The notes beneath the pieces were generated by a model, which saw nothing but the letters and a program-made list of their open reading frames with translations, had not been told where the DNA came from and made no database searches. From a virus (lineage: Duplodnaviria; Heunggongvirae; Uroviricota; Caudoviricetes): a stretch of DNA of 64,000 nucleotides. This document shows, one piece after another, positions 1 through 64,000 of the stretch (within the stretch, counting starts at the first letter, position 1; each line of letters begins with the position of its first letter). The position numbers and the translations under genes were made by a program. The stretch lies in the IMG/VR virus record IMGVR_UViG_3300011008_000020. The stretch is one strand, 5' to 3'.

Positions 1-1254
1 GAGGAAGTCGTTCTCCGGGTCGTAGTCGTGAATCGCGCCTTCCTCCTGCAGGTCGGCGTGGATGCCGCGACCGATGCCCTCCATGACGTCCCAGCCGTCC
101 GCGTCGTTGTCGAACTTGTTGGGCGGGAAGTTCGCACGAATCAGCTTCTTGTAGGCGTCGAGGGTGCGCTGGACGCGCATCTTGCGGTAGTCCTCGGACT
201 TCTCCTGATTGAAGGTGACGAGGCTGTTGATGTCGTACTCGATCACGACATTGTAGCTGTCGTCATAGGAGAAGAAGATTTCGCCGTTGTTGATGGCGGC
301 GACGGCCTGATCGTGGGTCTTGGGGTTCAGCACGCTGGCCGCGTCGGGGTACTGCCGGTAGGTGTTGCTCTCGGTGTAGCTCGCGCCAGCGGTGATGCCC
401 GCGATGAAGGCCACGGCCTGCTCCGCGCTGATCTCGGTGCCATCGTTCAGGATGACGCCGTTGGTCACGTTCAGGATGCGCTCGTAGTCGGCGGCGACGC
501 CGGACAGAACGCCGAACACGTCCTTGCCCGCGTCCTCGGCAAAATACTTGATCTTGCTGCGAATCGCGGTGACGAGGGCGGAGTAGGTGGTCGCGCTGTA
601 AGGGAACGCGAACACGGTGTAGTCCAGCGTCTCGGAGGCATCCAGCATCGCCGTGAAGTCGGCGTTGCTCATGGTGCCGTTCGTGCCGCCAGTCAGGGCG
701 GTGCCCGCGTTGGCAACCAGCGCGGTCGCGGCGGTGCCGGTGAAGTCGATGTAATCGGAGACACCAGCCAGATCGCCAACGGTCTTGACGCCGCTGTGGT
801 TCTCCACCAGAGTGTCGTCCAGATACACGGCCACGTTGAAGTAGCCGGTGCCGAGTTCGGCATTGGCGACGACCGCCACCTTGAGCTTGTTGCCGAGCGT
901 GCCGCCGTGCTTGGCGGTGCAGGTCAGCACCTCGCCGATGACGACGGTGGCCTTGCTGCCCTCGGTGGGGATGAACACGTACACGGTGCCGCAGCCCTTG
1001 AGCGTCTCACGAATGAGCAGCATCATGGGGTCGTCATCGTACACGCTCATGCCGAGCTTGGACAGGTTCGCATCGGGCGCGGAGGCATCAATCTTGATGA
1101 ACTCCTTGCCGGGGCCGTAGCTCGCGCCGATCAGCGGCAGGACGACAGCGCCCTCCAGATTGACCGCGACGGAGCTGGCCTTGCCGGACTTGACGTTGAT
1201 ATAGGTGCCGGGACGCACCTTCTTGCCAGACAGAGTAAAGGTTCCGCCAGCCAT
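1..1254 (-). CDS. phage tail sheath protein (N-terminal part; C-terminus beyond window start)
   Basis: Minus-strand ORF with AGGAGG RBS then ATG at 1254. N-terminus MAGGTFTLSGKKVRPGTYINV resembles contractile tail sheath N-termini. Position downstream of neck genes. Confidence 0.75.
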   Translation of the reverse strand, partial: MAGGTFTLSGKKVRPGTYINVKSGKASSVAVNLEGAVVLPLIGASYGPGKEFIKIDASAPDANLSKLGMSVYDDDPMMLLIRETLKGCGTVYVFIPTEGSKATVVIGEVLTCTAKHGGTLGNKLKVAVVANAELGTGYFNVAVYLDDTLVENHSGVKTVGDLAGVSDYIDFTGTAATALVANAGTALTGGTNGTMSNADFTAMLDASETLDYTVFAFPYSATTYSALVTAIRSKIKYFAEDAGKDVFGVLSGVAADYERILNVTNGVILNDGTEISAEQAVAFIAGITAGASYTESNTYRQYPDAASVLNPKTHDQAVAAINNGEIFFSYDDSYNVVIEYDINSLVTFNQEKSEDYRKMRVQRTLDAYKKLIRANFPPNKFDNDADGWDVMEGIGRGIHADLQEEGAIHDYDPENDFL

Positions 1255-1256
1255 AA

Positions 1257-1514
1257 TCAGTATTCCTCCTTCAACCATTTGTCGATATGTTCACGCATGG
1301 CCTCGACCGTGAACGTCTGCTCCGGGTCGATGTCACACGTTGCGCCGTCGTAGGTGCTCTGGGAAATCCCGAACAGGTTCCTTGCAGACGGACGCAGTTG
1401 CGCGACGGTAAAGACAGGCTCGGTGGACGCCGCGACAGGCTTGGCCGTCACGACAGGCTTGCCCTTGCCAGCCTTGGTGTCTACCGCCTCAATGGGCGGC
1501 TGCTCCTTGTTCAT
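1257..1514 (-). CDS. small hypothetical protein upstream of sheath
   Basis: ORF with RBS GGAGG before MNKEQPP; stop abuts sheath start. Confidence 0.5.
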   Translation of the reverse strand: MNKEQPPIEAVDTKAGKGKPVVTAKPVAASTEPVFTVAQLRPSARNLFGISQSTYDGATCDIDPEQTFTVEAMREHIDKWLKEEY

Positions 1515-1552
1515 GCCACAATCCTCCTTTCGCTCATTGCTTTGGTGCCCGA

Positions 1553-2059
1553 TCATTCTCCCGCGACGATGGCGTCAGGTGCGCCATTCAAAGCAAAATG
1601 CAGGCTTGATGCCTGCACAGTGCGTTCGACGGCCTCGCCATCAAAATCGGCTTCGTTGTAGTAGCGCGGGCTTTCCCAGCGAAGTTGGAGTTGCCACGCG
1701 CCACGCTCAACCTGCTTGATCGACGGGTCGAGCACTCGAAAGCATTTCCCGACCTCGCTCCCGTCTTCGTTCATAAGCGGTATGCAGTTACGCGCCCGCT
1801 TGATCGCTGTGAGCGCGGTCAGGGCGAGGTTTTGTGCCTCGCCGTCAGTCTTGTGAAACAGCTTCACGAACCACGTGTAGGCCATTTCGTAGGTGTTCAG
1901 GGAATCGCCGTTCGTCTCGATCTCCGGGGTGGGGAAGAAAACGGACGGGATGGCGAAGCCTTGAGGAATCTCCCAGTAGTACGGAGTGACGTCTTCAAGC
2001 GCGGAAATGATGAAACGCGCATAGCTGGCGACCTCCTGCTCAAGTCCGTGCATCGACAT
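1553..2059 (-). CDS. putative tail completion / neck protein
   Basis: 168 aa ORF, CAGGAGG RBS, located between HK97 gp10-like and sheath genes (synteny). Confidence 0.5.
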   Translation of the reverse strand: MSMHGLEQEVASYARFIISALEDVTPYYWEIPQGFAIPSVFFPTPEIETNGDSLNTYEMAYTWFVKLFHKTDGEAQNLALTALTAIKRARNCIPLMNEDGSEVGKCFRVLDPSIKQVERGAWQLQLRWESPRYYNEADFDGEAVERTVQASSLHFALNGAPDAIVAGE

Positions 2060-2075
2060 CGCCTCCTGTTGGTGT

Positions 2076-2594
2076 TTAGAATCCGCTGAAATACTTGTCC
2101 AGCCACTGTTGCAGCTTCGCTTCGAGGAAGTGTGGAATCATCTTCTCGATGATTCGCAAACCACTCTCCCAGAAGTGATAGCCCTCGACCCACTGTTGAT
2201 GTAGAATCATGCCGCCCTTCGCGCCGGGCGAGTAGACGAAACGGTCGCCAGACCATGAGCCGGGCACGAAGCGCACCTGAACGCCTCCGGGGTTGGCCCA
2301 GTGCCCGTCGTTCACCCACTGGGCGTAGTCGAGCGTGGAGCCGACCGTCAGCGTCAAGCCGCCGTCCGAGACCTCCCACACGTTGTTGCCGCCGCCCCTG
2401 CTGAACGATATAAGCATCAGGCGGGTGTCCACCGCGCCAGCGGATATGATCTCGTCCTGAATCACGCGCAGGAACTCCTCGCCAAGCCCCTCGAAGAAAA
2501 GGCCGATCTCCTTTTCAAAGGCTCCGCTGCCTGCTTGCTTCATCCGGGCGAAAAAGGCTTCATACTCGGACATGTCGATTGTGATCTCGGCCAT
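2076..2594 (-). CDS. HK97 gp10-family head-tail protein
   Basis: Start MAEITIDMSEYEAF; TAATG overlap with upstream gene; size and position typical of the gp10 family. Confidence 0.6.
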   Translation of the reverse strand: MAEITIDMSEYEAFFARMKQAGSGAFEKEIGLFFEGLGEEFLRVIQDEIISAGAVDTRLMLISFSRGGGNNVWEVSDGGLTLTVGSTLDYAQWVNDGHWANPGGVQVRFVPGSWSGDRFVYSPGAKGGMILHQQWVEGYHFWESGLRIIEKMIPHFLEAKLQQWLDKYFSGF

Positions 2595-2968
2595 TACAGT
2601 CCCACTTCCGTTCCTTCCCGCTTCACCCAAACGTAGATGTGGTGGTTGCGGATGTTCCTCGGTAATTCGGCGATGAATTCGAGGTTGGTTCTCTTGTCGA
2701 GAACCTTGTCGTTCACGCGGATGTCGGTGCCAATCGGCAACGTCAGCTTGATGCGCTCCTCGTAGGCATGCTCCGGGAGATTCTGCACCAATGTGTTCAC
2801 GGTGCCGCCAGAGCTGCCCTGTGCGAAGTGGCAATCCACGTCCGCCACGTCAGGGGTGTCCGGGTAGTTGAATGACGGGCTTCCCGGCAGGCCGTAGCCC
2901 GGAGAATCCTCGTCCCCGATGATGTGATACAGGTCGCACTTATGGTCGAAGAAATCTTCCAACGCCAT
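2594..2968 (-). CDS. head closure / head-tail adaptor protein
   Basis: 124 aa ORF between the gp6-like connector and the gp10-like gene; synteny. Confidence 0.55.
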   Translation of the reverse strand: MALEDFFDHKCDLYHIIGDEDSPGYGLPGSPSFNYPDTPDVADVDCHFAQGSSGGTVNTLVQNLPEHAYEERIKLTLPIGTDIRVNDKVLDKRTNLEFIAELPRNIRNHHIYVWVKREGTEVGL

Positions 2969-2981
2969 GTCGCAGCCCTCC

Positions 2982-3374
2982 TTACAGCTTCCGCAGCCGC
3001 ATGAACACGGTTCCGTTCGCTTGGGAGATCACGTATGGGTCGAGCAGCGAACCCAGTCCCATTTCCGTGAGCGAGACTTCCGAATCATTGGCCGTATAGC
3101 TGTAGTCGTCGAACGTCTCGCTGGTGTACTTGCGCGTGATCAGGTACGAGGAATGGGCGAAGCGCTCCGCCAGCAGTATCACCGCCGTCCTCACGCTCTT
3201 GGGAATCTCCTCGTACTCGTCGCCGGAGAAGTCGTTGTGGGTGTAGGCGATGACCATCTGCTCCGCTCGCACGATGTCGATGTCCAGCTTGTCGTCGTCA
3301 CGGGCTTTCACGTCCTCGAACGAGGAGTAGTCCCGCACGTCATCCGGGTAAACCCACGGTCTTTTCACGGCCAT
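2982..3374 (-). CDS. gp6-like head-tail connector protein
   Basis: 130 aa, immediately downstream of the capsid module; acidic N-terminus typical of gp6-like connectors. Confidence 0.55.
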   Translation of the reverse strand: MAVKRPWVYPDDVRDYSSFEDVKARDDDKLDIDIVRAEQMVIAYTHNDFSGDEYEEIPKSVRTAVILLAERFAHSSYLITRKYTSETFDDYSYTANDSEVSLTEMGLGSLLDPYVISQANGTVFMRLRKL

Positions 3375-3386
3375 GCGGAACCCTCC

Positions 3387-3788
3387 TTACTCGGCTTCTG
3401 CCTTGCGGATGGCGTTCACGATGTCCGGCTTCTTGGTCAGCTTGCCGAGATCAATGCCAACGGTCTCCGCGTAGGCTTTCAGCTCCGCGACCGTCATGCT
3501 TTCCAGCTCGTCCTCGTCGTCAGCGGGAGCGGCGCTCTCGGCGCTGGGCTTCTGGGTGACGGGCTTCTCCTGCGGGGCTTCCCGCGTCTGCGCAGGGGCC
3601 TTGGTGGCCTCGTCGGCGGGCATCTTGCCGTCTACGCGGGCAAAGTAGCCGCTGTTGATGCAAAACTGCGCGATGGCCTCGTCCTCGACCTCGACAAAGG
3701 GGTTGCGCTGGGTGGCGCTGACATAGCCGTTGCTGTGGCTCAAGCCGTGCGTCAGCTTCAAGGTAATCAATCTATCGCCTCCTTCCAA
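3387..3788 (-). CDS. hypothetical head-associated protein with C-terminal Rho_N/SAP-like motif
   Basis: 133 aa; C-terminal MTVAELKAYAETVGIDLGKL resembles Rho_N/HeH DNA-binding motif. Confidence 0.45.
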   Translation of the reverse strand: MEGGDRLITLKLTHGLSHSNGYVSATQRNPFVEVEDEAIAQFCINSGYFARVDGKMPADEATKAPAQTREAPQEKPVTQKPSAESAAPADDEDELESMTVAELKAYAETVGIDLGKLTKKPDIVNAIRKAEAE

Positions 3789-3833
3789 AACGAAGGAAGC
3801 CGCCTCGTGATGAAGCGGCTTCCGGGCAGGTCA

Positions 3834-4763
3834 TCAGGCCAGACCGTAGGCAATCGCGGTGGCGTCGAACTCCTCGACAATCGGGTCGAAGTCGAAGTGG
3901 ACGACGTAGAAGCGCTTGTCCTGCATGACGGCGGTCATGCCCTCGGTGGTCTTGCGGATGATGACGTCGTAGGTGTCCACGCAGATCAGGTTCTGGGGAT
4001 TGACCAGCAGAATCGCATCGGCGGGGAAGTTGGGGACGGTGACGATGGGGTGACCGGCAGGATTGTTGATCATGCCGTCAGTGACAGCGCCACCAGAGGT
4101 GCGGGCCTGCTCCACGAGGAACTTCTCCCACTTGGTCTTGCGGGACGGGGCCATCAGCCAGCGCAGGCTGTTGTCCGCGTACTTGTCGGGCAGCGCCAGC
4201 AGCATGTCGTAGAACACGCCATCGGTCATCGCGCCCGCGTTGACGGAGCCACGGTTCAGGGTGTGACCGGAAGCCTTGATCTGCTTAATCCAGCCATCGT
4301 TGACCTTCAGGAAGTCGTAGTCGGAGTCGCTGGCGTCGGTGGCGCTGTCAGCGTTGAGCATCAGGTCTTCACGGTCGATGCCGAGCTGGGTCGTCATCAG
4401 GTCGGTGACGATGCTCTCGTAGTTCTGACCCTCGATGTTCTCACGCAGGGCCTCCTCGGTGATTTCCCACGGCAGACGGACGGGAGTGGTGCTGTAGGTC
4501 AGCTTCCCGTGCTTCGGGGTGACGCGGTAGCCGTCGTCCACGTTCTCGGTCTTGGCCCGCAGGATGCGACGGTCGATGCCGATCTTGTCGATCTCACCGG
4601 CCTTGGCCCGGCGCTGGACGTGACGAATCAGGTTGCCCAGAGCGGTCTTCTCGAAGGTCTGCTGAATGAACTGCTGCGCCTGTTCCGGGTTCAACAGGCC
4701 ACCCGCAGCGAGGGTCGCGGTGGTGGTAGTACCAGCCTTATTGATCAGTTCGGTGTTGCTCAC
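3834..4763 (-). CDS. major capsid protein (HK97 fold)
   Basis: 309 aa, follows protease/scaffold gene; sequence character of HK97-family MCPs. Confidence 0.8.
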   Translation of the reverse strand: MSNTELINKAGTTTTATLAAGGLLNPEQAQQFIQQTFEKTALGNLIRHVQRRAKAGEIDKIGIDRRILRAKTENVDDGYRVTPKHGKLTYSTTPVRLPWEITEEALRENIEGQNYESIVTDLMTTQLGIDREDLMLNADSATDASDSDYDFLKVNDGWIKQIKASGHTLNRGSVNAGAMTDGVFYDMLLALPDKYADNSLRWLMAPSRKTKWEKFLVEQARTSGGAVTDGMINNPAGHPIVTVPNFPADAILLVNPQNLICVDTYDVIIRKTTEGMTAVMQDKRFYVVHFDFDPIVEEFDATAIAYGLA

Positions 4764-4799
4764 GGTATTGTCCCTCCATTCTATATGTTGTGCTTGGCC

Positions 4800-6205
4800 T
4801 TACAGGATGCCATGCAGGTAGTGCGTGGTCTCGGCCTTCTCGACGTTGCCGGTGGAGCCGTCGTCCATGCCGGTCGCAAGGCCGCGCTGCTTGAAAGCCT
4901 TGGCGATGCCATCCTCGATCATCTTCTGAACAGCGTCGGCGTTCAGGGTCTCGGCGGCGGGGGCCTCCTCGGCCTGCTTCTCGACGGGCTTGGTAGCCTT
5001 CTCGATGGCGTCGGCGATCATCTTCTTGACGGTCTCCTCAGTCATCGTCTCGGCCTGCTTCTCGACCTGCTCCTCGGCAGGCTGATCGGCGGGCTTCATG
5101 GCCTTCTGGATGCTCTCGTCGATCATCTTCTGGATGTCTTCCTTGTTCACTTCGGTTTCCTCCTCATCTTCGTTCTTGTCGTCGGTTTCGGCGTCGTCCG
5201 GCTCGTCCTGATCGTCGTCAGGCTCGTCATCGAATTCCTTGGCGAACTCGATAAGCTGCTGGGCGATGCCATTCAGCTTCTCCTTGTTGGCCTTGGACAT
5301 CTTGCGTCCGGCCTTCTCCACGGCGTCCTCGCCACCGTCAGCAGCATCGGTCGGGTGGGCGTCGTGAAGTTCCTTGGTGATGGTCGCGCCATTGTCGTTG
5401 AGAATCTCGACGATGATCTCGTCGAACTCCTCAAGGGCTTCGCGCACCTTCGCCTCGTCGGTTTCGTAGGCGGGTTCATCCGTCCAGTAGTCCCAACGAC
5501 GCAGCACGGTTTCCAGCGTGTTGAACGCAATCCAGAACTTCTCGGAGCGCACACGCTTCTCGTACTTGTCGCGCATCTCGCCCTTGACGATGGCGCTCTC
5601 GACGCCGAGCGCCTTCGCCAACTTTTCCAGCAGGTTCAGCTTGTCCGGCACGTCGCCGGTCGCAGCAGGCGCGGATTCGGGCGCGGTGGCCTTCTCAAGA
5701 TCCACGTCCTCCGTGGCGTACTTGCCGACGCCGCCCATCGACAGGCCGGTGATCTGGCCCTTCTCGATGGCCTCCCAGACGTCATCGTTGGCGACCTCGA
5801 CGGTCATCAGCCACGTGCCTTTCTGGATGGTCTCGCCCTCGATGACCTGCTCGGCCTTCGTGACGGAACTCTCGACGACGGTCAGGCCGTCCGCCTCCTC
5901 GAAGGAGTGCTGGATGTCGATCTTGTCGCCGTTCTTCATAAACCAGTGAGCGGCCTTTTCGATCTCGCTCTCGGTCATATAGTTGTCGTGGGCGTCCGCG
6001 ACGTTGGGTTCGTAGACGACGCCGGTGACGTAGTGGCTCTCGTTGTCCACCTTGATGATGCGACCGTTGGTCTGGAATCCCTGACCGCCGTCTTCCTCCT
6101 GCTTGGTCAGCAGAAACGACTTCTTGTTCGCAGCCTTGTCCACCAGCGACACGAACTTGATCTTGGCGTCCGTGATCTCAATGGACTTCTTCACATTGCT
6201 CATTT
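4800..6205 (-). CDS. prohead protease (XkdF-like) fused to scaffold-like C-terminal repeats
   Basis: RBS AAAGGAGGTGA then MSNVKKSIEITDAKIKFVSLVDKAANKK (XkdF/prohead protease-like motif). Acidic C-terminus with 3 repeats xQKMIxDxIxKAxKP. Confidence 0.7.
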
Positions 6206-6346
6206 GTGTCTCACCTCCTTTGCTGCATAGTGGTTGATGGTGAATTCTCGCACCATGCCTGCCTCCTTTCACGCAGTCGTCGCCGCGTCAAAGGACGCAG
6301 CAGAGGATTATAAAAAGCACCCACGCGGGAGTGCGGGTGCAATTTA

Positions 6347-6496
6347 TCATGTGGTCAATCTCGGAATGAACGCCATGAGGAAGATGATCAGCTCGTACAT
6401 GAACCGCCCGACGACCACCCCAAGCACAATGACGGCGAGGACGAACAGGCCGAGCGCGATGTCCGAAAGGACTTCGAGGGCTTTCGTGCGTTTCAT
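6347..6496 (-). CDS. small membrane protein (49 aa; absent from ORF track)
   Basis: GAAAGGAG RBS then ATG; hydrophobic core LGLFVLAVIVLGVVVG. Confidence 0.4.
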   Translation of the reverse strand: MKRTKALEVLSDIALGLFVLAVIVLGVVVGRFMYELIIFLMAFIPRLTT

Positions 6497-6705
6497 GTGG
6501 CGCTCCTTTCTTTTTCATTCCGTGTAAAAAAGGAAAGTTCGTGGCGCGGAAACGTCTCGAACTCTCCGTTTTTGCATTTTTAATCAATAATCCGCGACGA
6601 TGATGGTCGGCGTTACAGATTATTGATTTTGTTGTAGAACAGGTGACATCGCCTCGTGTCACCTGTTCTACAACGAGGGCTGCAGGTTGTAACCTGTTAC
6701 CTCAA

Positions 6706-8025
6706 TCATTTCTTGTCCTTGATGATGTCCTTCGCCAGCCTACGCATCTTGGCGGTGATGCAGCGATGCTCGCTCCATCCCGTGAAGTTGCCGTTGGCGT
6801 CGTACAGCGCCCGGTTGTAATGAGCGCCGCCGTTGCCGTAGGGGTAGGCCTTCGGCTGGCCGTGGTCGCTGTTGTCAAGCCGCATGATGACCTTGCCCTC
6901 GTCGTCGTAGTAGTACCGGGTGACGGAGCCGTCCGCGCCCGTCTGCTCCACCACAGCGTTCGCCTTGTCGGTCAGGCCGGGCGTCTGCGTCACCTTGCTG
7001 GTGGGCTTGAAGACGCCGCCGTTGCCGTTCGGCAGCAGGGTGTTGATGGGCTTGCGGTAGGTCTCGTTGCCGCTTCGGGCGCGGTTCTGCTCGTCCAGTT
7101 CTTCGGCCCATTTGCGATCATCGTCCGCGACGGCCTCCGCTTGGAGACGCTTGCGCTCGGCCAGCGAAAGGCCGAGGACTTCCTCGGAGACGACCGGGCT
7201 TGTGATGCAGTGGCAGTTGATTCGCTCGCCGGGCGGCAGGTTGGTGTCGCGTGGGTACATGGGCTTGTAGCTGCCGCCGTCCGCGCCTCGCAGGTCGAAG
7301 GGTTCCTCCTTCGGGACGACCTCGCCGTCCATGTCCACATGGTTCGGGCGGGGCTTGTTCCTGCGGCTTCCAGTGTGCCGCCATTCCTTGCCCTCGACGG
7401 ACGGGGATTGCATCATGGATTCCTGATTGGCGACGGAGTGGGCCGTCAGCATTTCGGTGAGCGCCGTCTGGCGTGCCCTTGCATAGCTGGTGCGGATGCC
7501 GTCGTCCATCAGTTCCCGCGTCACGTCCGCGACGCTCTTGCCCTTGCGCATGGCGTCCTCAAGGATGTTCTGGATTCCGTCGTGGGAGGTCAGCTTCATA
7601 ATCTGGCCGAGCTGCGGCGACCACTGGGAAATCCAATCGACGGTGCGCTGGCGCAGCGCCGTCACCACGAGGCCCTTGTCCACGGTCTTGATGTACTTGG
7701 TCGCAAGGCGGGGGATGACGGCGGAGAGGCCATTCTGAACGATGTCCTGAATGTCGTCGGCAAGGGCCGACGCTTCGCGGTACACGCCCCACGTGTTCTC
7801 GAAGAACTCGTCCACGCTGTCAGCCTGCTCAATCTGCTCGGCGACGATCTCCGTGTCCATGTGCATCGCGTCCGCGAGCTGCTCCTCAAGGTCTTCCGCG
7901 TCGCTGACGGTCTCCTTGGGTTCGACATATCCGGCGTCGTCCAGCAGGTCGGCCATGTCCTCGTCGTCCTTGGCGATGTAGGCGTCGATGGCCTTGATCA
8001 GCGCCTCGCAGGTTTCACACCTCAT
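6706..8025 (-). CDS. MuF-like minor head / head morphogenesis protein with ~150 aa C-terminal extension
   Basis: 439 aa. MuF/SPP1 gp7-like core with the RINCHCI (NCRC-type) motif. 4-bp ATGA overlap with portal gene. Extra C-terminal domain RYYYDDEGKVI...GNGGAHYNRALYD. Confidence 0.65.
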   Translation of the reverse strand: MRCETCEALIKAIDAYIAKDDEDMADLLDDAGYVEPKETVSDAEDLEEQLADAMHMDTEIVAEQIEQADSVDEFFENTWGVYREASALADDIQDIVQNGLSAVIPRLATKYIKTVDKGLVVTALRQRTVDWISQWSPQLGQIMKLTSHDGIQNILEDAMRKGKSVADVTRELMDDGIRTSYARARQTALTEMLTAHSVANQESMMQSPSVEGKEWRHTGSRRNKPRPNHVDMDGEVVPKEEPFDLRGADGGSYKPMYPRDTNLPPGERINCHCITSPVVSEEVLGLSLAERKRLQAEAVADDDRKWAEELDEQNRARSGNETYRKPINTLLPNGNGGVFKPTSKVTQTPGLTDKANAVVEQTGADGSVTRYYYDDEGKVIMRLDNSDHGQPKAYPYGNGGAHYNRALYDANGNFTGWSEHRCITAKMRRLAKDIIKDKK

Positions 8026-9818
8026 GCGCCATCGCCTCGCTTTGCAGGCTGCATCATAAACTGACGCATGGACGCCTTGGTGGCGGGCTGCTCCGGCACG
8101 CTGCCGAGGGACGGCCTTTCACGCTTCGTGACCTGCTTCGGGGTGGTGACAATCGGCGCTGGTGTCGAGGACTTGTCCTCTGCGATCTCCACCAGCGCCT
8201 TGCGCACCTGCCGCATGACCGCGATCAACTCAGCGTTGCCGGTCTGTTCGGCATCCTCCACGCGCTCGTCCACCTGTTCCATGACCTCCGGGGTCACTTT
8301 GCTTTCCGTCGCTTCCGGCGTTGTGGCGGGCGTTTCGGGCGTCTGCGCGGCGTTGTTGGCGTTGATTACCTTCTGGACGGCCAGAGGAACATCGGCCCAT
8401 TCGCCGGTGAAGTCCTCCGCCGTATCGCCGACCATCGTACCGGCCAGCCTGTGCGCCTCGTTGGGCGTCAGGCCACCGGCACGCTCGACGATGTTCAGAA
8501 TCTTGCTCTGGTCGTCGGGGTTGGTGATGTCCGGCGCTCGGAAGGTAATCTCGCAGTATTTGAACTGATATTCCGCCAGCAGCTTGCGGTTGATAATCCA
8601 CGCCATCTCCTGACGGTAGGGAATGAACACCTGCTTCTCTGTGACCTCCATCGCCGTCTGGGCGGTGGCGCGGTTGAAGTCGGTGGTGTAGCCGACGTAG
8701 AGGTCAGGCAGCAGGAAGGAGGACTGAACCTTCTTCCGGGCGTTGTCGATGTAGCCTTGGAACAGTTCGTCCTTCTGTAGCATTGGGGACAAATCCTTGA
8801 CCGTGATCTTCGGCGCGTTGTCCTGCTCGAAGCCGGTCTTGGTGTCGTTGACGCTCTCGCTCTCAAGTACCATGAAGGCGTGCTGCCCGGCGACGCCCTT
8901 GATGCCCTCCATGTACTCCTGCATCTTCTTGAAAGAAGCGTCGGATAGCGTGCCGCCCTCGATCATAATCATCATGGGCGTGTGGCGTCCGTTCTCGAAG
9001 TAGTTGGCGTTGAGGGCTTCGGCCTTGGCCGCGCCGTCCATGCCGGTGACCTGTCCAATCCAGCGGACTTCGCCGTATGGATTGTCACCAATCGGCAGCG
9101 CGATGATCTCGTTGGCTTGGAAGTTGATGTCGATGTTGCCGTCATCGATATACTTGCCGGTGCGCTTGTCCATCACGCGGGGGTCGCCGAACTCCTTGAG
9201 GTAGATCACCTTGCCGCCGACTTCCTGCCGGTACTTCCTGAACTTCTTTTTGCGGTTCATCGCCTCACCCTTGTAGTAGAACACAGTGTCAACATAGGGT
9301 TCGAGCGGGACGGTCATGGTGATGGTGGCAGGCCTGCGGACGTTGACGATCTCCACGACCTCCTTGTCAAGGTTGCGGATGACTTCGACGAAGGCGATGC
9401 CGAACCGCTCCCGCGTTGCAACGATGGAGCCGAACAGGTCTTTGGTGTCCTGATCGAGGGAGAGCAGGTCAAGGATGCGCTGGATTTTGTCGTACTCCTC
9501 GACGATCTCCGGGTGCTCGTCCTCGTCCCACTGCTTGTACTCGTCGAGGTAGTCGATGGACAGGCCGAATCCGCAGACGTTGTTCTTGTAGGCTGTGATG
9601 CACTGGGGCAGGATGGTAGAGTGCTCCACCAAAGTCTCAAGGCCGTCGAAGCTGTACGGGTGGTTCAGCCAGTCGCCAGCGTTGAACTGCTCCTCCGGCG
9701 TGACGGTGGTCTGGGTCAGTGCCTTCTTGACCGGCTTCTCGGAGCGCGGAACAGTCGCAGCGCCGTAGACCACCCTGACGCCGACGTTCGGCGCGTGCTT
9801 CTTGATTTCCTCGCTCAT
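8022..9818 (-). CDS. phage portal protein
   Basis: 598 aa directly downstream of TerL; portal-like size and composition. Confidence 0.85.
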   Translation of the reverse strand: MSEEIKKHAPNVGVRVVYGAATVPRSEKPVKKALTQTTVTPEEQFNAGDWLNHPYSFDGLETLVEHSTILPQCITAYKNNVCGFGLSIDYLDEYKQWDEDEHPEIVEEYDKIQRILDLLSLDQDTKDLFGSIVATRERFGIAFVEVIRNLDKEVVEIVNVRRPATITMTVPLEPYVDTVFYYKGEAMNRKKKFRKYRQEVGGKVIYLKEFGDPRVMDKRTGKYIDDGNIDINFQANEIIALPIGDNPYGEVRWIGQVTGMDGAAKAEALNANYFENGRHTPMMIMIEGGTLSDASFKKMQEYMEGIKGVAGQHAFMVLESESVNDTKTGFEQDNAPKITVKDLSPMLQKDELFQGYIDNARKKVQSSFLLPDLYVGYTTDFNRATAQTAMEVTEKQVFIPYRQEMAWIINRKLLAEYQFKYCEITFRAPDITNPDDQSKILNIVERAGGLTPNEAHRLAGTMVGDTAEDFTGEWADVPLAVQKVINANNAAQTPETPATTPEATESKVTPEVMEQVDERVEDAEQTGNAELIAVMRQVRKALVEIAEDKSSTPAPIVTTPKQVTKRERPSLGSVPEQPATKASMRQFMMQPAKRGDGA

Positions 9819-9831
9819 GTTGTTTCACTCC

Positions 9832-11244
9832 TTATTGGTCTGCGTGCTTGCGCTTGTAGGTGACGGGCAGGCACAGCATGATCACGCAGTCGGCCTCGTC
9901 AGGCGAGGAGCCGATGCGCTTCTTGAAGTCGTCCTTGCTTTCGATCTTGATCTTGCTGGCCTCCGTCATTTCATAGCGTCTGGCCGAAAGCTGGGCGATC
10001 AGGTCGGCGTCGTCCGGGAGCACAAGCTCCACCGGCTTCTGCTGGCCCTTCTCGTCCACGCTCGCAATCATTTCCTTCAAGCAAGCATACATATAGGTTG
10101 TCGTGTCGTGGTAGTAGATGTGGCGGATTCGCTGGCCGAACATGATCGGCTTGACCACCAGCCAGCTAAAGCGGCTGGGGCTGCGCTCCTTGATCTGGCG
10201 CAGGCGGTCAGTGACGCCGCCGCCGACGCCGGAATCGTCGATGCGCACGATGATGGTTCCCTTGTACTTGTAGGTGCGAATCAACTCTATGCCAAGCTGG
10301 ATGATCTTGTCGGCGGTGCGCATCAGGTCGCGCCCGTTCACCTTGTCGTAGATCGTGACCTTCTCGTTGACCTTGTAGGCGATCACGGTCTTGTCGTCGC
10401 CAAAGCGGGCGACGTCGCATGCGATGTCGATCTTTACGGGCTTCGTCAGCGTCCAGTCTGAATGGATGGAGCGGTCGAGCGCCGTCATCGGGAGGAACAC
10501 GTCGTCATCCTGTAACGGGAACTCGCCGTCCACGCGGACGCGGATGAAGTTGGAATCCCTGCCGTACTTGCGCTCCATCGCCGCGATCATGTTCTTGTTG
10601 GTGCGTGGGCAATCGCGGCTTGAAATCCTGTGGGCGCGGTACAGGGCAAGGTCGGCGGTGTGGCTGTCGTAGAACGTGCCGGAGTTCTGGGTGGGGTTGC
10701 CGCACATGAGCAGCTTGTTGTTCTCGCCGGACAGGGTGCCGAGTATGGCCTCCATGATCGGCTCCGAGACACCGGAGGCCTCGTCCACGATGAACAGCAT
10801 GTTGTCCTCATGGAAGCCCTGCATGTTCTCTGGTTTGGTGGCCGTCCTTGCGACGGCGAACCAGCGCTTCTCGTAGCCCACCATGAAGACGTAGGTCTTT
10901 GTCCACTTGAGGATGGTGGAGAGCAGCGGCGACCGGCTGCGCCACTTCTCGATCTCTGACCACAGCACGTCGTGAAGCTGCTGGCGCGTCGGGGCCGTGG
11001 CGACCACGCGGGCGAATGGCCGGGTGGTCATAAACCAAAGGGCGATGACGGCTTCCAGCGCCGTCTTGCCGACGCCTTGGCCGGAGCGCACCGTCACGCG
11101 GGAGGCGTTCGCCACATCCATCATCACGGCGGCTTGCTTCTCGTCCGGGTTGAACTTGCAGATGTCCCGCGCAAAGGCCACGGGGTCATAGACATATTTC
11201 CGAATCAGGTCGGTAAAGGCAGCACGCCGGGCCGCTTCGGTCAT
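9832..11244 (-). CDS. terL: terminase large subunit
   Basis: Walker A SGQGVGKT; 470 aa; follows TerS with 4-bp overlap. Confidence 0.9.
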   Translation of the reverse strand: MTEAARRAAFTDLIRKYVYDPVAFARDICKFNPDEKQAAVMMDVANASRVTVRSGQGVGKTALEAVIALWFMTTRPFARVVATAPTRQQLHDVLWSEIEKWRSRSPLLSTILKWTKTYVFMVGYEKRWFAVARTATKPENMQGFHEDNMLFIVDEASGVSEPIMEAILGTLSGENNKLLMCGNPTQNSGTFYDSHTADLALYRAHRISSRDCPRTNKNMIAAMERKYGRDSNFIRVRVDGEFPLQDDDVFLPMTALDRSIHSDWTLTKPVKIDIACDVARFGDDKTVIAYKVNEKVTIYDKVNGRDLMRTADKIIQLGIELIRTYKYKGTIIVRIDDSGVGGGVTDRLRQIKERSPSRFSWLVVKPIMFGQRIRHIYYHDTTTYMYACLKEMIASVDEKGQQKPVELVLPDDADLIAQLSARRYEMTEASKIKIESKDDFKKRIGSSPDEADCVIMLCLPVTYKRKHADQ

Positions 11245-12107
11245 TCGGCGTCACCGCCGTCCTGCTGGTTCTCGGCGTAGAGGGAGAGCAGGGCTTCCAC
11301 CCAGTCGTTTGCCAGCTTCGATTGCTCGCTCTCGCCCTGCGCCCGGATGCGCTCAATCTCAAGGCGCTCCCGGTTGACACGCATGGCGTCAAGCTGCGTG
11401 AGGATTTTGACCTTCTGGGCCTGCACCTTCGACAGCTCGGCTTCGAGCCGATTCAAGGCGTCTTCGACGGACGTGGTGTTCGTGGTGGTCTCGTCCAGCC
11501 ACTCGCCGTCATACATGCCGGTGCCCGCTTCCTTCTCGTAGCCATGCTCCACGTCGCCGCGCCAGAGGCCCATCCGCTTCTCGCTCTTGAGTTTGGAGAC
11601 GGAGGAAAGCACCTGCCCCTTCTGTTTCTCGCCGGTGGCGATGATCTCCGCCCGGCGCTTCATCAGGCGTAGCTCGCGGGCCTTGAGGAAGGCCAGAGTT
11701 TTCAGCAGTTCCTCCTCAATGCCGTCGATGGCCGTCTCTTTGGCGACAGCCTGCTCATGCTCGTCCATGTACTCAAAGGCGAAGCGTTCAAAGGCTCCGT
11801 GCTTGAGACCGTTCTTGTTGCCCTTTGGTGCGCCGGTGCCGCCCTTGTTGCCCTTCGGCGCTCCGTGGCCCTTTGCGTTCTGGTTGCCCTTGCGGGCCTG
11901 CGAGGAGGGCTTGCGCACCCGGCGCTTGCCGGAGGCCTTGCGCTTTTCATCCAGCGCTGCATCCCAGTCGTCCCTCGACTTCCATCCGCGCACGGTGCTG
12001 GCCTTCTGGTTGAGCTGCTGGGCGATCTCGTTGACGGACTTCTTGCCATCAGATTCAAGCCACATATCCATCGCCTGATCTCGTTCCGGCTGTCGCGTCA
12101 TTCCCAT
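11241..12107 (-). CDS. terS: terminase small subunit
   Basis: GNQNAKGHG/GNKNGLKHG repeats typical of Firmicutes phage TerS; N-terminal HTH-like. Confidence 0.8.
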   Translation of the reverse strand: MGMTRQPERDQAMDMWLESDGKKSVNEIAQQLNQKASTVRGWKSRDDWDAALDEKRKASGKRRVRKPSSQARKGNQNAKGHGAPKGNKGGTGAPKGNKNGLKHGAFERFAFEYMDEHEQAVAKETAIDGIEEELLKTLAFLKARELRLMKRRAEIIATGEKQKGQVLSSVSKLKSEKRMGLWRGDVEHGYEKEAGTGMYDGEWLDETTTNTTSVEDALNRLEAELSKVQAQKVKILTQLDAMRVNRERLEIERIRAQGESEQSKLANDWVEALLSLYAENQQDGGDAE

Positions 12108-12159
12108 TTATCTCACCCCATTCGCTCTCCTTCGGCGTTTGTTTGTGTCAAATGAAATT

Positions 12160-12197
12160 TCGGCAGAAAAATAGAATCCTGCGCCGGGGCAGGATTC
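12160..12197 (-). terminator. rho-independent terminator upstream of terS
   Basis: 9-bp stem GAATCCTGC/GCAGGATTC followed on the minus strand by TATTTTTCTG. Confidence 0.6.
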
Positions 12198-12239
12198 TTT
12201 CATTCTGCGGTGGAATATTGTTAAGAAATTGCGCTGTAA

Positions 12240-12434
12240 TCAGCGCAGATAGGCGGTCAAGGAAAACTTCTGCGCCCGGACGCCGTACTTCTTCGCCAGC
12301 TCCTTCGCCTTGGCCTCGAAAGCTGCCTTGAAGGGATCGATGCGCTTTTTCGCTTCCTCGCGGGAGATCATGCCCTTGCGGTACTCGGCCCGCGCCTGCT
12401 CGGCCTGCATCCTCAGTTCGTCATTGATGGTCAT
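12240..12434 (-). CDS. hypothetical protein (64 aa)
   Basis: ORF with AGAAGGAGGG RBS. Confidence 0.5.
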   Translation of the reverse strand: MTINDELRMQAEQARAEYRKGMISREEAKKRIDPFKAAFEAKAKELAKKYGVRAQKFSLTAYLR

Positions 12435-12540
12435 TGTGGTGCCCTCCTTCTTGTGTTAAGACAATATTAAGGGAACACCCGCGAATTGTCCAGTCCCTTT
12501 TGCGAAGTTTTTTCGAGGTTTTGCAGGGGTGTTGCAAGGT

Positions 12541-13914
12541 TTATTTCGCCTCGCCGTCTTGGAACATGTTGAGGACTTCCTCGGACAGTTCGTAGCGTTC
12601 CATGTTGGACATCGCCTTCTTGGCGTCGCCCTTGAGGAACACAAGGACGTGCTGGTGGCACGTGACGACTTTCCTACCGCCGTCAAACTGCCGGGCCGCA
12701 CGCAGGGCGGCGGTCGCCACCGCGTTCAGCAGCACCATGTTGTTGTACCAGTGAAGCCCGGCGTCCTCGAACGCCTTGATGGTGTCCCCGACGAAGTTGC
12801 GGTAGTTGCCCTCCTTGTCGCGTACCTCGCCGACGACGATGGCGGCGAAGGCGTTGGGCTTGAGCATGTCCACGGAGCGGCGGATAATCTCGCGGTAGGT
12901 ACGCACGAAGTTGGCGTAGTCCATGTTGGAGATGTCACGCGGGTCGTCGGAATACTTTTCGAGGTCGGCGTAGGGCGGACAGGTCATCAGCATGTCGAAG
13001 CCGCGCTCCTTGATGATCTTGTCGATCTCGGCGCTGTCGCCCACCGTCCACACCGGCGCGTCCATCGCCTCGCCATAGAAGTTCCGCTGGCCGTCCAGCA
13101 GCTTCCAGTTTTCCTCGTTGGCGTCGATCTGCTCCTGACGCAGGTCGTTTCCGAAGTAGCGCCTGCCGAGCATGGCGGTGACGATGCCGCGCACGCTGCC
13201 GCCTGCGAACGGGTCGATCACCTTGCCGCCCTTGGGCGAGAACCATGCGACGAGGATTTCCGCCAGCACTGGGTCGAAGATGCTCGTGCCGGTGAGCGTG
13301 GTGTTCTTAGTGGAGTTCTTGGCGAGCGCGTTCAGGCCGTTGCCGAGCAGACCTTCCTCGCGGCCTTCGCCGGATTTCAGGATGGTGTGCCACGTGGCCT
13401 TGCTGGATTGCCATTTTCCGTTGCGTGCGTCCAGCACAGAGAAGGGCGGGTAGATGTAGCGCTCATAGAGGTCTTCGGCGTTCTTGTGGGCTTCGTTGAA
13501 TTTCAGTTCCTCGTCCTCGCCGTTCAGAGCCTCGTCGATCTCGTCGAGGAAGTCCGTGTCGAAGTCGAAGTCTCCGAAGTCGAGGTCGGCCATCTCCTGC
13601 GCCAGCTTCTCAAAATCCCAAGAGGCCAGCTCGTTCGTCTTGTTGTCCGCGATGCGGTATTCGCGGTTCTCCTTCTCGGACAGCTCGCTCACCAGAACCG
13701 GCACCGTCTCAAGGCCGAGTTCCTTCGCGGCCTCGTACCGCGTGTGGCCTACCACGATCACGCCGTCCTTGTCCACGACAATCGGCTGCTTGAATCCGTA
13801 CTTGCGGATGCTGGTCGCAACGTCGCGGATGGCGCTCTGGTTGTGGCGCGGGTTGTTGGGGTAGGGCGTGATGGTGTCGATGGCCCTCATTTCGATCTTC
13901 GGATTCTGGCTCAC
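12541..13914 (-). CDS. ParB-like nuclease domain fused to DNA N4/N6 methyltransferase
   Basis: N-terminal ParB-N motif (VVGHTRYEAAKELG). Motif I DPFAGGSVRG and motif IV TCPPY. Confidence 0.8.
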   Translation of the reverse strand: MSQNPKIEMRAIDTITPYPNNPRHNQSAIRDVATSIRKYGFKQPIVVDKDGVIVVGHTRYEAAKELGLETVPVLVSELSEKENREYRIADNKTNELASWDFEKLAQEMADLDFGDFDFDTDFLDEIDEALNGEDEELKFNEAHKNAEDLYERYIYPPFSVLDARNGKWQSSKATWHTILKSGEGREEGLLGNGLNALAKNSTKNTTLTGTSIFDPVLAEILVAWFSPKGGKVIDPFAGGSVRGIVTAMLGRRYFGNDLRQEQIDANEENWKLLDGQRNFYGEAMDAPVWTVGDSAEIDKIIKERGFDMLMTCPPYADLEKYSDDPRDISNMDYANFVRTYREIIRRSVDMLKPNAFAAIVVGEVRDKEGNYRNFVGDTIKAFEDAGLHWYNNMVLLNAVATAALRAARQFDGGRKVVTCHQHVLVFLKGDAKKAMSNMERYELSEEVLNMFQDGEAK

Positions 13915-13991
13915 GGCAATTCCTCCTAAAGAAAAAGAGCCGACGCATTACGTCGGCTCTGGTCTCCGTCCGCAGCTTGGCGGGGGAGGCG

Positions 13992-14222
13992 TCAGGTCTC
14001 GTTCACGGCGATGCTCTTGTTCGCCCACATGACACATTCTTCCAGCTTGGTCATCGCCAGCGACTTCTCCCGGCTGTCCGGGCAGCACATGTCGATCAGG
14101 CTGGCGTATTCCTTCGCCCGGTCACGCAACGCCTTGTAGCGTGCGCTCTGGTCGCCCTTCGGCTCGTGGGCGTCGAACGTGGCGTCGTGTTGCTTTACTT
14201 CGTACATGGGAATCTCCTTCAT
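13992..14222 (-). CDS. hypothetical protein (76 aa)
   Basis: ORF downstream of promoter 14303-14332. Confidence 0.5.
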   Translation of the reverse strand: MKEIPMYEVKQHDATFDAHEPKGDQSARYKALRDRAKEYASLIDMCCPDSREKSLAMTKLEECVMWANKSIAVNET

Positions 14223-14302
14223 GGCATAAAAAATGCGCCGTCCGTTGGCGCGGGCGGCGCTGGTGGAGAGGAAGGGAATCAGACCTTCTATTTTCAGCGT
14301 AA

Positions 14303-14332
14303 ACTATAGCACATGAAATAGCGGCGTGTCAA
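14303..14332 (-). promoter_or_regulatory. sigma-A-type promoter (TTGACA-18-TATAGT)
   Basis: -35 lies inside palindrome GGCGTGTCAACGCC; TGGTGTCATT motif at 14353-14362. Confidence 0.5.
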
Positions 14333-14378
14333 CGCCCAAAAAGCGGCGCGATTGGTGTCATTAAAAATCTGCGTTCTG

Positions 14379-14681
14379 TCACTTGATCACGATGGCCGCG
14401 TAGCGCGGGTAATCGTAGCCCTCGGATTCGATGGCGATCTTGCGCGGGTCGTGGTCGTTGCTTACGATGATGCAGCACATGTCCCCGTCCTCCACGCCGG
14501 TGAGGTAGCTGAACTGGGTGATGTAGTCGCGGCAGGAAACCATGTCTTCCAACAGGTTCTTCCATGCCACAGCATCCAGCTTCACGTCCGCCACCGGGAT
14601 GATCGGCGAGGCCTCGCCCTTGCCGATGGCCTTGACCAGATTCTCCAAGCTGTCCGGCTTCCTCACGAAATATCCCCTCAT
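14379..14681 (-). CDS. hypothetical protein (100 aa)
   Basis: ORF. Confidence 0.5.
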   Translation of the reverse strand: MRGYFVRKPDSLENLVKAIGKGEASPIIPVADVKLDAVAWKNLLEDMVSCRDYITQFSYLTGVEDGDMCCIIVSNDHDPRKIAIESEGYDYPRYAAIVIK

Positions 14682-14870
14682 GGTTCTCTCCTTTCCGGCT
14701 CTACGATGTAACCTGCCTGCCGCTCATTCTCGGCCTCGATCTCTGTGAGGTACTGCGTCGTCCACGTCTCGCCGCCATCGGCGCTGATGTTGTACCAACT
14801 ATAGCCTATCATGCTATCCTCCTCATTCCATGTGTCCTTTCTGCCCTCGTGACCTCCGGGTGGGTGTGTG

Positions 14871-15245
14871 TTATGCTGCTTTACTCTCTTTATAGATCGC
14901 TCTGGCAACCTTCCTGTTGATGTAGAACCAATCTGTCTTGGCACGCGCCCTCGCGTTCCAGTTGGAGTATTCCTTGTAGGAAAGGAACCCCTCGTTCTTG
15001 AGCTCCCAGATGACCTCCTTGGGGTAGCCCTGCCGTACCCAGCCAGGAAGCCAGCGCCCGCCGAAGAAATAGTCGATGTATACCTTGAAGGAATCGAACG
15101 TGTCCTCGTGCCTGATCTCGCCCTTGAGATAGCCGTACTTCCTGCCGTACTCATCATCCGGCATCTCGTTTTCGTCCCGCAACCACTCGTGAAATCCTTC
15201 AATGAACTCCTGCTTGATCTTCTCCCGCGCTTCGTTTGCAGTCAT
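14871..15245 (-). CDS. hypothetical protein (124 aa)
   Basis: Normal-composition ORF; the overlapping S/T/R-rich ORF 14678-15202 was rejected. Confidence 0.5.
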   Translation of the reverse strand: MTANEAREKIKQEFIEGFHEWLRDENEMPDDEYGRKYGYLKGEIRHEDTFDSFKVYIDYFFGGRWLPGWVRQGYPKEVIWELKNEGFLSYKEYSNWNARARAKTDWFYINRKVARAIYKESKAA

Positions 15246-15260
15246 CGCTTCTCCCTCCTG

Positions 15261-15635
15261 TCAGCCCTTGAGGTTGTAGTACTTGCTCGTGCCCGCCAGC
15301 ACTTCCCGGAGCGTCCTCTTGATGTAGGGGTCCTCATATCCGGCCACGGCCCACTCGGTGAAGGGCACCCGGCCAACCGTTCCGTTGATGTCCCAGCCGG
15401 TGCGGTAGCCGCCGCGCTTCTCGATGATGACTTCCATTCCGCTGCGCTTGTAGGTGACGCCCGTGATCTTTGTCCCGACCGGGAGGCTCTCCAGGAGCTT
15501 CCCGTCATCCTTCATGGCGTCCTCGACGCTGATCTTCATGGATTCATCCGCGATCATCCAGGCGAGATCGTCCACGCTCATGCTCTCGGTGTAGTCGATG
15601 CCATCGGCCTCCGCGATGGTGTAGGTCTGCTTCAT
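15261..15635 (-). CDS. hypothetical protein
   Basis: RBS GGAGAGGAG then MKQTYTIAEADG. Confidence 0.5.
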   Translation of the reverse strand: MKQTYTIAEADGIDYTESMSVDDLAWMIADESMKISVEDAMKDDGKLLESLPVGTKITGVTYKRSGMEVIIEKRGGYRTGWDINGTVGRVPFTEWAVAGYEDPYIKRTLREVLAGTSKYYNLKG

Positions 15636-15665
15636 GGTGGTGTGCTCCTCTCCTGTCGTTGTACC

Positions 15666-15694
15666 TATAATAGCATATTTATTACATTTTGTCA
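15666..15694 (-). promoter_or_regulatory. sigma-A-type promoter (TTGACA-17-TATTAT)
   Basis: Read directly from the minus strand; context GGTATTGACAAAA is shared with the cro promoter. Confidence 0.5.
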
Positions 15695-15733
15695 ATACCT
15701 AAAATGCAAAAAAACAAGAAAAATAAAATGGCC

Positions 15734-16048
15734 TCAGGTGGACGCCGCCCACATGATCGCGTGCCCGCCGTCGGTGAATGTGTCGAGGCTCATGCCGATC
15801 AGGTTCAGCCTGCATTCGCACTCGTCGCAGTCGGCCTCCTCCGGCGTCTCAAGGAATTCATAGACGCCAGCCATGAACCCGCCCCACACGCGGTCGGTAA
15901 CCAGCACATGGTCGCCGTATTTCAGAACCGCGCCCTCTGTGGCGTTGACGCGCCCGGCCAACTTCTCCATTGTGGTCATGTTCGGAAGGATGAACTTGTT
16001 CCGGGTGTTGACGGTGTACTCCTCATGCTTAACGATGATCTCGCTCAT
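15734..16048 (-). CDS. hypothetical protein
   Basis: RBS AAGGAGG then MSEIIVKHEE. Confidence 0.5.
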   Translation of the reverse strand: MSEIIVKHEEYTVNTRNKFILPNMTTMEKLAGRVNATEGAVLKYGDHVLVTDRVWGGFMAGVYEFLETPEEADCDECECRLNLIGMSLDTFTDGGHAIMWAAST

Positions 16049-16061
16049 GGATATGTCCTCC

Positions 16062-16286
16062 TTATCGAATCGCAAAGTTCCGTTTGGTGACGCCGCGCAG
16101 CTTCTCGCGCGCCTCTTTGATCTGGGCGCTGGTCGCGCCAGCGGCCTTCATATCCTCATACAGCCCGGTCTTGCTGATGTAGCCTCGCAGAATCTCGCAC
16201 TTGCCGTCGCGGTCGAAGCTTGCGCTGAATACCAGATTGCCGCAGCGGTCGATCTTGCCGTGGGCCTGCGTCTCGAACCTGAACAT
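16062..16286 (-). CDS. hypothetical protein
   Basis: RBS GAGGAGG then MFRFETQ. Confidence 0.5.
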   Translation of the reverse strand: MFRFETQAHGKIDRCGNLVFSASFDRDGKCEILRGYISKTGLYEDMKAAGATSAQIKEAREKLRGVTKRNFAIR

Positions 16287-16299
16287 GGTCGTTTCCTCC

Positions 16300-16512
16300 T
16301 CACGCCTTGAAGATCGGCTCGTTGCCGTGGTTCTCGTAGATGCCGTCACTGTCCCAAGTGTACTCGTTGCCGGTCATCATGGTTGCCGCTGCCAGCTTGC
16401 CCTTGATGAAGCCTCGAATCTCGCCGAGGATGCTTTCGCTGGTCTTGCACTCGATGGCGGTTTTCAGGAATCTGATGTCCTTTGCCGCAGATTTCAAAAT
16501 CTTGCTCGTCAT
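16300..16512 (-). CDS. hypothetical protein
   Basis: RBS CAGGAGGG then MTSKILK. Confidence 0.5.
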   Translation of the reverse strand: MTSKILKSAAKDIRFLKTAIECKTSESILGEIRGFIKGKLAAATMMTGNEYTWDSDGIYENHGNEPIFKA

Positions 16513-16532
16513 TGCCTTACCCTCCTGTGTCC

Positions 16533-16688
16533 TCAGCGGCTCATGCGTTCGAGGATTTCGCCCTTCACGATTGCGATGTCCTCGTCCAGCTTTCCAAACC
16601 TGTTCTCGGCCCTGAACGTGATCAACTGTTCGAGGAGTTCCTCGTTGCTGGCGTTCTTCGTCCATTCGATCTTCTGCTGCTTGGTCAT
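16533..16688 (-). CDS. small hypothetical protein (51 aa; absent from ORF track)
   Basis: RBS GGAGGG then MTKQQKIEWTKN. Confidence 0.4.
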   Translation of the reverse strand: MTKQQKIEWTKNASNEELLEQLITFRAENRFGKLDEDIAIVKGEILERMSR

Positions 16689-16704
16689 GGTCTTGCCCTC
16701 CATC

Positions 16705-16863
16705 TTACTTCCAAAGGTTCCACTTGACGGTGTACTGGGTCTGTCCGAAGCCGTCCTTGCCGCCCCAAATGCGGATGTCCTCCGCGCCGTTGGCCTTGAG
16801 CTGCTCGGCGAACTTATTGGCGCGAGCCTCGGAGAAGAAGGTCTTGCTGTAGTTGGTGGTCAT
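16705..16863 (-). CDS. hypothetical protein
   Basis: RBS GAGGAGG then MTTNYSKTFF. Confidence 0.5.
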   Translation of the reverse strand: MTTNYSKTFFSEARANKFAEQLKANGAEDIRIWGGKDGFGQTQYTVKWNLWK

Positions 16864-16906
16864 GGCGTTTGCCTCCTCATTCGTCGTTGTCCCTTGCTGT
16901 GCTGCT

Positions 16907-16935
16907 ATATTAAGGAATGTAGTTGCTTTTTGCAA
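16907..16935 (-). promoter_or_regulatory. sigma-A-type promoter (TTGCAA-17-TAATAT) with AACTACATT operator-like motif
   Basis: Spacer contains GCAACTACATTCC, similar to the CAAATGTAG repeats of the cro/cI region. Confidence 0.45.
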
Positions 16936-16967
16936 GGGTTTAGAATGTAATCTTTTTATAATCAGGT

Positions 16968-17012
16968 CGAAATAAAAAGAAAACGCCCCGTCGCCGGGAC
17001 GTTCTCGCCATT
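16968..17012 (-). terminator. rho-independent terminator after HU gene
   Basis: Stem AACGTCCCG/CGGGGCGTT (1 mismatch) followed by TTTTCTTTTTATTT on the minus strand. Confidence 0.6.
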
Positions 17013-17031
17013 TCTTTCCGTTTGCAGGAAG

Positions 17032-17304
17032 TTACAGCAGCGAATCCTTGAGGCCCTTGCCCGCCTTGAAGTGCGGCACCTTGTGGGAAGCCACATGCAC
17101 GGTCTCGCCAGTCTGCGGGTTCTTGCAATCCCGCGCCTCGCGCTGCTTCGCCTCGAAGGTTCCGAAGCCGGTCAGCGTCAGCTTGTCGCCGTTGCGCATG
17201 ACCGCGCCCACCTCGGTGCAGAAGGCGTGGAGCGCCATCTGAGCCTGCTTCTTGGTGATTCCTGCCGCACCTGCCATCTTGGTTACGAGTTCTTCCTTCT
17301 TCAT
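17032..17304 (-). CDS. hup: HU-family DNA-binding protein
   Basis: 90 aa; MKKEELV...GFGTFEAKQREAR...NPQTGE matches the HU/IHF signature. Confidence 0.85.
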   Translation of the reverse strand: MKKEELVTKMAGAAGITKKQAQMALHAFCTEVGAVMRNGDKLTLTGFGTFEAKQREARDCKNPQTGETVHVASHKVPHFKAGKGLKDSLL

Positions 17305-17306
17305 GT

Positions 17307-17957
17307 TCAGTTACCTCCTGTCAAGTCTTTTATTGCATCAATGCCGAAGATCAGTGCGGTGATGCTTTCGATGGCCGCATCAAGGTCTTTTTCGGCAGTG
17401 CGCTTATGTATGTGCTCCCGGTCAGCGATGTCCGACATGGAGACTTGAGGTTCGTCGAGGTATCGAGCCTTCATAACCCGGTACTGGCGCTTGATGCTTT
17501 CCATCGGTGAGCGGTCGCAGAAGGCCGCGTAGATTTCCAGCATACGGTCGAGGTGTTGCAGAATGATCATGGTGCGGGTTGCGCTCTTGCAGATGGATTC
17601 GATGTAGATTTCGTCGGACGGCGCAGAGTTGTTCAGTAGCTTCCAGATGTCGCCGGGCTTCAATTCGTCGATGGCCCGCTCCTCGTCCAGCGTGAAGATC
17701 GCGTTGGTGAAGTGCTCCTTCAACATGCGGTAGTTCTTGAGAAGCAGCCGCGTGTTGTGGAGGCGCTTGTCTATGTTCTTGGCGCTCTCGCGCTTCCTGA
17801 TCGCCGTCTGTTCCTTCTTGAGGGCTTCCGCGCCTTTCCGGGCCGCGTCGCGCACGATGGAACCTTGATCGCCAGCCAAAACGGCGTATGCTGCCTGCGC
17901 CCCTGTGTTGGCGGCAAGCTGTATGAGCTGTTCAAGCTGCTGCATCGACAATTCCAT
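17307..17957 (-). CDS. sigma-70 region-4-like / ArpU-RinA-like transcriptional regulator (putative late activator)
   Basis: C-terminal SMSDIADREHIHKRTAEKDLDAAIESI is HTH/sigma region-4-like; position upstream of the late region. Confidence 0.5.
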   Translation of the reverse strand: MELSMQQLEQLIQLAANTGAQAAYAVLAGDQGSIVRDAARKGAEALKKEQTAIRKRESAKNIDKRLHNTRLLLKNYRMLKEHFTNAIFTLDEERAIDELKPGDIWKLLNNSAPSDEIYIESICKSATRTMIILQHLDRMLEIYAAFCDRSPMESIKRQYRVMKARYLDEPQVSMSDIADREHIHKRTAEKDLDAAIESITALIFGIDAIKDLTGGN

Positions 17958-17963
17958 CCTGTA

Positions 17964-18482
17964 TCACATCCCTTCGAGGAACAATATTCGACTTCCAGTG
18001 AACGGAACCCTGCCTATGATCTCGGCCTCGCTGCACTTGATGTACTTCCTGCCGTACCGCTCCTTCATTTCCCGCCAGACTTCCCACGGGATGACGCAAA
18101 AGCTGTCGAGGGAGAAGCTGACGAGGATGAAGCACTTGGCTCCGAGTTTGAAGTGCTGGTCGAATCGCTTGGCCTGCTGTTCCGTGACGGCGCTCTGCTC
18201 GATCTTCCCGGCGTCGGTGAACTTCGATTCAAAGATGACCGCCTGACCTCCGGCGAGCGTTCCCTTGAAATCCGGCTGGGCCTTCTTCTCGAACACGCAG
18301 ATGAAGTGCGCCCCGTCGTTCAGCTTCCGCACGACGCGCATGGGTTCCGGCGTCTTCTCGATCTGGGCCTTGCCTTCCTCCTCATACCAGCGGCAGCTCG
18401 TCTCGATGATCTGCTCAAGGAGCCGTCCGCGCTCCTTGTTCATGCGACCTGTGACCTGATGCCTGTAACGGTCTCCCGGCAT
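17964..18482 (-). CDS. RecU-like Holliday junction resolvase
   Basis: DFKGTLAGGQAVIFESKF...ILVSF pattern resembles the RecU family. Confidence 0.55.
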   Translation of the reverse strand: MPGDRYRHQVTGRMNKERGRLLEQIIETSCRWYEEEGKAQIEKTPEPMRVVRKLNDGAHFICVFEKKAQPDFKGTLAGGQAVIFESKFTDAGKIEQSAVTEQQAKRFDQHFKLGAKCFILVSFSLDSFCVIPWEVWREMKERYGRKYIKCSEAEIIGRVPFTGSRILFLEGM

Positions 18483-19776
18483 ATCGCTCCCAAAGTCCTT
18501 TCTTCCGAATCCAGTCGATCTTGCCGCGCACCGCCTGAGTGGAGCGCTTCATCGTCTTGGCACAGTAATCGTGGCCGTAACCCGCCTCGATCATCTGCAC
18601 GAGGTTGTGCATGTCGTCCTCGCTCCACTTCACTGTCGCGCTCTTGAGCGGACGAGGAAGGGCGAGGTCATAAATCCGCCTACGGATGCTGCTGGATGTC
18701 CTTTGGAAGGCGTGTTGCAAGTCCTCGTGGGTGTAGCACCCGGCCTCGCACATGGCGGTGAGCAGCGCGTCCTCCTGCACCGTCCACCGGCACTTCTTGG
18801 GCGTGGACATGAGCCTGTTCCGCTGGTCGATCTTCCGCTTCTCCTTGCCCCATGCCGGTTCCATGCCGAGCGCGTTCTCCTCGAAGCGAGAGAAGTCAAG
18901 GATGTCTTGGTTCCTCTCGGCCCACGTCCAGAACTCCTCGATGTCCACCTGTTTCCACATGCACCGTTGCACTCTGGTTTTGTGGACAGGAAGGCCACGT
19001 TCTTCCCATCGACGCATTGAGTAGGTGAGGCTCCCGCTATCGTCGAAACCGACGACTATCCGAGCGACTTGCAGGAGAGATACAAGTTCGCTGCCGTTTC
19101 GGTATGGGCCGAGCTTCAATCGCATTACACGTGTCTTGATCGCGCTTTCGGTTCTACCGAGAGCTTTCGCTATCCTTGGGATGCCGCCATAGCAGCCCCA
19201 TAGTTCGCGCAGTTGGTTTTCATCGTCCGGCGTCCAGTTATTGCTGTAGCTGCCCTTGTGGCACTGCTTGATGATCTTGCTGACAGCGCCTTGGGTGACG
19301 CCGAATTGCTGTGCAATATTTTTCTGAGAGCAGCCTTCGGCGTACAGGTCATAGACCTCGCGGCGCTGCTCGTTCGTCAGCTTGGCGCGGCCATTCTTCT
19401 CGCCAATGGTTGCGGTGTTTGCCAAAATCTTATCCTCCCAGTTTTCGTGCGGCGTCCCGTATGCCAGATTGCAGGGCCGGTTGTCCCGGCTGTCTCCGTT
19501 CAGGTGACGCACGTGTAGGTGGCTGCGGTTCTTCGGCTTCCCGTGGAAGCCCTCGCAGATCAGCGCGTGGACGTTCTGTGTGGTCATGCTTCCGTCCCGG
19601 CGCATCACGTGGACTGTGGCGTAGTCGCCGCAGGTGTATTGCCGGACGGGCTGCAGCGTCACATATCGAACGCCGTCCACGATCTCGCTGTCGATCACGC
19701 TGTAGATGTTCCCGTCACTCCCGGCGAACAGTCCGGCGTAATCGTACAACTCCGTGTACTCGATTGCTCCGCTCAT
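18415..19776 (-). CDS. HNH homing endonuclease with multiple HTH domains
   Basis: N-terminal HNH motif (HVRHLNGDSRDNRPCNLAYGT); repeated HTH-like segments. Confidence 0.75.
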   Translation of the reverse strand: MSGAIEYTELYDYAGLFAGSDGNIYSVIDSEIVDGVRYVTLQPVRQYTCGDYATVHVMRRDGSMTTQNVHALICEGFHGKPKNRSHLHVRHLNGDSRDNRPCNLAYGTPHENWEDKILANTATIGEKNGRAKLTNEQRREVYDLYAEGCSQKNIAQQFGVTQGAVSKIIKQCHKGSYSNNWTPDDENQLRELWGCYGGIPRIAKALGRTESAIKTRVMRLKLGPYRNGSELVSLLQVARIVVGFDDSGSLTYSMRRWEERGLPVHKTRVQRCMWKQVDIEEFWTWAERNQDILDFSRFEENALGMEPAWGKEKRKIDQRNRLMSTPKKCRWTVQEDALLTAMCEAGCYTHEDLQHAFQRTSSSIRRRIYDLALPRPLKSATVKWSEDDMHNLVQMIEAGYGHDYCAKTMKRSTQAVRGKIDWIRKKGLWERYAGRPLQASGHRSHEQGARTAP

Positions 19777-19804
19777 GGCGGTTCCTCCTTCGTGAATGTG
19801 GTCT

Positions 19805-20071
19805 TTACTTCTTGGCCTTGTCGATCAGCGTGAGAATCGCCGCCGCCACTATGTACATACCGAGCATGACCCATAAGGGCGTGAGCGTTACCAGCCACGG
19901 CCAGTTGATGACCTTGGTGTGCTTGAGGATTACAAGCACAATCTCGACGACTTCCATGAGAACCATTCCGCCGATGAACACCCGCACGTATCTACGCTCT
20001 CGGACGTCATTGGCGTACTCTCGCTTCTTCGCAAGGAGCGGGGCGGCTTCCCTGTCAAGGCTTCTCATATC
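19805..20071 (-). CDS. small membrane protein
   Basis: Two predicted TM segments (VLMEVVEIVLVIL; WVMLGMYIVAAAILTLI). Confidence 0.45.
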   Translation of the reverse strand, partial: DMRSLDREAAPLLAKKREYANDVRERRYVRVFIGGMVLMEVVEIVLVILKHTKVINWPWLVTLTPLWVMLGMYIVAAAILTLIDKAKK

Positions 20072-20630
20072 AAAACTTCTTCCCGTGCTTGTAGGGTCTG
20101 GTCTTGTTGTATTCCGCCTTCTCGTGCAGCACACTCTCCGGCGACACGCCATGCTCGCGCAGCCAGCCGAAGATCATGTCGGTGGCGTTGGAGAAGCACC
20201 AGCCCACGTCGTAGACGCCGCGCACGTCGCCGTTGTCGATGTCCACGCCGACGTCGGTGGAATCCCCAAGGGCGAGGCCGAACACGCTGGAAATGACGGC
20301 GTGCAGCTTGCAGACCAAGATCGGCAGCGGCTCCTCCGGCGTCGCGTACACGGGCCGCTCGGACTTGGCGATGTAGGGGATGTCGTAGCGGCCCATGAAG
20401 TCGAACATCCGAATCACACAGTCGATCAGTTCGACGGCGACGCCTTCCATCTTTTCCGGCTTCTCCGGGTTGGAGTACATCATGGGCGTGCCCTTCCGCG
20501 CTTCCTCAAGCGCTTCGGACAGTTCCGAGTGAATCAGGGCAATCGTCTCGCGGGATTCACGCCCATCATCCCACCAGCCATGCGCGAGGGCGGTCTGGTG
20601 GACGTCATTGATCACGTCAACGAAATTCAT
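20070..20630 (-). CDS. MazG-like nucleotide pyrophosphohydrolase
   Basis: IALIHSELSEALEEARKG is an EExxE MazG motif; RBS GGAGGAAAAAC. Confidence 0.7.
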   Translation of the reverse strand: MNFVDVINDVHQTALAHGWWDDGRESRETIALIHSELSEALEEARKGTPMMYSNPEKPEKMEGVAVELIDCVIRMFDFMGRYDIPYIAKSERPVYATPEEPLPILVCKLHAVISSVFGLALGDSTDVGVDIDNGDVRGVYDVGWCFSNATDMIFGWLREHGVSPESVLHEKAEYNKTRPYKHGKKF

Positions 20631-20703
20631 GTTTTTCCTCCAAACTTTCATCTTTGCAGGCGTTTCGTATAAGTATAGTTATATGAAATGCGTGCAAGAC
20701 GTT

Positions 20704-21874
20704 ATTACTCCGGCAATTAAACATTGCCGCCGTGGTCATTAGAATCATCAAGTACTCGATAGGGTGCGAGAGTCGGGTGACCAAAGTATGATTGGACGTG
20801 CTTCGGGTTTTGTGACAGTGATGTCATAAAAGCATTGGCGTTCTGCTGGAGATCGGCCTCTGTCTTGGCTTGCCGTTGGGATCCAATCGTCTGTTTCAGG
20901 TCATTGTTCAGGTATTCGTCTGGATTGTACTCCGGAGAATAGGAAGGGAGGAAAAACAGCCGGATTCGATCCTTGTGTTCCTCTATCCAATCCTCTACAA
21001 GTTTCCCGTGGTGGACCTTGAGGTTGTCCAGAATGATGTAGACTTTACGAGGAATATCCTTGAGCAGCCGCTCCAGAAACTCGATCAACTTCTGCTGATT
21101 CATGCTTTCTTGACTGAACATGAAGTGCAGTTTTCCCTGATTGCTGATGGCGCTGATCATGTTGATGTGCATCTTCCTGGCTTTCGTCTTCAGCACCGGG
21201 GTACGGCCTTTCGGCGCATAGCCTCTGGCATAGTTGGCCACATTCTGTACGGCGGTCTCATCGCCCCAGAAAATCTCTGCATCTTCCTTCTTTGCCTCGC
21301 TGTGGATGGCTGGATACTCTTCCTTCAACCATCGCTGTACCGCTTCCGGCTTTTGCTCAATCGCCTGCTTCGCAGGCCGTTGCACTGTAAATCCCCACCG
21401 CTGGAGATACATCCCCACTGTGCGAATGGGCATATCAATCCCGTACTTGTCCTTGATCAGCTGGCGAACAGCATCCCGCGTCCACAGCGCACACTTCATC
21501 TTCAGTTGATCAGGATTCTTGTCGGTGATGATCCGAACAACTTCCTTCTCCTGATTTGGTGTCAGTGTACGTTTCTCGCCGGCTTTTCTGCCGCGCTTCT
21601 TTGGCTTTAGTGCTGCCATGCCTCCACTCTTGTACTTCCTGATCGTTTCCCGGACCGTTCTCTCGCTGAAGTCAGTTACTTCTATAATCTCCTCCACTGA
21701 CTTCTGTTTCTTGAAGAGTGCGATAACGGTTTTCCGCATCTGATACAGAACTTCCGGCGTGGATTTCCGATAATCAGTTTTCTCTTCGATTCCCATGGTA
21801 TTATTATACCATGTCTGAACCTAACTTGCTATATCCTGTCGGCAATATTTTGTTGCTGAGTTAATAAAGTAAAG
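20704..21874 (-). mobile_element. IS630-family insertion sequence
   Basis: Imperfect terminal inverted repeats (20706-20743 vs 21836-21872; CTCCGGCAATTAAACATTGCCGCCGTGG vs rc CTCAGCAACAAAATATTGCCGACAGGA) flank a transposase ORF; about 1.17 kb. Confidence 0.7.
20717..21796 (-). CDS. IS630-family (Tc1/mariner-like DDE) transposase
   Basis: 359 aa; N-terminal HTH; DDE_3-like core (...ILDNLKVHHG...FLPSYSPEYNPDE). Confidence 0.85.
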   Translation of the reverse strand: MGIEEKTDYRKSTPEVLYQMRKTVIALFKKQKSVEEIIEVTDFSERTVRETIRKYKSGGMAALKPKKRGRKAGEKRTLTPNQEKEVVRIITDKNPDQLKMKCALWTRDAVRQLIKDKYGIDMPIRTVGMYLQRWGFTVQRPAKQAIEQKPEAVQRWLKEEYPAIHSEAKKEDAEIFWGDETAVQNVANYARGYAPKGRTPVLKTKARKMHINMISAISNQGKLHFMFSQESMNQQKLIEFLERLLKDIPRKVYIILDNLKVHHGKLVEDWIEEHKDRIRLFFLPSYSPEYNPDEYLNNDLKQTIGSQRQAKTEADLQQNANAFMTSLSQNPKHVQSYFGHPTLAPYRVLDDSNDHGGNV

Positions 21875-21935
21875 GCGAAATTCTTGCAGAAAGGCACAAC
21901 TTGGATATGTTTCTATTGGTGTCCTTCCGTGGAAT

Positions 21936-21964
21936 ATTATAGCTTCTTTTAGTGGTATTGTCAA
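21936..21964 (-). promoter_or_regulatory. consensus sigma-A promoter TTGACA-17-TATAAT (family member 1)
   Basis: Minus strand reads TTGACAATACCACTAAAAGAAGCTATAATATTCCAC; shares flanks with four other copies. Confidence 0.65.
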
Positions 21965-22239
21965 GCGGAAGATGGCTCTATTGGTGGCTTTTTTACGGAT
22001 TTGTCAAGGTTTCCAGCCTCGAAGGAGGCGCGGAACCTTGGCAACCTGAGTTGCCATCCGGTTGCCGAAGCATAAAAACATACGGAAAGTTGTGGAAAAT
22101 ACGGAAAATTGCGCCTTTGCCAGAGTGGCCGCGCCGGTGTGCTGGTGGTGCCGGAATCCCCTGAAATCGCTGTGCAATATGCGCATAGAACGTGTAGATT
22201 ATAGAGCAATAAGCATAAAAGCAAGGGCAAATACAGGGT

Positions 22240-22277
22240 AAATACAGGAAACGGGCCGAGAATTGCTTCTCGGCCCG
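22240..22277 (-). terminator. rho-independent terminator following tRNA 3' fragment
   Basis: 10-bp stem GGGCCGAGAA/TTCTCGGCCC followed by GTTTCCTGTATTT. Confidence 0.6.
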
Positions 22278-22279
22278 TG

Positions 22280-22320
22280 TGGTCTGGGTGAGAGGATTCG
22301 AACCTCCGGCCTCTTGAACC
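22280..22320 (-). other. tRNA 3'-end fragment (T-arm plus acceptor plus CCA); att-site-like remnant
   Basis: GGAGGTTCGAATCCTCTCACCCAGACCA on the minus strand; no complementary 5' acceptor strand within 100 nt. Confidence 0.55.
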
Positions 22321-22575
22321 CCATTCAACATTTTCCAACTGCATTTTATACGCTTTTCATCGCATATCCCGCGTTATCAGCGGTATAAACCGGCGAAACT
22401 GCGTATATTCATGCGGCTTCAAAAACGTGTGGTTGCCAAGAAGTTGCCAAGCCCATACCCGACCCTGAACTCCGGCGAAAACAGCATCGCTTTAGCGCTC
22501 CATGCGCTATGTTTCCAATGGTGTCGGCACAACATCGTCTATGCATTGGTATTATACCGCCTGCTGAACGTGTTG

Positions 22576-23082
22576 TCAATGGTTCCCCTCTCGCTCGATG
22601 GTCATCTGCGCAATCGGGCACACTTTCCGTTCCGGGAAGTCATAAGCAAAGAGCGCCTCGATGTTCTTGCGAACCGGGCAGCGTTTTGATTCCTTCTCCG
22701 TCTTCTCGCACATCAGGCAGTTCATGTCGATCACCTGATCTTCCATCCACTCAAGGGCGTCGTTCGGGACGTATGTGAACATCTGCTTGTGTGCGCCGGT
22801 GTAATCCGGCGTGACGTTGATTTCAACGCGGGTGTGGTCGATCTCCTGCCTGATCTGTTGCAGCTTCTTCGGCGGCACCGTCGCAAGCACCTTGTCGAGA
22901 AGCCGGTCGGCCAGCGCGACAATCAGCCTGGCATGGCACCAGCCCATGTTGATGCCGCGCAGGCGCTTCTCAAGGTAGCCCAGTTCCGTTTCAAATGTCG
23001 ATACGACACCCATCAACGCTCGGAGGCCGTAATACTCTCGCCCGGACAGGTTTGTGCGTTCGGATGGCTGTTCATTGCTCAT
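22576..23082 (-). CDS. hypothetical protein with C-terminal Cys cluster
   Basis: RBS GGGAGG then MSNEQPSERT; CLMCEK...KRCPVRK. Confidence 0.5.
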   Translation of the reverse strand: MSNEQPSERTNLSGREYYGLRALMGVVSTFETELGYLEKRLRGINMGWCHARLIVALADRLLDKVLATVPPKKLQQIRQEIDHTRVEINVTPDYTGAHKQMFTYVPNDALEWMEDQVIDMNCLMCEKTEKESKRCPVRKNIEALFAYDFPERKVCPIAQMTIEREGNH

Positions 23083-23275
23083 GTTGAACCTCCCTGTCAG
23101 TGATCTTGAAGTTATGGTCACGGGTTCCGAGCTTCACCATGAGCGACATCAGCGCATTGTAGTTGTTTGATTCCAGCATCACCGTCCATGCGCTCGCCGT
23201 GTTTCTGACCCGCTGCGGAAAGTGGACGGCGCTGATCTCCTCAAGGCTTGACCGCCGCAGCAGTTTATACTTCAT
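23072..23275 (-). CDS. hypothetical protein (67 aa)
   Basis: ORF. Confidence 0.45.
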   Translation of the reverse strand: MKYKLLRRSSLEEISAVHFPQRVRNTASAWTVMLESNNYNALMSLMVKLGTRDHNFKITDREVQHEQ

Positions 23276-24090
23276 TGTTCAGGTGCCCCTTTCCTGGCTG
23301 CGGTGAGAACGGCATCGAGCAGCTTCTCCGTCTTGTCACGGGTGAGCCTTCGTCCGCAGCACATCTTCCCTTCCGGGCAGTAGAGCAGATATTCGCACTG
23401 CGGGACAAGATGTGCAGCAAAGTCAGCATTGACTTTTTCGACAACACCCTTTATTTCCCATGCCAGTTCGTTGATAAACTCCTGCGCCCGGTTGCAGAGC
23501 CGCTTATGGCAGAAGTGAATCAGGGCTTCCGGCGTGAAGCCGATCACGAGGTCTGTGGTTGTGGCGCGTGGCATGACCATGTTGACGGCCTCGACAGCCT
23601 CCTTCATGGTGCATCCGCCTCGCTCCAAAATGGCCTTGATGTCGCTGCGGGCATCCCTGATCTGCTGCATGATGGCGTAATATCGCTTGCTCGCCTCTTC
23701 GTTGCCCCTGATTGCTTCCGGGATGACATAGCTGAACGCGCCTTTGTCGATGTAGCGGAAACTCGCCATGTTCTTGACGATGTTGGCCGGATTTTCGTTG
23801 ATGATGTCATATTGCTGCGCTTCGGCCCACATATAGTTGTCCTGCATCTCGAATGGCACCCATGTCCCGATTTCATGCCTCATGCACTGTTCAGCGGTGC
23901 CACGGTCGATTCCTCCAATGCGGAATTTTATGTACTCACAACGAGAGCCGGACATATGGCCGGACTTTTGGCACGCAGCACCGACCGCCTTTGCGCGGTC
24001 TATGGGTGTATCGTAACAGACGCGGGCGAACTCGCCGTGGTTCTTTTCCAGATTCTCAAGCACTCCTTGGTTGATGATTTCGACCTTCAT
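23272..24090 (-). CDS. ThyX-family (flavin-dependent thymidylate synthase-like) protein with non-canonical RHE motif
   Basis: Aligns by eye to ThyX (MKVEIINQGV...; FRIGGIDRGTAEQCMRHEIGTW vs F.i.g.sRa..hQlvRHRiaS; ...HFCHKRLCNRAQEFINELAWEI). RHR is replaced by RHE and the serine is absent. Confidence 0.6.
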   Translation of the reverse strand: MKVEIINQGVLENLEKNHGEFARVCYDTPIDRAKAVGAACQKSGHMSGSRCEYIKFRIGGIDRGTAEQCMRHEIGTWVPFEMQDNYMWAEAQQYDIINENPANIVKNMASFRYIDKGAFSYVIPEAIRGNEEASKRYYAIMQQIRDARSDIKAILERGGCTMKEAVEAVNMVMPRATTTDLVIGFTPEALIHFCHKRLCNRAQEFINELAWEIKGVVEKVNADFAAHLVPQCEYLLYCPEGKMCCGRRLTRDKTEKLLDAVLTAARKGAPEQ

Positions 24091-24124
24091 GGTATCACCT
24101 CCGTGTGATGTTGTCGGTCGTATG

Positions 24125-24562
24125 TTATACCGGCTCTGCAGCGAAAACCTCGTCCTCCCATGCCTTCGTGGCCGCTTCGCCCATCCGAATCGCGTCCATC
24201 ATGGTTTCGCCTTTTCGCGGGCCGACCATCCAGCTCGGTGGCAGCGGCATCGCCTCGTGCTGCGGTCGCCAGATGTGCAGGCAGAAGTTGTGGAGATTGA
24301 CGTATTCATCCTCTGGCGGATGGAGCTCGAAGCAGGCTTCCTCCGGCTTGAAGAACATGCGCTTGATTTCAGCCATTTCCTCCCACGTCGGCATACGATT
24401 CGAGAAGCTGACCGAGACATGATCCCACCAACAGCCCCATGAGCCGATCACAGTGGCAGCGCGGTTTTTCGTACTGGACAGAAGGTAGACGTTTGCCTTA
24501 AAGCCGTCCTGTGATTCTGCGATGACTTGAATCCTGGGAAGCATTCTGATTTCCGTCATGGT
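24125..24562 (-). CDS. hypothetical protein
   Basis: ORF; start at MTEIRMLPRIQ after GAGGGTG. Confidence 0.45.
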   Translation of the reverse strand, partial: TMTEIRMLPRIQVIAESQDGFKANVYLLSSTKNRAATVIGSWGCWWDHVSVSFSNRMPTWEEMAEIKRMFFKPEEACFELHPPEDEYVNLHNFCLHIWRPQHEAMPLPPSWMVGPRKGETMMDAIRMGEAATKAWEDEVFAAEPV

Positions 24563-24973
24563 CTTTATGGTCTTCACCCTCTTTCTTGAGATAGCACTTC
24601 GGAATCGGGACGCCTGTGTAGTGCGGTGGGTCGAAGTTGACGCCAGCGCCACCCTCCGGCATGTGGTGCCATGCGTTGACGTAACGGACGGCCTGATAGA
24701 TGTTGTATGCGATATTGGAATCCTCGCAGCAGTTGACGTTGAAGGATTCGTGTGGCTGCAGGGCAGGGAAGAACAGGTGGCTCATGGTATCAAGGAGTAT
24801 TTCGATACTCCGAAAATCGACATTCGCACCCGTATCGTGGACGTGCTGCAGGAGCGCAAACTTGATCTCATTGAACTGGCCGATGTGCAGCCGGAACAGC
24901 AGCTCGACGGCGCGTTCGAGGACAACAGCCTGTTCGTCAGTCAGTTCAAGGATGACACGATCTCCCGGATTCA
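24498..24973 (-). CDS. hypothetical protein (TTG start)
   Basis: AAGGAGGGGG RBS 6 nt upstream of TTG; (M)NPGDRVILELTDEQ. Confidence 0.45.
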
Positions 24974-24976
24974 AAG

Positions 24977-25280
24977 CTACCCCCTCCTTACGATTGGAGT
25001 TTTCTGTACCATATCCCACACGACCTCGAAGCGATCTGCCGGACAATATGCGAAGTTGGCGCAATCATCCATGAGCATGAGGCGTCCGTCCTCGGAGAAT
25101 GCGAATCCGTCGATGTCGCAGTAGATCAGCCGCCTGGCCCACCCTTCACGCAGGGCGATCTCTTGTGTGTCCGGCTCCCTTCCCGTTTTCTTGTCGATGA
25201 CGTGGAAGCCGGTGATGCAGAACTCGACCTGTTCGCCATACGCAGAACGCAGCATGGCTCTGGATTCAAGATTGCTCATA
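24977..25280 (-). CDS. hypothetical protein
   Basis: RBS GGGAGG then MSNLESRAML. Confidence 0.5.
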
Positions 25281-25290
25281 CTGTGCCTCC

Positions 25291-25830
25291 CTACGCGCCC
25301 AGCTTCTCTCCGCAATCCGGGCAGTATTTTGTGGGCTTGGTGGCCTGATGGCCGCACTCGGAGCAGACATAGATGACGTTCCAGCGCGGAGTTTCGTCGG
25401 CAAGCACGGCCTCCTCAATGGACTGTTCCGCCTCGATTACGGCCTGTTCCAGCGGCAGCTTATCGTCAGGATTCGGCGCTGCCTTGTCGCGCTCGGTTGC
25501 CTGCGCTGCGAGCCACGTCCTGAACATGATTGCCTGCGGCTTCTTGGCGATGGTGGCCGAGCGCAGGTAGTCCATCAGGCCGTCGTAGGTGATGATGGTG
25601 GTGGTATTCTTCCGACCTTCCTTGTTGGTCACGCAATCGCGGGCGAGGTCGAAGCGCCGGTAGAAGCGTTCCTTGTTGTCCTTGTCCTTCGCGTGCCAGC
25701 TCCATGGGGAATGGCCGGATAGGCCGATTCCGGCGCACACGTCCTTGATCATGTAGTAGCGCGTTCCGGCGACGAACACCGTGCGTACCCTGCCAACTGG
25801 CGTGTTGAGAACGTATCTGGTTCTGCTCAT
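25291..25830 (-). CDS. Bro-N/KilA-N-like domain protein with C-terminal zinc ribbon
   Basis: VRTVFVAGTRYYMIKDVCAGIGL is Bro-N-like; C-terminal CSECGH...CPDCG. Confidence 0.55.
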   Translation of the reverse strand: MSRTRYVLNTPVGRVRTVFVAGTRYYMIKDVCAGIGLSGHSPWSWHAKDKDNKERFYRRFDLARDCVTNKEGRKNTTTIITYDGLMDYLRSATIAKKPQAIMFRTWLAAQATERDKAAPNPDDKLPLEQAVIEAEQSIEEAVLADETPRWNVIYVCSECGHQATKPTKYCPDCGEKLGA

Positions 25831-25835
25831 GTTGC

Positions 25836-26078
25836 TTACCTCCCTCTCGGTTCTTCGATGTTCTCGCCTTTCTTGATGGTGTCGCGCAGGTTGCGCAGTA
25901 CGGTCAAGACTTCCATGTTGTACTCGCCGAGCCTGTACTGCCATCCCATCGTAGCGTTCTTGAGCGGGCTGAAATACTCCATCTGGTTTCGCGCCACGTT
26001 CTCCGCTTCTTTCAGTTCTTCATCGGTTACGGAAAGGATGTCATTGCAGATTTGTTTGATCTTATCAATAGCGTTCAT
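25836..26078 (-). CDS. hypothetical protein (80 aa)
   Basis: ORF. Confidence 0.45.
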   Translation of the reverse strand: MNAIDKIKQICNDILSVTDEELKEAENVARNQMEYFSPLKNATMGWQYRLGEYNMEVLTVLRNLRDTIKKGENIEEPRGR

Positions 26079-26088
26079 GAGCGCCTCC

Positions 26089-26340
26089 TCAGTAAATAAT
26101 CAGTGCTACATTGGAACTGTGGACGAGGTATGTCTTCCCGTCGATCTTGACCTGAATCTGATCGCCGTCCTCGAAATCCGTCCAGCTCTGAACTTCTCCC
26201 TTTACCACATCACCGTTTGGCAGGGATATGATCGCCCGGTCAAACTTGTAGTTCAGGTCGATGATCTGTTTGTTGCCGCACGCGGTCAGGGCCAGCGCAG
26301 CCAGCGTGAGCAACAAAATGATGGCAAAAATCCTTTTCAT
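26089..26340 (-). CDS. lipoprotein (signal peptide plus LTAC lipobox)
   Basis: MKRIFAIILLLTLAALALTAC. Confidence 0.6.
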   Translation of the reverse strand: MKRIFAIILLLTLAALALTACGNKQIIDLNYKFDRAIISLPNGDVVKGEVQSWTDFEDGDQIQVKIDGKTYLVHSSNVALIIY

Positions 26341-26352
26341 TCTGAACCTCCT

Positions 26353-26802
26353 CTATCCTTGAGCCTTTGCGGCGCGGTCGTACATGACGATGCTGCCCGC
26401 CGTGGAGACGTTGTAGCAGTAGTCGCCAATGAGCTGCACCGTCTCCCGGCAGCGTTCCAAGATTTCCTGTGGGACGCCGTAATCCTCCGCGCCCAGGAGG
26501 TAGATGCACCTGTCGCGGTGGTGGTAGGCTTCCAGCGGGATGCTGTTCTCTGCCAGCTCCACGGCGACGACAGGGCAATCATATGGGACGTGCCGGAAGA
26601 AGTCATCAATGTCCTCGTAGTGGAACAGTGGGATGTGGCGCGGGGCCTTGATGGTATCGGAGCATTGATGCTTGTACCGGCGACCAATCGTAAAGATGAA
26701 GTCAGCGCCGAGGATGGCGGCAGAGCGCCACAGCGTCCCGATGTTCTTTTCCTTCTTTGCATGGTAGATGCCGATTCCGAAATAGCCCTTTTTCGTGATC
26801 AT
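26353..26802 (-). CDS. SPOUT-class (SpoU/TrmL-like) RNA 2'-O-methyltransferase
   Basis: GIGIYHAKKEKNIGTLWRSAAILGADFIFTIG ... NVSTAGSIVMYD parallel TrmL motifs. Confidence 0.65.
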   Translation of the reverse strand: MITKKGYFGIGIYHAKKEKNIGTLWRSAAILGADFIFTIGRRYKHQCSDTIKAPRHIPLFHYEDIDDFFRHVPYDCPVVAVELAENSIPLEAYHHRDRCIYLLGAEDYGVPQEILERCRETVQLIGDYCYNVSTAGSIVMYDRAAKAQG

Positions 26803-27101
26803 GGATTGTACCTCGTTGCTTCGTGAAAGACATTGGATTCTTTCGTTTCCTCGTCATACCAGCCTCCTGGGGGTTCAGGTAACGGCATCCAATGTGTGAT
26901 TCGGTTATTATAGTTTGCGATCTTGCTTAATCCTGCTATATTGAAATCCCAATCGTCGCCAGATAAATGGAACTCGCCATGTTCCTTGTCGGCAAGAGAT
27001 AGAATTGAGCGAACCGTTTTCGGTGTATTCCCATTTGCATCAAAGACGATACAGGGCGGTTCAGGCCTTCTTTCTTTTGCGTCAATCCACTCCATTTGCA
27101 T
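26799..27101 (-). CDS. DUF551-like phage protein
   Basis: MQMEWIDAKERRPEPP matches the characteristic DUF551 N-terminus. Confidence 0.55.
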   Translation of the reverse strand: MQMEWIDAKERRPEPPCIVFDANGNTPKTVRSILSLADKEHGEFHLSGDDWDFNIAGLSKIANYNNRITHWMPLPEPPGGWYDEETKESNVFHEATRYNP

Positions 27102-27288
27102 CTTGCGCCCTTCCCCATTTCATTTCTTTGCAATCCTTCGCCTTTACTTCCGAGCATCTGCGCTCGTGCTTCTGGCAGTATGCGTAGACGTGAGCAAAGC
27201 CTACAGGGTGGTAATTATTCGGCACATGATATATGCTGAATTTACGCTCTTGCATGTGCGGACATCGCTTGCACTCATGCACTTTCAT
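27082..27288 (-). CDS. small Cys/His-rich protein
   Basis: 68 aa; CKRCPH...YCQKHERRC. Confidence 0.45.
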   Translation of the reverse strand: MKVHECKRCPHMQERKFSIYHVPNNYHPVGFAHVYAYCQKHERRCSEVKAKDCKEMKWGRAQDANGVD

Positions 27289-27851
27289 TCCCGCTCACCT
27301 CGCAGTGGGTCGGCGTCATCGACATAACACCAGCTTTGCGGAGCGCGGGTCATGCCCGTATACACCGTCCGACCTTCTTCGTTGAACGTAAACCGGCTCG
27401 AACCCGTACAGAAGTCGCTCAGTGGGTAGGGCTTCTTGTAGACCTTGAGCTCTGAAATGTGCAAGCCATAGAGCCCAAGAATATACGGCTTGAAATCTTT
27501 GGATGTTGCGGAGTGCTCGTACTTGCGAAGCTCGTCTATCGTGAGGCACGAACCAGCAATCATGGCTTCATCCGAAATATCGCAAAAGCCATTCTTCCAT
27601 CCCGTCACCGTCGTGAACTGATAGATTTTGTCGCAGATGAATTCCAGGACGATAGCGCCGCGCCCCTTGAAGATCATGTGTCCGTCCTCGTCCTGCCAGG
27701 GCGTTTCTGTCGGGCCTTGCGTCTCGTAGACAAAGCACTTGAACGGCGGGTCTTGCTTTGGCCTGGTCTTTCTGACCTCGATCTCCTTCCGGCCCGCTTC
27801 GATCTCTCTGACGTAACGCGGGCGGATGCTCAACATGATGTTCTGATTCAT
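27285..27851 (-). CDS. ASCH domain protein
   Basis: MLSIRPRYVREIEAGRKEIEVRK is ASCH/PUA-like. Confidence 0.6.
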   Translation of the reverse strand: MNQNIMLSIRPRYVREIEAGRKEIEVRKTRPKQDPPFKCFVYETQGPTETPWQDEDGHMIFKGRGAIVLEFICDKIYQFTTVTGWKNGFCDISDEAMIAGSCLTIDELRKYEHSATSKDFKPYILGLYGLHISELKVYKKPYPLSDFCTGSSRFTFNEEGRTVYTGMTRAPQSWCYVDDADPLRGERE

Positions 27852-28084
27852 TCTCCCAACCTCGAAAGCGCCTTGATGCGCTCGTCGTAGGTGTGGACGC
27901 GGCGCATATGAATCTCGCGCTTCTTCCCGTAATACTTCGTGAGAGCTTCCTTTGCCTCACCGGCGTCGTAGTGGTAGTGCTTTGATACCGGCGCAAGTGG
28001 CTCTACCGAGTAGAGGGCGAAACTGACATCACTGTACGGTACGCCGATCAGTTCAGCGATTTCCTTCTGGGTATATGTCTTCAT
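27848..28084 (-). CDS. small HTH protein
   Basis: RBS GGAGGACAAC then MKTYTQKEIAELIGVPYSDV. Confidence 0.5.
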   Translation of the reverse strand: MKTYTQKEIAELIGVPYSDVSFALYSVEPLAPVSKHYHYDAGEAKEALTKYYGKKREIHMRRVHTYDERIKALSRLGE

Positions 28085-28139
28085 GTGGTTGTCCTCCATT
28101 CCCGCGCCCGTCATAGCGGGCGCGGGCGACGTTCTTGCG

Positions 28140-29044
28140 TTACTGTTCCTGGGATTCAACCGCGTCAGGCGCAGCCTGAATGATCGGCATGGCACTGTCA
28201 GAACCGACGTAGGTGCCCGGCAGCTTGCCGTCCCAGTTCTGCGCCTGCACATAGTCAATGAGGCTTTGGGTGATGGAATCAGAGAGCTTCTGGTTTGCCT
28301 CTGCTTCCGCCTCTGCCTGCACCTTGATCTCGTAGGCTTTCGCGTCCGCTTCGGTGCGCGTCACGTCTGCTGCGGCCTCTGCCGCGATCTTCTTGCGCTG
28401 CGCCTCCTGTTGGGCCTCCATCGTCTGTTGCTCCTGCTGGGTTCTGGCCCGCTGGGCTTCCTGCGTGGCGACCTGTTTGGCCTCGACGGCGCTCTCGAAG
28501 GCGTCAGTGAAGTCAATGTTCTCGATGGAGATCGCCGTGGCCGTGATGCCATAGGGTTCCAAGTCGCGCTTCATCAATTCAAGCACTTCGGAGGAAAGGG
28601 TCTCCCGGCTGGCGATCAGGCTTTCGGCGGTGTAGTTGGAAACGACGACCTTGACGTTTTCGTTCACGCGAGGGGAAATCAGCGTTGCGAAGTAATCGCC
28701 GCTGATCGTCTTGTAGAGCGTGTTCGCCGCCTCCGGCGTGACATTGTAATTGATCGAGACGAAAAGCGTGACCTGCTGGATGTCGGACGAGAACGCGACG
28801 ACCTCGCCGTCTCTGATCTGTGTTCGGACGTTGATCGGATGCACCTGATCGAAGTAGCCCGTCACATGGAATCCAGCAGGCAGCACGCCATCCTTGATCT
28901 TGCCAAAGTGGGTAATCACGCCCACGTAGCCGCTGTCCACCTTGGCGAAGAAGCCGTAGGTCGGCATGAAAATGTCCACGATGAACAGAACGACGCAGAT
29001 GACAAGCAGAACGACGGCAGCAGCCTTAATGTAGTCTCTCATAG
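28140..29044 (-). CDS. SPFH/band-7 (prohibitin/HflC-like) membrane protein
   Basis: Strong RBS AAGGAGAG; N-terminal TM (AAAVVLLVICVVLFIV) then SPFH core; coiled-coil Q/A/E-rich C-terminus. Confidence 0.7.
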
Positions 29045-29124
29045 ATAATCTCTCCTTCTTTCGGTTCTTGTGCTTCTTGGTGTTCCGTGCAAAGAATATC
29101 TCGTCCTGATACATTTTCCCCTCC

Positions 29125-29334
29125 TTATTCAGCCATCTCACGTGAGATGTTAGCCTTTGTCTGGCGTAGCATATCGAGCCGCTCCTCGATATGGGAAATC
29201 CGGGCGTTGTATTCCGCAGTTAGGGTTCTCTTTTCGATACACAGCCTTGCGATCTCGTTGTTGATGTCAGTAATCAGTTCAAAGCCGGTTTTCATCCGAA
29301 CTAAGTCTTCCATTGTGCAATCCTCATTCGTCAT
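29125..29334 (-). CDS. small coiled-coil protein
   Basis: 69 aa ORF. Confidence 0.45.
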   Translation of the reverse strand: MTNEDCTMEDLVRMKTGFELITDINNEIARLCIEKRTLTAEYNARISHIEERLDMLRQTKANISREMAE

Positions 29335-29623
29335 CAGCGAACACGACTTTCATGTAGAGTGATTCTGACGGCTTTTTGTAAACCTTGTCTACGGTCACGC
29401 AGACGCCATCCGCCGCCGTCTTGCAGATGTCCGTGATGGTATAATTGGCTTCGTCGTCCTCGAAGGTGCGGCCTTTGATGCCAAGCGGGTCGAGATCGTC
29501 AACCATTTTCGACATCCACAGATCATGCATGGACGTGGACAACTCACGAATGAAGCGATGCCTGCGCAGCTTTGTCAGCAGTCGCCTCCGGGTGCGCATG
29601 ATCTTCATTCTGTGCCTCCCCAC
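29324..29623 (-). CDS. hypothetical protein
   Basis: ORF. Confidence 0.4.
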   Translation of the reverse strand: MGRHRMKIMRTRRRLLTKLRRHRFIRELSTSMHDLWMSKMVDDLDPLGIKGRTFEDDEANYTITDICKTAADGVCVTVDKVYKKPSESLYMKVVFADDE

Positions 29624-30066
29624 GCTACGGCGTTCCTCTGGTCAAAGTCCGGCTTCAACGTCCAGCAGCGCCAGCGGATGTTGTACTCGGATTCATACGC
29701 GCATATTGTCGTCCCTCTGGCCGTCACAAACCGGCGCTGGTAGCCGAGAGCGTTGTGGTGCGTTGTCTCGATGTGGATGCCGGGCAGAATCGTGAACTTG
29801 CCCTTGTCCTCAAGCCACACGAATTGCCAGCCAGCCATTTCATCCAGTTGCAGGACGCGGGGCTGCGTCAGCTCGCGGAGAATAGAAAGTGTTTCGATAA
29901 ACATGGTGTCCAAACAGTCCCCGTGGCCTACCGGCACTTCCCTTTTACCCTCAAAAGGACAATTCTCATTCGAGCTTACACAGACAGCTTCATACCTGTC
30001 TCCGATCTTTTTGCAGCAATGCTCCAAGCCGTCGATGACGCGGTTCAGCTTCTCCAAGTCCTTCAT
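29605..30066 (-). CDS. hypothetical protein, C-terminal WRCW-motif family (paralog 1)
   Basis: C-terminal ...NIRWRCWTLKPDF; similar tails in 44026-44373 and 44420-44893. Confidence 0.5.
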   Translation of the reverse strand: MKDLEKLNRVIDGLEHCCKKIGDRYEAVCVSSNENCPFEGKREVPVGHGDCLDTMFIETLSILRELTQPRVLQLDEMAGWQFVWLEDKGKFTILPGIHIETTHHNALGYQRRFVTARGTTICAYESEYNIRWRCWTLKPDFDQRNAVAWGGTE

Positions 30067-30779
30067 GTCGTTTCCTCCCACTTTGCCGCCCTTCTATATT
30101 CGGGTCTCGGCATCGCCGTCCATAAACGGAATGTCTTGTTGTACTCGTCCTTCCATTCAGTGAGATCGGCGTTGTCGGCGTGCATCATGCCAATGCCGTT
30201 GTTCAACGTCCATGTAATGAGCACGGGCTTGATTATGGAATCAATGAACTCGTCACTTCCATCGACTCGATATTCAAGATAGGCAAAATCAAATTCGCCA
30301 GCCTCGATTTCTTGCAACGACATGACGCGAGGAATCTGTTCCTCGTTGTTTATATCAAGCCTTCGCCGCCAAGACATCATGTTGGTATACCATGCGGTAA
30401 TCACACGAAGTTCAGAAGGGCCGAAGGTAAGTTTTGCAACCGTGTCTTCCGAACCATTCCATTCTCGGAAATATTGTGCGATCTTCTTGAGAACGCCAGT
30501 TCTGTCCGCTCTCTCCTGTTCTTCTTTTTGATGCCGATGCAAGTTGCTGACCTCACGCCAATTCCTGACGACGAAATCGTCATCATCCCTCGCAGGGCTG
30601 CGCATCTGCAGGCCGCAGTTCGGACAGAAGATTCGGTGCACACGGGGGAAGGTCTCGCCATTCATGGCGACCTCAAGAATATCTCGGTATGCCTCACTGC
30701 CACAGAAGCATTTGATTCCGGCTTTCACAGCTTCACCGACGCGGCGCTCGCGATGCCAGTCGTCCTTTTTGTTTGCCAT
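30063..30779 (-). CDS. hypothetical protein with N-terminal zinc ribbon
   Basis: MANKKDD...CFCGSEAY...CPNCG. Confidence 0.5.
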   Translation of the reverse strand: MANKKDDWHRERRVGEAVKAGIKCFCGSEAYRDILEVAMNGETFPRVHRIFCPNCGLQMRSPARDDDDFVVRNWREVSNLHRHQKEEQERADRTGVLKKIAQYFREWNGSEDTVAKLTFGPSELRVITAWYTNMMSWRRRLDINNEEQIPRVMSLQEIEAGEFDFAYLEYRVDGSDEFIDSIIKPVLITWTLNNGIGMMHADNADLTEWKDEYNKTFRLWTAMPRPEYRRAAKWEETT

Positions 30780-30845
30780 TATCTCACTTCCTTCAAAGCA
30801 TGGTAGCCTTCCGCTCAACACTCGCTGAGCGGAAGGCGGCAGGGT

Positions 30846-31223
30846 TTATTCCAGTTCGGCCAGCATCTTCTTGAGGTCTTCCTCGGAGGCGGAGTTCAGG
30901 GCCTCGTCCTGCTTCTTGGCGATGGCATCCATGATGCGGCGCTTCTTCTCAGCGTTCTCGGTGGCCCGGCGACGCGCAGCGGCCTCTTCCTTCTTGACGT
31001 TGAAGATGTACTTCACGATCTCGATCTTGTTCGTGGTTTCCTCGTCGGGCTTGTTCTCGGCGAGCAGGGATTCCTCGCCGCTGACCTTGATCTCCTTGTT
31101 GAGGGCCTTGAATACGGCGTCGAGCTGTGCGGGCGTCAAATCCCACAGATTCTCGACATCCAGCATGCCCTTGTAGTTGAAGCGGTACTTCTCGCGGGTT
31201 GCGATTGCGAACAGATTATCCAT
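30846..31223 (-). CDS. hypothetical protein
   Basis: 125 aa ORF. Confidence 0.5.
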   Translation of the reverse strand: MDNLFAIATREKYRFNYKGMLDVENLWDLTPAQLDAVFKALNKEIKVSGEESLLAENKPDEETTNKIEIVKYIFNVKKEEAAARRRATENAEKKRRIMDAIAKKQDEALNSASEEDLKKMLAELE

Positions 31224-31243
31224 GATTTCGTCCTCCTTTGATA

Positions 31244-31645
31244 TTAAGTGTTCACGATGGGCCAGATTTGCTGCGGCGGTTTTCCATAACCATCGCGCAC
31301 ATCAATCTTGTCCTCGTAAATCATCATGCTGGTCTTGAACGGGAAGTTGTGAGGGCTTATTCCGGCATGCTGCGCTGCGGAGAGGAGCACTCCTTCCGGG
31401 CCGTAGTCGCTGCAAAGATAGTCTATACTGTGTCTCCCGTCATTCTCGGCAGTGAGTTTCTCGACAAGCGCTTCCTTGAATTTGTCGAGTGCCTCCTGGT
31501 CTACCGGCTCATTGAGCATGTCGGCCATCATCATACCCAAGAAGCCTTCCGGGCTGTGATCTCCGTTGTCGTGGTACTGGTGGCCGTCAATCTTGCTGGC
31601 CCACCATTCGGCTGCAGCTTTGGCAATCTCTTGGCTGATCTTCAC
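31244..31645 (-). CDS. hypothetical protein
   Basis: 133 aa ORF. Confidence 0.5.
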   Translation of the reverse strand: MKISQEIAKAAAEWWASKIDGHQYHDNGDHSPEGFLGMMMADMLNEPVDQEALDKFKEALVEKLTAENDGRHSIDYLCSDYGPEGVLLSAAQHAGISPHNFPFKTSMMIYEDKIDVRDGYGKPPQQIWPIVNT

Positions 31646-31658
31646 GCCTGCTTCCTCC

Positions 31659-33731
31659 TTAGAATTCGATCTTCATCACGCGCTCGGTGCTGCCCTTGAC
31701 ACGCACGATCATGTCGTTGCGCTTGGTGGAGCTGAACCCGACGCCGGAAAGCTGGTCTTCCGTGTCGGCCACCGCCATCTTCGAGCCGAGCGCTTCAAAG
31801 ATGCGTTTGTGCTCCATCAGCTCGTTGCGCAGGAACTCGTTGTAGAACCCGTTGGGGCGCTCCGGGTTCGTGCAGCCCTTGAGCATGAACATGTAATGCT
31901 TGTGGCCGATGCCCTGCTGCTCGTCCCAGTAGTTCGGGCTGTACATGACGACGCTGACAGGTGAGAACTGATTGGTCTTGATGCCCCAGATGTCGCGGGA
32001 GCTGACGTTGGACGGCAAGGATTCCTCGATGGTGAAGTTGCCGTTTTCGTCCAGCGTCACGGTGGCGACGGCGACCATCTGGTTCTGTCTCATGGGCTGG
32101 CGGTAGTCGTAGCCGAAAATCTTTCCGTCAAACTCGATCTCCGCCCGGAAGCCGCCCCTTCCGCCACGGAAAGTGAAGCAGTGGACGGCGAACTGGTACG
32201 TGCCGGGAATCATCCGTTCTTTGGTCGGCCACGTGATGTTTTCGACAGCAGCCTTGCCGGGGACGGGGTTGATGATGTCGATGTCCAGATTTCCGCCAGT
32301 CCTGTGCGACAGCTTGTCAGCATAGTAGATGTGCTTGCCGCCGCCCGGTTCCATGCAGTGCGCATCCAGATCGTTGTCGTCCTGCTCGTCATCATTCCAC
32401 TGGATGGAGAAGCGCAGCACGCCCTCGACGTTGCCGCCAGCGTTCTTGACGTTCTGGCGGATGTCGCTGTCCGTCATGTTGCCGGAGTAGGCCCACGAGA
32501 ATCCATTGTTCCACTTGAACATGGTCTTGGCGTCTGGGATGACCGGCGCGATCAGGGAGACCATATTCGATGCGTGCCGGGATTCGAGGAAGGCGTCGAT
32601 CTCGCGGGCGCTGGGGATGACGTCTGCGATGAACTTTTCAATCCCGATGCTTTCCACGCGGGAGAACTGCTTCGGATTGATTTTCTCGGCCTCCTGCATC
32701 ATCTGGTCGAACACGTTTCCGCCTCCGACGATGCGCCTCGCCGCGTCCTTGTTGGAGAACAGGATGTTGTTCACCGTGATGTCGTCCAGCGTGGCGAACC
32801 GGCGCGGCAGGGAATCCATGTAGCCAAGCTCCTGAACGGTCTGCTTTGCCTGTTCCAGCATCTTCTTGGTGAAGATCGCCTTCGGGCGCTTGTAGTTGGC
32901 GGGTGCGACGATCTTCTCATAGCGCCGGACGGCTTCGTCCAGCTCCACGCCCTCGCTGACGTCCGTCAGAAGGGTGCCGATGGAGTGGTTGCGAATCCGA
33001 CCGAGCACCGGGCCGACCGTCTCGGCCATCGCCCAGCAGTAGTTTCCACGCAGGTCTTCGGGGATTCCCTCATAGGCGAACTTGTGCTGCCGCAGCTTTT
33101 CGATGGTTCCGAGCCATTCCGCGCCCTTGTACAGCGTGTTGGAGCGAATCAACTCCAACACGGCGTCGATGGCCTCCAAGCTGATTTCGTTCAGGGAGCG
33201 CATGAAAACATTGCGCGTGTCGCGGAAGTGTGCCTTCTTCCTGTCAATCGAGACGTGCTCTCTCGCATCTGCAGGAGTAAAGACAAATCGCTGGGGCAGG
33301 TACAGGGAGAAATGGTGGTAGGTCTCGACGTCCCAAGTCTTGGGGTTGCAGTATTCCGTCCACTTCTCGCCGACTTCTTCTTTGTGGTACACGAACGGGC
33401 CGACGATCTCGCAGGTGGAAACATACGCGGCCAGCGCATCCATGACGGGCTGGAAGGTGTCGTCCTCGATGTCGAACTCAAAGATGGAACGCATCTTGAG
33501 GTCGTCGTCGAAGTAGACCACGCCGCCAATGTCCTTGATGAAGTGGCGGCAGCAGGAGCAGTCGTACTCGCGCCGCGTGCGGTAGATCAGATTCGTCCCC
33601 TCCGGGAAGCTGTTGATGTAGACGTCCCACAGCTTGTCGCGCTCGGCATTCGTCTCGAACAGCGACCTGCCTTCCGTGACGCGCTCGAAGTGGTCAGCCA
33701 GCTTTTGTCTCAGGTGAATAAACTCATTCAT
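31659..33731 (-). CDS. large hypothetical protein (about 690 aa), possible AEP primase-polymerase-like N-terminus
   Basis: GAGGAGG RBS then MNEFIHL. N-terminal YFDDD ... about 60 aa ... TYHHFSLY could be AEP motifs I/II. No Walker A. Confidence 0.45.
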   Translation of the reverse strand: MNEFIHLRQKLADHFERVTEGRSLFETNAERDKLWDVYINSFPEGTNLIYRTRREYDCSCCRHFIKDIGGVVYFDDDLKMRSIFEFDIEDDTFQPVMDALAAYVSTCEIVGPFVYHKEEVGEKWTEYCNPKTWDVETYHHFSLYLPQRFVFTPADAREHVSIDRKKAHFRDTRNVFMRSLNEISLEAIDAVLELIRSNTLYKGAEWLGTIEKLRQHKFAYEGIPEDLRGNYCWAMAETVGPVLGRIRNHSIGTLLTDVSEGVELDEAVRRYEKIVAPANYKRPKAIFTKKMLEQAKQTVQELGYMDSLPRRFATLDDITVNNILFSNKDAARRIVGGGNVFDQMMQEAEKINPKQFSRVESIGIEKFIADVIPSAREIDAFLESRHASNMVSLIAPVIPDAKTMFKWNNGFSWAYSGNMTDSDIRQNVKNAGGNVEGVLRFSIQWNDDEQDDNDLDAHCMEPGGGKHIYYADKLSHRTGGNLDIDIINPVPGKAAVENITWPTKERMIPGTYQFAVHCFTFRGGRGGFRAEIEFDGKIFGYDYRQPMRQNQMVAVATVTLDENGNFTIEESLPSNVSSRDIWGIKTNQFSPVSVVMYSPNYWDEQQGIGHKHYMFMLKGCTNPERPNGFYNEFLRNELMEHKRIFEALGSKMAVADTEDQLSGVGFSSTKRNDMIVRVKGSTERVMKIEF

Positions 33732-33743
33732 GTGCATCCTCCT

Positions 33744-34145
33744 CTATTTCTGTTGCGGGGCCTCCAATTCAGATTTGACCCAGCTTGTTCCGCTCGCCTT
33801 GTCGTGCAGGGTGATCGCCTCGATGGTGAAACCCTGCATCCGGCAGATCATGGTGCAGATCGTGAACAACGTCCGCGCCATCTTGAGAAGCGCCTGATCA
33901 TGTGGCTTGGGCTTCGGAGCAGCCTGCGTCTGCTTTGGTTTCGCCCTTGCCGCCTTGTGCTCAACCTGAATGAAGGTCGTGCCTCCGAGCTTGTCGGGCA
34001 GCTTCTTTGTGGGCGCTGGCGGCGCTGGCGCTTTCCTGCTTTGGCGCATGATGTTGTTGATTGCAGCGCCAGCCGTGCCGTCGTTGTAGCCCTCATGGTT
34101 TGTCCAACTCTCGTTGACGGTGTGGTCACGTTGAAGGCCGCTCAT
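33744..34145 (-). CDS. hypothetical protein
   Basis: 133 aa ORF. Confidence 0.45.
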   Translation of the reverse strand: MSGLQRDHTVNESWTNHEGYNDGTAGAAINNIMRQSRKAPAPPAPTKKLPDKLGGTTFIQVEHKAARAKPKQTQAAPKPKPHDQALLKMARTLFTICTMICRMQGFTIEAITLHDKASGTSWVKSELEAPQQK

Positions 34146-35236
34146 GTGATACCTCCCGTCCTGATGGTTCTGTCAAGCTCGCAATACTTGATGCCTGCGA
34201 GCGTGTGCTCCCGGCTCTCTGTGTACCAGTTGTTCTGGCACATCCGAGCGTGTACCGATCTCGGCAGCGCATACAGATTATCCGGGTCGAAGTTGCGGCT
34301 GTTGCCGTCGAGGAACACCACTATCCAGCCTTTGGGAATCGGCCCGTGATGCTGTTCGTAGATGTACCTGTGCTTCGGCATCCAGTTCGCTTTGCGCTTC
34401 TTGTAGGTATGAACACCATCTATGGGCTTGTCCGCGATCTTCACCGAGATATATCCGTTCAGGTTTGATTCGTGGCCTACCTCTTTTGTCGTTGGGCCGA
34501 TCTGTCCCTTCTGGAATTGACCATTGCCGCCAGTGCGATTGAAGCCGAGGCGCTTGGCGCACAGTTCACCGATTGTGGCTCTATGAGTGTGTGTTCCAAA
34601 ATTGACGTTGACGCGCCTTGCGATCTCCGCATAGGTCATGTCTGTCGGCAGGCTTTTGATGAATGATACGATTTCATCCGTGAAGCGGGTCTTCCCGGAA
34701 ATCGGCGCGTGGCTCCTGTCCACCTTGAGTTTCTTCATCCGAGCGATCAAAGCGTTGTATGTCTTGGATGCTCCAAACCGCTCATTGAAAGCCTCGATCA
34801 GACGCGGCACGTCCATCTTGCCGCCATGTTCCATCAGCCACGCATCCTGCTCGTCGCTGTACTCCGGGGGATTGCCGTAGCGCACGCCCACGCAGCGGTG
34901 CATCGCGTCGATGACAGACTTCTCGGTGCGGTCGCTGCCGAAGCGGTCGCAGAACACCTTGTAGAACTCGCCGTTGGTGCTGCATCGGCTCGCGGCGTCT
35001 CGCATGAAGTCAAGCTGCTCGTCGGTGAATGAGAATGGCCTGCTGCTCTTTCCGCTCTTGAATCCGTTCTTGCGGCAGAATACCTCGATGGCGTGCGTCA
35101 TTATCGACGTTCCAAACCGGGCGTTGAACGCCGCCGTGGTCTGCGGGAAGTTCATGGTTTTCAAGCACTCCGCAAGGAAGGCTGTTTCTTCCTCACTGTA
35201 CCTATGGTAGTTCGTTCTCGGCTGGCCCTTCCTCAC
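34142..35236 (-). CDS. HNH endonuclease with N-terminal repeated HTH-like modules
   Basis: C-terminal HRYIYEQHHGPIPKGWIVVFLDGNSRNFDPDNL is an HNH_3 motif. Confidence 0.7.
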   Translation of the reverse strand: MRKGQPRTNYHRYSEEETAFLAECLKTMNFPQTTAAFNARFGTSIMTHAIEVFCRKNGFKSGKSSRPFSFTDEQLDFMRDAASRCSTNGEFYKVFCDRFGSDRTEKSVIDAMHRCVGVRYGNPPEYSDEQDAWLMEHGGKMDVPRLIEAFNERFGASKTYNALIARMKKLKVDRSHAPISGKTRFTDEIVSFIKSLPTDMTYAEIARRVNVNFGTHTHRATIGELCAKRLGFNRTGGNGQFQKGQIGPTTKEVGHESNLNGYISVKIADKPIDGVHTYKKRKANWMPKHRYIYEQHHGPIPKGWIVVFLDGNSRNFDPDNLYALPRSVHARMCQNNWYTESREHTLAGIKYCELDRTIRTGGIT

Positions 35237-35238
35237 GG

Positions 35239-35484
35239 CTACTCACCCACCAGCTTGCTGATGGCGTCGTCCTTGCCGATCTTACCATCGGCCTGAAGCT
35301 TGTCCTTGCGCAGCACGACGTCGGCGTTGTTGACCATCTGCTTCGCCAGTCTGGCGATGGCCTCCGCTCGTCCATAGACCCGCTTGACCTCCTCCGGGTC
35401 TGCCTCCGCGCCGCTGATCTTCATGTCGTGCACGGCCTTGATGTTCTCCCCGAGGATTCCCTGCAGCTCGATCAGTGTCATCAT
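35239..35484 (-). CDS. hypothetical protein (81 aa)
   Basis: ORF. Confidence 0.45.
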   Translation of the reverse strand: MMTLIELQGILGENIKAVHDMKISGAEADPEEVKRVYGRAEAIARLAKQMVNNADVVLRKDKLQADGKIGKDDAISKLVGE

Positions 35485-35555
35485 TAATTACGCCTCCTTA
35501 ATGATCACAGACATTCTAATAGTCTTATTGTTTCCCGCCCCATAATGGGGCGAGA

Positions 35556-36146
35556 TTAAAGATTTTCGATTTTGAAAGCCGGGCGCACGGCAAAGACGCT
35601 CGAGGCGAGCCTGCCGTTCGCGCAGCCGTACCTGCCGACAACGCACGCCCCGGTCGCGGAGGAGACGTCACGCAGCCCGTTTTGGAGCCAGTACCACGCC
35701 GTGACTCCATTATGACCACAGAGCGCAATGCGATTACGCCGGAGCTTCATGGGCTCCCACTGTGTCACGTTTTCCAGCTCCTTGACGCCATACTTGTTCT
35801 CGCCGAAGATTTCCTTCTCGGTAGGGATGCGCAGCAGATCGCCATTTTCAAAAGGAATCATCCGAGAACGAATCTCGTCCGGGAAGCGCTTGATGACTTC
35901 CTCGTTTAACGTCGCTCTGAGCGTGCTGGCATCATAGCTGTAGCGCTTTGCGCCGCTCTCGTCGAGGGGATACTCTTTCTCAAAGCAATCCACAGCACAA
36001 AAGATCACGCCGTCCGCTTCTTCCTTCACGGCCATAGCTTCCATGTGTTCGCCGTCCAGCAAGTCGAATGCGATCACGTCACCGATGTCGAAAGCCTTAC
36101 CCATGCTGTCCAAGCCGTCATACTCCACCACAGTCCTACAAATCAT
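35556..36146 (-). CDS. hypothetical protein
   Basis: 196 aa ORF. Confidence 0.5.
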   Translation of the reverse strand: MICRTVVEYDGLDSMGKAFDIGDVIAFDLLDGEHMEAMAVKEEADGVIFCAVDCFEKEYPLDESGAKRYSYDASTLRATLNEEVIKRFPDEIRSRMIPFENGDLLRIPTEKEIFGENKYGVKELENVTQWEPMKLRRNRIALCGHNGVTAWYWLQNGLRDVSSATGACVVGRYGCANGRLASSVFAVRPAFKIENL

Positions 36147-36193
36147 GTTGATACCTCCTTAGTGTGATTGATATGTGAATCGGCTGATTGCCG

Positions 36194-36552
36194 TCACTGT
36201 CCAGTGTTCATCTGCGTAGGCAAGGACGCAGCTTTGCAGTAGATGTCGTAGTCCTCATATTCGACCAGCACCGTGTCCCACCGCCTATTCTTACGGCACA
36301 GGTCAGTGCTCATTTTGACAGGGGTTGGATTGATGATCTCGAACTCAGGCTCATATCCGCCGAGCGTGAAGAAATCGTCTTTTGCGTACCTTTCCGCTCG
36401 TTCGAGGTATTCTGTATAGCCGCCAAACCTGCGTTTTTCATCGTCCGCACTCGGACGTTCGCTACCCCACAGGACGCAAGGCTTTCCAAACTTCCATCCG
36501 GCTTTGGTGTGCTTTATGCTGATCGCTACATACTTGCGTTCAGGATTCACGG
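36194..36552 (-). CDS. hypothetical protein (GTG start)
   Basis: AAGGAGG 6 nt upstream of GTG; VNPERKYVAISIKH. Confidence 0.45.
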
Positions 36553-36690
36553 TCTGCCTCCTTCGGCATGTATGCCTCGAAAATCGCCTTGCCGAGAACC
36601 ACCATACCGGCGAATCCACCGACGATCATAATGTTTCCAATGGCCTGTGTGTACACGCTCATGGCTTTGTAGATTTCCGTGATGCTCATG
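36541..36690 (-). CDS. small membrane protein (49 aa; absent from ORF track)
   Basis: RBS GGGAGG then MSITEIYKAMSVYTQAIGNIMIVGGFAGMVVLG. Confidence 0.4.
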
Positions 36691-36701
36691 TGTGCCTCCC
36701 G

Positions 36702-37715
36702 TCAAAACTGGAATGTGATCTGCCCCTCGATACTGGCCTTCGGCTTCTTCGCGGCCTTCCGGGGCGTTCTCTGAATGGTGTCATTCTTAACTGGTTGTTT
36801 TGACACTGTTGGTGTCGCTTCGGGCAAAAGGAAAGAAGCCTGTGCCAGTTCAGCGATTCCCGGCTCGATCTTCGGTGTCTCCGGCTCCGGGGTCTGTGCT
36901 GCTGCGGGTTCTTCCTTCGCAGGCTTGGTGTCGCCGAAAACGTTCATTATGTAGCGGAACCGCTGCCGGGCGATCTCGATTTCCCGGCGCTCATGCCACG
37001 TCTGCTCGAAGAACATCGGCGTGTACCAGCATCGCTCGGAGTTCTCGCCGAAAAGTACGTGGCCGGTCATGGGGGTGTAGAGTGAATCGCCGATCACGAC
37101 GTAGCCCGCGCAGCCGAGAAGGGATAGCTGGATGTAGCACATCAGGGCGGTGGTGCTGTCGATCTCCTGCGCGGCGAACATGATCTGGTATGGATAGTTG
37201 ATGCCATACTCGACGCTCGCCTCCGCCGCAGCGATCAGGGTCGCGCCCGCGCCGCAGGCACAGTCCATGCAAGAGAACCACCCATTCCGGTCGATTGCCG
37301 CCTGCAACTTGTCCTTGTCGCTGTCGATGGTAATCCGTGCCATCATCTGGCAGATGTTGTATGGCGTGAAGAACTGGCCTCCGAGGTTGTTTCCAAGGTC
37401 GAGATTCATAAACATGTCGCCGAGGAAATCCCCGAAAGAGCCACGCTCAGTCTTATCGACCACGTTCTGGTGAATGATTGCGAGCAACGCGGAGAATTTC
37501 TCGATCTCTGCCGTGTCGTATTTCTCCACGATGGACATGTAGGTTTTCTCCCTGCTCTCGCGGAAGCGGTCATCCACGCAGTTCGAGATGGCGATGGCGA
37601 TGCACCAGACCATATCCTTCCAGACTTCCCAGATGTTGTACTTCCCGGTGAGGGAGTTTATGATCTTGATGAAATCGCGCTGAAACTCGTCCTTGCCGGT
37701 ATATGTCCGGGCCAT
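36702..37715 (-). CDS. HsdM/N6-MTase-like protein lacking recognizable NPP(F/Y) catalytic motif
   Basis: Motif X GQFFTP and motif I MDCACGAGATL are present. The motif IV position reads GDSLYTPM. Low-complexity P/E/K-rich C-terminus. Confidence 0.55.
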   Translation of the reverse strand: MARTYTGKDEFQRDFIKIINSLTGKYNIWEVWKDMVWCIAIAISNCVDDRFRESREKTYMSIVEKYDTAEIEKFSALLAIIHQNVVDKTERGSFGDFLGDMFMNLDLGNNLGGQFFTPYNICQMMARITIDSDKDKLQAAIDRNGWFSCMDCACGAGATLIAAAEASVEYGINYPYQIMFAAQEIDSTTALMCYIQLSLLGCAGYVVIGDSLYTPMTGHVLFGENSERCWYTPMFFEQTWHERREIEIARQRFRYIMNVFGDTKPAKEEPAAAQTPEPETPKIEPGIAELAQASFLLPEATPTVSKQPVKNDTIQRTPRKAAKKPKASIEGQITFQF

Positions 37716-37772
37716 AGCTTCGCTTCCTTTCCGCCGCCCGGATGGCAGTACCGGGCGGCATATTCGGTTATC

Positions 37773-38372
37773 TTACTTGGAGATTCGCGGGGTTACAACG
37801 GCGGAGAAAACGTAGTGGTAGTTGCCCTCGCGGTGATGGTTGTACTTGTATGGCTTGTGGAAGATTTCGATGCTGCCCCAGAGGACGCCGTTGGCGTCGC
37901 ACCACGAGGAAACATAGTCGCTCGCCAGTCGCGCCCGCATGAACTCGTCGGAGCGGTCAAGAGCCTCGGCCATCGCGTGCTCGGCGGCGTCGCCATCGTA
38001 GTCGGCGTGCATCACGCAGAAGCGATAGATGGTCGCTGCCTGCGGCTCGATGTGCGTGAAGCCCGTCTTTCCGGCTTCCTTGGCGGCGTGGGTATCTGCC
38101 ACCATCTGCTGGACTTCGGCCTCGGTGGGTTCGGTGTCGGCCTCGTCGGCCTTAATCCAGATGTTCACCGTGTCGCCGTTGCTCAGATTCAGCTCCAAGC
38201 GGTCGCCCAGATCGCAGATGTAGTCGTACCAGTGGCCGTCAGCGGTGCTGCTGTACACCGGGTAGCCAGCGCGGGAGCTGCGGTCGCCGTCCCGCTCATA
38301 GTCGGTGGGGAAGATTTCGTTGGCCTTGTTCCAAGCCTCCGAGATGCTCCTGACGGTGAAGTGCTTCGTCAT
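37773..38372 (-). CDS. hypothetical protein
   Basis: 199 aa ORF; first gene downstream of promoter 38423-38451. Confidence 0.5.
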   Translation of the reverse strand: MTKHFTVRSISEAWNKANEIFPTDYERDGDRSSRAGYPVYSSTADGHWYDYICDLGDRLELNLSNGDTVNIWIKADEADTEPTEAEVQQMVADTHAAKEAGKTGFTHIEPQAATIYRFCVMHADYDGDAAEHAMAEALDRSDEFMRARLASDYVSSWCDANGVLWGSIEIFHKPYKYNHHREGNYHYVFSAVVTPRISK

Positions 38373-38422
38373 GGTGAAGTTCCTCCTTTGTGAGTGTTTC
38401 CAGTGGTTGCTTTCTGTGGAAT

Positions 38423-38451
38423 ATTATAGCCGCTAATGGTGTCATTGTCAA
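38423..38451 (-). promoter_or_regulatory. consensus sigma-A promoter TTGACA-17-TATAAT (family member 2)
   Basis: Minus strand reads TTGACAATGACACCATTAGCGGCTATAATATTCCAC. Confidence 0.7.
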
Positions 38452-38529
38452 GAGGGAAAATGCCTCTTTTGGAAACTATTTTCGGAATTTCCCGCTTCTT
38501 ATGGTGGTTTTTTCTTGTTGACACTCCTC

Positions 38530-38558
38530 GGCGTGCCTGATATAATGGTGTCAATCCG
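38530..38558 (+). promoter_or_regulatory. plus-strand sigma-A promoter TTGACA-17-TATAAT
   Basis: TTGACACTCCTCGGCGTGCCTGATATAAT followed by GGTGTCAAT. Confidence 0.6.
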
Positions 38559-38565
38559 ATTTGCA

Positions 38566-38645
38566 AGGTCGGAGGGAGTGCGCTTGCGCACGGAAGCGGC
38601 CCACATGGCGTTGTGGGCCGCTTCTCTTTCAGATGTTCCTATTCA
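38566..38645 (+). ncRNA. candidate small RNA (promoter to terminator, about 75 nt)
   Basis: Between plus-strand promoter 38530-38558 and terminator hairpin GAAGCGGCCCAC/GTGGGCCGCTTC with TCTCTTTC tail. Also internal hairpin GTGCGCTTGCGCAC. No ORF. Confidence 0.4.
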
Positions 38646-39019
38646 GCTTTCGGCTTTGCCTCTCTTTTCGCCTGCTCATACTTGAAGAAGGCGTCGATGT
38701 CGAACCACTTGTCCTTGATGATGTGGCCGATCTTGGTGGTGACGCCGCCGAGGCCGGGGTCAACGATACGGATGTACTGGCCGGGCAACTTCTCCCAGTC
38801 CTCAACGCCCACCGTGTCCATGATGTGCATCATCGCAAGCAAGCCGCTCCCGTCAGCGTCGAAATGATCTGCTCCGAGGTAGCCGTGGCCCATGACGTAC
38901 CCGCCAAAGCCGCCAGCGCCTTGACCTTCAAAAAAGACGTGAAACGTCAGGACGCCATGCTCACGCATCGTGATGCGGGTGTCCGTGATCTTGACGTTTA
39001 TGATTCGCTCACTGTTCAT
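38639..39019 (-). CDS. hypothetical protein
   Basis: 126 aa ORF. Confidence 0.5.
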   Translation of the reverse strand: MNSERIINVKITDTRITMREHGVLTFHVFFEGQGAGGFGGYVMGHGYLGADHFDADGSGLLAMMHIMDTVGVEDWEKLPGQYIRIVDPGLGGVTTKIGHIIKDKWFDIDAFFKYEQAKREAKPKAE

Positions 39020-39338
39020 TCAGCTTTGCCTCCTGTTCTTCAAGCCATTTCAGGAAATTGAGCCACATCTGATGCTGATAGACCAGCCCAAGGCCAGTGC
39101 GGCCATGCGCGATCTCCCACTCGGTCAGCGGTTCCTCCTTTGCCTGCTTGATGTCTCGAATCATCACATGGACGCTCTTAGCATCGAGCATCTCCGGGTG
39201 CTTGCGCAGGAAGTCCGTCACCAGCTTCGGCATATAGCCCTCTCTGCCGATGCAGTAGCGCACAGCGCAGTTGATGATGGCTCCGAACTCGTCCACCTCG
39301 TCCGGGCGGAATACCAGCGCTTTTATCTTATCCTTCAT
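39009..39338 (-). CDS. hypothetical protein
   Basis: RBS GGGAGG then MKDKIKALVF. Confidence 0.5.
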   Translation of the reverse strand: MKDKIKALVFRPDEVDEFGAIINCAVRYCIGREGYMPKLVTDFLRKHPEMLDAKSVHVMIRDIKQAKEEPLTEWEIAHGRTGLGLVYQHQMWLNFLKWLEEQEAKLNEQ

Positions 39339-39648
39339 CGACGACGCCTCCCGTATACGCCCCACATACCGGGCAATAGTACACCCTTTCCAGCCCATCG
39401 GGCGAAGCATAGCACGCTTCCTCGCAGGCCGAGCAGCGCCAATACGGGAACTGGATGTCCGGCTGTTTGACTTTCTCCCACTTGGCATCTACCGGCCCAG
39501 CTTTCGGCAGGCCGCAAACCTTGATGCCGAGCGCACGCAGTACCGTGTCCGCAGACACTTCGGAATCTTTCACCGCGATCAAGAGGCCATCGATCATGTT
39601 CTTCACGACCTCGCGTTCAATGAGGTCAGGCTTCTTCGATTGGCTCAT
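39328..39648 (-). CDS. hypothetical zinc-ribbon protein
   Basis: RBS GGAGGAACAAGAAGG then MSQSKKPD; CSACEE...CPVCG. Confidence 0.5.
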   Translation of the reverse strand: MSQSKKPDLIEREVVKNMIDGLLIAVKDSEVSADTVLRALGIKVCGLPKAGPVDAKWEKVKQPDIQFPYWRCSACEEACYASPDGLERVYYCPVCGAYTGGVVDEG

Positions 39649-39913
39649 AACCTTCTTGTTCCTCCACTCTTGCCCCGCACTCCGGGCAGAATTTGTAGCG
39701 CCTGTTGTCATCGACCTTGCCGCCACAGGCTTCGCAGTGGAGCCACAGGTCGGCGTAGACGTTCGGCCTTGAATACTTACGCATCAGCCGCGTGGTGTGC
39801 TCTGCGGGAACCTCAATCGTTGGCTGTGCGTCAATCAGCTCTTGAAAAGCCTCCGTTGTCTCGCGCACCGTCTCCGCTGCATCGCGCAGTATGTCAGCAT
39901 CAATCGCTCTCAT
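39626..39913 (-). CDS. hypothetical zinc-ribbon protein
   Basis: CEACGG...CPECG. Confidence 0.5.
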   Translation of the reverse strand: MRAIDADILRDAAETVRETTEAFQELIDAQPTIEVPAEHTTRLMRKYSRPNVYADLWLHCEACGGKVDDNRRYKFCPECGARVEEQEGYEPIEEA

Positions 39914-40194
39914 AGCGCCTTTCCCTCATTGGCAATCAGAAGCGCCATATATTCGCTTGTGTCTTCGAACGTAACCTTCGACGGTTTGACTTCCTTGACC
40001 TGTCCGCTCTCCATCTCGACGATGGCATACGTCTGGCTGATCTGCCCTCCCGGATGCCCGCCGACCATCGGGCTTGGCTCTATGACATACGCATAGTTCT
40101 CCCACCGATGAAAGAGCGCCTTCTCTCCGTCTACCCTGCAAGGTCGCAGCTTCGGTGACTTCGGCGCAAATGAAAACTCAAACTCTTTCGGCAT
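39910..40194 (-). CDS. hypothetical protein
   Basis: RBS GAGGGAGG then MPKEFEFSF. Confidence 0.5.
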   Translation of the reverse strand: MPKEFEFSFAPKSPKLRPCRVDGEKALFHRWENYAYVIEPSPMVGGHPGGQISQTYAIVEMESGQVKEVKPSKVTFEDTSEYMALLIANEGKAL

Positions 40195-40195
40195 T

Positions 40196-41440
40196 TCATT
40201 TTCCTCCCTCAATATCAAAGAATGTGAGCTGCTTGCCCTTCTCCGCTTTCATACGTTCCTGTTCCCGGCGCTGTTCCAAGACGCGCTGCGCCTCGTCGCG
40301 GATGGCTTGTTGCAACTCTGGCTTCATGTTCGCCACAGAACCACGCGCAACGCCGTCCGCCATAAGTCTGCCGTACTTCTTGACTTTCCTCTCCCAGCGT
40401 TCTTTTGACTTGACGGCCTTCGCCGCCTTCGCTTCGTCGGTGGCGTGTTTGACGGCAATGCCGTTCTGAACGTCCATCAAATCCTGCAGAAGGTCACGCT
40501 GCTCGTTCTTGCCAATGCGGATGTTCCTGATTTCGATGTGCAGTTCGACGTCCGTGCGTCCGTCCCAGTATCTGTGATGCCTGACGAAATAGCTCTCGCG
40601 TCTGTCGTCAATGCCTTTGACTTCCGTGGCGCAGAGCCTACGCCGCAGCGCCATCGGCACCAACGGCGAATCCGGGTCGTGACGCCACATCTTGAGCGCG
40701 ATCTCGGCGTCAGTGCGGGCTACCGGCTTGTCGAATACCTTTAGGCCCTTGAGCAGCTTCTTTTCGGTGTGCTGCAGGAAGCCCTCTGTGTATCTTCGCT
40801 CATAGTACAGGTCGTAGAAGATGTTCGACTTGGTGATGTCGCGTTGCGCTCCGTTCCGGCATACGCACCGTGTGCTGGTGCATCGGCAACGGATGCACTC
40901 TTCGACCTTGTAGCTCGCGGTCTGCCGGATGGAGCCGTCCGGCATGTCCACGTTCTTGAGATTGAGACACACGCCGTCCCATCCGGGATAGAGCGCCATG
41001 TTTCTGTCAAGTGTCCGACGCAGCATGTCGTCGTAGCGTCTGTAGAGCCGCTCGACGGATTCTTCCTCGCTCCACTCGCGGTCGGTGCGGTGAAACTGGC
41101 AGTTGATTCCTGCCGGTAGCTTGAGGCGGTGCGGGCACGGTTTTCCGGGTAGCGGACAGCGGAATAGGGGATTGTCGTTCTCCGCGCACTTGAACTCGCC
41201 GTTCACCCACGTCTCGCCCCACATATCGCCGTGCGCGTGAATCAGCAGCCCGCACGGGCTTTCCCACGTCGGCATGAAGCGATATTCCCGGCAGTAGCCG
41301 AAGTTATTGATTTCGCAGGCCCAGACACCCTCCGGCCACGTTTTGTGATCTTCCAACTTGACGCCTTGCGCCAGCAACCGCTCGGTCAGCTTGTTCGTGC
41401 CTGGTGTCGGCACGGTGGTTTTCATCATATGCCCTGACAT
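40196..41440 (-). CDS. Cys-rich hypothetical protein (possible Fe-S/metal-binding nuclease-like)
   Basis: About 415 aa; clusters CREY...CGLL, CPLPGKPCPH, CIRCRCTSTRCVCRNG. Confidence 0.45.
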   Translation of the reverse strand: MSGHMMKTTVPTPGTNKLTERLLAQGVKLEDHKTWPEGVWACEINNFGYCREYRFMPTWESPCGLLIHAHGDMWGETWVNGEFKCAENDNPLFRCPLPGKPCPHRLKLPAGINCQFHRTDREWSEEESVERLYRRYDDMLRRTLDRNMALYPGWDGVCLNLKNVDMPDGSIRQTASYKVEECIRCRCTSTRCVCRNGAQRDITKSNIFYDLYYERRYTEGFLQHTEKKLLKGLKVFDKPVARTDAEIALKMWRHDPDSPLVPMALRRRLCATEVKGIDDRRESYFVRHHRYWDGRTDVELHIEIRNIRIGKNEQRDLLQDLMDVQNGIAVKHATDEAKAAKAVKSKERWERKVKKYGRLMADGVARGSVANMKPELQQAIRDEAQRVLEQRREQERMKAEKGKQLTFFDIEGGK

Positions 41441-41628
41441 GGTTGTAATCCAAAGTGCTCCTCTAAGGTCTTGCGGACTTCCGACACGCTCATGCCATAT
41501 TCCTTCGCCACACACTTCTCGCAAGTGACATTCTCATAACCGAGTGCGTGACTTATGCGCATATCCCAGGAGTTCAGCTCCTCGCCGCAAACGTGGCACG
41601 GCGCATGGAGCCACTTAACCTTCGGCAT
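41425..41628 (-). CDS. small zinc-finger protein
   Basis: CHVCGE...CEKC. Confidence 0.45.
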   Translation of the reverse strand: MPKVKWLHAPCHVCGEELNSWDMRISHALGYENVTCEKCVAKEYGMSVSEVRKTLEEHFGLQPCQGI

Positions 41629-41803
41629 CTGGATTTATTCCCCTTTCATAGCGTTCCAGTAGTTCGTCGATCTCCTCAATCCATTCCTGCGGAATCGGGC
41701 TACCATCTGTCATGTAACGAAGAACGGCTTGAAACAAGTCGGAGAGTCTGTCCTGATCGTGTATGCGTCGTGGTTTCACGCCGAGCGGCGGCTTACTGTT
41801 CAT
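41615..41803 (-). CDS. small hypothetical protein
   Basis: RBS AAGGAGG then MNSKPP. Confidence 0.4.
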   Translation of the reverse strand: MNSKPPLGVKPRRIHDQDRLSDLFQAVLRYMTDGSPIPQEWIEEIDELLERYERGINPDAEG

Positions 41804-41993
41804 CCTTGGTTTCCTCCTTGCTTCGCTGCTTGGTGGTCGTTCTCTCGTTGTAGGAGAAGCAATAGAGAATCGAAAACAAGGCAATCCACCAGTGCTTGAA
41901 GTAATAGGCGAGCGCGCCGAACACGAAAACAGCACATACTTCCGCGATGCCGCTCAGTATGACATGAGCAAGCATTTCTGGGCTTTTCTTCAT
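41793..41993 (-). CDS. small membrane protein
   Basis: RBS AAGGAG then MKKSPEMLAHVILSGIAEVCAVFVFGALAYYF. Confidence 0.45.
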   Translation of the reverse strand: MKKSPEMLAHVILSGIAEVCAVFVFGALAYYFKHWWIALFSILYCFSYNERTTTKQRSKEETKDEQ

Positions 41994-42010
41994 AGAGGAA
42001 TCAACTCCTT

Positions 42011-42409
42011 TCACATCATCAGGACGGCCACGCCCCATGTGGCGAGAATCTGGGTGAAATGAACCGTCTGGTCGAGAACAAGGCTGATCTTCAACTGATT
42101 GGCTTTTAAGTCGTCAATGATCGCGTGGACTGGCGTGTTGACGAGGTATGCACCCAAGACGAAACGCATCAGCGCGGTGTTGGCCGTACACATGGCAGCA
42201 ACCAGAAGCGGCACCGTTGTCACGAACGACCAACTGAAAGCGTGCTCAAAGAGCGCCATCTTGTAGTCGTTTCGGTACAGCGGGTGCGGCGCGTGCTTCT
42301 CCCACCACTCACGCTGTTTCATCCGGGACAATATGCCCTGTAGGTAGTAGTCGTCGGCGATGTGGCAGAACACCATGATCGCCAGGATTACCAGCTTTCC
42401 AGTGATCGA
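42011..42409 (-). CDS. membrane protein
   Basis: RBS GGAGG then MSITGKLVILAIMVF...; several TM segments. Confidence 0.5.
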   Translation of the reverse strand, partial: SITGKLVILAIMVFCHIADDYYLQGILSRMKQREWWEKHAPHPLYRNDYKMALFEHAFSWSFVTTVPLLVAAMCTANTALMRFVLGAYLVNTPVHAIIDDLKANQLKISLVLDQTVHFTQILATWGVAVLMM

Positions 42410-42429
42410 CATATCCTTGACCTCCATTC

Positions 42430-42599
42430 AGAAGAATCCGCCTGCCTTGAGTATGAAAACTTCGACGATGACGGCAAAGAGCATCGTCCAGAAGTTATGG
42501 AACCCAGTCTCCGGCTCCCCATGTAATATCAACTCGTTATACAAGTTGAGAGTGATGATTCCAACCATCACGATCTGCGGCCATCCAAAGCTACTCATT
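42430..42599 (-). CDS. small membrane protein (absent from ORF track)
   Basis: RBS AGGAGG then MSSFGWPQIVMVGIITL. Confidence 0.4.
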
Positions 42600-42779
42600 C
42601 TCTGCCTCCTCGTCTGGTGGTAGAAAGTCGCGGCAGTCCCGCATCAGATGTGCGTAATACTTCGGCATTTTGTCCAACATATAGCGCAAGGTGTACATGT
42701 CCTTCCCTTTGTAGAGATCGGTCACGTCTCCACGAATGTCGAAGTAGTGGATCCCGTCGTCGCCCTTGCCAGCCGCCAG

Positions 42780-43007
42780 CTAATAATCGCCGATGGCGAA
42801 TATGAAATGCCCTTCTACCGGTTCATACAGAACATAACCAAGCAACATAGCTTTTGCGATTTCATTCCTGAACCGACGCAAAAGAATCAGCGCGAACCAA
42901 TAGCAGCAGCCATGCAGGAAAGTCTCTTGAGCACCGGCGAATCGCTGGATAAACCGCGCGATCTCATTATAGAGTATTGATTTATCTGTTCTGACGATGC
43001 TACTCAC
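42780..43007 (-). CDS. hypothetical protein
   Basis: 75 aa ORF. Confidence 0.4.
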   Translation of the reverse strand: MSSIVRTDKSILYNEIARFIQRFAGAQETFLHGCCYWFALILLRRFRNEIAKAMLLGYVLYEPVEGHFIFAIGDY

Positions 43008-43335
43008 AAGTTACCCTCCGTCCTCTTGCGTCGCGCCACGAAAGGGCATGTACGTCTTTTCCGTCTTTTGAAACGAAAATCTCTCGTGTCCAGCCCCTTT
43101 TGTTCATCTCTTTGAAAACCACTTCTTCTTTGCCAGTCTTAGCGTTCCATGCCGTCTGACCGTTGTATCGCGGCATCTCGATTGCGCCTGTGCAGCCGCA
43201 TTCACGGATGGCGATGAACATCAGCTTTTCGGTTTCCTTGTTGAACCTTCGCTGCCGATTCCGCTCTCGGTAGTCCATGACTACCTTCGCAGCCAAAGAA
43301 AGAATGAGCGCCACCGCCCAAAGTGCATACCACAT
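43000..43335 (-). CDS. membrane-anchored hypothetical protein
   Basis: N-terminal TM MWYALWAVALILSLAAKVV. Confidence 0.45.
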   Translation of the reverse strand: MWYALWAVALILSLAAKVVMDYRERNRQRRFNKETEKLMFIAIRECGCTGAIEMPRYNGQTAWNAKTGKEEVVFKEMNKRGWTREIFVSKDGKDVHALSWRDARGRRVTCE

Positions 43336-43336
43336 A

Positions 43337-43546
43337 TCACTTCGCCTCCTTTCTGTCGTTGATCATCCTGGCGACGGTCTCAAGCTCTGCGGCTCCGTCG
43401 CCGTAGATTGCCGTCGCGCAATCCATGAAAAGCCTGTCCTTGCAGCTTTCGTCAATGCGATGCTCTTTGTAGGAACAGTGGATGCAAGACAATTTTCGCC
43501 CGCATATGTTCAGGCTCTCAACCGTCGCCTTGATGTCGCACATCAT
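43337..43546 (-). CDS. hypothetical protein
   Basis: 69 aa ORF. Confidence 0.4.
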   Translation of the reverse strand: MMCDIKATVESLNICGRKLSCIHCSYKEHRIDESCKDRLFMDCATAIYGDGAAELETVARMINDRKEAK

Positions 43547-43758
43547 TCTTCACCCTGTAACGGCTCGGAGGCGATGGTGACTTCCATGCCACCATGAGCA
43601 GCTTGCTCAATGTACTTGTTGAACAGTGCCTCAAGCAGGATGCAGGCCGTTTCCAAGTCCATGTGTTCCGCGACGACCGCACCGTCGATCTTGAGTGTGT
43701 ACCTGATCTCCGCCACCGTTATTCCTCCTTCGTCAGCTTTTTGTACCTGATGTACCAA
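43543..43758 (-). CDS. hypothetical protein
   Basis: 71 aa ORF. Confidence 0.4.
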   Translation of the reverse strand: MVHQVQKADEGGITVAEIRYTLKIDGAVVAEHMDLETACILLEALFNKYIEQAAHGGMEVTIASEPLQGEE

Positions 43759-44045
43759 TGCCGCTTCCCAGCATCGTCCTTCCGGCGCATCAGTTCAAAG
43801 TCGTTCTGATCAACGATTCCTACCGGCCTGGCTACCATGCTCCTGTTATAACGCGAGCAGGCATATCGAATCGCTTTCCTGAGTGCATCCCGTTGGTAGT
43901 TCTCAGAATAGCCTTTGATCGTGATCTCACAGAGCGGAATACCGTCATGGATGATCTGCAGGATGTCAGCGACGATCTGCTCCATTGCATTCTTGAAAGC
44001 GTCATCCGGCCCGCCCGGCAGCTTTTCAATCGGCGTGATCGCCAT
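43719..44045 (-). CDS. hypothetical protein
   Basis: 108 aa ORF. Confidence 0.45.
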   Translation of the reverse strand: MAITPIEKLPGGPDDAFKNAMEQIVADILQIIHDGIPLCEITIKGYSENYQRDALRKAIRYACSRYNRSMVARPVGIVDQNDFELMRRKDDAGKRHWYIRYKKLTKEE

Positions 44046-44373
44046 TGTCGTTCACCTCCTTCCACGGTTCTTCTTCCTTCCGTTTCTGTGTTGGGTGCGT
44101 ATTCCAGCACCGCCAGCTTATCATGTACTGTTCACGCGGAAGATCGCAATGCCACATGAGAGAGGCCATTGCGTTTATTGTCTCGCCGTTATCTTTGAGG
44201 TAGGCACGAATCGGCCCAGCTCCTCCTCGTATGTCAACATACACAGGCCCTGCAGTTTTCAGTGCTTCTTCAAGCGTGATAACCCATGCCCCGCTTTGCA
44301 GGAGCGATATCGCGTCCTCTACGGCTTCCCTGTCGCATTCTCTGAGGATGATGACGTAATTGTCAGAATCCAT
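44026..44373 (-). CDS. hypothetical protein, WRCW-motif family (paralog 2)
   Basis: RBS GGAAGGG then MDSDNYVII; C-terminal YMISWRCWNTHPT. Confidence 0.5.
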   Translation of the reverse strand: MDSDNYVIILRECDREAVEDAISLLQSGAWVITLEEALKTAGPVYVDIRGGAGPIRAYLKDNGETINAMASLMWHCDLPREQYMISWRCWNTHPTQKRKEEEPWKEVNDNGDHAD

Positions 44374-44419
44374 CGCCCTTCCAAGCACCGCACGGAGGCC
44401 GCTCACAGTTCTGTTTCGA

Positions 44420-44893
44420 TCAGGCATTCCACTCAGTCTCCCTTCTCTGCTTGTTGGATGGACGGCCAGACCAGCATCTCCACTCTGTACCGTAATCATC
44501 GAGGAACAAATCCTCCAGGCTGGCGATCATCTTCATCACGGTGGCAGTGATGCTCTTTGGGTAGATGTGGATGCGGCATGGAATGATACGGTCGATGCCT
44601 TGACCTTCCAGCCAGCACACATCCGCTTCTTCCGCTTCGTCCAGCGTGAGCACCCTCGGCAGCGTGTTGTTGATCGCCTCTGTCAGCTTGACGATTGTGC
44701 CCTCAAGCGAAGCTATTGTCCCGGCCTGCTCCGTCAGCAGCTTCCTGGCGTCGTCAACGATCTTGCCTTGCCCGGCTGTGCATCCATAGGGCCACTCCAT
44801 GCCTGGGTGTGGGTTGTAGGTGCATTTTGCGCAATGGTGTTGTTTTGTAGATAGACAACCTATGGCTCCGATTACCTCTCCTACGTCTGCCAT
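44420..44893 (-). CDS. hypothetical protein, WRCW-motif family (paralog 3)
   Basis: RBS GGGAGG then MADVGEV; C-terminal GTEWRCWSGRPS. Confidence 0.5.
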   Translation of the reverse strand: MADVGEVIGAIGCLSTKQHHCAKCTYNPHPGMEWPYGCTAGQGKIVDDARKLLTEQAGTIASLEGTIVKLTEAINNTLPRVLTLDEAEEADVCWLEGQGIDRIIPCRIHIYPKSITATVMKMIASLEDLFLDDYGTEWRCWSGRPSNKQRRETEWNA

Positions 44894-45008
44894 GATCGCG
44901 CCTCCCACTAAGCATCCGGCGTTTGAAGGTTGTTTGCAATTACACCGAACTTTTCGAGGCCTTTCAGCATATCAGCCGTCGTCAAAGGCTTGAATCGTCT
45001 GCTCCTTT

Positions 45009-45497
45009 TCATTTGTTTGCCTCCATGAGTTCCGGGTTGTCCCACACGTTTCCAACCACAGTCCACTCTTCGATTCCTCCGATGTCCTCGAAAGGCAGGT
45101 CGTCCGGGATTGCTCCGTCGAATCCAGCCGGGAGCTTCTCATTGTAGCTCCATCCGCCGTGCTCTGCGTTCCAACTGAGGAAACCGTATGTGAGGCGCTC
45201 CGGCTCATGGTCAATGTCGAGGTGTGCTGCGATGATGTCGCCCTCGAAAATCCGCACTCCATTCTTGTCTCGGATGCCGGTGTACTGACTGACTGTTTTG
45301 TCCTTCACCGCGTATCTCTGAACCAGAGTGAACCACCCGCCATTTGAATGTGCCCTCGTCGCAATCCAAGAACGATAGATACCCTTTTGCGTTTGGAAAT
45401 ATCGGTGCGTTGCCTCGATGTAACTGCCGAAAACCCATTCTCCGTTATCTGTGCGCTTGCCTCGAAAGACAATCCTTCTCACGCTTTCACCTCCCAC
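45009..45497 (-). CDS. YopX-family phage protein
   Basis: RGKRTDNGEWVFGSYIE matches YopX N-terminal signature. Confidence 0.6.
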   Translation of the reverse strand: MGGESVRRIVFRGKRTDNGEWVFGSYIEATHRYFQTQKGIYRSWIATRAHSNGGWFTLVQRYAVKDKTVSQYTGIRDKNGVRIFEGDIIAAHLDIDHEPERLTYGFLSWNAEHGGWSYNEKLPAGFDGAIPDDLPFEDIGGIEEWTVVGNVWDNPELMEANK

Positions 45498-46273
45498 GGA
45501 AAATCCTGTCGGAAGTCATCGCCCATGAGTTCCCTGATGCTGTCCTTCATAAAAATCGGCCTGCCGGAGTATTCGCACTCCATGAGGATTGCGTCAATCC
45601 ACTCCTTCTTCGGCTGCACCTTGTTCTTGCGGCCTCCCGTCTCTGCACCGACGATCACCCAGTCGGCAGGGACGTGGGAGCAGAAGCCCGGCTGCATCGG
45701 CGCGAGCATCGGCTCGATGGACACGAACAGGTTCTTGACGAGACACTCGTCCGCGTGGTGGAAGCGCCAGAGCATCTTCTGGCTGGTGGCCGTGTAGCCG
45801 TACCAATGTTCATGCGGCAGCAGGCCTTTCGCTGCCAGCTCGTTGTAGCGGTTCGGGTTCTTGGTGAGGAACAGGTATCTGTGCTGCTTCGCCTTCGCAC
45901 AGGCGTCGAACACTTCCTGAATCCACTCGTCGGGCACCCACTCGCCAAAGACGTCCGACATCGAGCCGACGAATATGGTCTTCGGGTTCTTCCATTTCTG
46001 CGGGATGTCCAGACGGTAGCGGTGGAAGGTCGGCGCAAAGCCGAAGGGGTAGGGCGTCGGCACGATCTGGCCGTTCTTCTGCTCTCGGCACTGAATCTCT
46101 TCCAGCACATACAGACCGTTTTCCTCGTGCCACGTGCCCGGCTTATGATCGGGAAGGAATCCCTTAAACCTGCGGGCCATGCCGCGAGCATAGCAGTAGG
46201 CGCAGCCGTGGTTACAGCCGGTGATCGGGTTGAATGAGGCGTCGGCCCAGTCGATCTTGGTGGTCTGTCCCAT
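45479..46273 (-). CDS. phage Gp37/Gp68 (DUF5131) family protein with CX3CX2C radical-SAM-type motif
   Basis: WADASFNPITGCNHGCAYCYA. Confidence 0.65.
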   Translation of the reverse strand: MGQTTKIDWADASFNPITGCNHGCAYCYARGMARRFKGFLPDHKPGTWHEENGLYVLEEIQCREQKNGQIVPTPYPFGFAPTFHRYRLDIPQKWKNPKTIFVGSMSDVFGEWVPDEWIQEVFDACAKAKQHRYLFLTKNPNRYNELAAKGLLPHEHWYGYTATSQKMLWRFHHADECLVKNLFVSIEPMLAPMQPGFCSHVPADWVIVGAETGGRKNKVQPKKEWIDAILMECEYSGRPIFMKDSIRELMGDDFRQDFPWEVKA

Positions 46274-46832
46274 TATGCCTGCTCCTTTCTGATCGCGTTC
46301 TCCGGCGTCAGGCCGTCCAACTGCATCCGGCTCCCTGTCGCTTCCTCTTGCCCACAGTATTTCCCCGTGTAGGGCTTGGAGACGTCAACGGCGTCCATGT
46401 AGACGAGCTGGGTCACGGGGTAGCCGGGATAGAGGAGGATTGTGCAAGGGCTGTCGTTCTTGAGTTCCAGTGTGATGTGGCCGGGGAATCCGGGGTCAAC
46501 GAAGCCCGCGTTCTGCACCGTCAGACCGGCCCGACCAATGGAGGAGCGCCCCTGAACGAAAGCCGCCGCGTCAATCGGCACGATGATGGATTCAATGGTC
46601 GTCGCCAGCATGAACTCGCCGGGCATGATCGGGATGGTCTCGCCGTCCTTGACCTCAAAGCGGGTGTATTTCATTTCCTCGCCGAGCCGGACGATCTGGC
46701 TGGGAACCGGCTTGAGGAAGGTGTGGCCCAGCCGGAGGTTGATGCTGGCCGGATTGACGCTGCTGTCATTCGTCCCGGAGATCATACCGTTCTCAATGAG
46801 ACGCTTCAAACGCTTATCTCCCCAAATCATTT
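46273..46832 (-). CDS. dcd: dCTP deaminase (Dcd/dUTPase fold)
   Basis: MIWGDKRLKRLIENGMI...NPASINLRLGH...GRSSIGRAGL...ITLELKN parallels Dcd. Confidence 0.75.
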
Positions 46833-47083
46833 CTTTTCCCCTCTTTCTCGGCGTCAGCGATGCCCTCCTTGATGCCATCGCTGACCATTTTCCCACACAT
46901 GGATAATGGCCCACGCTGACATGCAACCTTGAGGATTCGCCGCTCATAGTGCCGGTTGTCTTCGCCCTTCTCACGCTGCACGCCGTATAGCTTGCCGATG
47001 GTGTTCAGCGTCATGCCGTGCATCGCGGACTTGAGCGTGTTGTAGGTGTGTCTCCGCGCAAGGCGCGTGATTATATCTGCCAT
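46814..47083 (-). CDS. hypothetical protein
   Basis: 89 aa ORF. Confidence 0.45.
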   Translation of the reverse strand: MADIITRLARRHTYNTLKSAMHGMTLNTIGKLYGVQREKGEDNRHYERRILKVACQRGPLSMCGKMVSDGIKEGIADAEKEGKRNDLGR

Positions 47084-47095
47084 GTAGCAGCCCTC

Positions 47096-48070
47096 CTAAA
47101 CTGTCGTGGTTCCCAGAAGCCTGTGATTCCTGTGCCGGTCTCTGCTGATGTCGAGGCAGAAGCCGTCGCTGCGCTCGGCAATCCTGCTGCCGGTGGCCTC
47201 GTCCATGTCCGAGAGATCGGCGATGTGCCACTCGCTGGATATGATCGTCGGCAGCTTGTTGACGTATCGGTAGTTGATCAGGTCGAAGGCCAGCTTCTTG
47301 TCCGGGCCTGACGGCTGTGTGACCTCGCCGTGCTCGTTGGTGACCGGCTTTAACATGTCGTCTATGTAGAGCACATCGACCGTCTGCAGGCGGCTCATTT
47401 CCTTCTCGTAGTTCTCCGCGTCGTTCACGATGGCCTTGAGCCGCTTGCTGATCTGCGGCCACACCACATAGAGCAGCGGACGCTCGTAGAGCAGCCGCCC
47501 GGCGACAGCGGTGCAGATGTGGGTCTTCCCGCATCCCGGCTGACCGCCCATGTAGAGCCACCGGCCAGCCTTGACGCCTTCCGAGAGGTATCGGTTCGCC
47601 ATGTCAAGCATCGCCTTCTGCCACGGCTCAGTCGCCTCAAAGCGTTTGAACGTGTTTTCCTTGATGCTCTTTTCGAGGCCGGACTGGCGAAGCCGCCAGA
47701 TGCTCTTGCGAATTTCCATGCACCTGCACGGGGTGACATACTCGTAGATGCCGCCGTTGCTGTCAACCTTGAACCCCATCGTGTTGCCGCGATTCAAACA
47801 CAGCTTGCAATCGTAGCCGTCACCGGCGATGGGAGTGTTCTTGCCTTGGGCGGTGTCGGCGGTGTAGCCGTCCTTCAAGTTGCCCGGCGTGTTGTTGTAG
47901 TTATCGACCTTGCGCTGCTCACACTCGATGTCGTACTGCTTGCGTTCTTCCGGCGACATCGCCATAACAGCTTTCATTTGGGCGAGCACCTGCCGCCCAC
48001 GATCAGACAATGGTTTGTCCTTCAAACAGCTTTCGAGGCCCTGAATCGCCAGCTCTCCCAGCGTTGGCAT
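47096..48070 (-). CDS. DnaC/IstB-like helicase loader ATPase
   Basis: Walker A GGQPGCGKTH; Walker B VLYIDDM. Confidence 0.75.
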   Translation of the reverse strand: MPTLGELAIQGLESCLKDKPLSDRGRQVLAQMKAVMAMSPEERKQYDIECEQRKVDNYNNTPGNLKDGYTADTAQGKNTPIAGDGYDCKLCLNRGNTMGFKVDSNGGIYEYVTPCRCMEIRKSIWRLRQSGLEKSIKENTFKRFEATEPWQKAMLDMANRYLSEGVKAGRWLYMGGQPGCGKTHICTAVAGRLLYERPLLYVVWPQISKRLKAIVNDAENYEKEMSRLQTVDVLYIDDMLKPVTNEHGEVTQPSGPDKKLAFDLINYRYVNKLPTIISSEWHIADLSDMDEATGSRIAERSDGFCLDISRDRHRNHRLLGTTTV

Positions 48071-48953
48071 TTCGGCGTCCCCCTTTCTTTCTCGCGTGTT
48101 CATCTGATGCAGCCTTGAACTCGGCGACAGAGAGCACGTTTTCCTCGACGCAGCGGTTCAGGATTGACTTCACGTAGTTGTAGACGCGCTTCCCGTTGCC
48201 GCAGGCTTCGTCTATCACATGGATTATCAGGTCATCAGGGAGACCGTCGTCCCTGAATGTGAGTAGTTCTGCTTCGTTGTTGGGTGTCATACACATAAGG
48301 TTTTCCCTTGCGTATACGATCAATCTATCTACGAACACAGGATTATCTTCTCCGTCATCTTCACCATAAGGGTTTGACGGAATGTTATAATAAACACCAG
48401 CAGGAGTAGGCGTAGCCTTTCCTTTACTTTCCTTTGTGGCATTTGCGGGCCGCATTTCGTCATTTGCGGCCTGCAAATGCGAATTTGATGGCGGCACGTA
48501 GGGATATGTGGATGATGTGACCGCGCTCAACGGCACGAGATTGATGGAACCCGTTTCTTCCGGGCGCAGAAGCCAGTATTCACGAATGGCACTCCGAACG
48601 CGGCGCTTTGCGATAGCGATGGCGTACCTTTTTTGCATACCTCTACTTGTAAGGACACCCTGTGCGAAAAGCCTTTTATCAAAAAGTCCACAACGCAAGC
48701 ATGCCTCAACGGTCGCCTTGACCGTGCCAGATCGTATGCCAGCGCCCATCCGCCTCGCTATGGCGGCGTCACTGTCATCGCTCCAAATGTAGAAGTAGCC
48801 CTCGTCTCCGTATGCCTTCTGGCAGATGTAGAAGTAAATCGAGAACCCAAGCCACCCTTGCGCATCGAGCAGCTTGTCCATTTTTCGGTCATTGTCGAAC
48901 ATGGTAACATCCCAGCCCGCGTAGTCTATGCCTTGTTTCGGCCTGCCGGACAA
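48003..48953 (-). CDS. phage replisome organizer (DnaD-like / Phage_rep_org_N)
   Basis: GWLGFSIYFYICQKAYGDEGYFYIW N-terminal domain; upstream of the DnaC-like gene. Confidence 0.65.
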   Translation of the reverse strand: MSGRPKQGIDYAGWDVTMFDNDRKMDKLLDAQGWLGFSIYFYICQKAYGDEGYFYIWSDDSDAAIARRMGAGIRSGTVKATVEACLRCGLFDKRLFAQGVLTSRGMQKRYAIAIAKRRVRSAIREYWLLRPEETGSINLVPLSAVTSSTYPYVPPSNSHLQAANDEMRPANATKESKGKATPTPAGVYYNIPSNPYGEDDGEDNPVFVDRLIVYARENLMCMTPNNEAELLTFRDDGLPDDLIIHVIDEACGNGKRVYNYVKSILNRCVEENVLSVAEFKAASDEHARKKGGRRNANAGRAGDSGPRKLFEGQTIV

Positions 48954-49040
48954 ATGGATTCACCCTCTTTCACCCCCACGCCCGTCGCCGGGCGCAGGGG
49001 AGTGTTCGTCTATGACACCGTTAGATGCCGTTTGTGGAAT

Positions 49041-49069
49041 ATTATAGCCGCTAACGGTGTCATTGTCAA
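49041..49069 (-). promoter_or_regulatory. consensus sigma-A promoter TTGACA-17-TATAAT (family member 3)
   Basis: Minus strand reads TTGACAATGACACCGTTAGCGGCTATAATATTCCAC. Confidence 0.7.
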
Positions 49070-49101
49070 TATGGTTAATGCAACTGATAGAAACTTTTTT
49101 G

Positions 49102-52100
49102 TTATTCCATCACGGCGTGACTTCCGGCGTCGTCCTTCGTCACGGTGATGTTCTGGGGGAACATGGCCTTCATCGCCTCGTCGTGGGTGATTGCCATGAT
49201 GCACATATCGGTGTAGCGCCGCCGGATGGCTTCAAGGGCCTCGACGTAGGCCCGCACGCCGTCACTGTCAAGGAATGGCGGCTCGTCAAGGAACAGGAAG
49301 CCGAGCTGCACGCCGAGCTTGTTCTTCATCACCTCTGCAAGGGCAAGGATGACGCTCAATGCCGCCTTGACGCGCTCGCCGCCAGAGCGGGACAGGTAGG
49401 GCAAGCGCCCGGTGTCCGCGTCGTTGATGACGACGTCCAGCGTGGTGACCTCCTTCTTGTTGTTGCTCTTGAGCACCTTCTCTGTCACCAGCTCCACGCT
49501 CATGCGGCCCTGCGACATCTGGCCGAGGATATTGGAGGCCGTGGCCTCGAAGATCGGGATGATCGACCTCGTGATGTTGTGCGGAATGCCGTTGGAACCG
49601 AAGGCTTGCTTGAGTATCTCGTACTGCGCCGCCGTATAGGCTTTGTCGTCGATCTGCTTGGCGACTTCGGCCACGTGAGCCTGCAAGACTTTCGTTCGCT
49701 CGATCTCCGCCTCGATGGAGGCCTTGACGCCGACCACGCGGTCTCGCTCGGCCTGTTCGCTGGCGATCTGCTTCTTGATCTCGATGATCTTGGCCGTGAT
49801 AGCGTCCTTCTCGGCGTCCGTCGCGGCTTCACCGGCGAGATTGGCTTCGAGTTCGCTGATGTGCTTCTCGTTGAACTCAATCGCCCGCTGGTACTCGTCA
49901 ATGCGTTCCTGCGCGGCGTCCCTGCGGTCTTTCGCGCCAACAAGCTGCTGTTCCTTCTCGATGCACGGCTTGTACTGCGTGATCGCGTTGACGGCGGCGG
50001 TGTATGCTTCATAGACTTCGGCATAACCGGCGATGTCGGCGTTCACCTTTTCCAGCTCGCTTTTCTTGGTCTCGATCTCGTAGGTGAGGGTGTTGTCGCG
50101 CTCTGTGACTTCCTTGCGACTGGCTTCGAGCCGGGTCAGTTCTTCTTCGTAGGTGGTGATCTGTGCAAGCATCACGGACGCAGAAGCCAGTTCCTTGAGC
50201 CGGGCACGCATCTGGGCGATGGCGGCGGCATCCACGGTGTTGATGGCGTCTCGCCGGGCGATGGCCGCATTCACGTCGTCCGTCAGCTTCGCAAACTCGA
50301 CGCGAGCCGCTTCGGTGGCTTCCGCGTGCTTCTTTTCCAGCTCCGGCAGGGCGTCACGTGCCGCCACGGCGTCCGCGAGGAAGCGGCAGGTGGCGGTCGC
50401 GGCAATCGGGCAACCGCTGTCATCCAGCATGGCGACGCGCTTCTTCTTGCTTTCGATCTCGGTCATGCGCTCACGGAAGTCTGCCCGCGCACTGTTTCGC
50501 AAATCGGAGACCTTGGCTTGGAGTTCGAGGACGGCGCTGTTTGCTGCGTTCCACTTGGCCCTGTTCTCCTCGTCTGCCTCAAGTGCCGCCGTGATGCTGT
50601 CGTGCTCCCGCTGCTGGCGCTCGTACTCTGCGCGGCGAGCGATGGACGCACGAAGCTGTTCCATCCGGGTGTCAAGCTCCTGCGCCCTCTTGGAGTTCTG
50701 GGCGCGGCTGTCCTCACCGGTGCGGATTGCGTTTTCGATGCTGGCACGCTGGGTCTGCATGACGGTGAGGGTGTTCACCTTGTCCTGCAAGGCGTCCCGC
50801 TCAGCCTGCGCCTTGCGGCAGCGTTCCGCGCCGTCAAGGATGTTGCTCTGGTCGTCGAGGATGGAGGCATAGAGCGCCTTGTCCATCTCGGCGCTGAGTT
50901 TCTGCGCCTGCGCACGCCCAATAGCTTCGCGCATTTCGCCGATCTGGCGGCGATACATCGCATAGACCTCCGAGGACGTGTTCAGCTTTGCAAGCTCCCC
51001 GTTCAGGTGTTCGAGTTCGGCGTTCAGGAGTTTGAGTTCGGTGTCACACCCGTCAATGCCAATGACGCAACCGGCGCGGCGATTGCCGAGGACATCGAGG
51101 TCTCCGCACTGCTGCGAGAGTTCATCCTTCTTGGCCTGCAGCGTCCGCACCTCCCGGTTGGCCTCCGTGGCCTTTTCGACGGCCTCGTCGGCCATCTGGT
51201 CGTAGATACCAAGACCGAGGATGTCGGAAAGAATCTGCATGCGCTCCTCTTTGCCCGCTTGCAGGAAAAGCCCATACTGGTCTTGCATGATCAGTGCGCA
51301 GGCGCGAAGGGTCTGGCCGTCGATGCCGATCACGCGCACGATGGCATCCTGCGTGTCGCGCATCTTCTCGCACGAGCGGTCAACCCACTCGCCGTCAACC
51401 TTCTCGGACAGGTTCAAGGTCGCTTTGCCGCTCTTGACGCGGGTGCGTACCACGCGCCACAGCTTGTCGCCGACGCGGAAGGTGAAGTGAATCGCGCCGG
51501 AGCGTGCGCTCTCGTCGTTGCAAATCCAGCCGGTCAGGTCGCCCTCTCGCGGTTCCTCGTAGAGCGCGTCGAAGATCGCGTCCATGAACAGGCTGCTCTT
51601 GCCGACGCCGTTCTGGCCGTTGATGGTCGCAAAGCGCACATCATCGAAGGAGAATGTTTCGTCGCGGTAGTTGCGGTAGTTGGTGACGCTGATCTCGACC
51701 GGCACGAGGACGCCGCTCGCCTTGTCGGCGTGGCCTTCCGCGAGCACGCGGTCAATGATGGAGCGGCCCTTCTCAAGGACGTTTGCCACGGTCTCGTCGT
51801 CGATGACGGTGGCGTTGGTGGCGAGGTACTCCCGCAGGTTCTCCACGGGGTCGTTCTCGGCGGTCAGCTCGGTGCGGTTCACCGTCACCGTGATGTTGCG
51901 CGGGGTGATCTCCTGCACCCAGAACGCTCCCATGTCCATGATCGCCCGTTCGAGCTGCGGACGGTTGAGGGCCTTCTGGTTCTCGTCGGTGCAATCGTAG
52001 ATGACGCGGACGATGGCGTCCTTCACGTCCTGCTGCGGCAGGATGCCGGTCAGGTTGAAGTCGTGGATGCCGTCGTCATCCATGCGGATGGTCTTGAACT

Positions 52101-52953
52101 TGCGCGGGCTGTCAAGCTCCACAAAGTGGTGGTTGCTTACACTCCACCCTTTGTTCCAATCGCCATCCAGCGTATGGACATAGAAGCCGCGCTCCTGTCC
52201 CTCGTCGTTGAAGTTGAGCCGGTTGATCGCGCCGCTGTAGAAGGCCCTCTCGCCGAGGGGCTGCGGCCTGTGGATGTGGCCGAAGCAGCACAGGTCATAG
52301 TTTGCCGTCATCAGCGTCTTGTGGGAAATGATCGGCTCGAACTGGCTGAACATCATGGTCTGGCCGCTCTCGGTGTTCGCACCCTCGACGGTGTAGTGCC
52401 CGACCAGCACAGAAGGATTGCCACGCTGGCACTGGGCCCTCATGCCGACGATCATCTGCTCAAGCGCTTCGGTGAACGCCTGCGTCTCCTGCTCACGGTC
52501 TGCGCCGGGGTTCTGGCTGCGCCAGTAGCCCTTGTCGAAGCCGGGCAAGGCGCAGAGGCTGACGGCGGTGACGTTGGTGTCGATGGAGTAGTGGCCCGGC
52601 TCGGTGATGATCTTGACGTTGCCATTGTTCTCGAAATGGGTCTTGAGCATCTGGTAGTGCTGCTCGCCGTCGTGGTTGGGTGTGCCGCGCACGATCACGA
52701 CCGGCGCGATGTCGGCGAGGCGCTCGATGCGCTGGATGGCGTCGTTGACCTCGGAGATTCCGCGCTCGCTCCACGTCTTGGCGGCGTGGAACAGGTCACC
52801 GGCGTGGATGATCAGATCGGGATTGATCGTCGCCACCTTGTCGATGAACTCGTCGAAGCAGCGCAAGGTGTCCTCGGCGCGGGCGTTCTTCCCGGCCACC
52901 ACCGGCCCCGGAAAGGGGCCGATGTGGGTGTCAGCAAAATGAACGATCTTCAT
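49102..52953 (-). CDS. fused Mre11/SbcD-like phosphoesterase plus Rad50/SbcC-like SMC ATPase (1283 aa)
   Basis: N-terminal MKIVHFADTHIG...DLIIHAGDLFH (calcineurin-like). Walker A GQNGVGKSS, long coiled coil, signature LSRSGGE, Walker B LFLDEPP. Confidence 0.75.
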   Translation of the reverse strand: MKIVHFADTHIGPFPGPVVAGKNARAEDTLRCFDEFIDKVATINPDLIIHAGDLFHAAKTWSERGISEVNDAIQRIERLADIAPVVIVRGTPNHDGEQHYQMLKTHFENNGNVKIITEPGHYSIDTNVTAVSLCALPGFDKGYWRSQNPGADREQETQAFTEALEQMIVGMRAQCQRGNPSVLVGHYTVEGANTESGQTMMFSQFEPIISHKTLMTANYDLCCFGHIHRPQPLGERAFYSGAINRLNFNDEGQERGFYVHTLDGDWNKGWSVSNHHFVELDSPRKFKTIRMDDDGIHDFNLTGILPQQDVKDAIVRVIYDCTDENQKALNRPQLERAIMDMGAFWVQEITPRNITVTVNRTELTAENDPVENLREYLATNATVIDDETVANVLEKGRSIIDRVLAEGHADKASGVLVPVEISVTNYRNYRDETFSFDDVRFATINGQNGVGKSSLFMDAIFDALYEEPREGDLTGWICNDESARSGAIHFTFRVGDKLWRVVRTRVKSGKATLNLSEKVDGEWVDRSCEKMRDTQDAIVRVIGIDGQTLRACALIMQDQYGLFLQAGKEERMQILSDILGLGIYDQMADEAVEKATEANREVRTLQAKKDELSQQCGDLDVLGNRRAGCVIGIDGCDTELKLLNAELEHLNGELAKLNTSSEVYAMYRRQIGEMREAIGRAQAQKLSAEMDKALYASILDDQSNILDGAERCRKAQAERDALQDKVNTLTVMQTQRASIENAIRTGEDSRAQNSKRAQELDTRMEQLRASIARRAEYERQQREHDSITAALEADEENRAKWNAANSAVLELQAKVSDLRNSARADFRERMTEIESKKKRVAMLDDSGCPIAATATCRFLADAVAARDALPELEKKHAEATEAARVEFAKLTDDVNAAIARRDAINTVDAAAIAQMRARLKELASASVMLAQITTYEEELTRLEASRKEVTERDNTLTYEIETKKSELEKVNADIAGYAEVYEAYTAAVNAITQYKPCIEKEQQLVGAKDRRDAAQERIDEYQRAIEFNEKHISELEANLAGEAATDAEKDAITAKIIEIKKQIASEQAERDRVVGVKASIEAEIERTKVLQAHVAEVAKQIDDKAYTAAQYEILKQAFGSNGIPHNITRSIIPIFEATASNILGQMSQGRMSVELVTEKVLKSNNKKEVTTLDVVINDADTGRLPYLSRSGGERVKAALSVILALAEVMKNKLGVQLGFLFLDEPPFLDSDGVRAYVEALEAIRRRYTDMCIMAITHDEAMKAMFPQNITVTKDDAGSHAVME

Positions 52954-52974
52954 TTTGAGGTTCCTCCTTCGTGA

Positions 52975-53946
52975 TTACTGCTGGTTCCTTGCCTTCTTCT
53001 GGCAGTTGAAGCACAAGGGCTTGCCGAACTTGTCGATGCTGTAGTTGTAGACCTTCTCGCTGATCTCTGCGCCGCATACGTCACAGCACGGGCCGCTCTG
53101 CTGGGAGGGTTCAGGGTCATTCAGGAAATCGGGCATACCGTCCTGATAGTCGTCCTTCGGGGGTTCGCCCGCGTCGCTGATGTTGGAGGGAATCATCGGC
53201 GCTTCGTCATCGTCGTCGCCGCTCACGTCGATCACGCGGGCCTGACTGATGTTCGCGGCGTCGTGGCCGTAGAGCGCCTGCGCACCGGCGAAGAATCCGT
53301 CGATGGCGCGTGCCTTGACTTCCGGGTTGTTGAGGTTCGGCACCAAGTACGCGACGATGAAGGGCTTCTTGAGTTCTTCCAGCGTATAGGTGGGCTTGAT
53401 CATCAGCGCCGCACGGATGGCGCGGTTGAGTGCCTTGCTCTCGCAGTGCTCGGCGCGGTACTTCATAAACTGCGCCTTCTGCTGCGCCGTCATGTCAGCC
53501 GTCTCCTCGTCGATGTTCATTTCGCGGCTGGCCTTGTACATGATGTCCTGCCCGGTGAGCTGCGGGGCGAGGATGGTGACGGTGTACTTGACGTCCTTGT
53601 TGGAGCAGGAGCCGCAGTTGACCGGGCGACCAATGGAGCGGTTGACCTCCGCGCACTTGAGGCACTTGGACGGCAGCTCGGATTCAGACTTCACGATGCG
53701 GATTCCCGCCGCCCGCATCAGCTTCAAGAGGCCCTTGCGGGTCAGGGCGTAGCCGGTGCCCTGCTTGTAGATTTCGCCATCCTTGAAGTCCGTGGAGATC
53801 GTGACGGCGTTCATCACCGGCGACTGAATCTCTGCGATCTCGGCCACCGTCTGAATCGGCACGAGGACGTTGAACTTCTCGGCGGGGTACTGCGAGGAAA
53901 GCGCCAGCGCATTGTTGGTGGTGGCGGGCAGGTTGTTGTTTGCCAT
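52975..53946 (-). CDS. putative recombination / ssDNA-annealing protein with zinc ribbons
   Basis: 323 aa adjacent to SbcDC-like gene; CLKCAE...CGSC and CCDVCG...CFNCQ. Confidence 0.4.
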   Translation of the reverse strand: MANNNLPATTNNALALSSQYPAEKFNVLVPIQTVAEIAEIQSPVMNAVTISTDFKDGEIYKQGTGYALTRKGLLKLMRAAGIRIVKSESELPSKCLKCAEVNRSIGRPVNCGSCSNKDVKYTVTILAPQLTGQDIMYKASREMNIDEETADMTAQQKAQFMKYRAEHCESKALNRAIRAALMIKPTYTLEELKKPFIVAYLVPNLNNPEVKARAIDGFFAGAQALYGHDAANISQARVIDVSGDDDDEAPMIPSNISDAGEPPKDDYQDGMPDFLNDPEPSQQSGPCCDVCGAEISEKVYNYSIDKFGKPLCFNCQKKARNQQ

Positions 53947-53949
53947 TTT

Positions 53950-54345
53950 TTACACCTCCATATATTGCATGGTCGAGGGAACTGTGCTATAATGGAGATA
54001 GTCGGAGAACGAGTTCCCACCGTTATCCTTCTGGCCTGTCCGAGCTGCAATCTCGGTCAGGCCCATTTTTATCCCCAGTTCATCCATGACTTCGTACATG
54101 CGCTTTGCCTCAAGGGCCTCGCTTTGCAGCCGGGCGTTGTAGGCGTGGAGCGCGTCGAGCCTGTTCTGGTTTACCTGTTCGGCGACGACCGTCGTGAGGT
54201 AGGCCGCGTCAAACTCTCGGTGAAACAGCTCACTTTGGAAGTTCAGCTTTATGGTCGCGTATTCCAGTGCCGCATCATACTCAGCGTCGGTGATCGGGCG
54301 ACCATAGTGTGCTTCAACGAGCCGCTTGTTCGTTGTCGGTAGCAT
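53950..54345 (-). CDS. hypothetical protein
   Basis: RBS GAGGAGG then MLPTTNKRLVEAH. Confidence 0.5.
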   Translation of the reverse strand: MLPTTNKRLVEAHYGRPITDAEYDAALEYATIKLNFQSELFHREFDAAYLTTVVAEQVNQNRLDALHAYNARLQSEALEAKRMYEVMDELGIKMGLTEIAARTGQKDNGGNSFSDYLHYSTVPSTMQYMEV

Positions 54346-54568
54346 GGTTTTCCTCCTCGATCTCAAAGAACGAGATTTGATGTCCTGCCGCTTTGCGCGG
54401 TCTGAACGACTTGAGCATCTTTTCTTCAAGGTTCGCCAGCGGCGTCGGAAGTCCAGCGCCGAACAGCCTGCGGTAGCAGACCGGGCCGTAGCCGACCAAA
54501 ATGGCCTCCGCGTTCTTGAGCTTGCGGTGGCATTTCCTACACCGGGCGGGCTGGCCTTGCATTTTCAT
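54314..54568 (-). CDS. small zinc-ribbon protein
   Basis: RBS AAAGGAGG then MKMQGQPARCRKCHRKLKN...GYGPVC. Confidence 0.5.
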   Translation of the reverse strand: MKMQGQPARCRKCHRKLKNAEAILVGYGPVCYRRLFGAGLPTPLANLEEKMLKSFRPRKAAGHQISFFEIEEENHATDNEQAAR

Positions 54569-54605
54569 CCTCCTTTCTGTTTCTAATGGTGTCGTCCCGT
54601 GGAAT

Positions 54606-54634
54606 ATTATAGGCGCTGTTAGAAACTTTGTCAA
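54606..54634 (-). promoter_or_regulatory. consensus sigma-A promoter TTGACA-17-TATAAT (family member 4)
   Basis: Minus strand reads TTGACAAAGTTTCTAACAGCGCCTATAATATTCCAC. Confidence 0.65.
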
Positions 54635-54658
54635 GCCCTTTTTTGTCTCTGATCGTGT

Positions 54659-54982
54659 TTATTTTACTGCCGGGGCGCGACGCTGGCCGCGCTGGACAGA
54701 ACCAGACCGGGCGACGCGGGAAACGGAGCGCCCATACTGATGAAACTGGGTCTCAAATTCGGGGTTCAGGAAAACCAGATCATCCGGGTTCGGATTGTCG
54801 CCGCGTTCCCTTGCCTCGGCGAAGCGCTCCATGTTGACGCTCTGGATTCGGCGCTGCAGGTCACGAACGGTGTCCGCATAGTACATGCGCTCCTCCGCGA
54901 CGGCGCGGTACTTGTCCCAGATCACGAGGCGGTCGATGCCGATACCAGCGATCAGCGCGAGAATGATATACAGGGTAATCAT
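54659..54982 (-). CDS. membrane-anchored hypothetical protein
   Basis: RBS AAGGAGG then MITLYIILALIAGIGI. Confidence 0.5.
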   Translation of the reverse strand: MITLYIILALIAGIGIDRLVIWDKYRAVAEERMYYADTVRDLQRRIQSVNMERFAEARERGDNPNPDDLVFLNPEFETQFHQYGRSVSRVARSGSVQRGQRRAPAVK

Positions 54983-55299
54983 ACCTTTGTTTCCTCCTTC
55001 TTGTTGCAAAGCAACGATTTGTAGGCGAATGAGCGGATGCAGGCGGCACAGTTCCGACGACGGTCGCGCTTGCACGTGCCGTCGTGCGGAATCTGCATGA
55101 TGTCCGCGATGCAGACGGGAGAGGCCGCGATGGCGTTCACGAGCCAGTCAAATGATTCGACGCAGGCGGTACACACATCTGCGCGGACGCTGGTGCGAGG
55201 GCGCTGCCCTCCGTAGAGGGCAAGCACCACATCGTCAAAGGTTCCGCGCAGGTGCGCGGGCATGGCTGCGCGTGTGCGCTCGATGTTGTTACTCGGCAT
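54979..55299 (-). CDS. Cys-rich hypothetical protein
   Basis: RBS GGAGG then MPSNNIERT; multiple CxxC. Confidence 0.45.
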   Translation of the reverse strand: MPSNNIERTRAAMPAHLRGTFDDVVLALYGGQRPRTSVRADVCTACVESFDWLVNAIAASPVCIADIMQIPHDGTCKRDRRRNCAACIRSFAYKSLLCNKKEETKV

Positions 55300-55316
55300 A
55301 TACGACACCTCCGTCC

Positions 55317-55577
55317 TTACGCGGCCTGCCGGGCCTGCGGCGTTCCTCCTCCCGCGCCAGCGCGGGCAGCTTGAGGGCGTCGGCGTCCTTGTCGCCGGTT
55401 GGTCAGGGCCGTTTCTGAAACCCTCAACGAGCCACCAGCCTTGATGACTTCGCCGTACACCTTGCACTGGTGGATGATGTCGTAGGCTTTTGACAGGCTC
55501 ACGCTGAACATATCGCGCACCTGTTCCGCGTCGTAGTGCCTCTGCTTGAATCCGAGCGGTGATTTCCTTGCTGGCAT
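55317..55577 (-). CDS. small HTH DNA-binding protein (excisionase/AlpA-like)
   Basis: FSVSLSKAYDIIHQCKVYGEVIK. Confidence 0.45.
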   Translation of the reverse strand: MPARKSPLGFKQRHYDAEQVRDMFSVSLSKAYDIIHQCKVYGEVIKAGGSLRVSETALTNRRQGRRRPQAARAGAGGGTPQARQAA

Positions 55578-55609
55578 ACTGCCTTCCTCCTTCGCGAGTA
55601 CCGGGCTGG

Positions 55610-57592
55610 TTATTCGGTGAGCATGAGCTGGGTCTGCACGTCAATCAGGTAATCGTCACGATTGGCGACGATCTTCTCGTAGGCCTCCCGGCCTTGGAAC
55701 TCGTCCACGACCCTGCGGCTTTCATCGTCCATCTCGTCATAGCTGACGTTGCCGTAGGACGGCGGCAACCATGCCTTATTGCGCCCGACGTAGATGTTCA
55801 AGCGATCAACAATCTTGCGGTCATGGAAGACGATGTGGCAGGTTCCCTTCTTGTAGAACGTGACGGTGAAGTATTTGCAGACGATGTTCTTTGTCTGTCC
55901 GCTGGTCGCCGCAGCACCGAGGACGCTGGTCAGGTCGCACTCGCCAGTCTCGCCCCTGTCCAGATAGTTGAATGCCTTTTCCAGATCGTCGAGGATGGCG
56001 AAGCAGGCGCGGGTGTCCAGCCCTTCCAGTATGTCGCGGTAGTTGCCGCGCTTGTCCGGCTTATACTTCCTTGCGAAGCACCCCCATGTCGGGATGATGC
56101 AGCGCATGTTGACATAATGGGCCTTGTTGGTTTTCCAGCCGTCGAAATAGTGGATGTTGCCATTCTTGAGGTTTTCGTCGAACGTGTGCTTGTCGGAGAG
56201 CATCTCGAAGCAGTGCAGGATTGCGCCCTCCACGCAGACTGTGAGCTGGCCCATGATGCGATTGAGCACCTGCTGGATGTTGAACCGGGAGAACTCGTAG
56301 TCCTTCATTTCGGTGATCAGCTCGTCATAGGCGCTTTTCATGGTCGCGGTCAGCTTGTTGCGGAGCATCGGGAGGGCAAACAGGTCATGCCAGAACTTCG
56401 AGCGCACCCGGCTCAGATACTTGTTCACGTCCTCCTCGTCACAGCGGCTTCCACAGTCGGAATTACCAATCGACAGCGTGATGATCGGGCTGTCAGAGCC
56501 GCTGCCGCAGATGTGGGGAGCCACGCCGTTGTAGGCACGCATGAGTGCGATTCCCGTGTCACAGGTCAGCTCATACTCCCGTAGCAGACGCTCGATGTTG
56601 TCAGACGGCGCGATGGCGTTCTTCACATCCGTCTCGAACTTCTGGGCCTGTGCCTTGCGCAGGTTCTCATAGATTCCATCATCGACGAAAGAGCGCGGGA
56701 TGGTCACGTTGATCAGCGCCACGTCCACCTTTGCCCGGCGCTGCGCTTTGGCGAAGGCGTTCTCCATGAACTTGATGCTCGCACCGGCTTCGGTCAGTTT
56801 CCGCAGAAGCAGCTTCCGGGTGTTGGTGTAGGGGTTGCGGATGGTCTCGGCGTTCAGAATGCACGCGATCTGCCCGCCGTGCTCGCACAGTTCCAGCGCG
56901 TGGAGCAGGTGCATGTCGCCGTCAGAGAAGGGCGGGTTCATAATATAGAGGTCGTAGCGCCTGCGGGTGTTGAACGTCAGGAAGTCGTCGTGGACGACGC
57001 GGTAGCCCTTCGACATGAGGATGGCTTGGAGGTTCGGGTCGATCTCGACGCAATCCACGTTCAGCTTGCCGTTCTCCGCGTAGTCGTACCTCGTGATGCG
57101 GCGATAGAAGCCGCGCTTGGCAGACCTCGCGTGTTCGATCAGGTCGCCCTTACCGGCGCTCGGCTCCAACACAGTCTCGACGCCACGCCACGTCACACCG
57201 GCCAGCAGCTTGCCCGCAACGTTCGACGGCGTTGGGTAGAAGTCGGCGTCGATGGACGGCAGGTAGGCCACGGGCGCTTGCCGGGCCTGCCGGGCGGTGT
57301 GCGCTTTGTAGTAGGCCTCCGCATGCTTCGTCAGCGCGACCTTGGCAGCGTAGAGGGTGTTGGTCGGCTTCTCGGTGTAGTGGATGTAGGACAGTCGCCT
57401 CCCGCCGTCGTAGCGCTGGTCGTCCTCATACACCTGTATGCTGTAATGAGAGCGACTGTAGGAGGGCGAATCGTTGTAGTCGATGCGGCCCACGCGCACG
57501 CCATGGAGGAAGCACGCCCAGCGCTGATTTGGTATCGGGTGGTCAGAGGGTTCCAGCATCGAAAGGTCGTAGAGCTGGATGTGGTCGGTCAT
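55610..57592 (-). CDS. N6-adenine DNA methyltransferase (NPPF) with large C-terminal domain
   Basis: Motif I LEPSAGKGDL; motif IV DLYIMNPPF; RBS CAGGAGG then MTDHIQLYD. Confidence 0.8.
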   Translation of the reverse strand: MTDHIQLYDLSMLEPSDHPIPNQRWACFLHGVRVGRIDYNDSPSYSRSHYSIQVYEDDQRYDGGRRLSYIHYTEKPTNTLYAAKVALTKHAEAYYKAHTARQARQAPVAYLPSIDADFYPTPSNVAGKLLAGVTWRGVETVLEPSAGKGDLIEHARSAKRGFYRRITRYDYAENGKLNVDCVEIDPNLQAILMSKGYRVVHDDFLTFNTRRRYDLYIMNPPFSDGDMHLLHALELCEHGGQIACILNAETIRNPYTNTRKLLLRKLTEAGASIKFMENAFAKAQRRAKVDVALINVTIPRSFVDDGIYENLRKAQAQKFETDVKNAIAPSDNIERLLREYELTCDTGIALMRAYNGVAPHICGSGSDSPIITLSIGNSDCGSRCDEEDVNKYLSRVRSKFWHDLFALPMLRNKLTATMKSAYDELITEMKDYEFSRFNIQQVLNRIMGQLTVCVEGAILHCFEMLSDKHTFDENLKNGNIHYFDGWKTNKAHYVNMRCIIPTWGCFARKYKPDKRGNYRDILEGLDTRACFAILDDLEKAFNYLDRGETGECDLTSVLGAAATSGQTKNIVCKYFTVTFYKKGTCHIVFHDRKIVDRLNIYVGRNKAWLPPSYGNVSYDEMDDESRRVVDEFQGREAYEKIVANRDDYLIDVQTQLMLTE

Positions 57593-57612
57593 GCGTTCAT
57601 CGCCTCCTGTTT

Positions 57613-57861
57613 CTATTTGTTGACGGCCTGCCAGAGCAGGTCTTCCAGATTGTTCATGGCGCACTTGGCCTTGATCAGTTCCAAGTCCGGGATGCTGTCC
57701 AGCATGTCCTTCGTTTTCTTGACCATGTTATAGACCTCGCCAACGGTCGGCCTCGTGTGCTGGACGGCGGGTGCCGGGCGCTGCGGCTGCTTCTTCTTCG
57801 CCGCAGGCTTGCGCTTGCGCGACTTCTTCTTGAATATTCCGAACATCCTCTCGTTCTCCAT
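57613..57861 (-). CDS. basic hypothetical protein
   Basis: 82 aa; K/R-rich. Confidence 0.45.
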   Translation of the reverse strand: MENERMFGIFKKKSRKRKPAAKKKQPQRPAPAVQHTRPTVGEVYNMVKKTKDMLDSIPDLELIKAKCAMNNLEDLLWQAVNK

Positions 57862-58338
57862 TTACAGGTTGTGCTTCTCGGCGTAGATTTGCAGGGCGTC
57901 AATGACAGCCTTGAGGCTTCCCAGCTTTTTCGCCACGTTCTGGAACGCAGTAACTTCATCCGGCCTCACGCGGCCATCCGACGCGATCTGCAGCAGGGCC
58001 TTTGCCACGTCGCCCACGCCCTGCGCTTCGTTGAACAGCTTGATGGCCGTCCGCTCGAAGCACTCGTCCTGTACCGGGTTCACGCGGCCACAGCCGATAG
58101 GGCAGATCATGGCGCAGTAACTCGTCAGCAGTTCCGGCGTGTTGTAGAGCTGCGCCATGCGCCGTGCGTTGATGTTGCTCGGCAGCACCTCGTCACGTTC
58201 CCACCGCCCGATGGTCTCCGGCGAGGAGACTTCCAGCGCCTCCGCCGCACCCTGCTGGGTCGCCAGCTTCTCGTTGTAGGCCGCAGCGTTCAAACGCGCT
58301 TCTCGGAGTTGTTCTCCAAAGGTTTTTCCAACATTCAA
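57862..58338 (-). CDS. XRE-family HTH regulator with C-terminal domain
   Basis: N-terminal FGEQLREARLNAA...LATQQGAAEALEVSSPETIGRWERDEVLPS. Confidence 0.6.
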   Translation of the reverse strand: MNVGKTFGEQLREARLNAAAYNEKLATQQGAAEALEVSSPETIGRWERDEVLPSNINARRMAQLYNTPELLTSYCAMICPIGCGRVNPVQDECFERTAIKLFNEAQGVGDVAKALLQIASDGRVRPDEVTAFQNVAKKLGSLKAVIDALQIYAEKHNL

Positions 58339-58351
58339 AATCCTTCACCTC

Positions 58352-58609
58352 TCACTCGGTCTGTGCTACAATAACTTCACGGTGCTTGAATGCGTCGCGT
58401 TCAACGTCGAAGAACTCGACGGGGAATCCCAGCAGCGCGGAGAGCCGCCCGGCGACCTTCTTTGAAGGGTTGCGCTTGCCATACTCGATGTTCTGGTAAT
58501 GGTCAAGGCTGATGCCGACCGCCTGCGCCGCTTGGGTCTGGGTCATGTGCGCACCGTTTCGGAGGGCGCGAAGCCAAACCCGCTTGCTTGATTCGGTCAA
58601 TAAAATGTC
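58352..58609 (-). CDS. Cro-like XRE-family repressor (TTG start)
   Basis: RBS AAGGGGGTGA; LRALRNGAHMTQTQAAQAVGISLDHYQNIEYGKRNPS is an HTH_XRE motif. Confidence 0.65.
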   Translation of the reverse strand, partial: DILLTESSKRVWLRALRNGAHMTQTQAAQAVGISLDHYQNIEYGKRNPSKKVAGRLSALLGFPVEFFDVERDAFKHREVIVAQTE

Positions 58610-58740
58610 ACCCCCTTGTCGTTGCACTCGGCTGAAATTGACGGTATAATGGAAGTTGGGTTTTTAGCACTGATTCGCAATCTTGCGCGGTTTGCGCCGT
58701 TTGCGTGTTCCGTGGAATACCGTCAAGCTGTTATGGGGAC

Positions 58741-58769
58741 AGTATAATCCACAAATGTAGTTTTGTCAA
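58741..58769 (-). promoter_or_regulatory. cro-type promoter TTGACA-17-TATACT with CAAATGTAG operator repeats
   Basis: CAAATGTAG at 58752-58760 and 58774-58782, in the divergent region between the cro-like and cI-like genes. Confidence 0.6.
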
Positions 58770-58810
58770 TACCAAATGTAGACTTTATTTTGCTTTTTGA
58801 GGTGTTGTGC

Positions 58811-59158
58811 ATGCGACTTGGAGAAAAGGTTCTATCGTTGCTTAAAGAACGAAGGGTGCAGCAAAATGAGTTTGCAAAGGCAATCGGCGTCAGTCCAAAG
58901 ACGGTTAGTTCATGGAAAGAGGAAAACAGAAACCCTTCTTGGGATTTAATAGTCCCTATATGTAGATTTCTGGAAATGACGCCGAATGAACTACTTGAAT
59001 TTGAAGGGCGTTCTTTCGATGTCGAGGAAAGGGAAGAAGGTTTGTTGAAGCGCTATAGATGCCTTGACTTCGGCGGAAAAGCACGTGTCGATGCCTATGT
59101 AGACGGGGAGTATCAAAAAGCACGTTTGGAGGGGGATAGCACAAAGACAGCGACATAG
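58811..59158 (+). CDS. CI-like XRE-family repressor
   Basis: MRLGEKVLSLLKERRVQQNEFAKAIGVSPKTVSSWKEENRNPS. Confidence 0.65.
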   Translation: MRLGEKVLSLLKERRVQQNEFAKAIGVSPKTVSSWKEENRNPSWDLIVPICRFLEMTPNELLEFEGRSFDVEEREEGLLKRYRCLDFGGKARVDAYVDGEYQKARLEGDSTKTAT

Positions 59159-59214
59159 AGAACCGATATTCGGCAACGTATACCCCATTCGACCACGTTA
59201 AGGAGGAAGCTACA

Positions 59215-60174
59215 ATGAAAAAAGTCATTACAATCGTCATTACTTTGGCTCTGCTGATTTGCTGCGCAACACAGGCTGTTGCGGAGGATGCGTATGTAGG
59301 CGCTACCCCTTATGACTTCACCGGGGAATGTCCAGAACAGGTGTTGGAGTTTTGCGCAGAGGGCGGTTCTGCTCTCTATGAGTGGCTTGGTGTTCGCACT
59401 GTCACCTACATCGTTCCTTCCTGTGAGGGACTGGCTGCGGAAAGCTATGCGGCCATCATCAGCGGCATCACCGAGCGCTTGGTCGGAGAGACAGAGAAGG
59501 AAATGATCATTCTTGCCGACGCAGAGTTGAACCAGATTTATGTGCTGCGCGGGGAAGAATATGCGCGGTACTTCACGGAGGAAGATGCGGAGAAGTGCAT
59601 CGTTGCATCGCACGTTGAGCAGCGGAACAACATTTACGATAGCGTTACCGCGTTCTACAAGGCGATGGGCCAAGTGCTCGTTGAAAAGGAGAACGAGATC
59701 GAAGCAGCGCGAGCTTCGGAGGCTGCGGAGGAGGCGAACGACCCGTTCTATGCGGAGTTGTCCGCACAGCCGGTCTATATAAGAAGCGCCAGCCTGATCG
59801 TCCAGTCGGATGAGTACAAATCACTCTATCCAGATCTGCTTCAAGCGACCATCGTCAACAATTCCGAGGACGATGTGAAGGATGTGGTGGTTGCGTTTAT
59901 GGCATGGGACGCCAACAACCTGCCCGTGCTGATTAAGACGCAGTTCGATTTCAGCGCTGGTGCATACGTCAAGCAAGGAAACTACACCGGCGTGAACATG
60001 GTGCCGGGCAGCACGTATGGCGATAACTTCGGCTTTAAGCTGGACGAATCCGTGAAGGGCGTCGCCACAGTCAAGGCCATCGTGGTATCATACGAGACTT
60101 TCGATGGGGAAACGTGGACAAATCCACTGTATGACCAATATGTAGGACAATATGAAGGGAAGAAATTGCAGTAA
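59215..60174 (+). CDS. secreted/lipoprotein moron (DUF4352/DUF5067-like beta-sandwich C-terminus)
   Basis: Signal peptide MKKVITIVITLALLICCATQAVA; RBS AAGGAGG. Confidence 0.6.
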   Translation: MKKVITIVITLALLICCATQAVAEDAYVGATPYDFTGECPEQVLEFCAEGGSALYEWLGVRTVTYIVPSCEGLAAESYAAIISGITERLVGETEKEMIILADAELNQIYVLRGEEYARYFTEEDAEKCIVASHVEQRNNIYDSVTAFYKAMGQVLVEKENEIEAARASEAAEEANDPFYAELSAQPVYIRSASLIVQSDEYKSLYPDLLQATIVNNSEDDVKDVVVAFMAWDANNLPVLIKTQFDFSAGAYVKQGNYTGVNMVPGSTYGDNFGFKLDESVKGVATVKAIVVSYETFDGETWTNPLYDQYVGQYEGKKLQ

Positions 60175-60182
60175 ACTTCCCG

Positions 60183-60440
60183 TCAGCGTTCGGCCAGCGT
60201 TTTCCTGCCGAACTCCCGGATGTAGGGGTTGCCGGGCACTCTCGGCTCCTCGGTGCTTTCAAAGAGGCTGTCCTCCGTTTCGTGCAGCGCCATCTTGATC
60301 GCCAGCACGATTCGGTAGGACGGGTTCTTGGCGCCGCACTCGATTTGCGAGTAGTAGCTGCGAGACACTCCCAGTGTGAGCGCGATGTCGCTCTGCGTCA
60401 AACCGGCGCGGCGTCGCGCATCCCTCAATTTGGTTCTCAT
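60183..60440 (-). CDS. XRE-family HTH regulator
   Basis: RBS GGGAGGTGATACA then MRTKLRDARRRAGLTQSDIALTLGVSRSYYSQIECGAKNPS. Confidence 0.65.
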   Translation of the reverse strand: MRTKLRDARRRAGLTQSDIALTLGVSRSYYSQIECGAKNPSYRIVLAIKMALHETEDSLFESTEEPRVPGNPYIREFGRKTLAER

Positions 60441-60480
60441 TGTATCACCTCCCGCTTCATATAGAAGCATTTTTTAGACT

Positions 60481-60510
60481 ATTATAGACGCAGATGGTGT
60501 CATCTGTCAA
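60481..60510 (-). promoter_or_regulatory. consensus sigma-A promoter TTGACA-18-TATAAT (family member 5) with palindromic operator
   Basis: Minus strand reads TTGACAGATGACACCATCTGCGTCTATAAT; palindrome CAGATGGTGTCATCTG at 60491-60506. Confidence 0.65.
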
Positions 60511-60529
60511 CAGGAAGGAGTTTTGCATT

Positions 60530-60955
60530 ATGTCAATTTTCGGTGAGAGGCTGTATGAGGCCCGCAGGCGGCAGCGGATTACTCAAGGCGATCTGGCAGA
60601 TCGCGCAGGCGTCACCCGGTCGGCCATCGGTGGGTATGAGAAGATGGGAAAGGATGCCAGCTATGAAGTATTGGTGAAGATCGCGCAGGCACTCGGCGTG
60701 ACGACTGACTACCTGCTCGGCATGGACGACAATGCTGGCTGGCATAAGCGCACCGGCGTCGCCGAGAAGTTCTACGATCTTGAGCTTTACTATGACCGTG
60801 CGCCAGACGAGCAGAAAGCCACCATAGACAGCCTGCTCGTGGAGGTGGACAAGTTGCTCGCCTTCTTCCTCGCGTCGCCGGACACGGCGCGGCTGGGCCA
60901 TCTGCGTGACCTCCTCGCGGACGCCCGCAGGCTCATGGGTGATGGCAATGAGTGA
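60530..60955 (+). CDS. XRE-family HTH regulator with C-terminal domain
   Basis: RBS GGAAGGAG then MSIFGERLYEARRRQRITQGDLADRAGVTRSAIGGYE. Confidence 0.65.
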   Translation: MSIFGERLYEARRRQRITQGDLADRAGVTRSAIGGYEKMGKDASYEVLVKIAQALGVTTDYLLGMDDNAGWHKRTGVAEKFYDLELYYDRAPDEQKATIDSLLVEVDKLLAFFLASPDTARLGHLRDLLADARRLMGDGNE

Positions 60956-62138
60956 GAACAAGCCGTTCGTCGTCTACGGCGACTATGGGCGCGACAGCGA
61001 GGGCAAGCGCATCCGAAAGAAGTTCACCGGCGTGGACGAGGTGGAGGCCCGGTTGAAGAAGCGGGAGTATGAGAAGGAACGCGCCATTGGCCTGCACAAG
61101 TACGCCGACACCATGACGGTGCGCCAGTGGACGGACATCTGGATGAACGCCTACCGCTCCGAGATCAAGGGCACGAACAAGGTCTCCTATGACACATACG
61201 TCGGGCGGCTGAACGCAGAGATCGGCCACATGAAGATCAAGGATGTGCAGAACATCCACCTGTACCGATGCTTGTTGACCATGAAAGGAATGTCGAAGTC
61301 GTCCCTCACAAAGTACCGCATGGTGATTCAGCAGGTATTCCGAAAGGCCCGGCAGAACAAGGTGCTCCCGGACGACCCAAGTGAAGACCTCGAACTGCCG
61401 AACGGCACCAGCGGGACGCACCGGGCGCTTGAGAAGTGGGAGATCGACCTGATCTTCGAGAATTGGCAGGTCTATAACAGCGGCCTATGGGTGATGATTA
61501 TGCTGCTGGCCGGGCTTCGGCGCGGCGAGCTGGTGGCCCTCGACTGGGACTACGTGGACATGAAGGAGCGCAACATCGTCGTCGAGCGTGCCGCCGAGAT
61601 CGTGACGAATCAGGCCGTCATCAAGGATTCCGCCAAGACAGAGGCCGGGACGAGGGCGCTGCCGATCTGCGACAAGCTGTTCGATGCGCTGTCCACCGTG
61701 CCGGAGGCGGAGCGCAAGGGGCCGGTGTGCCACAGCAAGGGCGGCGTGCGCCTGACGCAATCCTCATATTCGTGGGGGATGCGCACCTTCAACCAAGCGA
61801 TGGAGCGGATTCTGAACGGCGAGCCGCCAATCCAGCAGGGACGCCGGAAGGATTGCGAGGACAAGAAGAAGGGCCAGAAGGAAAAGGAGGCGCAGGAGCG
61901 CAAGAGGTTTTCCATCCGTGGACACGATCTGCGGTTCACCTACGCGACCGCGCTCTACGACGCGGGGGTCGATGTCAAATCTGCCATGTACTACCTCGGC
62001 CACAGCGACATCCGCATGACAATGAGCCTATACACTCAGCTTTCAAAGGAACGCGAGAACCTGTCCCGCGCACAGGCGATCACCTTCCTCGACAACTGGC
62101 TGAAACCCAAGAACGACGACGAAAAAGACGAAGATTGA
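60948..62138 (+). CDS. int: tyrosine-type site-specific integrase
   Basis: Catalytic residues R (LRRGELVALDW), H-x-x-R (HDLRFTYA) and Y (SLYTQL); overlaps the upstream gene's stop. Confidence 0.9.
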   Translation: MSENKPFVVYGDYGRDSEGKRIRKKFTGVDEVEARLKKREYEKERAIGLHKYADTMTVRQWTDIWMNAYRSEIKGTNKVSYDTYVGRLNAEIGHMKIKDVQNIHLYRCLLTMKGMSKSSLTKYRMVIQQVFRKARQNKVLPDDPSEDLELPNGTSGTHRALEKWEIDLIFENWQVYNSGLWVMIMLLAGLRRGELVALDWDYVDMKERNIVVERAAEIVTNQAVIKDSAKTEAGTRALPICDKLFDALSTVPEAERKGPVCHSKGGVRLTQSSYSWGMRTFNQAMERILNGEPPIQQGRRKDCEDKKKGQKEKEAQERKRFSIRGHDLRFTYATALYDAGVDVKSAMYYLGHSDIRMTMSLYTQLSKERENLSRAQAITFLDNWLKPKNDDEKDED

Positions 62139-62142
62139 CCTT

Positions 62143-62169
62143 CCCGCCTGCATGGCGGGAATTTTTTTG
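62143..62169 (+). terminator. rho-independent terminator after int
   Basis: CCCGCC-tgcat-GGCGGG then AATTTTTTTG. Confidence 0.7.
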
Positions 62170-62202
62170 TGTAAAAATCCACTATTGGTGTCAATTTTCA
62201 TC

Positions 62203-62231
62203 TTGACAATGTTGCCATTAGTTGCTATAAT
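62203..62231 (+). promoter_or_regulatory. consensus sigma-A promoter TTGACA-17-TATAAT (plus-strand family member)
   Basis: CTTGACAATGTTGCCATTAGTTGCTATAATGG; TGGTGTCAAT motif at 62187-62196. Confidence 0.65.
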
Positions 62232-62264
62232 GGATTTGAAAATGACGCGAAGGGAGACAATCAC

Positions 62265-62777
62265 ATGAGCGCAGGCGACACGCGGCAGCAGATTCGAGCC
62301 ATGACGCTTGTCGCCCGGCAAGTACTCGGAGACGGCTTCGGCTATTACCTCACCCAGCGGCCACCCGCGCCCGGAGCGCATCCGAATGACGCGCACGCCG
62401 TCGTCTCGTTGGACGCGAAGATGTGGCATGACGGAATCTGTCAGGAGATTTGGGGCTGGGTTTGCTACCGGCGACAGCTCACCAACGCGGAGGTCGAAGA
62501 ATACGAGCTGCTCCCGGACGAGGACAACCCCGTGAGGTATCAACAATATGGCATCGTGCTGTATGAGCGTGTGAAGGACGCGGACGGGCGCTCAAGGATG
62601 CGGAAGACGCCGGTGACGGAAGGCGGCAGCAGAGGCGAGCGGTTCATCACCAGCTACAAGGGCAAGGCCTTCGCATTGATCGACTTCCTGAACAAGAAGG
62701 CGGGGGCGAAGCTGAATCTAAAGGTCGTCAAGCTGCCGCAGAATGGAACAACGGACGCAGCACCGACACGACAATGA
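62265..62777 (+). CDS. hypothetical protein (moron between int and the element boundary)
   Basis: RBS GAAGGGAGAC then MSAGDTRQQ; 170 aa. Confidence 0.55.
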   Translation: MSAGDTRQQIRAMTLVARQVLGDGFGYYLTQRPPAPGAHPNDAHAVVSLDAKMWHDGICQEIWGWVCYRRQLTNAEVEEYELLPDEDNPVRYQQYGIVLYERVKDADGRSRMRKTPVTEGGSRGERFITSYKGKAFALIDFLNKKAGAKLNLKVVKLPQNGTTDAAPTRQ

Positions 62778-63053
62778 TCGGAGGGCGAGTGAAGCGGCTC
62801 TGCAGTAGCTGCGACGCGGAGCGGTTCAAATCCGACACGTCCGGGAAGGTGCCGAGGGTGTTGCAGTCACCCATCGGCGCAGCCAACGAGGTTACGGGGA
62901 CTTTGAGGCTTAAACTGTAAGACAACCCGGTGGCAGCTCGGAAAGACGGCAGCGGGGCTTCACCGTGTGGATTGCCGGGAAGCACCTGCATCGGCTGGCC
63001 GGGTTGCCGCCCGGCTGGCCCTCCAAGAGTGCTGAGAGGAGGTGGAGGCGGTG

Positions 63054-63320
63054 ATGCTGTTCGGTGACAAGAATACATCGGAGCAGCCCATTGATGAACT
63101 GTGGAGCAGAGCCATTGAACTGCTCCGTGACGGGATTCAAACTCTCAAGGAACTGTTTGAGAGGTTGTATGAAGTATTCAAGGAGGCATGCCGTGTGTGT
63201 GCTCCGCTCCGCCCGCGTTCGTACCATAACGCGGTATGCGGTATCATGCGCACCATCTTCCTTTTCAAGCTACACCCTGCCGCGACCATGCGGTTTCACG
63301 TGGCGGCGACCGGCGATTAG
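63054..63320 (+). CDS. small hypothetical protein
   Basis: RBS AGAGGAGGTGG then MLFGDKNTSEQ. Confidence 0.4.
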   Translation: MLFGDKNTSEQPIDELWSRAIELLRDGIQTLKELFERLYEVFKEACRVCAPLRPRSYHNAVCGIMRTIFLFKLHPAATMRFHVAATGD

Positions 63321-63388
63321 ATGCGGCCCACATATTGAGCTCTGCCGAATGACCGGGCTGGACGATGGGTTATCCAGCCCGGAGTTAT

Positions 63389-63465
63389 GGGAAGGTACGC
63401 TAAGAGAACGCGGAGATCGGGGAGACACGATCTGATTGTTGGTTCAAACCCAACCCTTCTCACCA
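63389..63465 (+). other. tRNA-like element 1 (7-bp acceptor, T-arm, ACCA; aberrant 8-nt anticodon loop)
   Basis: GGGAAGG...GTTGG-TTCAAAC-CCAAC-CCTTCTC-A-CCA; anticodon stem AGATCG/CGATCT with loop GGGAGACA. Confidence 0.35.
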
Positions 63466-63625
63466 GTAGTGCGCGTCACTGTCGCGGCCTGATCACCCGC
63501 GCAGAAGCCTCCCTGTATCGGTAATGACGTTATGGAGCAGGGGTTCACCGTGCGAGTACGAGTGACCAACCGCAAGGCCCTTTTAGCACGGTTTGCGGGA
63601 CAGCCCGGAGAGACGGGCGATTTTC

Positions 63626-63707
63626 GGGAATGTAGCGTAATTTGGTAACGCACACAGGCGGTGCACCTAACCTGCGGTTGTCGGTTCGAATCCGAACATT
63701 CCCACCA
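63626..63707 (+). other. tRNA-like element 2 (7-bp acceptor, D-arm, T-arm GGTTCGAATCC, ACCA; no canonical anticodon arm)
   Basis: GGGAATG/CATTCCC acceptor; D-stem GCGT/ACGC; variable-arm-like AACC-tgc-GGTT. Confidence 0.35.
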
Positions 63708-63924
63708 ACACGCGGGGTCGCGCCCCTCCGTATGATGTGCCCGACAACCAGCCGGGCCGCGAGCCGGACGGATTACAGACCGATAGTAACTGCGACACGA
63801 CGGAGAGTGACGCCGTACAGCCCACAGCGAGAGGGCGGCTTGGCTGCGGCCAACGGAAGCAAAAAGCAAGCCGAAAAACGTAGCCCCGTCTTTCAATCAA
63901 TCGACCATTCACAAAGGAGGAAGC

Positions 63925-64000
63925 ATGGCACATGAAGCAAGCCAGAGCGAAGTCACAGCCGCCTTGAAGCGGCTCGGCAAATATCGCGGCCAGCTCAGTT
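63925..64000 (+). CDS. partial CDS (N-terminus only; continues beyond window)
   Basis: RBS AAAGGAGGAAGC then ATG; MAHEASQSEVTAALKRLGKYRGQLS. Confidence 0.45.
   Translation, partial: MAHEASQSEVTAALKRLGKYRGQLS

Follow-up and report, generated by a model that had tools for sequence, protein, structure and literature searches.

Probable paired operators at the early promoter, and a candidate third operator within the repressor gene, of a prophage immunity switch

Gene layout of the switch and its repressor

The region at positions 58610–58810 of the window (the whole stretch of DNA analysed, 64,000 nucleotides) is the immunity (lysis–lysogeny) switch of a temperate prophage from an uncultured gut or rumen Firmicute. 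An earlier note, made from the letters alone, had described a divergent Cro/CI region, and this description is borne out for a repressor and a cro-like gene. The prophage immunity setting follows from an HTH-containing early operon, a divergent gene resembling P22 c2, and an integrase and a tRNA-His to the right, as laid out below.

57862–58338, minus strand: second HTH protein of the early operon (phrog_6499)
58352–58600, minus strand: cro-like first gene of the early operon, 82 aa (Pfam HTH_3, E 2.6e-12)
58811–59158, plus strand: immunity repressor, 115 aa (Pfam HTH_26/HTH_3)
60906–62138: integrase, right of the switch
63626–63707: tRNA-His, right of the integrase

The cro-like gene likely starts at the TTG at 58600, which is preceded by the RBS AAGGGGGTG, both features being kept in the related loci L001, L002 and L014; a longer reading frame starting with GTG at 58627 is less likely. 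The minus-strand operon further holds a DUF4942 methylase gene, an SbcCD-like gene and replication-initiator/DnaC-like genes. On the other side, a DUF5780 protein (59215–60174) lies directly downstream of the repressor and carries an N-terminal sequence that, judged by eye, resembles a signal peptide or lipoprotein. The same gene order is present in the distant relative L014, and the protein may be one that lysogens express at the surface or for superinfection exclusion.

A second divergent HTH pair, 60183–60470 (minus strand) and 60494–60955 (plus strand), adjoins the integrase. The promoter of the 60183–60470 gene, TTGACA-18-TATAAT (60481–60510, minus strand), holds in its spacer the perfect 16-bp palindrome CAGATGGTGTCATCTG (60491–60506), and the related words AATGACACCATT and AATGACACCGTT occur in the spacers of promoters at 38.4 and 49.0 kb, suggesting that a second regulatory circuit may operate in this prophage.

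The repressor scores 42.2 bits against PF13443 (cut-off 22) and 30.6 bits against PF01381 (cut-off 23), which makes it an XRE/Cro-C1-type HTH protein, and its best sequence match in the PDB is P22 c2 (E 1.8e-4). Its AlphaFold model consists of an N-terminal five-helix HTH domain (about residues 1–65) followed by a C-terminal two-helix domain (about residues 71–108), with fold matches to P22 c2, 434 Cro, SinR (full-length, 1b0n_A, among the best) and ClgR. Confidence in the C-terminal domain is low (pLDDT about 55–60), so oligomerisation of the repressor is a guess. A Pfam search with the C-terminal 52 aa found no family at E ≤ 1, and a search of the repressor for Peptidase_S24 gave no match at E ≤ 0.01; induction probably proceeds without RecA-stimulated self-cleavage.

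The C-terminal domain, ERExxLLxxYRxLDxxGKAxV...RLEGDSxKTA (residues 64–115, 59000–59155), is common to repressors whose N-terminal HTH differs. Within it, the LEGD codons TTG GAG GGG GAT (59126–59137) are identical or nearly so in seven of seven type-A genes, which hints at a constraint acting on the DNA itself or at a boundary of recombination.

The comparison loci are drawn from metagenomes and IMG/VR; those that are independent are few, with about seven specificities, mostly on short metagenomic contigs. DNA similarity searches of 57800–60500 against 50,697 phage records gave no match, and protein searches returned only distant matches in gut-Clostridia phages and no close cultured phage. 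A scan of genome and metagenome collections with the leader 20-mer yielded L009 as its only useful locus, most of its matches (Poribacteria, L011, L013) being an unrelated adenylate-kinase motif. A search of the window for att repeats of at least 13 nt that would mark the prophage ends found none.

Promoters and probable operators of the switch region

The promoters, boxes and repeats of the switch region are arranged as follows.

58622–58650, plus strand: candidate repressor promoter P_far, TTGCAC-17-TATAAT, facing P_left
58638–58647, plus strand: left arm TTGACGGTAT of a 10-bp inverted repeat
58710–58727, minus strand: conserved leader motif GGTATTCCACGG (58710–58721) with the right arm ATACCGTCAA of the inverted repeat (58717–58726)
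58741–58769, minus strand: early (lytic-side) promoter P_left, −35 TTGACA at 58769–58764, spacer 17, −10 TATACT at 58746–58741
58750–59030: swapped immunity cassette, holding O1, O2 and the DNA-binding-domain coding sequence including O3, delimited by the identity profile against L001
58752–58764, plus strand: probable operator O1, 9-mer CAAATGTAG at 58752–58760 and 12-mer AAATGTAGTTTT at 58753–58764, in the P_left spacer and abutting the −35
58763–58791, plus strand: weak proximal promoter-like site for the repressor gene, TTGTCA-17-TATTTT, score 9/12
58773–58785, plus strand: probable operator O2, 9-mer CAAATGTAG at 58773–58781 and 12-mer AAATGTAGACTT at 58774–58785, just upstream of the −35
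58958–58969, plus strand: candidate auxiliary operator O3, ATATGTAGATTT, at codons Ile50-Cys-Arg-Phe53 (helix 4), in the same orientation as O1 and O2

The early promoter TTGACA-17-TATACT, which had been reported to be overlapped by repeats, is confirmed on the minus strand with a score of 11/12, close to consensus, at the head of the long minus-strand early operon; TTGACA-17-TATACT or TATAAT is found in nine of nine locus types. The two reported copies of CAAATGTAG are likewise present, the first exactly at 58752–58760 and the second one position lower than given, at 58773–58781 instead of 58774–58782. They are 21 bp apart start to start and flank the −35, the first within the spacer of P_left and the second directly upstream of the hexamer. 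Alignment of twelve boxes extends the word to a 12-bp site, A-W-W-T-G-Y-R-G-A-T-T-T, that is symmetric at five of six position pairs, and CAAATGTAG is the best-conserved part of this site, AAATGTAG(W)(Y)TT. What had been called direct repeats are thus an imperfect palindrome present twice in one orientation, as expected if an HTH dimer occupies each site, and since 21 bp corresponds to two helical turns, O1 and O2 lie on one face of the DNA. As an observation apart, the 13-mer TTTTGTCAATACC at 15687–15699 repeats the O1–O2 interval (the −35 plus flanking letters); the AT-rich intergenic region around it also holds a minus-strand TTGACA...TATTATAG promoter-like site.

By itself the CAAATGTAG repeat is weakly non-random, and the loci of relatives carry the case. 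In L009 (repressor about 85% identical), eight substitutions fall around the two boxes, the −35 and the −10, all of which are unchanged, and five further locus types with repressors 56–62% identical hold two boxes in register about the −35 at 21-bp spacing. The O1 and O2 positions are kept in the six type-A loci with a 12-mer consensus of AWWTGYRG(A)TTT; the box words of L016/17, L014/15, L018/23/24 and L019 include TAAATGCGG/CAAATGTGG, TATTTGCAG/CAAATGCGG and CATATGCAG, while TTGACA is invariant. Three heteroimmune types carry other words at wider spacing: CTAAATTTAG and ATAAATATAG, 33 bp apart, in L001/L020/L021; two copies of CTAACATCTG, 32 bp apart, in L002; and CGCATATGCG and CGCAAATGCG, 33 bp apart, in L026/27. 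As in the window, all three have a box on each side of the −35, one in the P_left spacer and one upstream.

The heteroimmune loci keep the cro-like gene, a leader of roughly 115 nt and the C-terminal 45 residues of the repressor, and differ in the N-terminal HTH. The cro-like protein is 85–87% identical in these loci (measured in L001 and L002). Relative to the type-B repressor, the N-terminal domain is 17–18% identical and the C-terminal domain 81–84%, whereas same-family relatives show the reverse pattern, with 60–70% in the N-terminal and 41–50% in the C-terminal domain. DNA identity to L001 follows the same partition, at 80–100% over 58340–58750, about 45–55% over 58760–59030 and 83–93% over 59060–59150. 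The best explanation of this profile is that immunity specificity resides in the exchanged cassette, comprising O1, O2, the N-terminal domain and O3.

This conservation and covariation of the boxes in relatives supports the operator role that had been claimed for the repeats at the cro-type promoter. O1 and O2 are likely the operators of the 115-aa repressor at the early promoter, and the boxes most likely belong to this repressor and not to the cro-like protein. The textbook alternative, a lambda-like switch in which repressor and cro-like protein share the CAAATGTAG operators with differing preferences, is suggested by the divergent arrangement of the two genes, both of which encode XRE-type HTH proteins. 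In lambdoid immunity swaps, however, cro travels together with the operators, unlike here: the cro-like protein and the leader are kept in L001, L002 and L021 despite wholly different box words and spacing. Because the boxes travel with the N-terminal HTH of the repressor instead of the cro-like protein, a lambda-style shared-operator switch is highly unlikely. Still less credible is that the repeat arose by chance or as a structural feature of an AT-rich promoter region (UP-element-like, for example) with no specific protein partner. Shuffling the region does produce an exact 9-mer repeat in 2–14% of cases, according to the model used, and in 2–5% of shuffles of the 210-bp intergenic region the repeat is direct and within 40 bp (p about 0.02–0.05). 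The boxes, however, keep their positions and vary together with the repressor N-terminal domain across about seven specificities, each of which has its own repeated word and a third copy of it in its own repressor gene.

In the window, 184 bp separate that third copy, O3, from O2 and 205 bp from O1. Compared with the family pattern AWWTGYRGWYTT O3 has no mismatch, and compared with the pattern of the window itself, AAATGTAGWYTT, it has one. It is present in all six type-A loci at 184–189 bp from O2, again with no mismatch to the family consensus; the flank CCCTAT is common to it and the O1 of the same locus in L014, L018 and L019. Types B, C and C' hold their own operator word, with one or two mismatches, within their own repressor gene: CATATGTTAG at 180 bp from O2 in L002, CGCATTTGTG at 181 bp in L026, and CTATATTTAG at 237 bp in L001. 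In types A, C and C' the intragenic site falls at homologous codons around a conserved Ile-Cys. As O3 lies within the conserved protein motif PICRF, part of its conservation is due to coding. At the DNA level, seven of seven genes use AGA for Arg52 and TTT for Phe53, whereas codon choice differs at other invariant Arg, Phe and Val residues, and synonymous variation inside O3 is confined to positions that are also variable among the operators. The O2–O3 distances (184–189 bp) are not consistently in helical phase. On this evidence O3 is, somewhat more likely than not, an auxiliary operator. New in this analysis is that the repressor gene of each immunity type holds that type's own operator word for a third time.

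Transcription of the repressor gene may start at P_far, convergently with P_left, a proposal about as likely as not. The TATAAT of P_far is invariant, and a TTGnnn stands at a constant 17-nt spacing, across a variable spacer, in eight of nine locus types, L016 having an extended −10 instead; the predicted P_far and P_left transcripts would overlap by about 78 nt. The alternatives for the repressor gene are the weak proximal site and a −10 that overlaps the P_left −10. The proximal site TTGTCA-17-TATTTT is doubtful, as it is not conserved in L009, L016, L014, L018, L019 and L026.

Between the facing promoters lies the element that had been described as a collapsed copy of a promoter flank, GTGGAATACCGTCAAG. 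It is a real and conserved motif, located at 58712–58727 and not at 58710–58725. The GTATTCC of the leader motif is invariant in eight aligned loci and present in all switch-region loci. The arms of the inverted repeat are 69 nt apart and 100% complementary; the left arm overlaps the P_far spacer and −10, and the repeat encloses most of the early leader. The arms co-vary among loci (91% of cells paired, four pairs with compensatory changes, G–U pairs in the sense transcript), with weaker complementarity in L019 and L026. The repeat could be an RNA stem or a pair of protein sites. Predicted folding of the leader and of the antisense transcript is no better than that of shuffles, and an Rfam search of 58300–59300 returned nothing relevant.

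Related words and promoters elsewhere in the prophage

The earlier note had also linked the operator word to a promoter near the HU gene, whose surroundings are as follows.

16906–16935, minus strand: HU-adjacent promoter TTGCAA-17-TAATAT, downstream of the HU gene
17032–17304: HU gene (PF00216), followed by a terminator
17307–17957: 216-aa protein with no Pfam family, upstream of HU

The spacer of this promoter does contain GGAATGTAGTTGC (16914–16926), which is a 7/9 match to CAAATGTAG and not the same word. It is unlikely that the repressor regulon includes this promoter through weak operator copies. Favouring such a link, the shifted 9-mer AATGTAGTT is common to O1 and the spacer in the same orientation, and a second near copy, GAATGTAATCTT (16943–16954), lies just upstream of the −35 and mimics the O1/O2 layout; such a pair arises in 0.4–0.6% of local shuffles and is one of only three in the window. 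After correction for about 10–15 promoters, however, p rises from about 0.004–0.006 to a borderline value of about 0.05–0.08, and as a 9-mer the partial match is at chance level, with 89 matches of 7/9 to CAAATGTAG in the window against 112 expected. Neither copy has the invariant first A, one being without the right-half TT and the other without the invariant G; the spacing is 28 bp against 21, and the spacer copy is displaced by 4 bp relative to O1. In the closest relative, L029, the promoter hexamers are identical and the spacer reads AGACATC for CTACATT. The proposed operator link is therefore not supported.

The repeats could equally be sites of the adjacent 216-aa protein, a homologue of which directly precedes the small terminase subunit in a distant phage. 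From this position the 216-aa protein is probably a late-gene regulator, and the TTGCAA-17-TAATAT promoter with its flanking AyTACATTC repeats (16906–16954) is probably a late-operon promoter, in which case the repeats may belong to the late regulator.

A wider reading would have scattered operator-like words, all in one orientation, act in the manner of the stoperators of mycobacteriophage L5, in which many asymmetric repressor sites are spread genome-wide in one orientation relative to transcription. Outside the switch, 12-mers with at most two mismatches do number 13 on the plus strand against one on the minus strand, with 3.5 expected. The core ATGTAG, however, is itself divided 35:3 between the strands, and 26 of 37 occurrences are the antisense of xxC-TAC-ATx (Tyr-Ile/Met) codons in minus-strand genes; moreover, heteroimmune L004 is without extra copies of its own operator in 13.4 kb. 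The near-operator excess is accordingly rejected as an artefact of codon usage (Tyr-Ile codons in minus-strand genes), and a stoperator role is barely conceivable.

A third exact copy of CAAATGTAG occurs at 48784, with a near copy 39 bp away at 48823–48831, both within the replication-initiator gene. The 11-mer CCAAATGTAGA (48783–48793) equals O2 plus flanks, the site and its near copy encode a repeated YFYI motif, and both are altered in heteroimmune L004. With about 0.2 copies of CAAATGTAG expected in the whole window, a third is not unlikely by chance, and the copies in this gene probably reflect coincidence or coding.

Four internal promoters on the minus strand, TTGACAA-N16-TATAATATTCCAC (21.9, 38.4, 49.0 and 54.6 kb), have immediately after their −10 the TATTCCACRG that also occurs in the leader motif of the switch. 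These strong, near-identical promoters head successive operons.

21921–21995, minus strand: internal promoter, TTGACAA-N16-TATAATATTCCACRG
38408–38482, minus strand: internal promoter of the same form
49026–49100, minus strand: internal promoter of the same form
54591–54665, minus strand: internal promoter of the same form

All four have a conserved A-rich sequence upstream and ACCAnTnGAAACA flanks downstream, and two of the four are confirmed as conserved in heteroimmune L004 (13.4-kb contig). A further member of the family, TTGACAATGTTGCCATTAGTTGCTATAAT, lies at 62200–62245 (plus strand), just past the integrase terminator and directed toward the open reading frame 62265–62777; from its position, the element seems to extend to the right of the integrase, towards the tRNA-His (63626–63707).

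Proposed mechanism and comparison with known switches

In the mechanism that these features suggest, the 115-aa repressor would bind the two 12-bp imperfect-palindrome operators bracketing the −35 of P_left and, once bound, would exclude RNA polymerase and keep the leftward early operon silent. O3, about 185–205 bp off, would probably stabilise repression by looping through the C-terminal helical domain, and it may also hold down repressor synthesis by acting as a roadblock. The repressor gene would probably be transcribed from the 58622–58650 promoter facing P_left, giving a convergent layout like that of P2 and 186. Tentatively, the comparison of loci points to an intragenic operator that co-evolved with the promoter operators through at least four specificity changes while the cro-like gene and the C-terminal domain stayed constant, in a looped convergent-promoter switch combining P2/186-like and TP901-1-like features.

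For annotation, the analysis identifies the repressor, operators and early promoter of an uncultured Firmicute prophage at the strengths given above. The loci also form a natural experiment in the evolution of immunity specificity, in which operators and DNA-binding domain move together as a unit whose boundaries fall at the promoter −10 and in the linker between the domains. If the reading of O3 is true, a coding sequence would be constrained twice over, through its protein product and through the DNA recognition of that product, and the loci would offer ready-made orthogonal repressor–operator pairs on one scaffold.

The region is ordinary in kind and unusual in operator layout. With the lambdoid CI/Cro switches (lambda, 434, P22 c2) it shares the HTH fold, a divergent immunity gene pair and adjacent operators that are probably bound cooperatively. 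Repressors of the lambda CI/LexA type end in a Peptidase_S24 domain that includes an Ala-Gly cleavage site and a Ser/Lys dyad; here, in contrast, there is no such autocleavage domain, the cro-like protein evidently does not share the operators, and two sites stand at the promoter instead of three. SinR of Bacillus subtilis resembles the repressor in joining an XRE HTH to a short helical C-terminal part, which is an oligomerisation hook in SinR and is modelled here with low confidence. SinR is not a phage repressor, however, and a search of the window for a SinI-like partner, as a reading frame encoding an antirepressor of the C-terminal domain only, found nothing above noise. Switches of the ImmR/ImmA type have an adjacent ImmA-like metalloprotease gene, whereas the neighbours of this repressor (a DUF5780 lipoprotein, HTH proteins and the integrase) show no protease domain.

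The likeness to the P2-family switches (the C repressors of P2, P2 Hy dis and W-phi) and to 186 lies in a small HTH immunity repressor and two same-orientation repeats two turns apart at the early promoter (PMC2995052, PMC1904263, PMC1904268, PMC7498355). P2-family repressors use direct repeats 2, 2.5 or 3 turns apart together with convergent promoters (PMC2995052, PMC1904263), and convergent geometry characterises both the P2 Pe/Pc and the 186 pR/pL switches (PMC1904263, PMC7498355). Here too, O1 and O2 have the same orientation at an integral number of turns (21 bp; 32–33 bp in the heteroimmune relatives), heteroimmune relatives differ in repeat sequence, spacing (two against three turns) and position, the genes are divergent, and the counter-regulator evidently does not use the repressor's operators. 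Convergent promoters are, for this region, a prediction. The repressor nevertheless falls outside the P2 C/186 CI family, scoring 16.8 bits against PF07022, below the 22-bit cut-off, and P2 C (2xcj) is not among its 18 PDB matches at E ≤ 10. The sites also differ from those of P2 in being imperfect palindromes and not strictly asymmetric half-sites, and in including a candidate third, intragenic one.

TP901-1 CI, with three operators of which one lies inside a gene (PMC7250872), offers the parallel for that third site. The two systems are alike in joining an N-terminal HTH to a helical C-terminal region, which would serve oligomerisation here as in TP901-1, in the switch of a Gram-positive phage (PMC7250872, PMC4941734), and in placing a third cognate operator (OD, beside OR and OL, in TP901-1; the candidate O3 here) in a coding region at some distance from the promoter, here in six type-A loci and three heteroimmune types; in both, moreover, the N-terminal domain and the intergenic region travel together, apart from the C-terminal part. 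A TP901-1-type switch further has a repressor that forms higher oligomers and loops DNA, and a MOR-type antirepressor that binds CI; the model for the present repressor is of a monomer, at low confidence. The two repressors differ in length (180 aa in TP901-1 against 115 aa here). They differ further in what moves and where the distal operator sits: in TP901-1 it lies in mor, the cro-analogue, which travels with the N-terminal domain, whereas here it falls in the part of the repressor gene that codes for the DNA-binding domain, and the swapped cassette leaves out the cro-like gene.

Follow-up and report, generated by a model that had tools for sequence, protein, structure and literature searches.

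A conserved control region between two divergent XRE genes of a large phage carries a putative operator that recurs in the spacers of distant promoters

Two divergent XRE genes adjoin a tyrosine integrase gene

The stretch of DNA analysed here (hereafter the window, 64,000 nucleotides at its full length) comes from a large phage. It encodes a portal protein, a small terminase subunit, a Mu-F-like protein and an SbcCD-like nuclease, together with replication proteins and nucleotide-metabolism enzymes, and nearly all phage genes lie on the minus strand. Toward the right end, an 89-bp gap (60441-60529) separates two divergent XRE genes, XRE85 and XRE141, the second of which runs into a tyrosine integrase gene. 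The features of this locus are as follows.

60183..60440, minus strand: XRE85, 85 amino acids, Cro-like HTH_3 protein (Pfam HTH_3, E 1.6e-10)
60454..60468, no strand assigned: GCTTC-N5-GAAGC, a palindrome or small hairpin with a T-run
60456..60485, plus strand: candidate weak promoter for XRE141-int, TTCATA-18-TATTAT, 9/12 match
60481..60510, minus strand: promoter P_XRE85, with TTGACA (60510..60505), an 18-nt spacer and TATAAT (60486..60481), 12/12 match
60487..60504, minus strand: putative spacer operator gATGACACCATCTGCGTC (minus-strand reading), within the P_XRE85 spacer, member of a dispersed family
60491..60506, no strand assigned: palindrome CAGATGGTGTCATCTG, CAGATG-N4-CATCTG
60530..60955, plus strand: XRE141, 141 amino acids, CI/ImmR-like protein (Pfam HTH_3, E 2.8e-14)
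60948..62138, plus strand: tyrosine integrase, 396 amino acids (Pfam Phage_integrase, E 1.4e-17)
62141..62161, plus strand: intrinsic terminator closing the XRE141-int operon, an 8-bp stem followed by T7

Both XRE products match HTH_3, and the genes lie around the 89-bp region just where the first-pass annotation had placed them. XRE85 has the ribosome-binding site GGAGGTG and, according to the list of open reading frames, is monocistronic and convergent with a DUF5780 gene. Heading the lytic operon is another feature of the Cro-like gene in Cro/CI-type modules, and XRE85 does not do so in the window. Directly 5' of XRE141 lies AGGAAGGAG, and the XRE141 stop overlaps the integrase start by 8 nt (ATGAGTGA; integrase ATG at 60948). 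The open reading frames include no gene between XRE141 and int, an ImmA metalloprotease among those sought. In an alignment with Tn1549 Int (6emy) the catalytic signature of the integrase is intact (GLRxxEL, KT..G.R, HxLR, GHS, LY), and the terminator behind the gene has a folding energy of -15.7 kcal/mol and a z-score of -3.6.

The helix-turn-helix (HTH) of XRE141 best matches those of ImmR, P22 C2 and 434 repressor in sequence and fold searches, and fold matches for the HTH_3 pair include 434 repressor/Cro, P22 C2 and ImmR. The best sequence match of XRE141 in the PDB is the DNA-binding domain of ICEBs1 ImmR (7t8i, E 1e-9; PMC8960796). Its AF2 model (pLDDT 75.8) has three helices after the HTH; a fold search explained the HTH half only and returned no solved counterpart for these C-terminal helices. 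Pfam searches gave no match to a Peptidase_S24 domain in XRE141 and recognised no antirepressor, ImmA-type protease or LexA-like cleavage domain. The HTH regions of XRE85 and XRE141 are 41% identical, and the XRE85 recognition helix SRSYYSQIE and C-terminal motif GNPYIRE are conserved.

The promoter of XRE85 is perfect and conserved

A DNA search of positions 57800-62800 against 50,697 phage records returned no match, and the portal protein is at most 51% identical to anything among sequenced phage records. Scans of IMG/VR and of metagenomes added 3 and 12 loci, respectively. The XRE141 homologues form a small family with 51-100% identity.

The first-pass annotation had reported a perfect TTGACA-18-TATAAT promoter in the gap. 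This promoter, P_XRE85, indeed matches at all 12 positions on the minus strand, and both hexamers are invariant in all relatives with 51-100% XRE141 identity. The window holds 8 perfect 12/12 promoters, compared with ~0.007 expected from base-composition arithmetic, and P_XRE85 is far beyond chance.

XRE141 has no convincing promoter of its own in a consensus scan, where the best hit reached 9/12. This hit, TTCATA-18-TATTAT, may be a promoter for XRE141-int; its -10 overlaps that of P_XRE85, and it is kept in only part of the relatives. Over its -35, within the XRE85 5' leader, lies the GCTTC-N5-GAAGC element. The arms of this element are invariant in the main clade of relatives, L010 has CCAAC-TCT-ATTGG at the same place, and a sub-clade has no such element. 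It is the sole exact intergenic copy in the window, where no second convincing intergenic one was found, and its folding energies on the two strands are -6.1 and -6.7 kcal/mol. The hairpin was rejected as a terminator because, at -6 kcal/mol, it is too weak. A general repeat search of 58300-62300 yielded nothing useful.

The promoter spacer is a better operator candidate than the palindrome within the gap

An operator role had been suggested earlier for the palindrome CAGATGGTGTCATCTG. The palindrome is present, but its standing as a meaningful operator did not survive scrutiny. A perfect inverted repeat with 6-bp arms arises in about 16% of shuffles of the 89 bp. No further copy exists in the 64 kb, and allowing ≤2 mismatches yields 2 matches compared with 3.9 expected. 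The palindrome is confined to the identical or near-identical copies L001-L003 and is absent from L016 and all other relatives; L016, whose XRE141 is 82% identical, has CTAATGGTGTCATCTG at these positions. CAGATG-N4-CATCTG was thus ruled out as an operator by shuffling, by lack of recurrence and by its loss in relatives.

The palindrome (60491-60506) overlaps the conserved promoter spacer (60487-60504). We infer from sequence comparisons that this spacer, rather than the palindrome, is the putative operator. The divergent genes with a quasi-palindromic element in the P_XRE85 spacer form a Cro/CI-type arrangement, in which the element would act as operator.

The spacer operator recurs at promoters across the window

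Spacers related to that of P_XRE85 are found at the following perfect promoters.

38423..38451, minus strand: P38451, a perfect promoter, spacer ATGACACCATTAGCGGC
49013..49069, minus strand: P49069, ahead of the replication module, spacer ATGACACCGTTAGCGGC, with an inverted motif copy downstream at 49013-49024
54583..54634, minus strand: P54634, ahead of a DUF6011 gene, spacer AAGTTTCTAACAGCGCC; a weaker member that shares the right half, with a motif copy downstream at 54583-54594
62182..62231, plus strand: P_DarA_C (P62203), a perfect TTGACA-17-TATAAT promoter, spacer ATGTTGCCATTAGTTGC at 62209-62225, with a second motif copy upstream at 62182-62193

The P_XRE85 spacer is identical to the P38451 and P49069 spacers at 13-14 of 17 positions, compared with 2-7 of 17 for control promoters. 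In all, 4-5 of the 8 perfect promoters of the window have related spacers, with pairwise identities of 9-16/17, and the family has the consensus GACGCT-N3-AGCGTC. By comparison, the strong promoters PL (at 58769), P22579 and P38518 of this phage have unrelated spacers (2-7/17), and the shared spacer is therefore not a general promoter feature. Related spacers thus occur at 38451, 49069, 54634, 60510 and 62203, as in a dispersed-operator system, and they occur in relatives as well: the homologous DUF6011 promoter carries the operator right half TTAGCGTC, and P_DarA_C carries the consensus operator (for example, ATGACGCTATTAGCGTC in L005-L007). The regulon promoters also share TATAAT-ATTCCAC start regions.

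Counts of the motif, which cover the 64-kb window of a roughly 100-kb phage genome, agree with this pattern. The 12-mer TGACACCATTAG with ≤2 mismatches has 14 copies, compared with 3.2 expected and a shuffle maximum of 7, and 11 of these 14 lie at or beside promoters or in other plausible regulatory contexts. The core TGGTGTCA has 7 copies in the window (1.9 expected), and its positions pointed to a duplicate of the entire promoter at 38451..38423. All 7 exact cores are on one strand, which is odd for a symmetric site, and the window operators (GACACC-ATT-AGCGGC) are less symmetric than expected of a dimer site. Further convincing intergenic copies of GACGC-N5-GCGTC were not found in the window. 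The spacer-operator system is not local: copies recur at other promoters up to 22 kb from the flagged region.

A second, variable repressor module lies alongside

To the left of XRE85 lies a second switch with the following parts.

58352..60174: variable module, comprising CroL, PL, a CI-like gene and DUF5780 cargo
58352-58627, minus strand: CroL
58741-58769, minus strand: promoter PL, carrying CAAATGTAG words
58811-59158, plus strand: CI-like gene
59215-60174, plus strand: DUF5780 cargo gene

The word CAAATGTAG occurs twice at this switch (58752-58760 and 58773-58781), in agreement with the first-pass annotation. One copy lies in the PL spacer of the window and the other just upstream of the -35, and the PL spacer differs per type. 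The proposal of two separate repressor/operator systems also holds, as the two lie side by side with unrelated operators (spacer identity 5-6/17). Among the small genes of the PL operon (one encoding an 82-aa product, another XRE158), Pfam found no informative domain.

Comparison of two relatives, L005 and L006, reveals how this module varies. They carry an identical XRE141 homologue (143 aa), and their DNA is 96.7% identical up to the PL -10. From the PL spacer and -35 through the gap to the part of the CI-like gene that encodes the N-terminal HTH, no similarity is left; inside the cargo gene the two sequences match again (94.5%). The similarity between the window and L016 is interrupted at the same position (58750-59010), and the CI-like proteins of these two are near-identical in their C-terminal halves and unrelated in their N-terminal halves. 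Phages whose XRE141 homologue is identical thus exchange the PL spacer together with the CI-like HTH as a single block, and the module therefore appears to constitute a hypervariable immunity-specificity unit. Immunity-specificity cassettes classically behave in this way. Between L005 and L006, which differ by such an exchange of the CI-like HTH, the regulon operators are unchanged.

The slot between the CI-like gene and XRE85 holds varied cargo: a DUF5780 gene, a SNIPE-type nuclease or a peptidoglycan-binding protein. In L113 the cargo beside XRE85 is defence-like, and the XRE141 HTH resembles the CapH and DdrO folds, observations that would suit a CapH-like or DdrO-like role for the pair, with a toxin-antitoxin or defence cassette under its control. 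However, the operon encodes neither a toxin nor a protease as partner, the gene co-transcribed with XRE141 is invariably that of the integrase, and the cargo belongs to another operon and varies between phages. We give this explanation hardly any credence, and the toxin-antitoxin reading was rejected on synteny.

Operator classes and recognition helices change together

Each relative with enough sequence has a spacer variant of its own, which recurs in three perfect promoters: P_XRE85, P_DarA_C and the promoter ahead of the DUF6011 gene. Relatives L004, L005, L006, L007 and L012 carry the perfect palindrome GACGCT-N3-AGCGTC, preceded by AT, which is the form expected for a dimeric helix-turn-helix protein. 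Spacers and XRE141 recognition helices pair as follows.

Main clade: spacer half-site GACGCT.., XRE141 helix RSAIGGYE
L010/L011 (and L017): spacer half-site GCC[AC]C.., XRE141 helix RSAISGYE
Sub-clade L113, L114, L116 and L019: spacer GCCC[CT]-N5-GGGGC, XRE141 helix R[SQ]NIQGYE

The XRE141 helix class therefore tracks the operator class in 3 of 3 classes, three classes being the whole of this support. The XRE85 helix also varies by class (YYSQ, YYSM or HYSQ); L017 and the sub-clade both have the HYSQ type, and one half of the operator differs between them. The product of XRE158, which is conserved as the second gene of the leftward operon, has PETIGRWER in every operator class, and CroL has two helix types inside a single operator class (L004 versus L005). 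These findings favour XRE141 as the candidate reader of the spacer, possibly together with XRE85; since its helix changes between classes too, XRE85 could also read the spacer by itself. The spacer is unlikely to be read by XRE158, which is invariant, by CroL, which has two helix types, or by the CI-like protein, whose HTH is swapped.

A distant relative, L017/L018, bears on this question. Its orthologous X64 and X200 proteins are 48% identical to XRE85 and 33% identical to XRE141 (C-terminal part included), respectively, and no other switch was seen in it. The lytic arm begins directly with X64, whose promoter carries the operator within the spacer, and continues with an XRE158 homologue; the gene after X200 encodes a serine recombinase. 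The CI-like/CroL/cargo block was thus either inserted between XRE85 and its former operon or lost by L017, a comparison that spans two lineages.

The spacer might be read by neither flagged protein, but instead by CroL or another phage factor, or it might simply tune promoter strength. The asymmetry and single strand orientation of the window sites agree with this, and the common start regions hint at cassette-like promoters. Weighing on the other side are the unrelated spacers of the same phage's other strong promoters, the two CroL helix types within one operator class, the invariance of XRE158 across operator classes, and the operators that stay unchanged when the CI-like HTH is swapped. 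Furthermore, L017 keeps the operator with only the X64/X200 pair nearby. We judge a different reader to be quite unlikely.

Alternatively, the locus might be a local integrase switch, in which XRE141 autoregulates XRE141-int, XRE85 is a Cox/Apl-like repressor and directionality factor, and the distant spacers are duplicated cassettes read by another protein. XRE141 and int are always linked (overlapping by 8 nt in the window), XRE85 is monocistronic, and its conserved C-terminal tail, (R/P)G(N/A/H)P(Y/F), is absent from L017 X64, where the recombinase is a serine enzyme. A purely local circuit fits poorly, however, with a spacer that co-varies with the XRE141 helix over three classes, and XRE85 belongs to HTH_3 and to no excisionase family. 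Moreover, a strong terminator isolates int, yet the next promoter has the same operator. We regard this arrangement as improbable, if still worth some weight.

The integrase-side pair is conserved and lies within the phage map

The gene order in relatives is constant: CI-like gene, cargo, XRE~80 (reversed), XRE~142, integrase and DarA_C. Beyond the integrase, these relatives carry a sliding-clamp gene, many small genes and SSB rather than host DNA, and their contigs cluster at 100-104 kb with differing start points. The window from 62.1 to 64.0 kb is homologous to these relatives up to base 64000, including a tRNA-His; tRNA was the only class returned by Rfam. Because phage DNA continues past the integrase, with homology up to base 64000, the integrase gene is internal to the phage map, as it would be in a circular or virion form. 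The label 'prophage', with the integrase as the prophage end, is thus unsupported, since phage DNA continues to the last base of the window. Searches found neither attP nor attB, and no integrated copy or host was found among one genome per species, where only generic HTH matches with ≤35% full-length identity appeared.

The first-pass annotation had also raised an acquired second immunity region and had proposed a comparison with relatives for a recently gained module. A related possibility is a nested integrative satellite inside the phage, and XRE141, int and XRE85 do resemble a minimal lysogeny module. Both switches are nevertheless present, with the module at the same position, in every clade member examined, over a range of 35-100% XRE141 identity. 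In GC content the module resembles its surroundings, and the operator is embedded in backbone-gene promoters. XRE141-int linkage is found in all relatives. Mobile behaviour belongs to the neighbouring CI-like block, which is the mosaic, swappable one, whereas the integrase-side pair is conserved. We consider recent acquisition very improbable, and the nested satellite was rejected on synteny.

The best XRE141 homologues among known phages are repressors of Firmicutes temperate phages (30-40% identity). They are lysogeny-module repressors, each divergent from a small XRE gene. Judged by these homologies, the integrase-side pair is the conserved, canonical one and no add-on. By gene family, the locus is an XRE CI/Cro-type module with an ImmR-like repressor-integrase link and without ImmA, Xis or S24, and the 89-bp region is a real, conserved control region of the phage's lysogeny-type module.

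Discussion

With moderate confidence, we propose that XRE141 is a CI/ImmR-like master repressor with dispersed spacer operators and that XRE85 is its Cro-like counterpart, with a variable second repressor module alongside. The earlier suggestion of a master repressor plus a switch fits this evidence. We infer which protein binds, the direction of regulation and the coupling of the two systems from patterns in the DNA and its translations. An XRE141 dimer would most likely bind the 15-17-bp element that takes up the space between the two hexamers of P_XRE85. Protein bound there would exclude RNA polymerase and shut off the divergent XRE85 gene. Because its ribosome-binding site begins at 60513, the XRE141 transcript must start at or to the left of ~60510. 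The spacer site therefore lies at or just after any possible transcript start, and occupancy would also limit XRE141-int expression. Repressors limit their own expression in this manner in ImmR and controller-protein circuits (PMC9956884).

XRE141 is probably coupled in translation to the integrase gene. The regulon under XRE141 would comprise P_DarA_C, just after the integrase, and the leftward-arm promoters 54634, 49069 and 38451. XRE85 would be an early product because it is made from a regulon-type promoter, and in the simplest reading it probably competes for the same operators in a Cro-like manner. The CI-like/PL module would then be a second, hypervariable repressor system that sets immunity specificity at the main leftward early promoter. 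Transcription of XRE141-int may come from the weak overlapping promoter, or transcripts of the CI-like operon may run on into it across antisense XRE85; between DUF5780 and XRE85 no terminator was found, and only the -6 kcal/mol hairpin lies before XRE141.

The canonical CI/Cro modules of Latilactobacillus phage TMW 1.2272 P1 and Bacillus phage Gamma/Wbeta likewise have an integrase-side XRE repressor and a divergent small XRE gene. In contrast to these modules, a second repressor module here separates the Cro-like gene from the lytic operon, XRE141 lacks an S24 peptidase domain, and the putative operator fills a promoter spacer and is repeated across the genome. In phages P2 (C-int/Cox) and 186 (cI-int/Apl), repressor and integrase share one transcript and oppose a strong promoter for a small DNA-binding protein. 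Unlike those face-to-face promoters, P_XRE85 and the candidate XRE141 promoter point away from each other and overlap in their -10 elements, and convergence as in P2 and 186 would arise only with read-through from the CI-like operon.

The locus also recalls immR-immA-int of ICEBs1, in that an XRE repressor is co-transcribed with an integrase and is divergent from a strong promoter. In ICEBs1 the repressor represses this divergent promoter, and the circuit also drives int (PMC9956884). Here, by contrast, there is no ImmA gene because XRE141 and int overlap, the divergent gene is of the XRE/HTH_3 type and no excisionase (a directionality-factor role is possible), and the element is a ~100-kb phage rather than a conjugative element.

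Phage P1, a plasmid prophage, is another large phage with dispersed operators and more than one immunity determinant (P1 immI and immT). P1 and P7 have a compatible C1 in common and differ in immI, and P1 immI acts through antisense RNA and an antirepressor. The P1/P7 pattern parallels the conserved XRE141 plus the variable CI-like module. However, C1 is no XRE protein, and, relative to immI of P1 and P22, an antirepressor was not identified here. P1 C1 is a master repressor with 22 asymmetric 17-bp operators dispersed over the genome (PMC8546580). Similarly, SPbeta MrpR (YopR) with SPBRE and the Cluster A stoperator systems use 13-15-bp promoter or intergenic repeats that are bound by a master repressor (PMC10516654; PMC9283540; PMC6550527).

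The strand-biased orientation of the motif in the window recalls the Cluster A stoperators, whose repressor is monomeric and uses two domains (PMC9283540). The candidate here would be a small XRE dimer, whereas MrpR has a tyrosine-recombinase fold, and the best copies lie exactly in promoter spacers and not inside genes, as distinct from stoperators and SPBRE. XRE141 is a plain HTH_3 protein with no homology to C1, MrpR or gp71, and the likeness is one of working principle only. In that sense the arrangement resembles, by analogy, dispersed-operator master repressors and the bipartite immunity of P1 and P22.

A broader scheme, which we put forward tentatively, would join these elements in a hierarchical, P1-like bipartite immunity built entirely of XRE proteins in uncultivated Clostridia-type phages of ~100 kb. 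In this scheme, the hypervariable CI-like repressor would set PL specificity, and the conserved XRE141 would silence perfect promoters genome-wide via spacer operators. XRE141-int may be promoterless and depend on transcription that enters from the CI-like operon after passing the cargo slot and antisense XRE85. Whenever P_XRE85 fired, interference between the converging transcripts would then stop synthesis of the repressor and the integrase, and XRE141 repression of P_XRE85 would create a positive feedback loop.

The proposed organization does not overturn current ideas, as P1, P22, SPbeta and mycobacteriophages already provide examples of multi-part immunity and of dispersed operators. The architecture is clear, open to testing and in principle unsurprising, with its functional statements drawn from sequence. 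If true, this reading would offer compact, very strong and repressible promoter-operator cassettes for use in high-GC Clostridia. It would also provide a regulatory map for a family of large gut and rumen phages that has no cultured member or close sequenced relative, with a conserved repressor, predictable operators heading each transcription unit, an exchangeable immunity cassette and a slot that takes up cargo genes for defence or exclusion. Immunity groups, lysogen-silent genes and the places where accessory genes insert would then be predictable from sequence alone.

Sequences associated with the perfect promoters

Four perfect promoters of the window (TTGACA-17/18-TATAAT, 12/12 match) share the sequence ATTCCAC(G/A) directly 3' of TATAAT, and a further short sequence is present in the leader of PL, the leftward promoter of the neighbouring CroL/CI-like module.

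21936-21964, perfect promoter with continuation TATAAT-ATTCCAC(G/A)
38423-38451, same continuation
49041-49069, same continuation
54606-54634, same continuation
58710-58721, GGTATTCCACGG in the PL leader, ~25 nt past the PL -10

Both the promoter continuation and the PL-leader sequence are kept by relatives, and together they may represent a common leader or start-site signal.

Two perfect promoters lie back to back within a single gap, and a transposase gene is located within the phage immediately 3' of P21964, a perfect promoter resembling those of the proposed XRE141 regulon.

38373-38638 (266 bp), gap with P38451 on the minus strand and P38518 on the plus strand
20717-21796, DDE_3 transposase gene (Pfam E 3e-41)

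Because P38518 faces a minus-strand gene from its 3' side, and only a possible 34-aa ORF comes after the promoter, its product may be an antisense or small RNA. The sequence GGTGTCAAT lies immediately 3' of the P38518 -10 element. The transposase gene probably stems from an insertion sequence that integrated downstream of a phage promoter.

Exact TGGTGTCA cores of the putative operator in the whole window all reside on the plus strand (7/7), regardless of the direction of the nearby promoter. A symmetric operator does not account for this bias.

Conserved features of XRE85 and XRE158

XRE85 and XRE158 each carry a conserved segment.

60183-60260, minus strand, C-terminal tail of XRE85 (Cro-like, 85 aa), motif (R/P)G(N/A/H)P(Y/F), PGNPYIREFGRKTL in the window
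57862-58338, XRE158, gene 2 of the leftward PL operon, HTH plus conserved cysteine-rich stretch YCAMxCPxGxGR

The XRE85 tail motif is kept in all two-switch phages, as far as L019, and is absent from the 64-aa orthologue of L017, a distant relative with a single repressor pair. This motif may serve as a protein-contact peptide. XRE158 is strongly conserved throughout the clade and in L017; its candidate roles are those of an early regulator or an antirepressor.

The integrase-side region and the cargo slot

A phage-borne tRNA gene is preceded by a stretch resembling a tRNA 3' end.

63626-63707, tRNA-His, 85% conserved in the relative L005
~63370-63465, tRNA-like stretch ending GGTTCAAACCCAACCCTTCTCACCA

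ARAGORN and Rfam both call no tRNA at this upstream stretch, which may be what is left of a tRNA or else the core of an attachment site.

Separately, a Ro60/TROVE-vWA gene adjoins the integrase in two relatives.

L114 1363-2811, Ro60/TROVE-vWA gene
L116 308-1753, Ro60/TROVE-vWA gene

The usual partners of bacterial Ro60 proteins are tRNA-like Y RNAs, and tRNA-like sequence is abundant in the integrase-side region of these phages, where this gene sits.

The cargo between the CI-like gene and XRE85 varies from phage to phage.

Window 59215-60174, DUF5780 secreted protein gene
L113 4562-5851, SNIPE/T5orf172 nuclease plus DUF5780
L116 3775-5133, 452-aa PG_binding_1 protein

This slot looks like a hotspot for exclusion or defence genes that would be expressed in the lysogen.

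Follow-up and report, generated by a model that had tools for sequence, protein, structure and literature searches.

Tandem tRNA-like elements with replaced anticodon arms in the predicted early operon of a likely temperate phage of gut Clostridia

An embedded tRNA-like upper half can serve as a processing signal that recruits tRNA-maturation enzymes and defines RNA ends, as in mitochondrial tRNA punctuation, the MALAT1 mascRNA and the stable RNAs of the T4 tRNA cluster. The C4 RNA of phages P1 and P7 is likewise processed by RNase P. Phage-encoded tRNA genes themselves are now viewed as weapons against tRNA-cleaving host defences, and anti-defence tRNAs are known from T5-like and mycobacterial phages (PMC10264068, PMC11464382, PMC11555353). 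Furthermore, tRNA genes are commonly targeted by tyrosine integrases (PMC10865867, PMC9897764). Two tandem tRNA-like elements, designated here el1 and el2, were predicted to the right of a tyrosine integrase gene in a 64,000-nt phage sequence from IMG/VR (IMGVR_UViG_3300011008_000020; the window), and were proposed to be host tRNAs at the integration locus, pseudogenes created by integration or tRNA-like decoys of the phage. Our analysis confirmed both on the + strand at the predicted positions (Table 1), 1.25 kb downstream of the integrase gene, and favours the last of these possibilities as regards the nature of the elements, namely phage-encoded, selected tRNA mimics that are predicted not to decode.

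The window carries minus-strand phage genes from its first position to about 58.6 kb, among them those for terminase, portal, head protease, SbcCD, methyltransferases, RecU and ThyX, followed on the + strand by a lysogeny module with HTH proteins, a DUF5780 protein and the tyrosine integrase. A 41.5-kb IMG/VR contig 99.7% identical to the window (L001, IMGVR_UViG_3300011005_000242) runs past the window end into a beta clamp gene and further phage genes. It also joins window positions 62055-64000 to positions 1-802, the latter matching at 91% identity. Since this contig bridges both ends of the window, the genome closes on itself at about 103 kb without host flank, in agreement with the longest contig carrying an identical DarA_C protein (103,255 nt). 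Among sequenced phages, the large terminase comes closest to those of Dulem virus 37 (63%) and of Faecalibacterium phage Roos (47%), and the setting is therefore likely that of a temperate phage of gut Clostridia. The long phage ORFs are intact in translation table 11 (the standard code), hence the phage needs no suppressor. A Pfam search of 20 further window proteins revealed no tRNA-related enzyme, be it a ligase, a CCA-adding enzyme or an aminoacyl-tRNA synthetase, and no tRNA-targeting system was found by Pfam among window proteins.

Table 1. Positions of the features of the integrase-proximal region in the window
Feature	Position	Strand	Evidence or remark
Tyrosine integrase gene (int)	60906-62138	+	part of lysogeny module
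int terminator	62141-62161		just before operon promoter
Consensus sigma-70 promoter, TTGACA-17 nt-TATAAT, TG extension	62203-62231	+	12/12 hexamer matches
DarA_C ('defence against restriction') gene, 170 aa, first of operon	62265-62777	+	Pfam PF18789, E = 5.4e-15
Block A, conserved non-coding	62778-63041	+	aligns with L012, L013, L014, L011
Small conserved ORF, 88 aa, C-terminus ...MRFHVAATGD	63054-63320	+	conservation in relatives
Hairpin B, 10-bp stem CCGGGCTGGA/TCCAGCCCGG, loop CGATGGGTTA	63353-63382	+	ends 6 nt before el1
el1, 77-nt tRNA-like RNA	63389-63465	+	fold, Rfam, covariation
el1 acceptor stem	63389-63395 with 63455-63461	+	
el1 D arm	63398-63412	+	
el1 substitute anticodon arm	63414-63433	+	6-bp stem AGATCG/CGATCT, 8-nt loop GGGAGACA (63420-63427)
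el1 T arm	63438-63454	+	
el1 ACCA	63462-63465	+	
Hairpin CCCG-GAGAGA-CGGG	63604-63617	+	ends 8 nt before el2
el2, 82-nt tRNA-like RNA	63626-63707	+	ARAGORN, Rfam, fold, covariation
el2 acceptor stem	63626-63632 with 63697-63703	+	
el2 D arm	63635-63651	+	GG in loop
el2 substitute anticodon arm	63653-63676	+	CACAGG/CCTGCG stem, 12-nt loop
el2 T arm	63680-63696	+	G.A mismatch, pair 49-65
el2 ACCA	63704-63707	+	
Block C core, conserved pseudoknotted RNA motif	63714-63841	+	pattern GACACGACGGAGAGNNACGCCG, covariation
Start of conserved 70-aa ORF, MAHEASQSEV..., RBS AAAGGAGGAAGC	63927-64000	+	continues past window in L001; beta clamp next

As suggested by the folds and alignments, both elements possess the upper half of a tRNA. 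The predicted 7-bp acceptor stems, GGTTCRAAYCC T-loops and encoded ACCA ends were all recovered, each element combining a D stem with a 5-bp T stem and a T-loop of the TTCRANY type. Rfam model RF00005 aligns over its full length to both, el2 scoring 42.2 bits (E = 1.4e-5, whole window searched), above the gathering score of 29, and el1 28.5 bits (E = 0.0017, 1.3 kb searched), just below it. ARAGORN called el2, drawn as an 82-nt 'tRNA-His(gtg)' with an anticodon stem of 3 bp, and did not call el1. The minimum-free-energy fold of el1 is a clean cloverleaf with a 3-bp D stem. The el1 D-loop of the window (AAGAGAA) lacks G18G19, which a tRNA requires for its elbow between D-loop and T-loop, whereas the copies in L012, L103 and L106 retain the GG (AATGGAA); the D-loop of el2 has G18G19 (AATTTGGTA).

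The canonical anticodon arm (5-bp stem, 7-nt loop, U33, purine 37) is absent from el1 and el2 alike. The predicted 8-nt loop of el1 is present in the minimum-free-energy fold on a 6-bp stem, and corresponds to a loop of 10 nt when measured from a normal 5-bp stem. At the anticodon-arm position el2 carries a stem-loop of 24 nt in place of the normal 17 nt, its CACAGG/CCUGCG stem including one A.C mismatch. The arm of el2 is thus non-canonical, as had been claimed, but it is not the class-II-like variable hairpin proposed for it, because the variable region, which follows directly after the substitute arm, is only 3 nt long. Similarly, the overlapping minus-strand ORF (63444-63896) was rightly taken for an artefact of tRNA-like DNA, but the GFEPT translation cited in its support is not there, the T-loop reading 'CSDSNRQ'. 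Exact-pattern scans of IMG/VR with the el1 and el2 arms gave no match beyond the near-identical contig, and blastn of positions 62000-64000 against 50,697 GenBank phages gave none. A comparison with 55 ARAGORN tRNAs from related loci, made for isotype, yielded matches at the level of the T-loop only. No tmRNA was called by ARAGORN and no tmRNA family was found in Rfam at E values up to 10 (62700-64000). Apart from the tRNA model, Rfam 15 contained no family to which the elements could be assigned.

Related loci were located through DarA_C homologues (P0001-P0009). Homologues 47-76% identical led to contigs carrying a lysogeny module, int, DarA_C, an RNA island and the beta clamp, with conserved synteny in L006, L011, L012, L013 and L014; the order int, DarA_C, tRNA(-like) island, beta clamp is kept even where DarA_C is only 47-54% identical. 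Four more true relatives (L102, L103, L104 and L106) emerged when metagenomes and genomes were scanned for the C-terminal small-ORF motif. Four further matches of that scan (L101, L105, L107 and L108) were rejected as chance matches in unrelated DNA. The DarA_C protein query returned only the near-identical contig in IMG/VR, and the small-ORF protein query gave two clusters, on contigs ending before the elements. Four-fold degenerate sites of the adjacent beta-clamp gene served as the neutral benchmark, by which the window lineage differs from L012 at 38% of sites and the other lineage pairs considered differ at 42-62%.

The contents of the island vary by lineage. Canonical tRNA-Ser(UGA), tRNA-Ser(GCU) and an el2-type element occur in L006, L009 and L069, the tRNA-Ser genes filling equivalent slots in L006 and L069, while L012, L103 and L106 carry el1 and a second tRNA-like element. 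Element X, a tRNA-like body in which a conserved 13-nt linker replaces the anticodon arm, was found in L013/L104 and L011/L102, and element Y, without D arm and without CCA, in L011 and L012. A long el2 directly follows hairpin B in L014, and the small ORF of L006 comes after el2, modules being shuffled between relatives. Hence the slots of this island accept real tRNAs as well as several tRNA-like bodies. In the related contigs L028 and L035, ARAGORN assigned 4-base 'anticodons' (tatg, tacg) to odd 79-nt tRNA-likes.

The sequences of el1 point to selection on its structure. All 84 of 84 cells formed standard pairs across four distinct sequences, which represent two lineages (the window versus L012/L103/L106). 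Both bases were changed in three pairs, and in four a single base was replaced by one compatible with wobble; the covariation count, small because only two lineages are known, was equalled by 6 of 500 shuffles, so the signal from pair counts is suggestive rather than overwhelming. Between the window and L012, el1 differs at 14 of 77 sites (18%), well below the neutral level (binomial P = 1.4e-4). The loop GGGAGACA is invariant among the el1 sequences, and the 12-nt stretch CGGGGAGACACG is identical in the window and L012, whereas the flanking spacer is unalignable. The loop 8-mer occurs at chance frequency (3 observed, 2.7 expected), one of these occurrences being the ribosome-binding site of the operon's first gene. 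The loop in its context, CG-GGGAGACA-CG, is similar to the loops CG-GAGAGA-CG and CG-GAAAGA-CG of the GARAGA hairpins described below; given this resemblance, el1 may display on a tRNA scaffold a protein-binding motif held in common with those hairpins.

Covariation was also seen in the second-slot elements, a pooled set of six el2-type sequences and the L103/L106 cassettes, which are a different element type. Their stems alone were aligned, having been extracted and trimmed by hand before pair counting. In these eight sequences 97.7% of cells were paired, and compensatory changes occurred in 7 of the 16 pairs of the acceptor, D and T stems, a level reached by none of 500 shuffles; in slid controls the paired fraction was at most 54%. 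The substitute arm of el2 varies in length from 24 nt in the window through about 38 nt in L012 and L069 to 52-57 nt in L013, L014 and L006. The long form, an irregular helix reaching about 57 nt, is conserved: the motifs GACGAAGGA[AC]GGGC and GCACCACCAC persist in lineages 42-62% apart at neutral sites. The second element of L103/L106 differs from that of L012 at a neutral divergence between L012 and L103 of only 14%, so that the cassette was exchanged rather than mutated in place. Counts of targets complementary to the el2 loop were at chance level.

The surroundings of the elements suggest an early operon transcribed rightward. The same promoter lies upstream of the DarA_C gene in 6 of 6 relatives, and the + strand between the promoter and position 64000 contains no terminator-like site except the el1 anticodon arm itself. 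Several hairpins lie in Block A. One, GGTTCAAATCC near 62823, resembles a T-loop, and another pairs CCGGG...CCCGG around ACTGTAAGACAAC; a third (62937-62949) has a GAAAGA loop, and a further one the conserved 17-nt loop ACCGTGTGGATTGCCGG. Compensatory changes were seen by eye in the stems of the block (e.g., GCTTC/GAAGC, GCGTC/GACGC, GCATC/GATGC), and the block has no Rfam match. Its reading as a permuted tmRNA, considered in view of the T-loop and a GGATTGCCGGGA stretch, was rejected, as it has no complementary acceptor strand and was negative in ARAGORN and Rfam. The small ORF, whose C-terminal motif is kept in L012, L013, L014, L011 and L006, belongs to no Pfam or PHROG family.

Stable hairpins precede the tRNA-like bodies. 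The folding energy of hairpin B lies between -20 and -25 kcal/mol throughout the relatives, compared with a mean of -10.2 (sd 4.2) for unselected 45-mers of the window. It shows compensatory changes (e.g., CCGGGC..GCCCGG vs CCGTGC..GCACGG) and always stands 5-6 nt upstream of some tRNA-like element, be it el1, X or el2. Of the spacer between el1 and el2, only the CCCG-GAGAGA-CGGG hairpin remains conserved in L012 (18 nt, 94% identity). GARAGA-loop hairpins of this family precede tRNAs and tRNA-likes across this phage group, including el2 or the second element in L012, L103, L106 and L006 and tRNA-Ser(UGA) in L006. Most elements have an upstream hairpin at 5-8 nt, which is weak or absent in some relatives, for instance before el2 of L013 and the L069 elements.

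Block C begins 6 nt after the CCA of el2 and runs toward the next cistron. Its pattern was found in 87 IMG/VR contigs and lies in the tRNA islands of many phages. Among 21 diverse copies, 97.9% of cells were paired and 6 of 18 pairs compensatory, with a covariation score reached by 0 of 500 shuffles; no Rfam 15 family matched it.

Taken together, we propose that the phage encodes el1 and el2 as structured, tRNA-derived RNAs which do not decode, are processed by tRNA-maturation enzymes and cut the early transcript, an explanation to which we give an even chance. Judging from the alignments, selection preserves the acceptor and D stems as well as the T arm and the encoded CCA. This portion is what maturation enzymes read in a tRNA, being recognised by RNase P and the CCA enzyme, in 3'-end maturation and by elbow-binding factors, and both elements present an acceptor-T minihelix with G+1 and a 3' RCCA. 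Neither element is predicted to decode because U33 and a 7-nt loop are missing and the arm of el2 is variable in length. The location between cistrons without a terminator, the hairpins 5-8 nt upstream and the structured RNA after el2 led us to infer that the elements are processing modules. One long RNA would be transcribed across the operon from the promoter at 62203-62231. RNase P would cut it at G+1 of el1 and of el2, and the 3' ends would be trimmed to the encoded CCA. The message would thus be split, the hairpin 5-8 nt upstream becoming a protective 3' end of the upstream mRNA while the downstream mRNA of the replication genes would start with the structured Block C. The same cuts would free stable tRNA-shaped RNAs of 77 and 82 nt, unable to read codons.

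A further role of the released RNAs is suggested by features that exceed the needs of a cleavage signal, namely the el1 loop, the long arm of el2 and the linker of X. More speculatively, the conservation of the substitute arms suggests that the RNAs act also in trans, perhaps mimicking or sponging up the ligands of a factor with affinity for the tRNA shape, or sequestering that factor itself, candidates being a tRNA-targeting enzyme of the host defence or a phage RNA-binding protein that would also bind the GARAGA hairpins. The released RNAs may be decoys against tRNA-targeting defences, a role fitted by the predicted early promoter, the adjacent gene of anti-restriction type and the fast turnover of cassettes. 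We further put forward, tentatively and as an unlikely generalisation, a hitherto undescribed class of 'arm-swapped' phage tRNA mimics in which the upper half would be a scaffold for processing and stability and the anticodon arm an exchangeable effector hairpin. Such mimics, the GARAGA hairpins and Block C would then make up an early module based on RNA, with a role in neutralising host immunity directed at tRNAs or in controlling early gene expression.

The proposed cutting of the transcript could also be the whole function, the elements being cis-acting punctuation and the released tRNA-shaped pieces functionless. Such a restriction agrees with the confinement of constraint to the upper half across el2, X and Y, with slots interchangeable with real tRNAs and with the protective hairpins upstream and the structured leader downstream. 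Processing alone, however, leaves the invariant el1 loop and the conserved long arm of el2 unexplained: punctuation needs neither the 8-nt loop with its closing pairs, unchanged despite 38% neutral divergence, nor the el2 arm motifs kept across distant lineages, nor the conserved linker of X. We therefore consider this restriction possible but rather improbable. Decay is harder to reconcile with the alignments. When introns are permitted, the ARAGORN call for el2 becomes tRNA-Arg(cct) with a 5-nt insert and the loop CACCUAA (A33), which would make it an old phage tRNA-Arg(CCU) now being lost, and the missing D-loop GG of the window el1, the T-stem mismatch of el2 and the rapid replacement of second-slot cassettes (L103/L106 vs L012) fit that picture. 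Plain pseudogenes would nevertheless not have every stem held intact by compensatory changes, nor would el1 evolve at less than half the neutral rate while the neighbouring spacer has diverged beyond alignment, which makes decaying pseudogenes of phage tRNAs improbable. The conserved structured blocks immediately on both sides of the elements, along with the presence of Block C in many tRNA islands and the existence of the phage-encoded ROOL and GOLLD RNAs near such islands (PMC12286853), raise the question of one large ornate RNA of which Block A, the hairpins, el1, el2 and Block C would be domains. ROOL and GOLLD at times contain tRNAs within a linker. We regard such a single RNA as unlikely, as the region is interrupted by a conserved protein-coding ORF, its modules are shuffled (el2 of L006) and the Rfam models of ROOL and GOLLD matched neither the window nor 13 related loci.

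Two readings would keep the elements closer to ordinary tRNAs. Working tRNAs with unusual loops, reading quadruplets or shifted frames or acting as suppressors, have a precedent in natural 8-nt-loop tRNAs such as yeast mitochondrial tRNA-Thr1 (PMC4267643), and could be seen in the 4-base 'anticodons' which ARAGORN gives in L028 and L035. The el1 loop, however, contains no U at all and hence no U33, and it extends to 10 nt if the stem is counted as 5 bp. The arm of el2 shifts by more than 30 nt among relatives and the phage ORFs are intact in the standard code, so we hold decoding to be very unlikely. The proximity to a tyrosine integrase is what recommends a link with integration, in which the elements would be att scars, host tRNAs located at attB or the attP core of that integrase. 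Against the host tRNAs of the original prediction stand the phage genes on both sides (int, the DarA_C protein and the small ORF upstream; the 70-aa ORF, the beta clamp and an HNH gene downstream), the position of the elements inside a self-closing genome and the order kept in relatives; a promoter, a gene, a structured RNA and an ORF, moreover, separate int from el1. The pseudogenes made by integration fare no better, both elements being full length, with 3' halves that are not repeated in the 64-kb window. Both also show covariation between their 5' and 3' strands within the phage lineage, which is not expected of an att scar or of an attP core copied from a host. An attachment-site origin thus seems to us very unlikely.

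In comparison with described systems, el1 and el2 resemble phage tRNAs in being phage-encoded and clustered, in their cloverleaf and encoded CCA and in occupying the slots of tRNA-Ser genes of relatives, as well as in their predicted early expression beside a putative anti-restriction gene. Anti-defence tRNAs, however, keep a 7-nt loop and decode, with point changes in the loop only, whereas in el1 and el2 the whole arm is replaced and decoding is therefore not plausible; what these two elements lack is the decoding competence by which such a tRNA replaces a host tRNA targeted by a nuclease, or resists in its stead. The locus would be a step beyond such weapons, with decoding given up, the tRNA shape selected and new, partly invariant hairpins in place of the anticodon arm. 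As processing modules, the elements would show how early transcripts are organised in a large temperate phage of gut Clostridia; a decoy or scaffold function would make them an RNA counter-defence of a new kind. With processing signals they share, on sequence grounds, a tRNA-like upper half within a longer transcript, but their processing is predicted, and the el1 loop and el2 long arm are conserved beyond what cleavage needs. Enlarged-loop tRNAs, i.e., yeast mitochondrial tRNA-Thr1 (PMC4267643) and frameshift suppressors, recall the 8-nt loop and tRNA-like body of el1, but keep U33 and a purine 3' of the anticodon, whereas el1 has a loop without U and an extra closing G-C pair. The tRNA-dependent lysogeny of temperate phages (PMC10865867) also involves a tRNA gene near a tyrosine integrase, and could apply to the tRNA-Ser genes of L006 and L069. 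It needs a functional tRNA of the disrupted isotype, which el1 and el2, being predicted not to decode, would not supply.

Among larger RNAs, ROOL and GOLLD (PMC12286853) are similarly phage-encoded, structured and placed in or beside tRNA islands, but the blocks described here are much smaller and modular and have no Rfam match. Block C, absent from Rfam and present in many gut-phage tRNA islands, raises the same question as ROOL and GOLLD, that of the role of ornate RNAs beside phage tRNAs, and the locus as a whole combines tRNAs, arm-swapped mimics and conserved hairpins with this widespread pseudoknotted RNA in one modular island. The tmRNA and the bacterial Y-RNA-like YrlA come close in architecture, both joining a tRNA-like upper half to a long helix in the place of the anticodon arm. 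Contrary to tmRNA, el1 and el2 have neither a tag ORF nor pseudoknots, in line with the negative ARAGORN and Rfam searches, and contrary to YrlA, which ends at the anticodon side, they end at the acceptor stem, with CCA.

Our analysis of the sequence adjoining the two tandem tRNA-like elements (el1 and el2) revealed a conserved RNA motif, here termed Block C, with a core of approximately 100-128 nt that occurs in phage tRNA islands. The core pattern is carried by 87 IMG/VR contigs, and tRNAs or tRNA-like elements are often its immediate neighbours. The motif is built of helices P1 (GGGG/CCCC), P2 (UCCG/CGGA, with a variable insert) and P5 (GCCC/GGGC), along with a likely H-type pseudoknot of the order CGG..CAG..CCG..CUG. 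Across 21 copies, 97.9% of cells were paired and compensatory changes occurred in 6 pairs; P2 co-varies from UCCG/CGGA to GCUG/CAGC, GCGG/CCGC and CCCG/CGGG. The unpaired, single-stranded segments are very highly conserved as well. Comparison of Block C with Rfam 15 returned no family match.

Positions and lengths of the features described (window coordinates unless stated; L-numbers denote related or Block C-bearing contigs or loci)
Feature	Location	Positions	Remark
~75-nt repeat	window	21921-21995, 38408-38482, 49026-49100, 54591-54665	also near 58710-58760
3' part of int	window	61649-62055	
el1-loop 8-mer	window	62252-62259	DarA_C ribosome-binding region
Block A	window	62778-63041	conserved, non-coding
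GA(G/A)AGA-type hairpin/loop sites	window	62937-62949, 63604-63617, 63420-63427, 63800-63815	
ORF over tRNA-like region	window, minus strand	63444-63896	150 aa
Block C core	window	63714-63841	
Block C, other copies	L011, L013-L015, L017, L020, L025, L028, L032, L039, L053, L054		
Block C, further copies	L066, L069, L074, L075, L078, L091, L094		
X	L013; L011	2600-2668; 2641-2712	in oriented extracts, not locus coordinates
X	L006	~5781-5846	
Y	L012, L011		
Y	L006	~5915-5985	
tRNA-likes	L028, L035		79 nt, directly downstream of Block C
tRNA-like	L079		161 nt
tRNA-like	L074		137 nt
tRNA-like	L032		103 nt
tRNA-likes	L069		118 and 128 nt

Two more families of tRNA-like bodies, X and Y, were found in relatives beyond el1 and el2. 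X retains the acceptor stem, D arm and T arm of a tRNA, but the two arms are joined by a 13-nt linker and the anticodon arm is wholly missing. Y consists of an acceptor stem, a single hairpin and a T arm, lacks both the D arm and CCA, and terminates at its 3' side in ...AATGATCG. Oversized or odd tRNA-likes are also represented in other Block C-bearing phages. The bodies of L028 and L035 were labelled tRNA-??? by ARAGORN with 4-base anticodons (tatg, tacg); the element of L079 resembles a tRNA(CAU) in which ~84 nt have been inserted ahead of the anticodon loop. Several further elements, measuring 103-137 nt, carry CCA ends. The related large phage L039 (IMGVR_UViG_3300029713_000003, 91.6 kb) carries over 20 tRNA genes. 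ARAGORN labelled one of them tRNA-Pyl(cta); this gene thus has an amber-suppressor-type anticodon, which hints at TAG recoding in this lineage.

Block A, which is flanked by the DarA_C gene and a small ORF, contains several hairpins with compensatory stem changes across relatives. The block also includes a T-loop-like GGTTCAAATCC hairpin, on whose 5' side lies another hairpin that resembles an anticodon arm and has the 7-nt loop CUGCAGU. Together these two may be the remains of a tRNA-like body, the fourth at this locus and a degenerate one, that overlaps the DarA_C gene at its end. The Block A modules are present in L006 in a different order. In the two lineages with el1 that were compared (the window and L012), the 8-mer of the el1 loop recurs within the DarA_C ribosome-binding region (GACGCGAAGGGAGACAatcacATG); relatives without el1 lack it there. 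The frequency of this 8-mer in the window is at chance level. The minus-strand ORF across the tRNA-like region had been regarded in the original prediction as a translation artefact marked by a GFEPT string: it is indeed an artefact, and the string was not recovered, the T-loop translating as CSDSNRQ.

Elsewhere in the window, a repeated element containing GTGGAATATTATAG...TTGTCAA reads on the minus strand as TTGACA-N17-TATAAT, and its copies are probably repeated promoters of leftward operons. Three independent metagenome contigs stop within the integrase gene int, at 61649, 61719 and 62055. The 41.5-kb IMG/VR contig matches the window at 99.7% identity on the right arm vs 91% at window 1-802. 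Together with the contig ends inside int, this suggests that strains are mosaic or that int is a hot spot of recombination.

Hairpins with a loop of the type G-GA(G/A)AGA-C, often preceded by GACAG, recur in the window and in L006, L012 and L014, usually with a tRNA or tRNA-like element 5-8 nt downstream. They resemble the boxB loops of lambdoid phages, and their apparent variants include the loop of el1, GGGAGACA, and a hairpin in Block C, CG-GAGAGUGA-CG.
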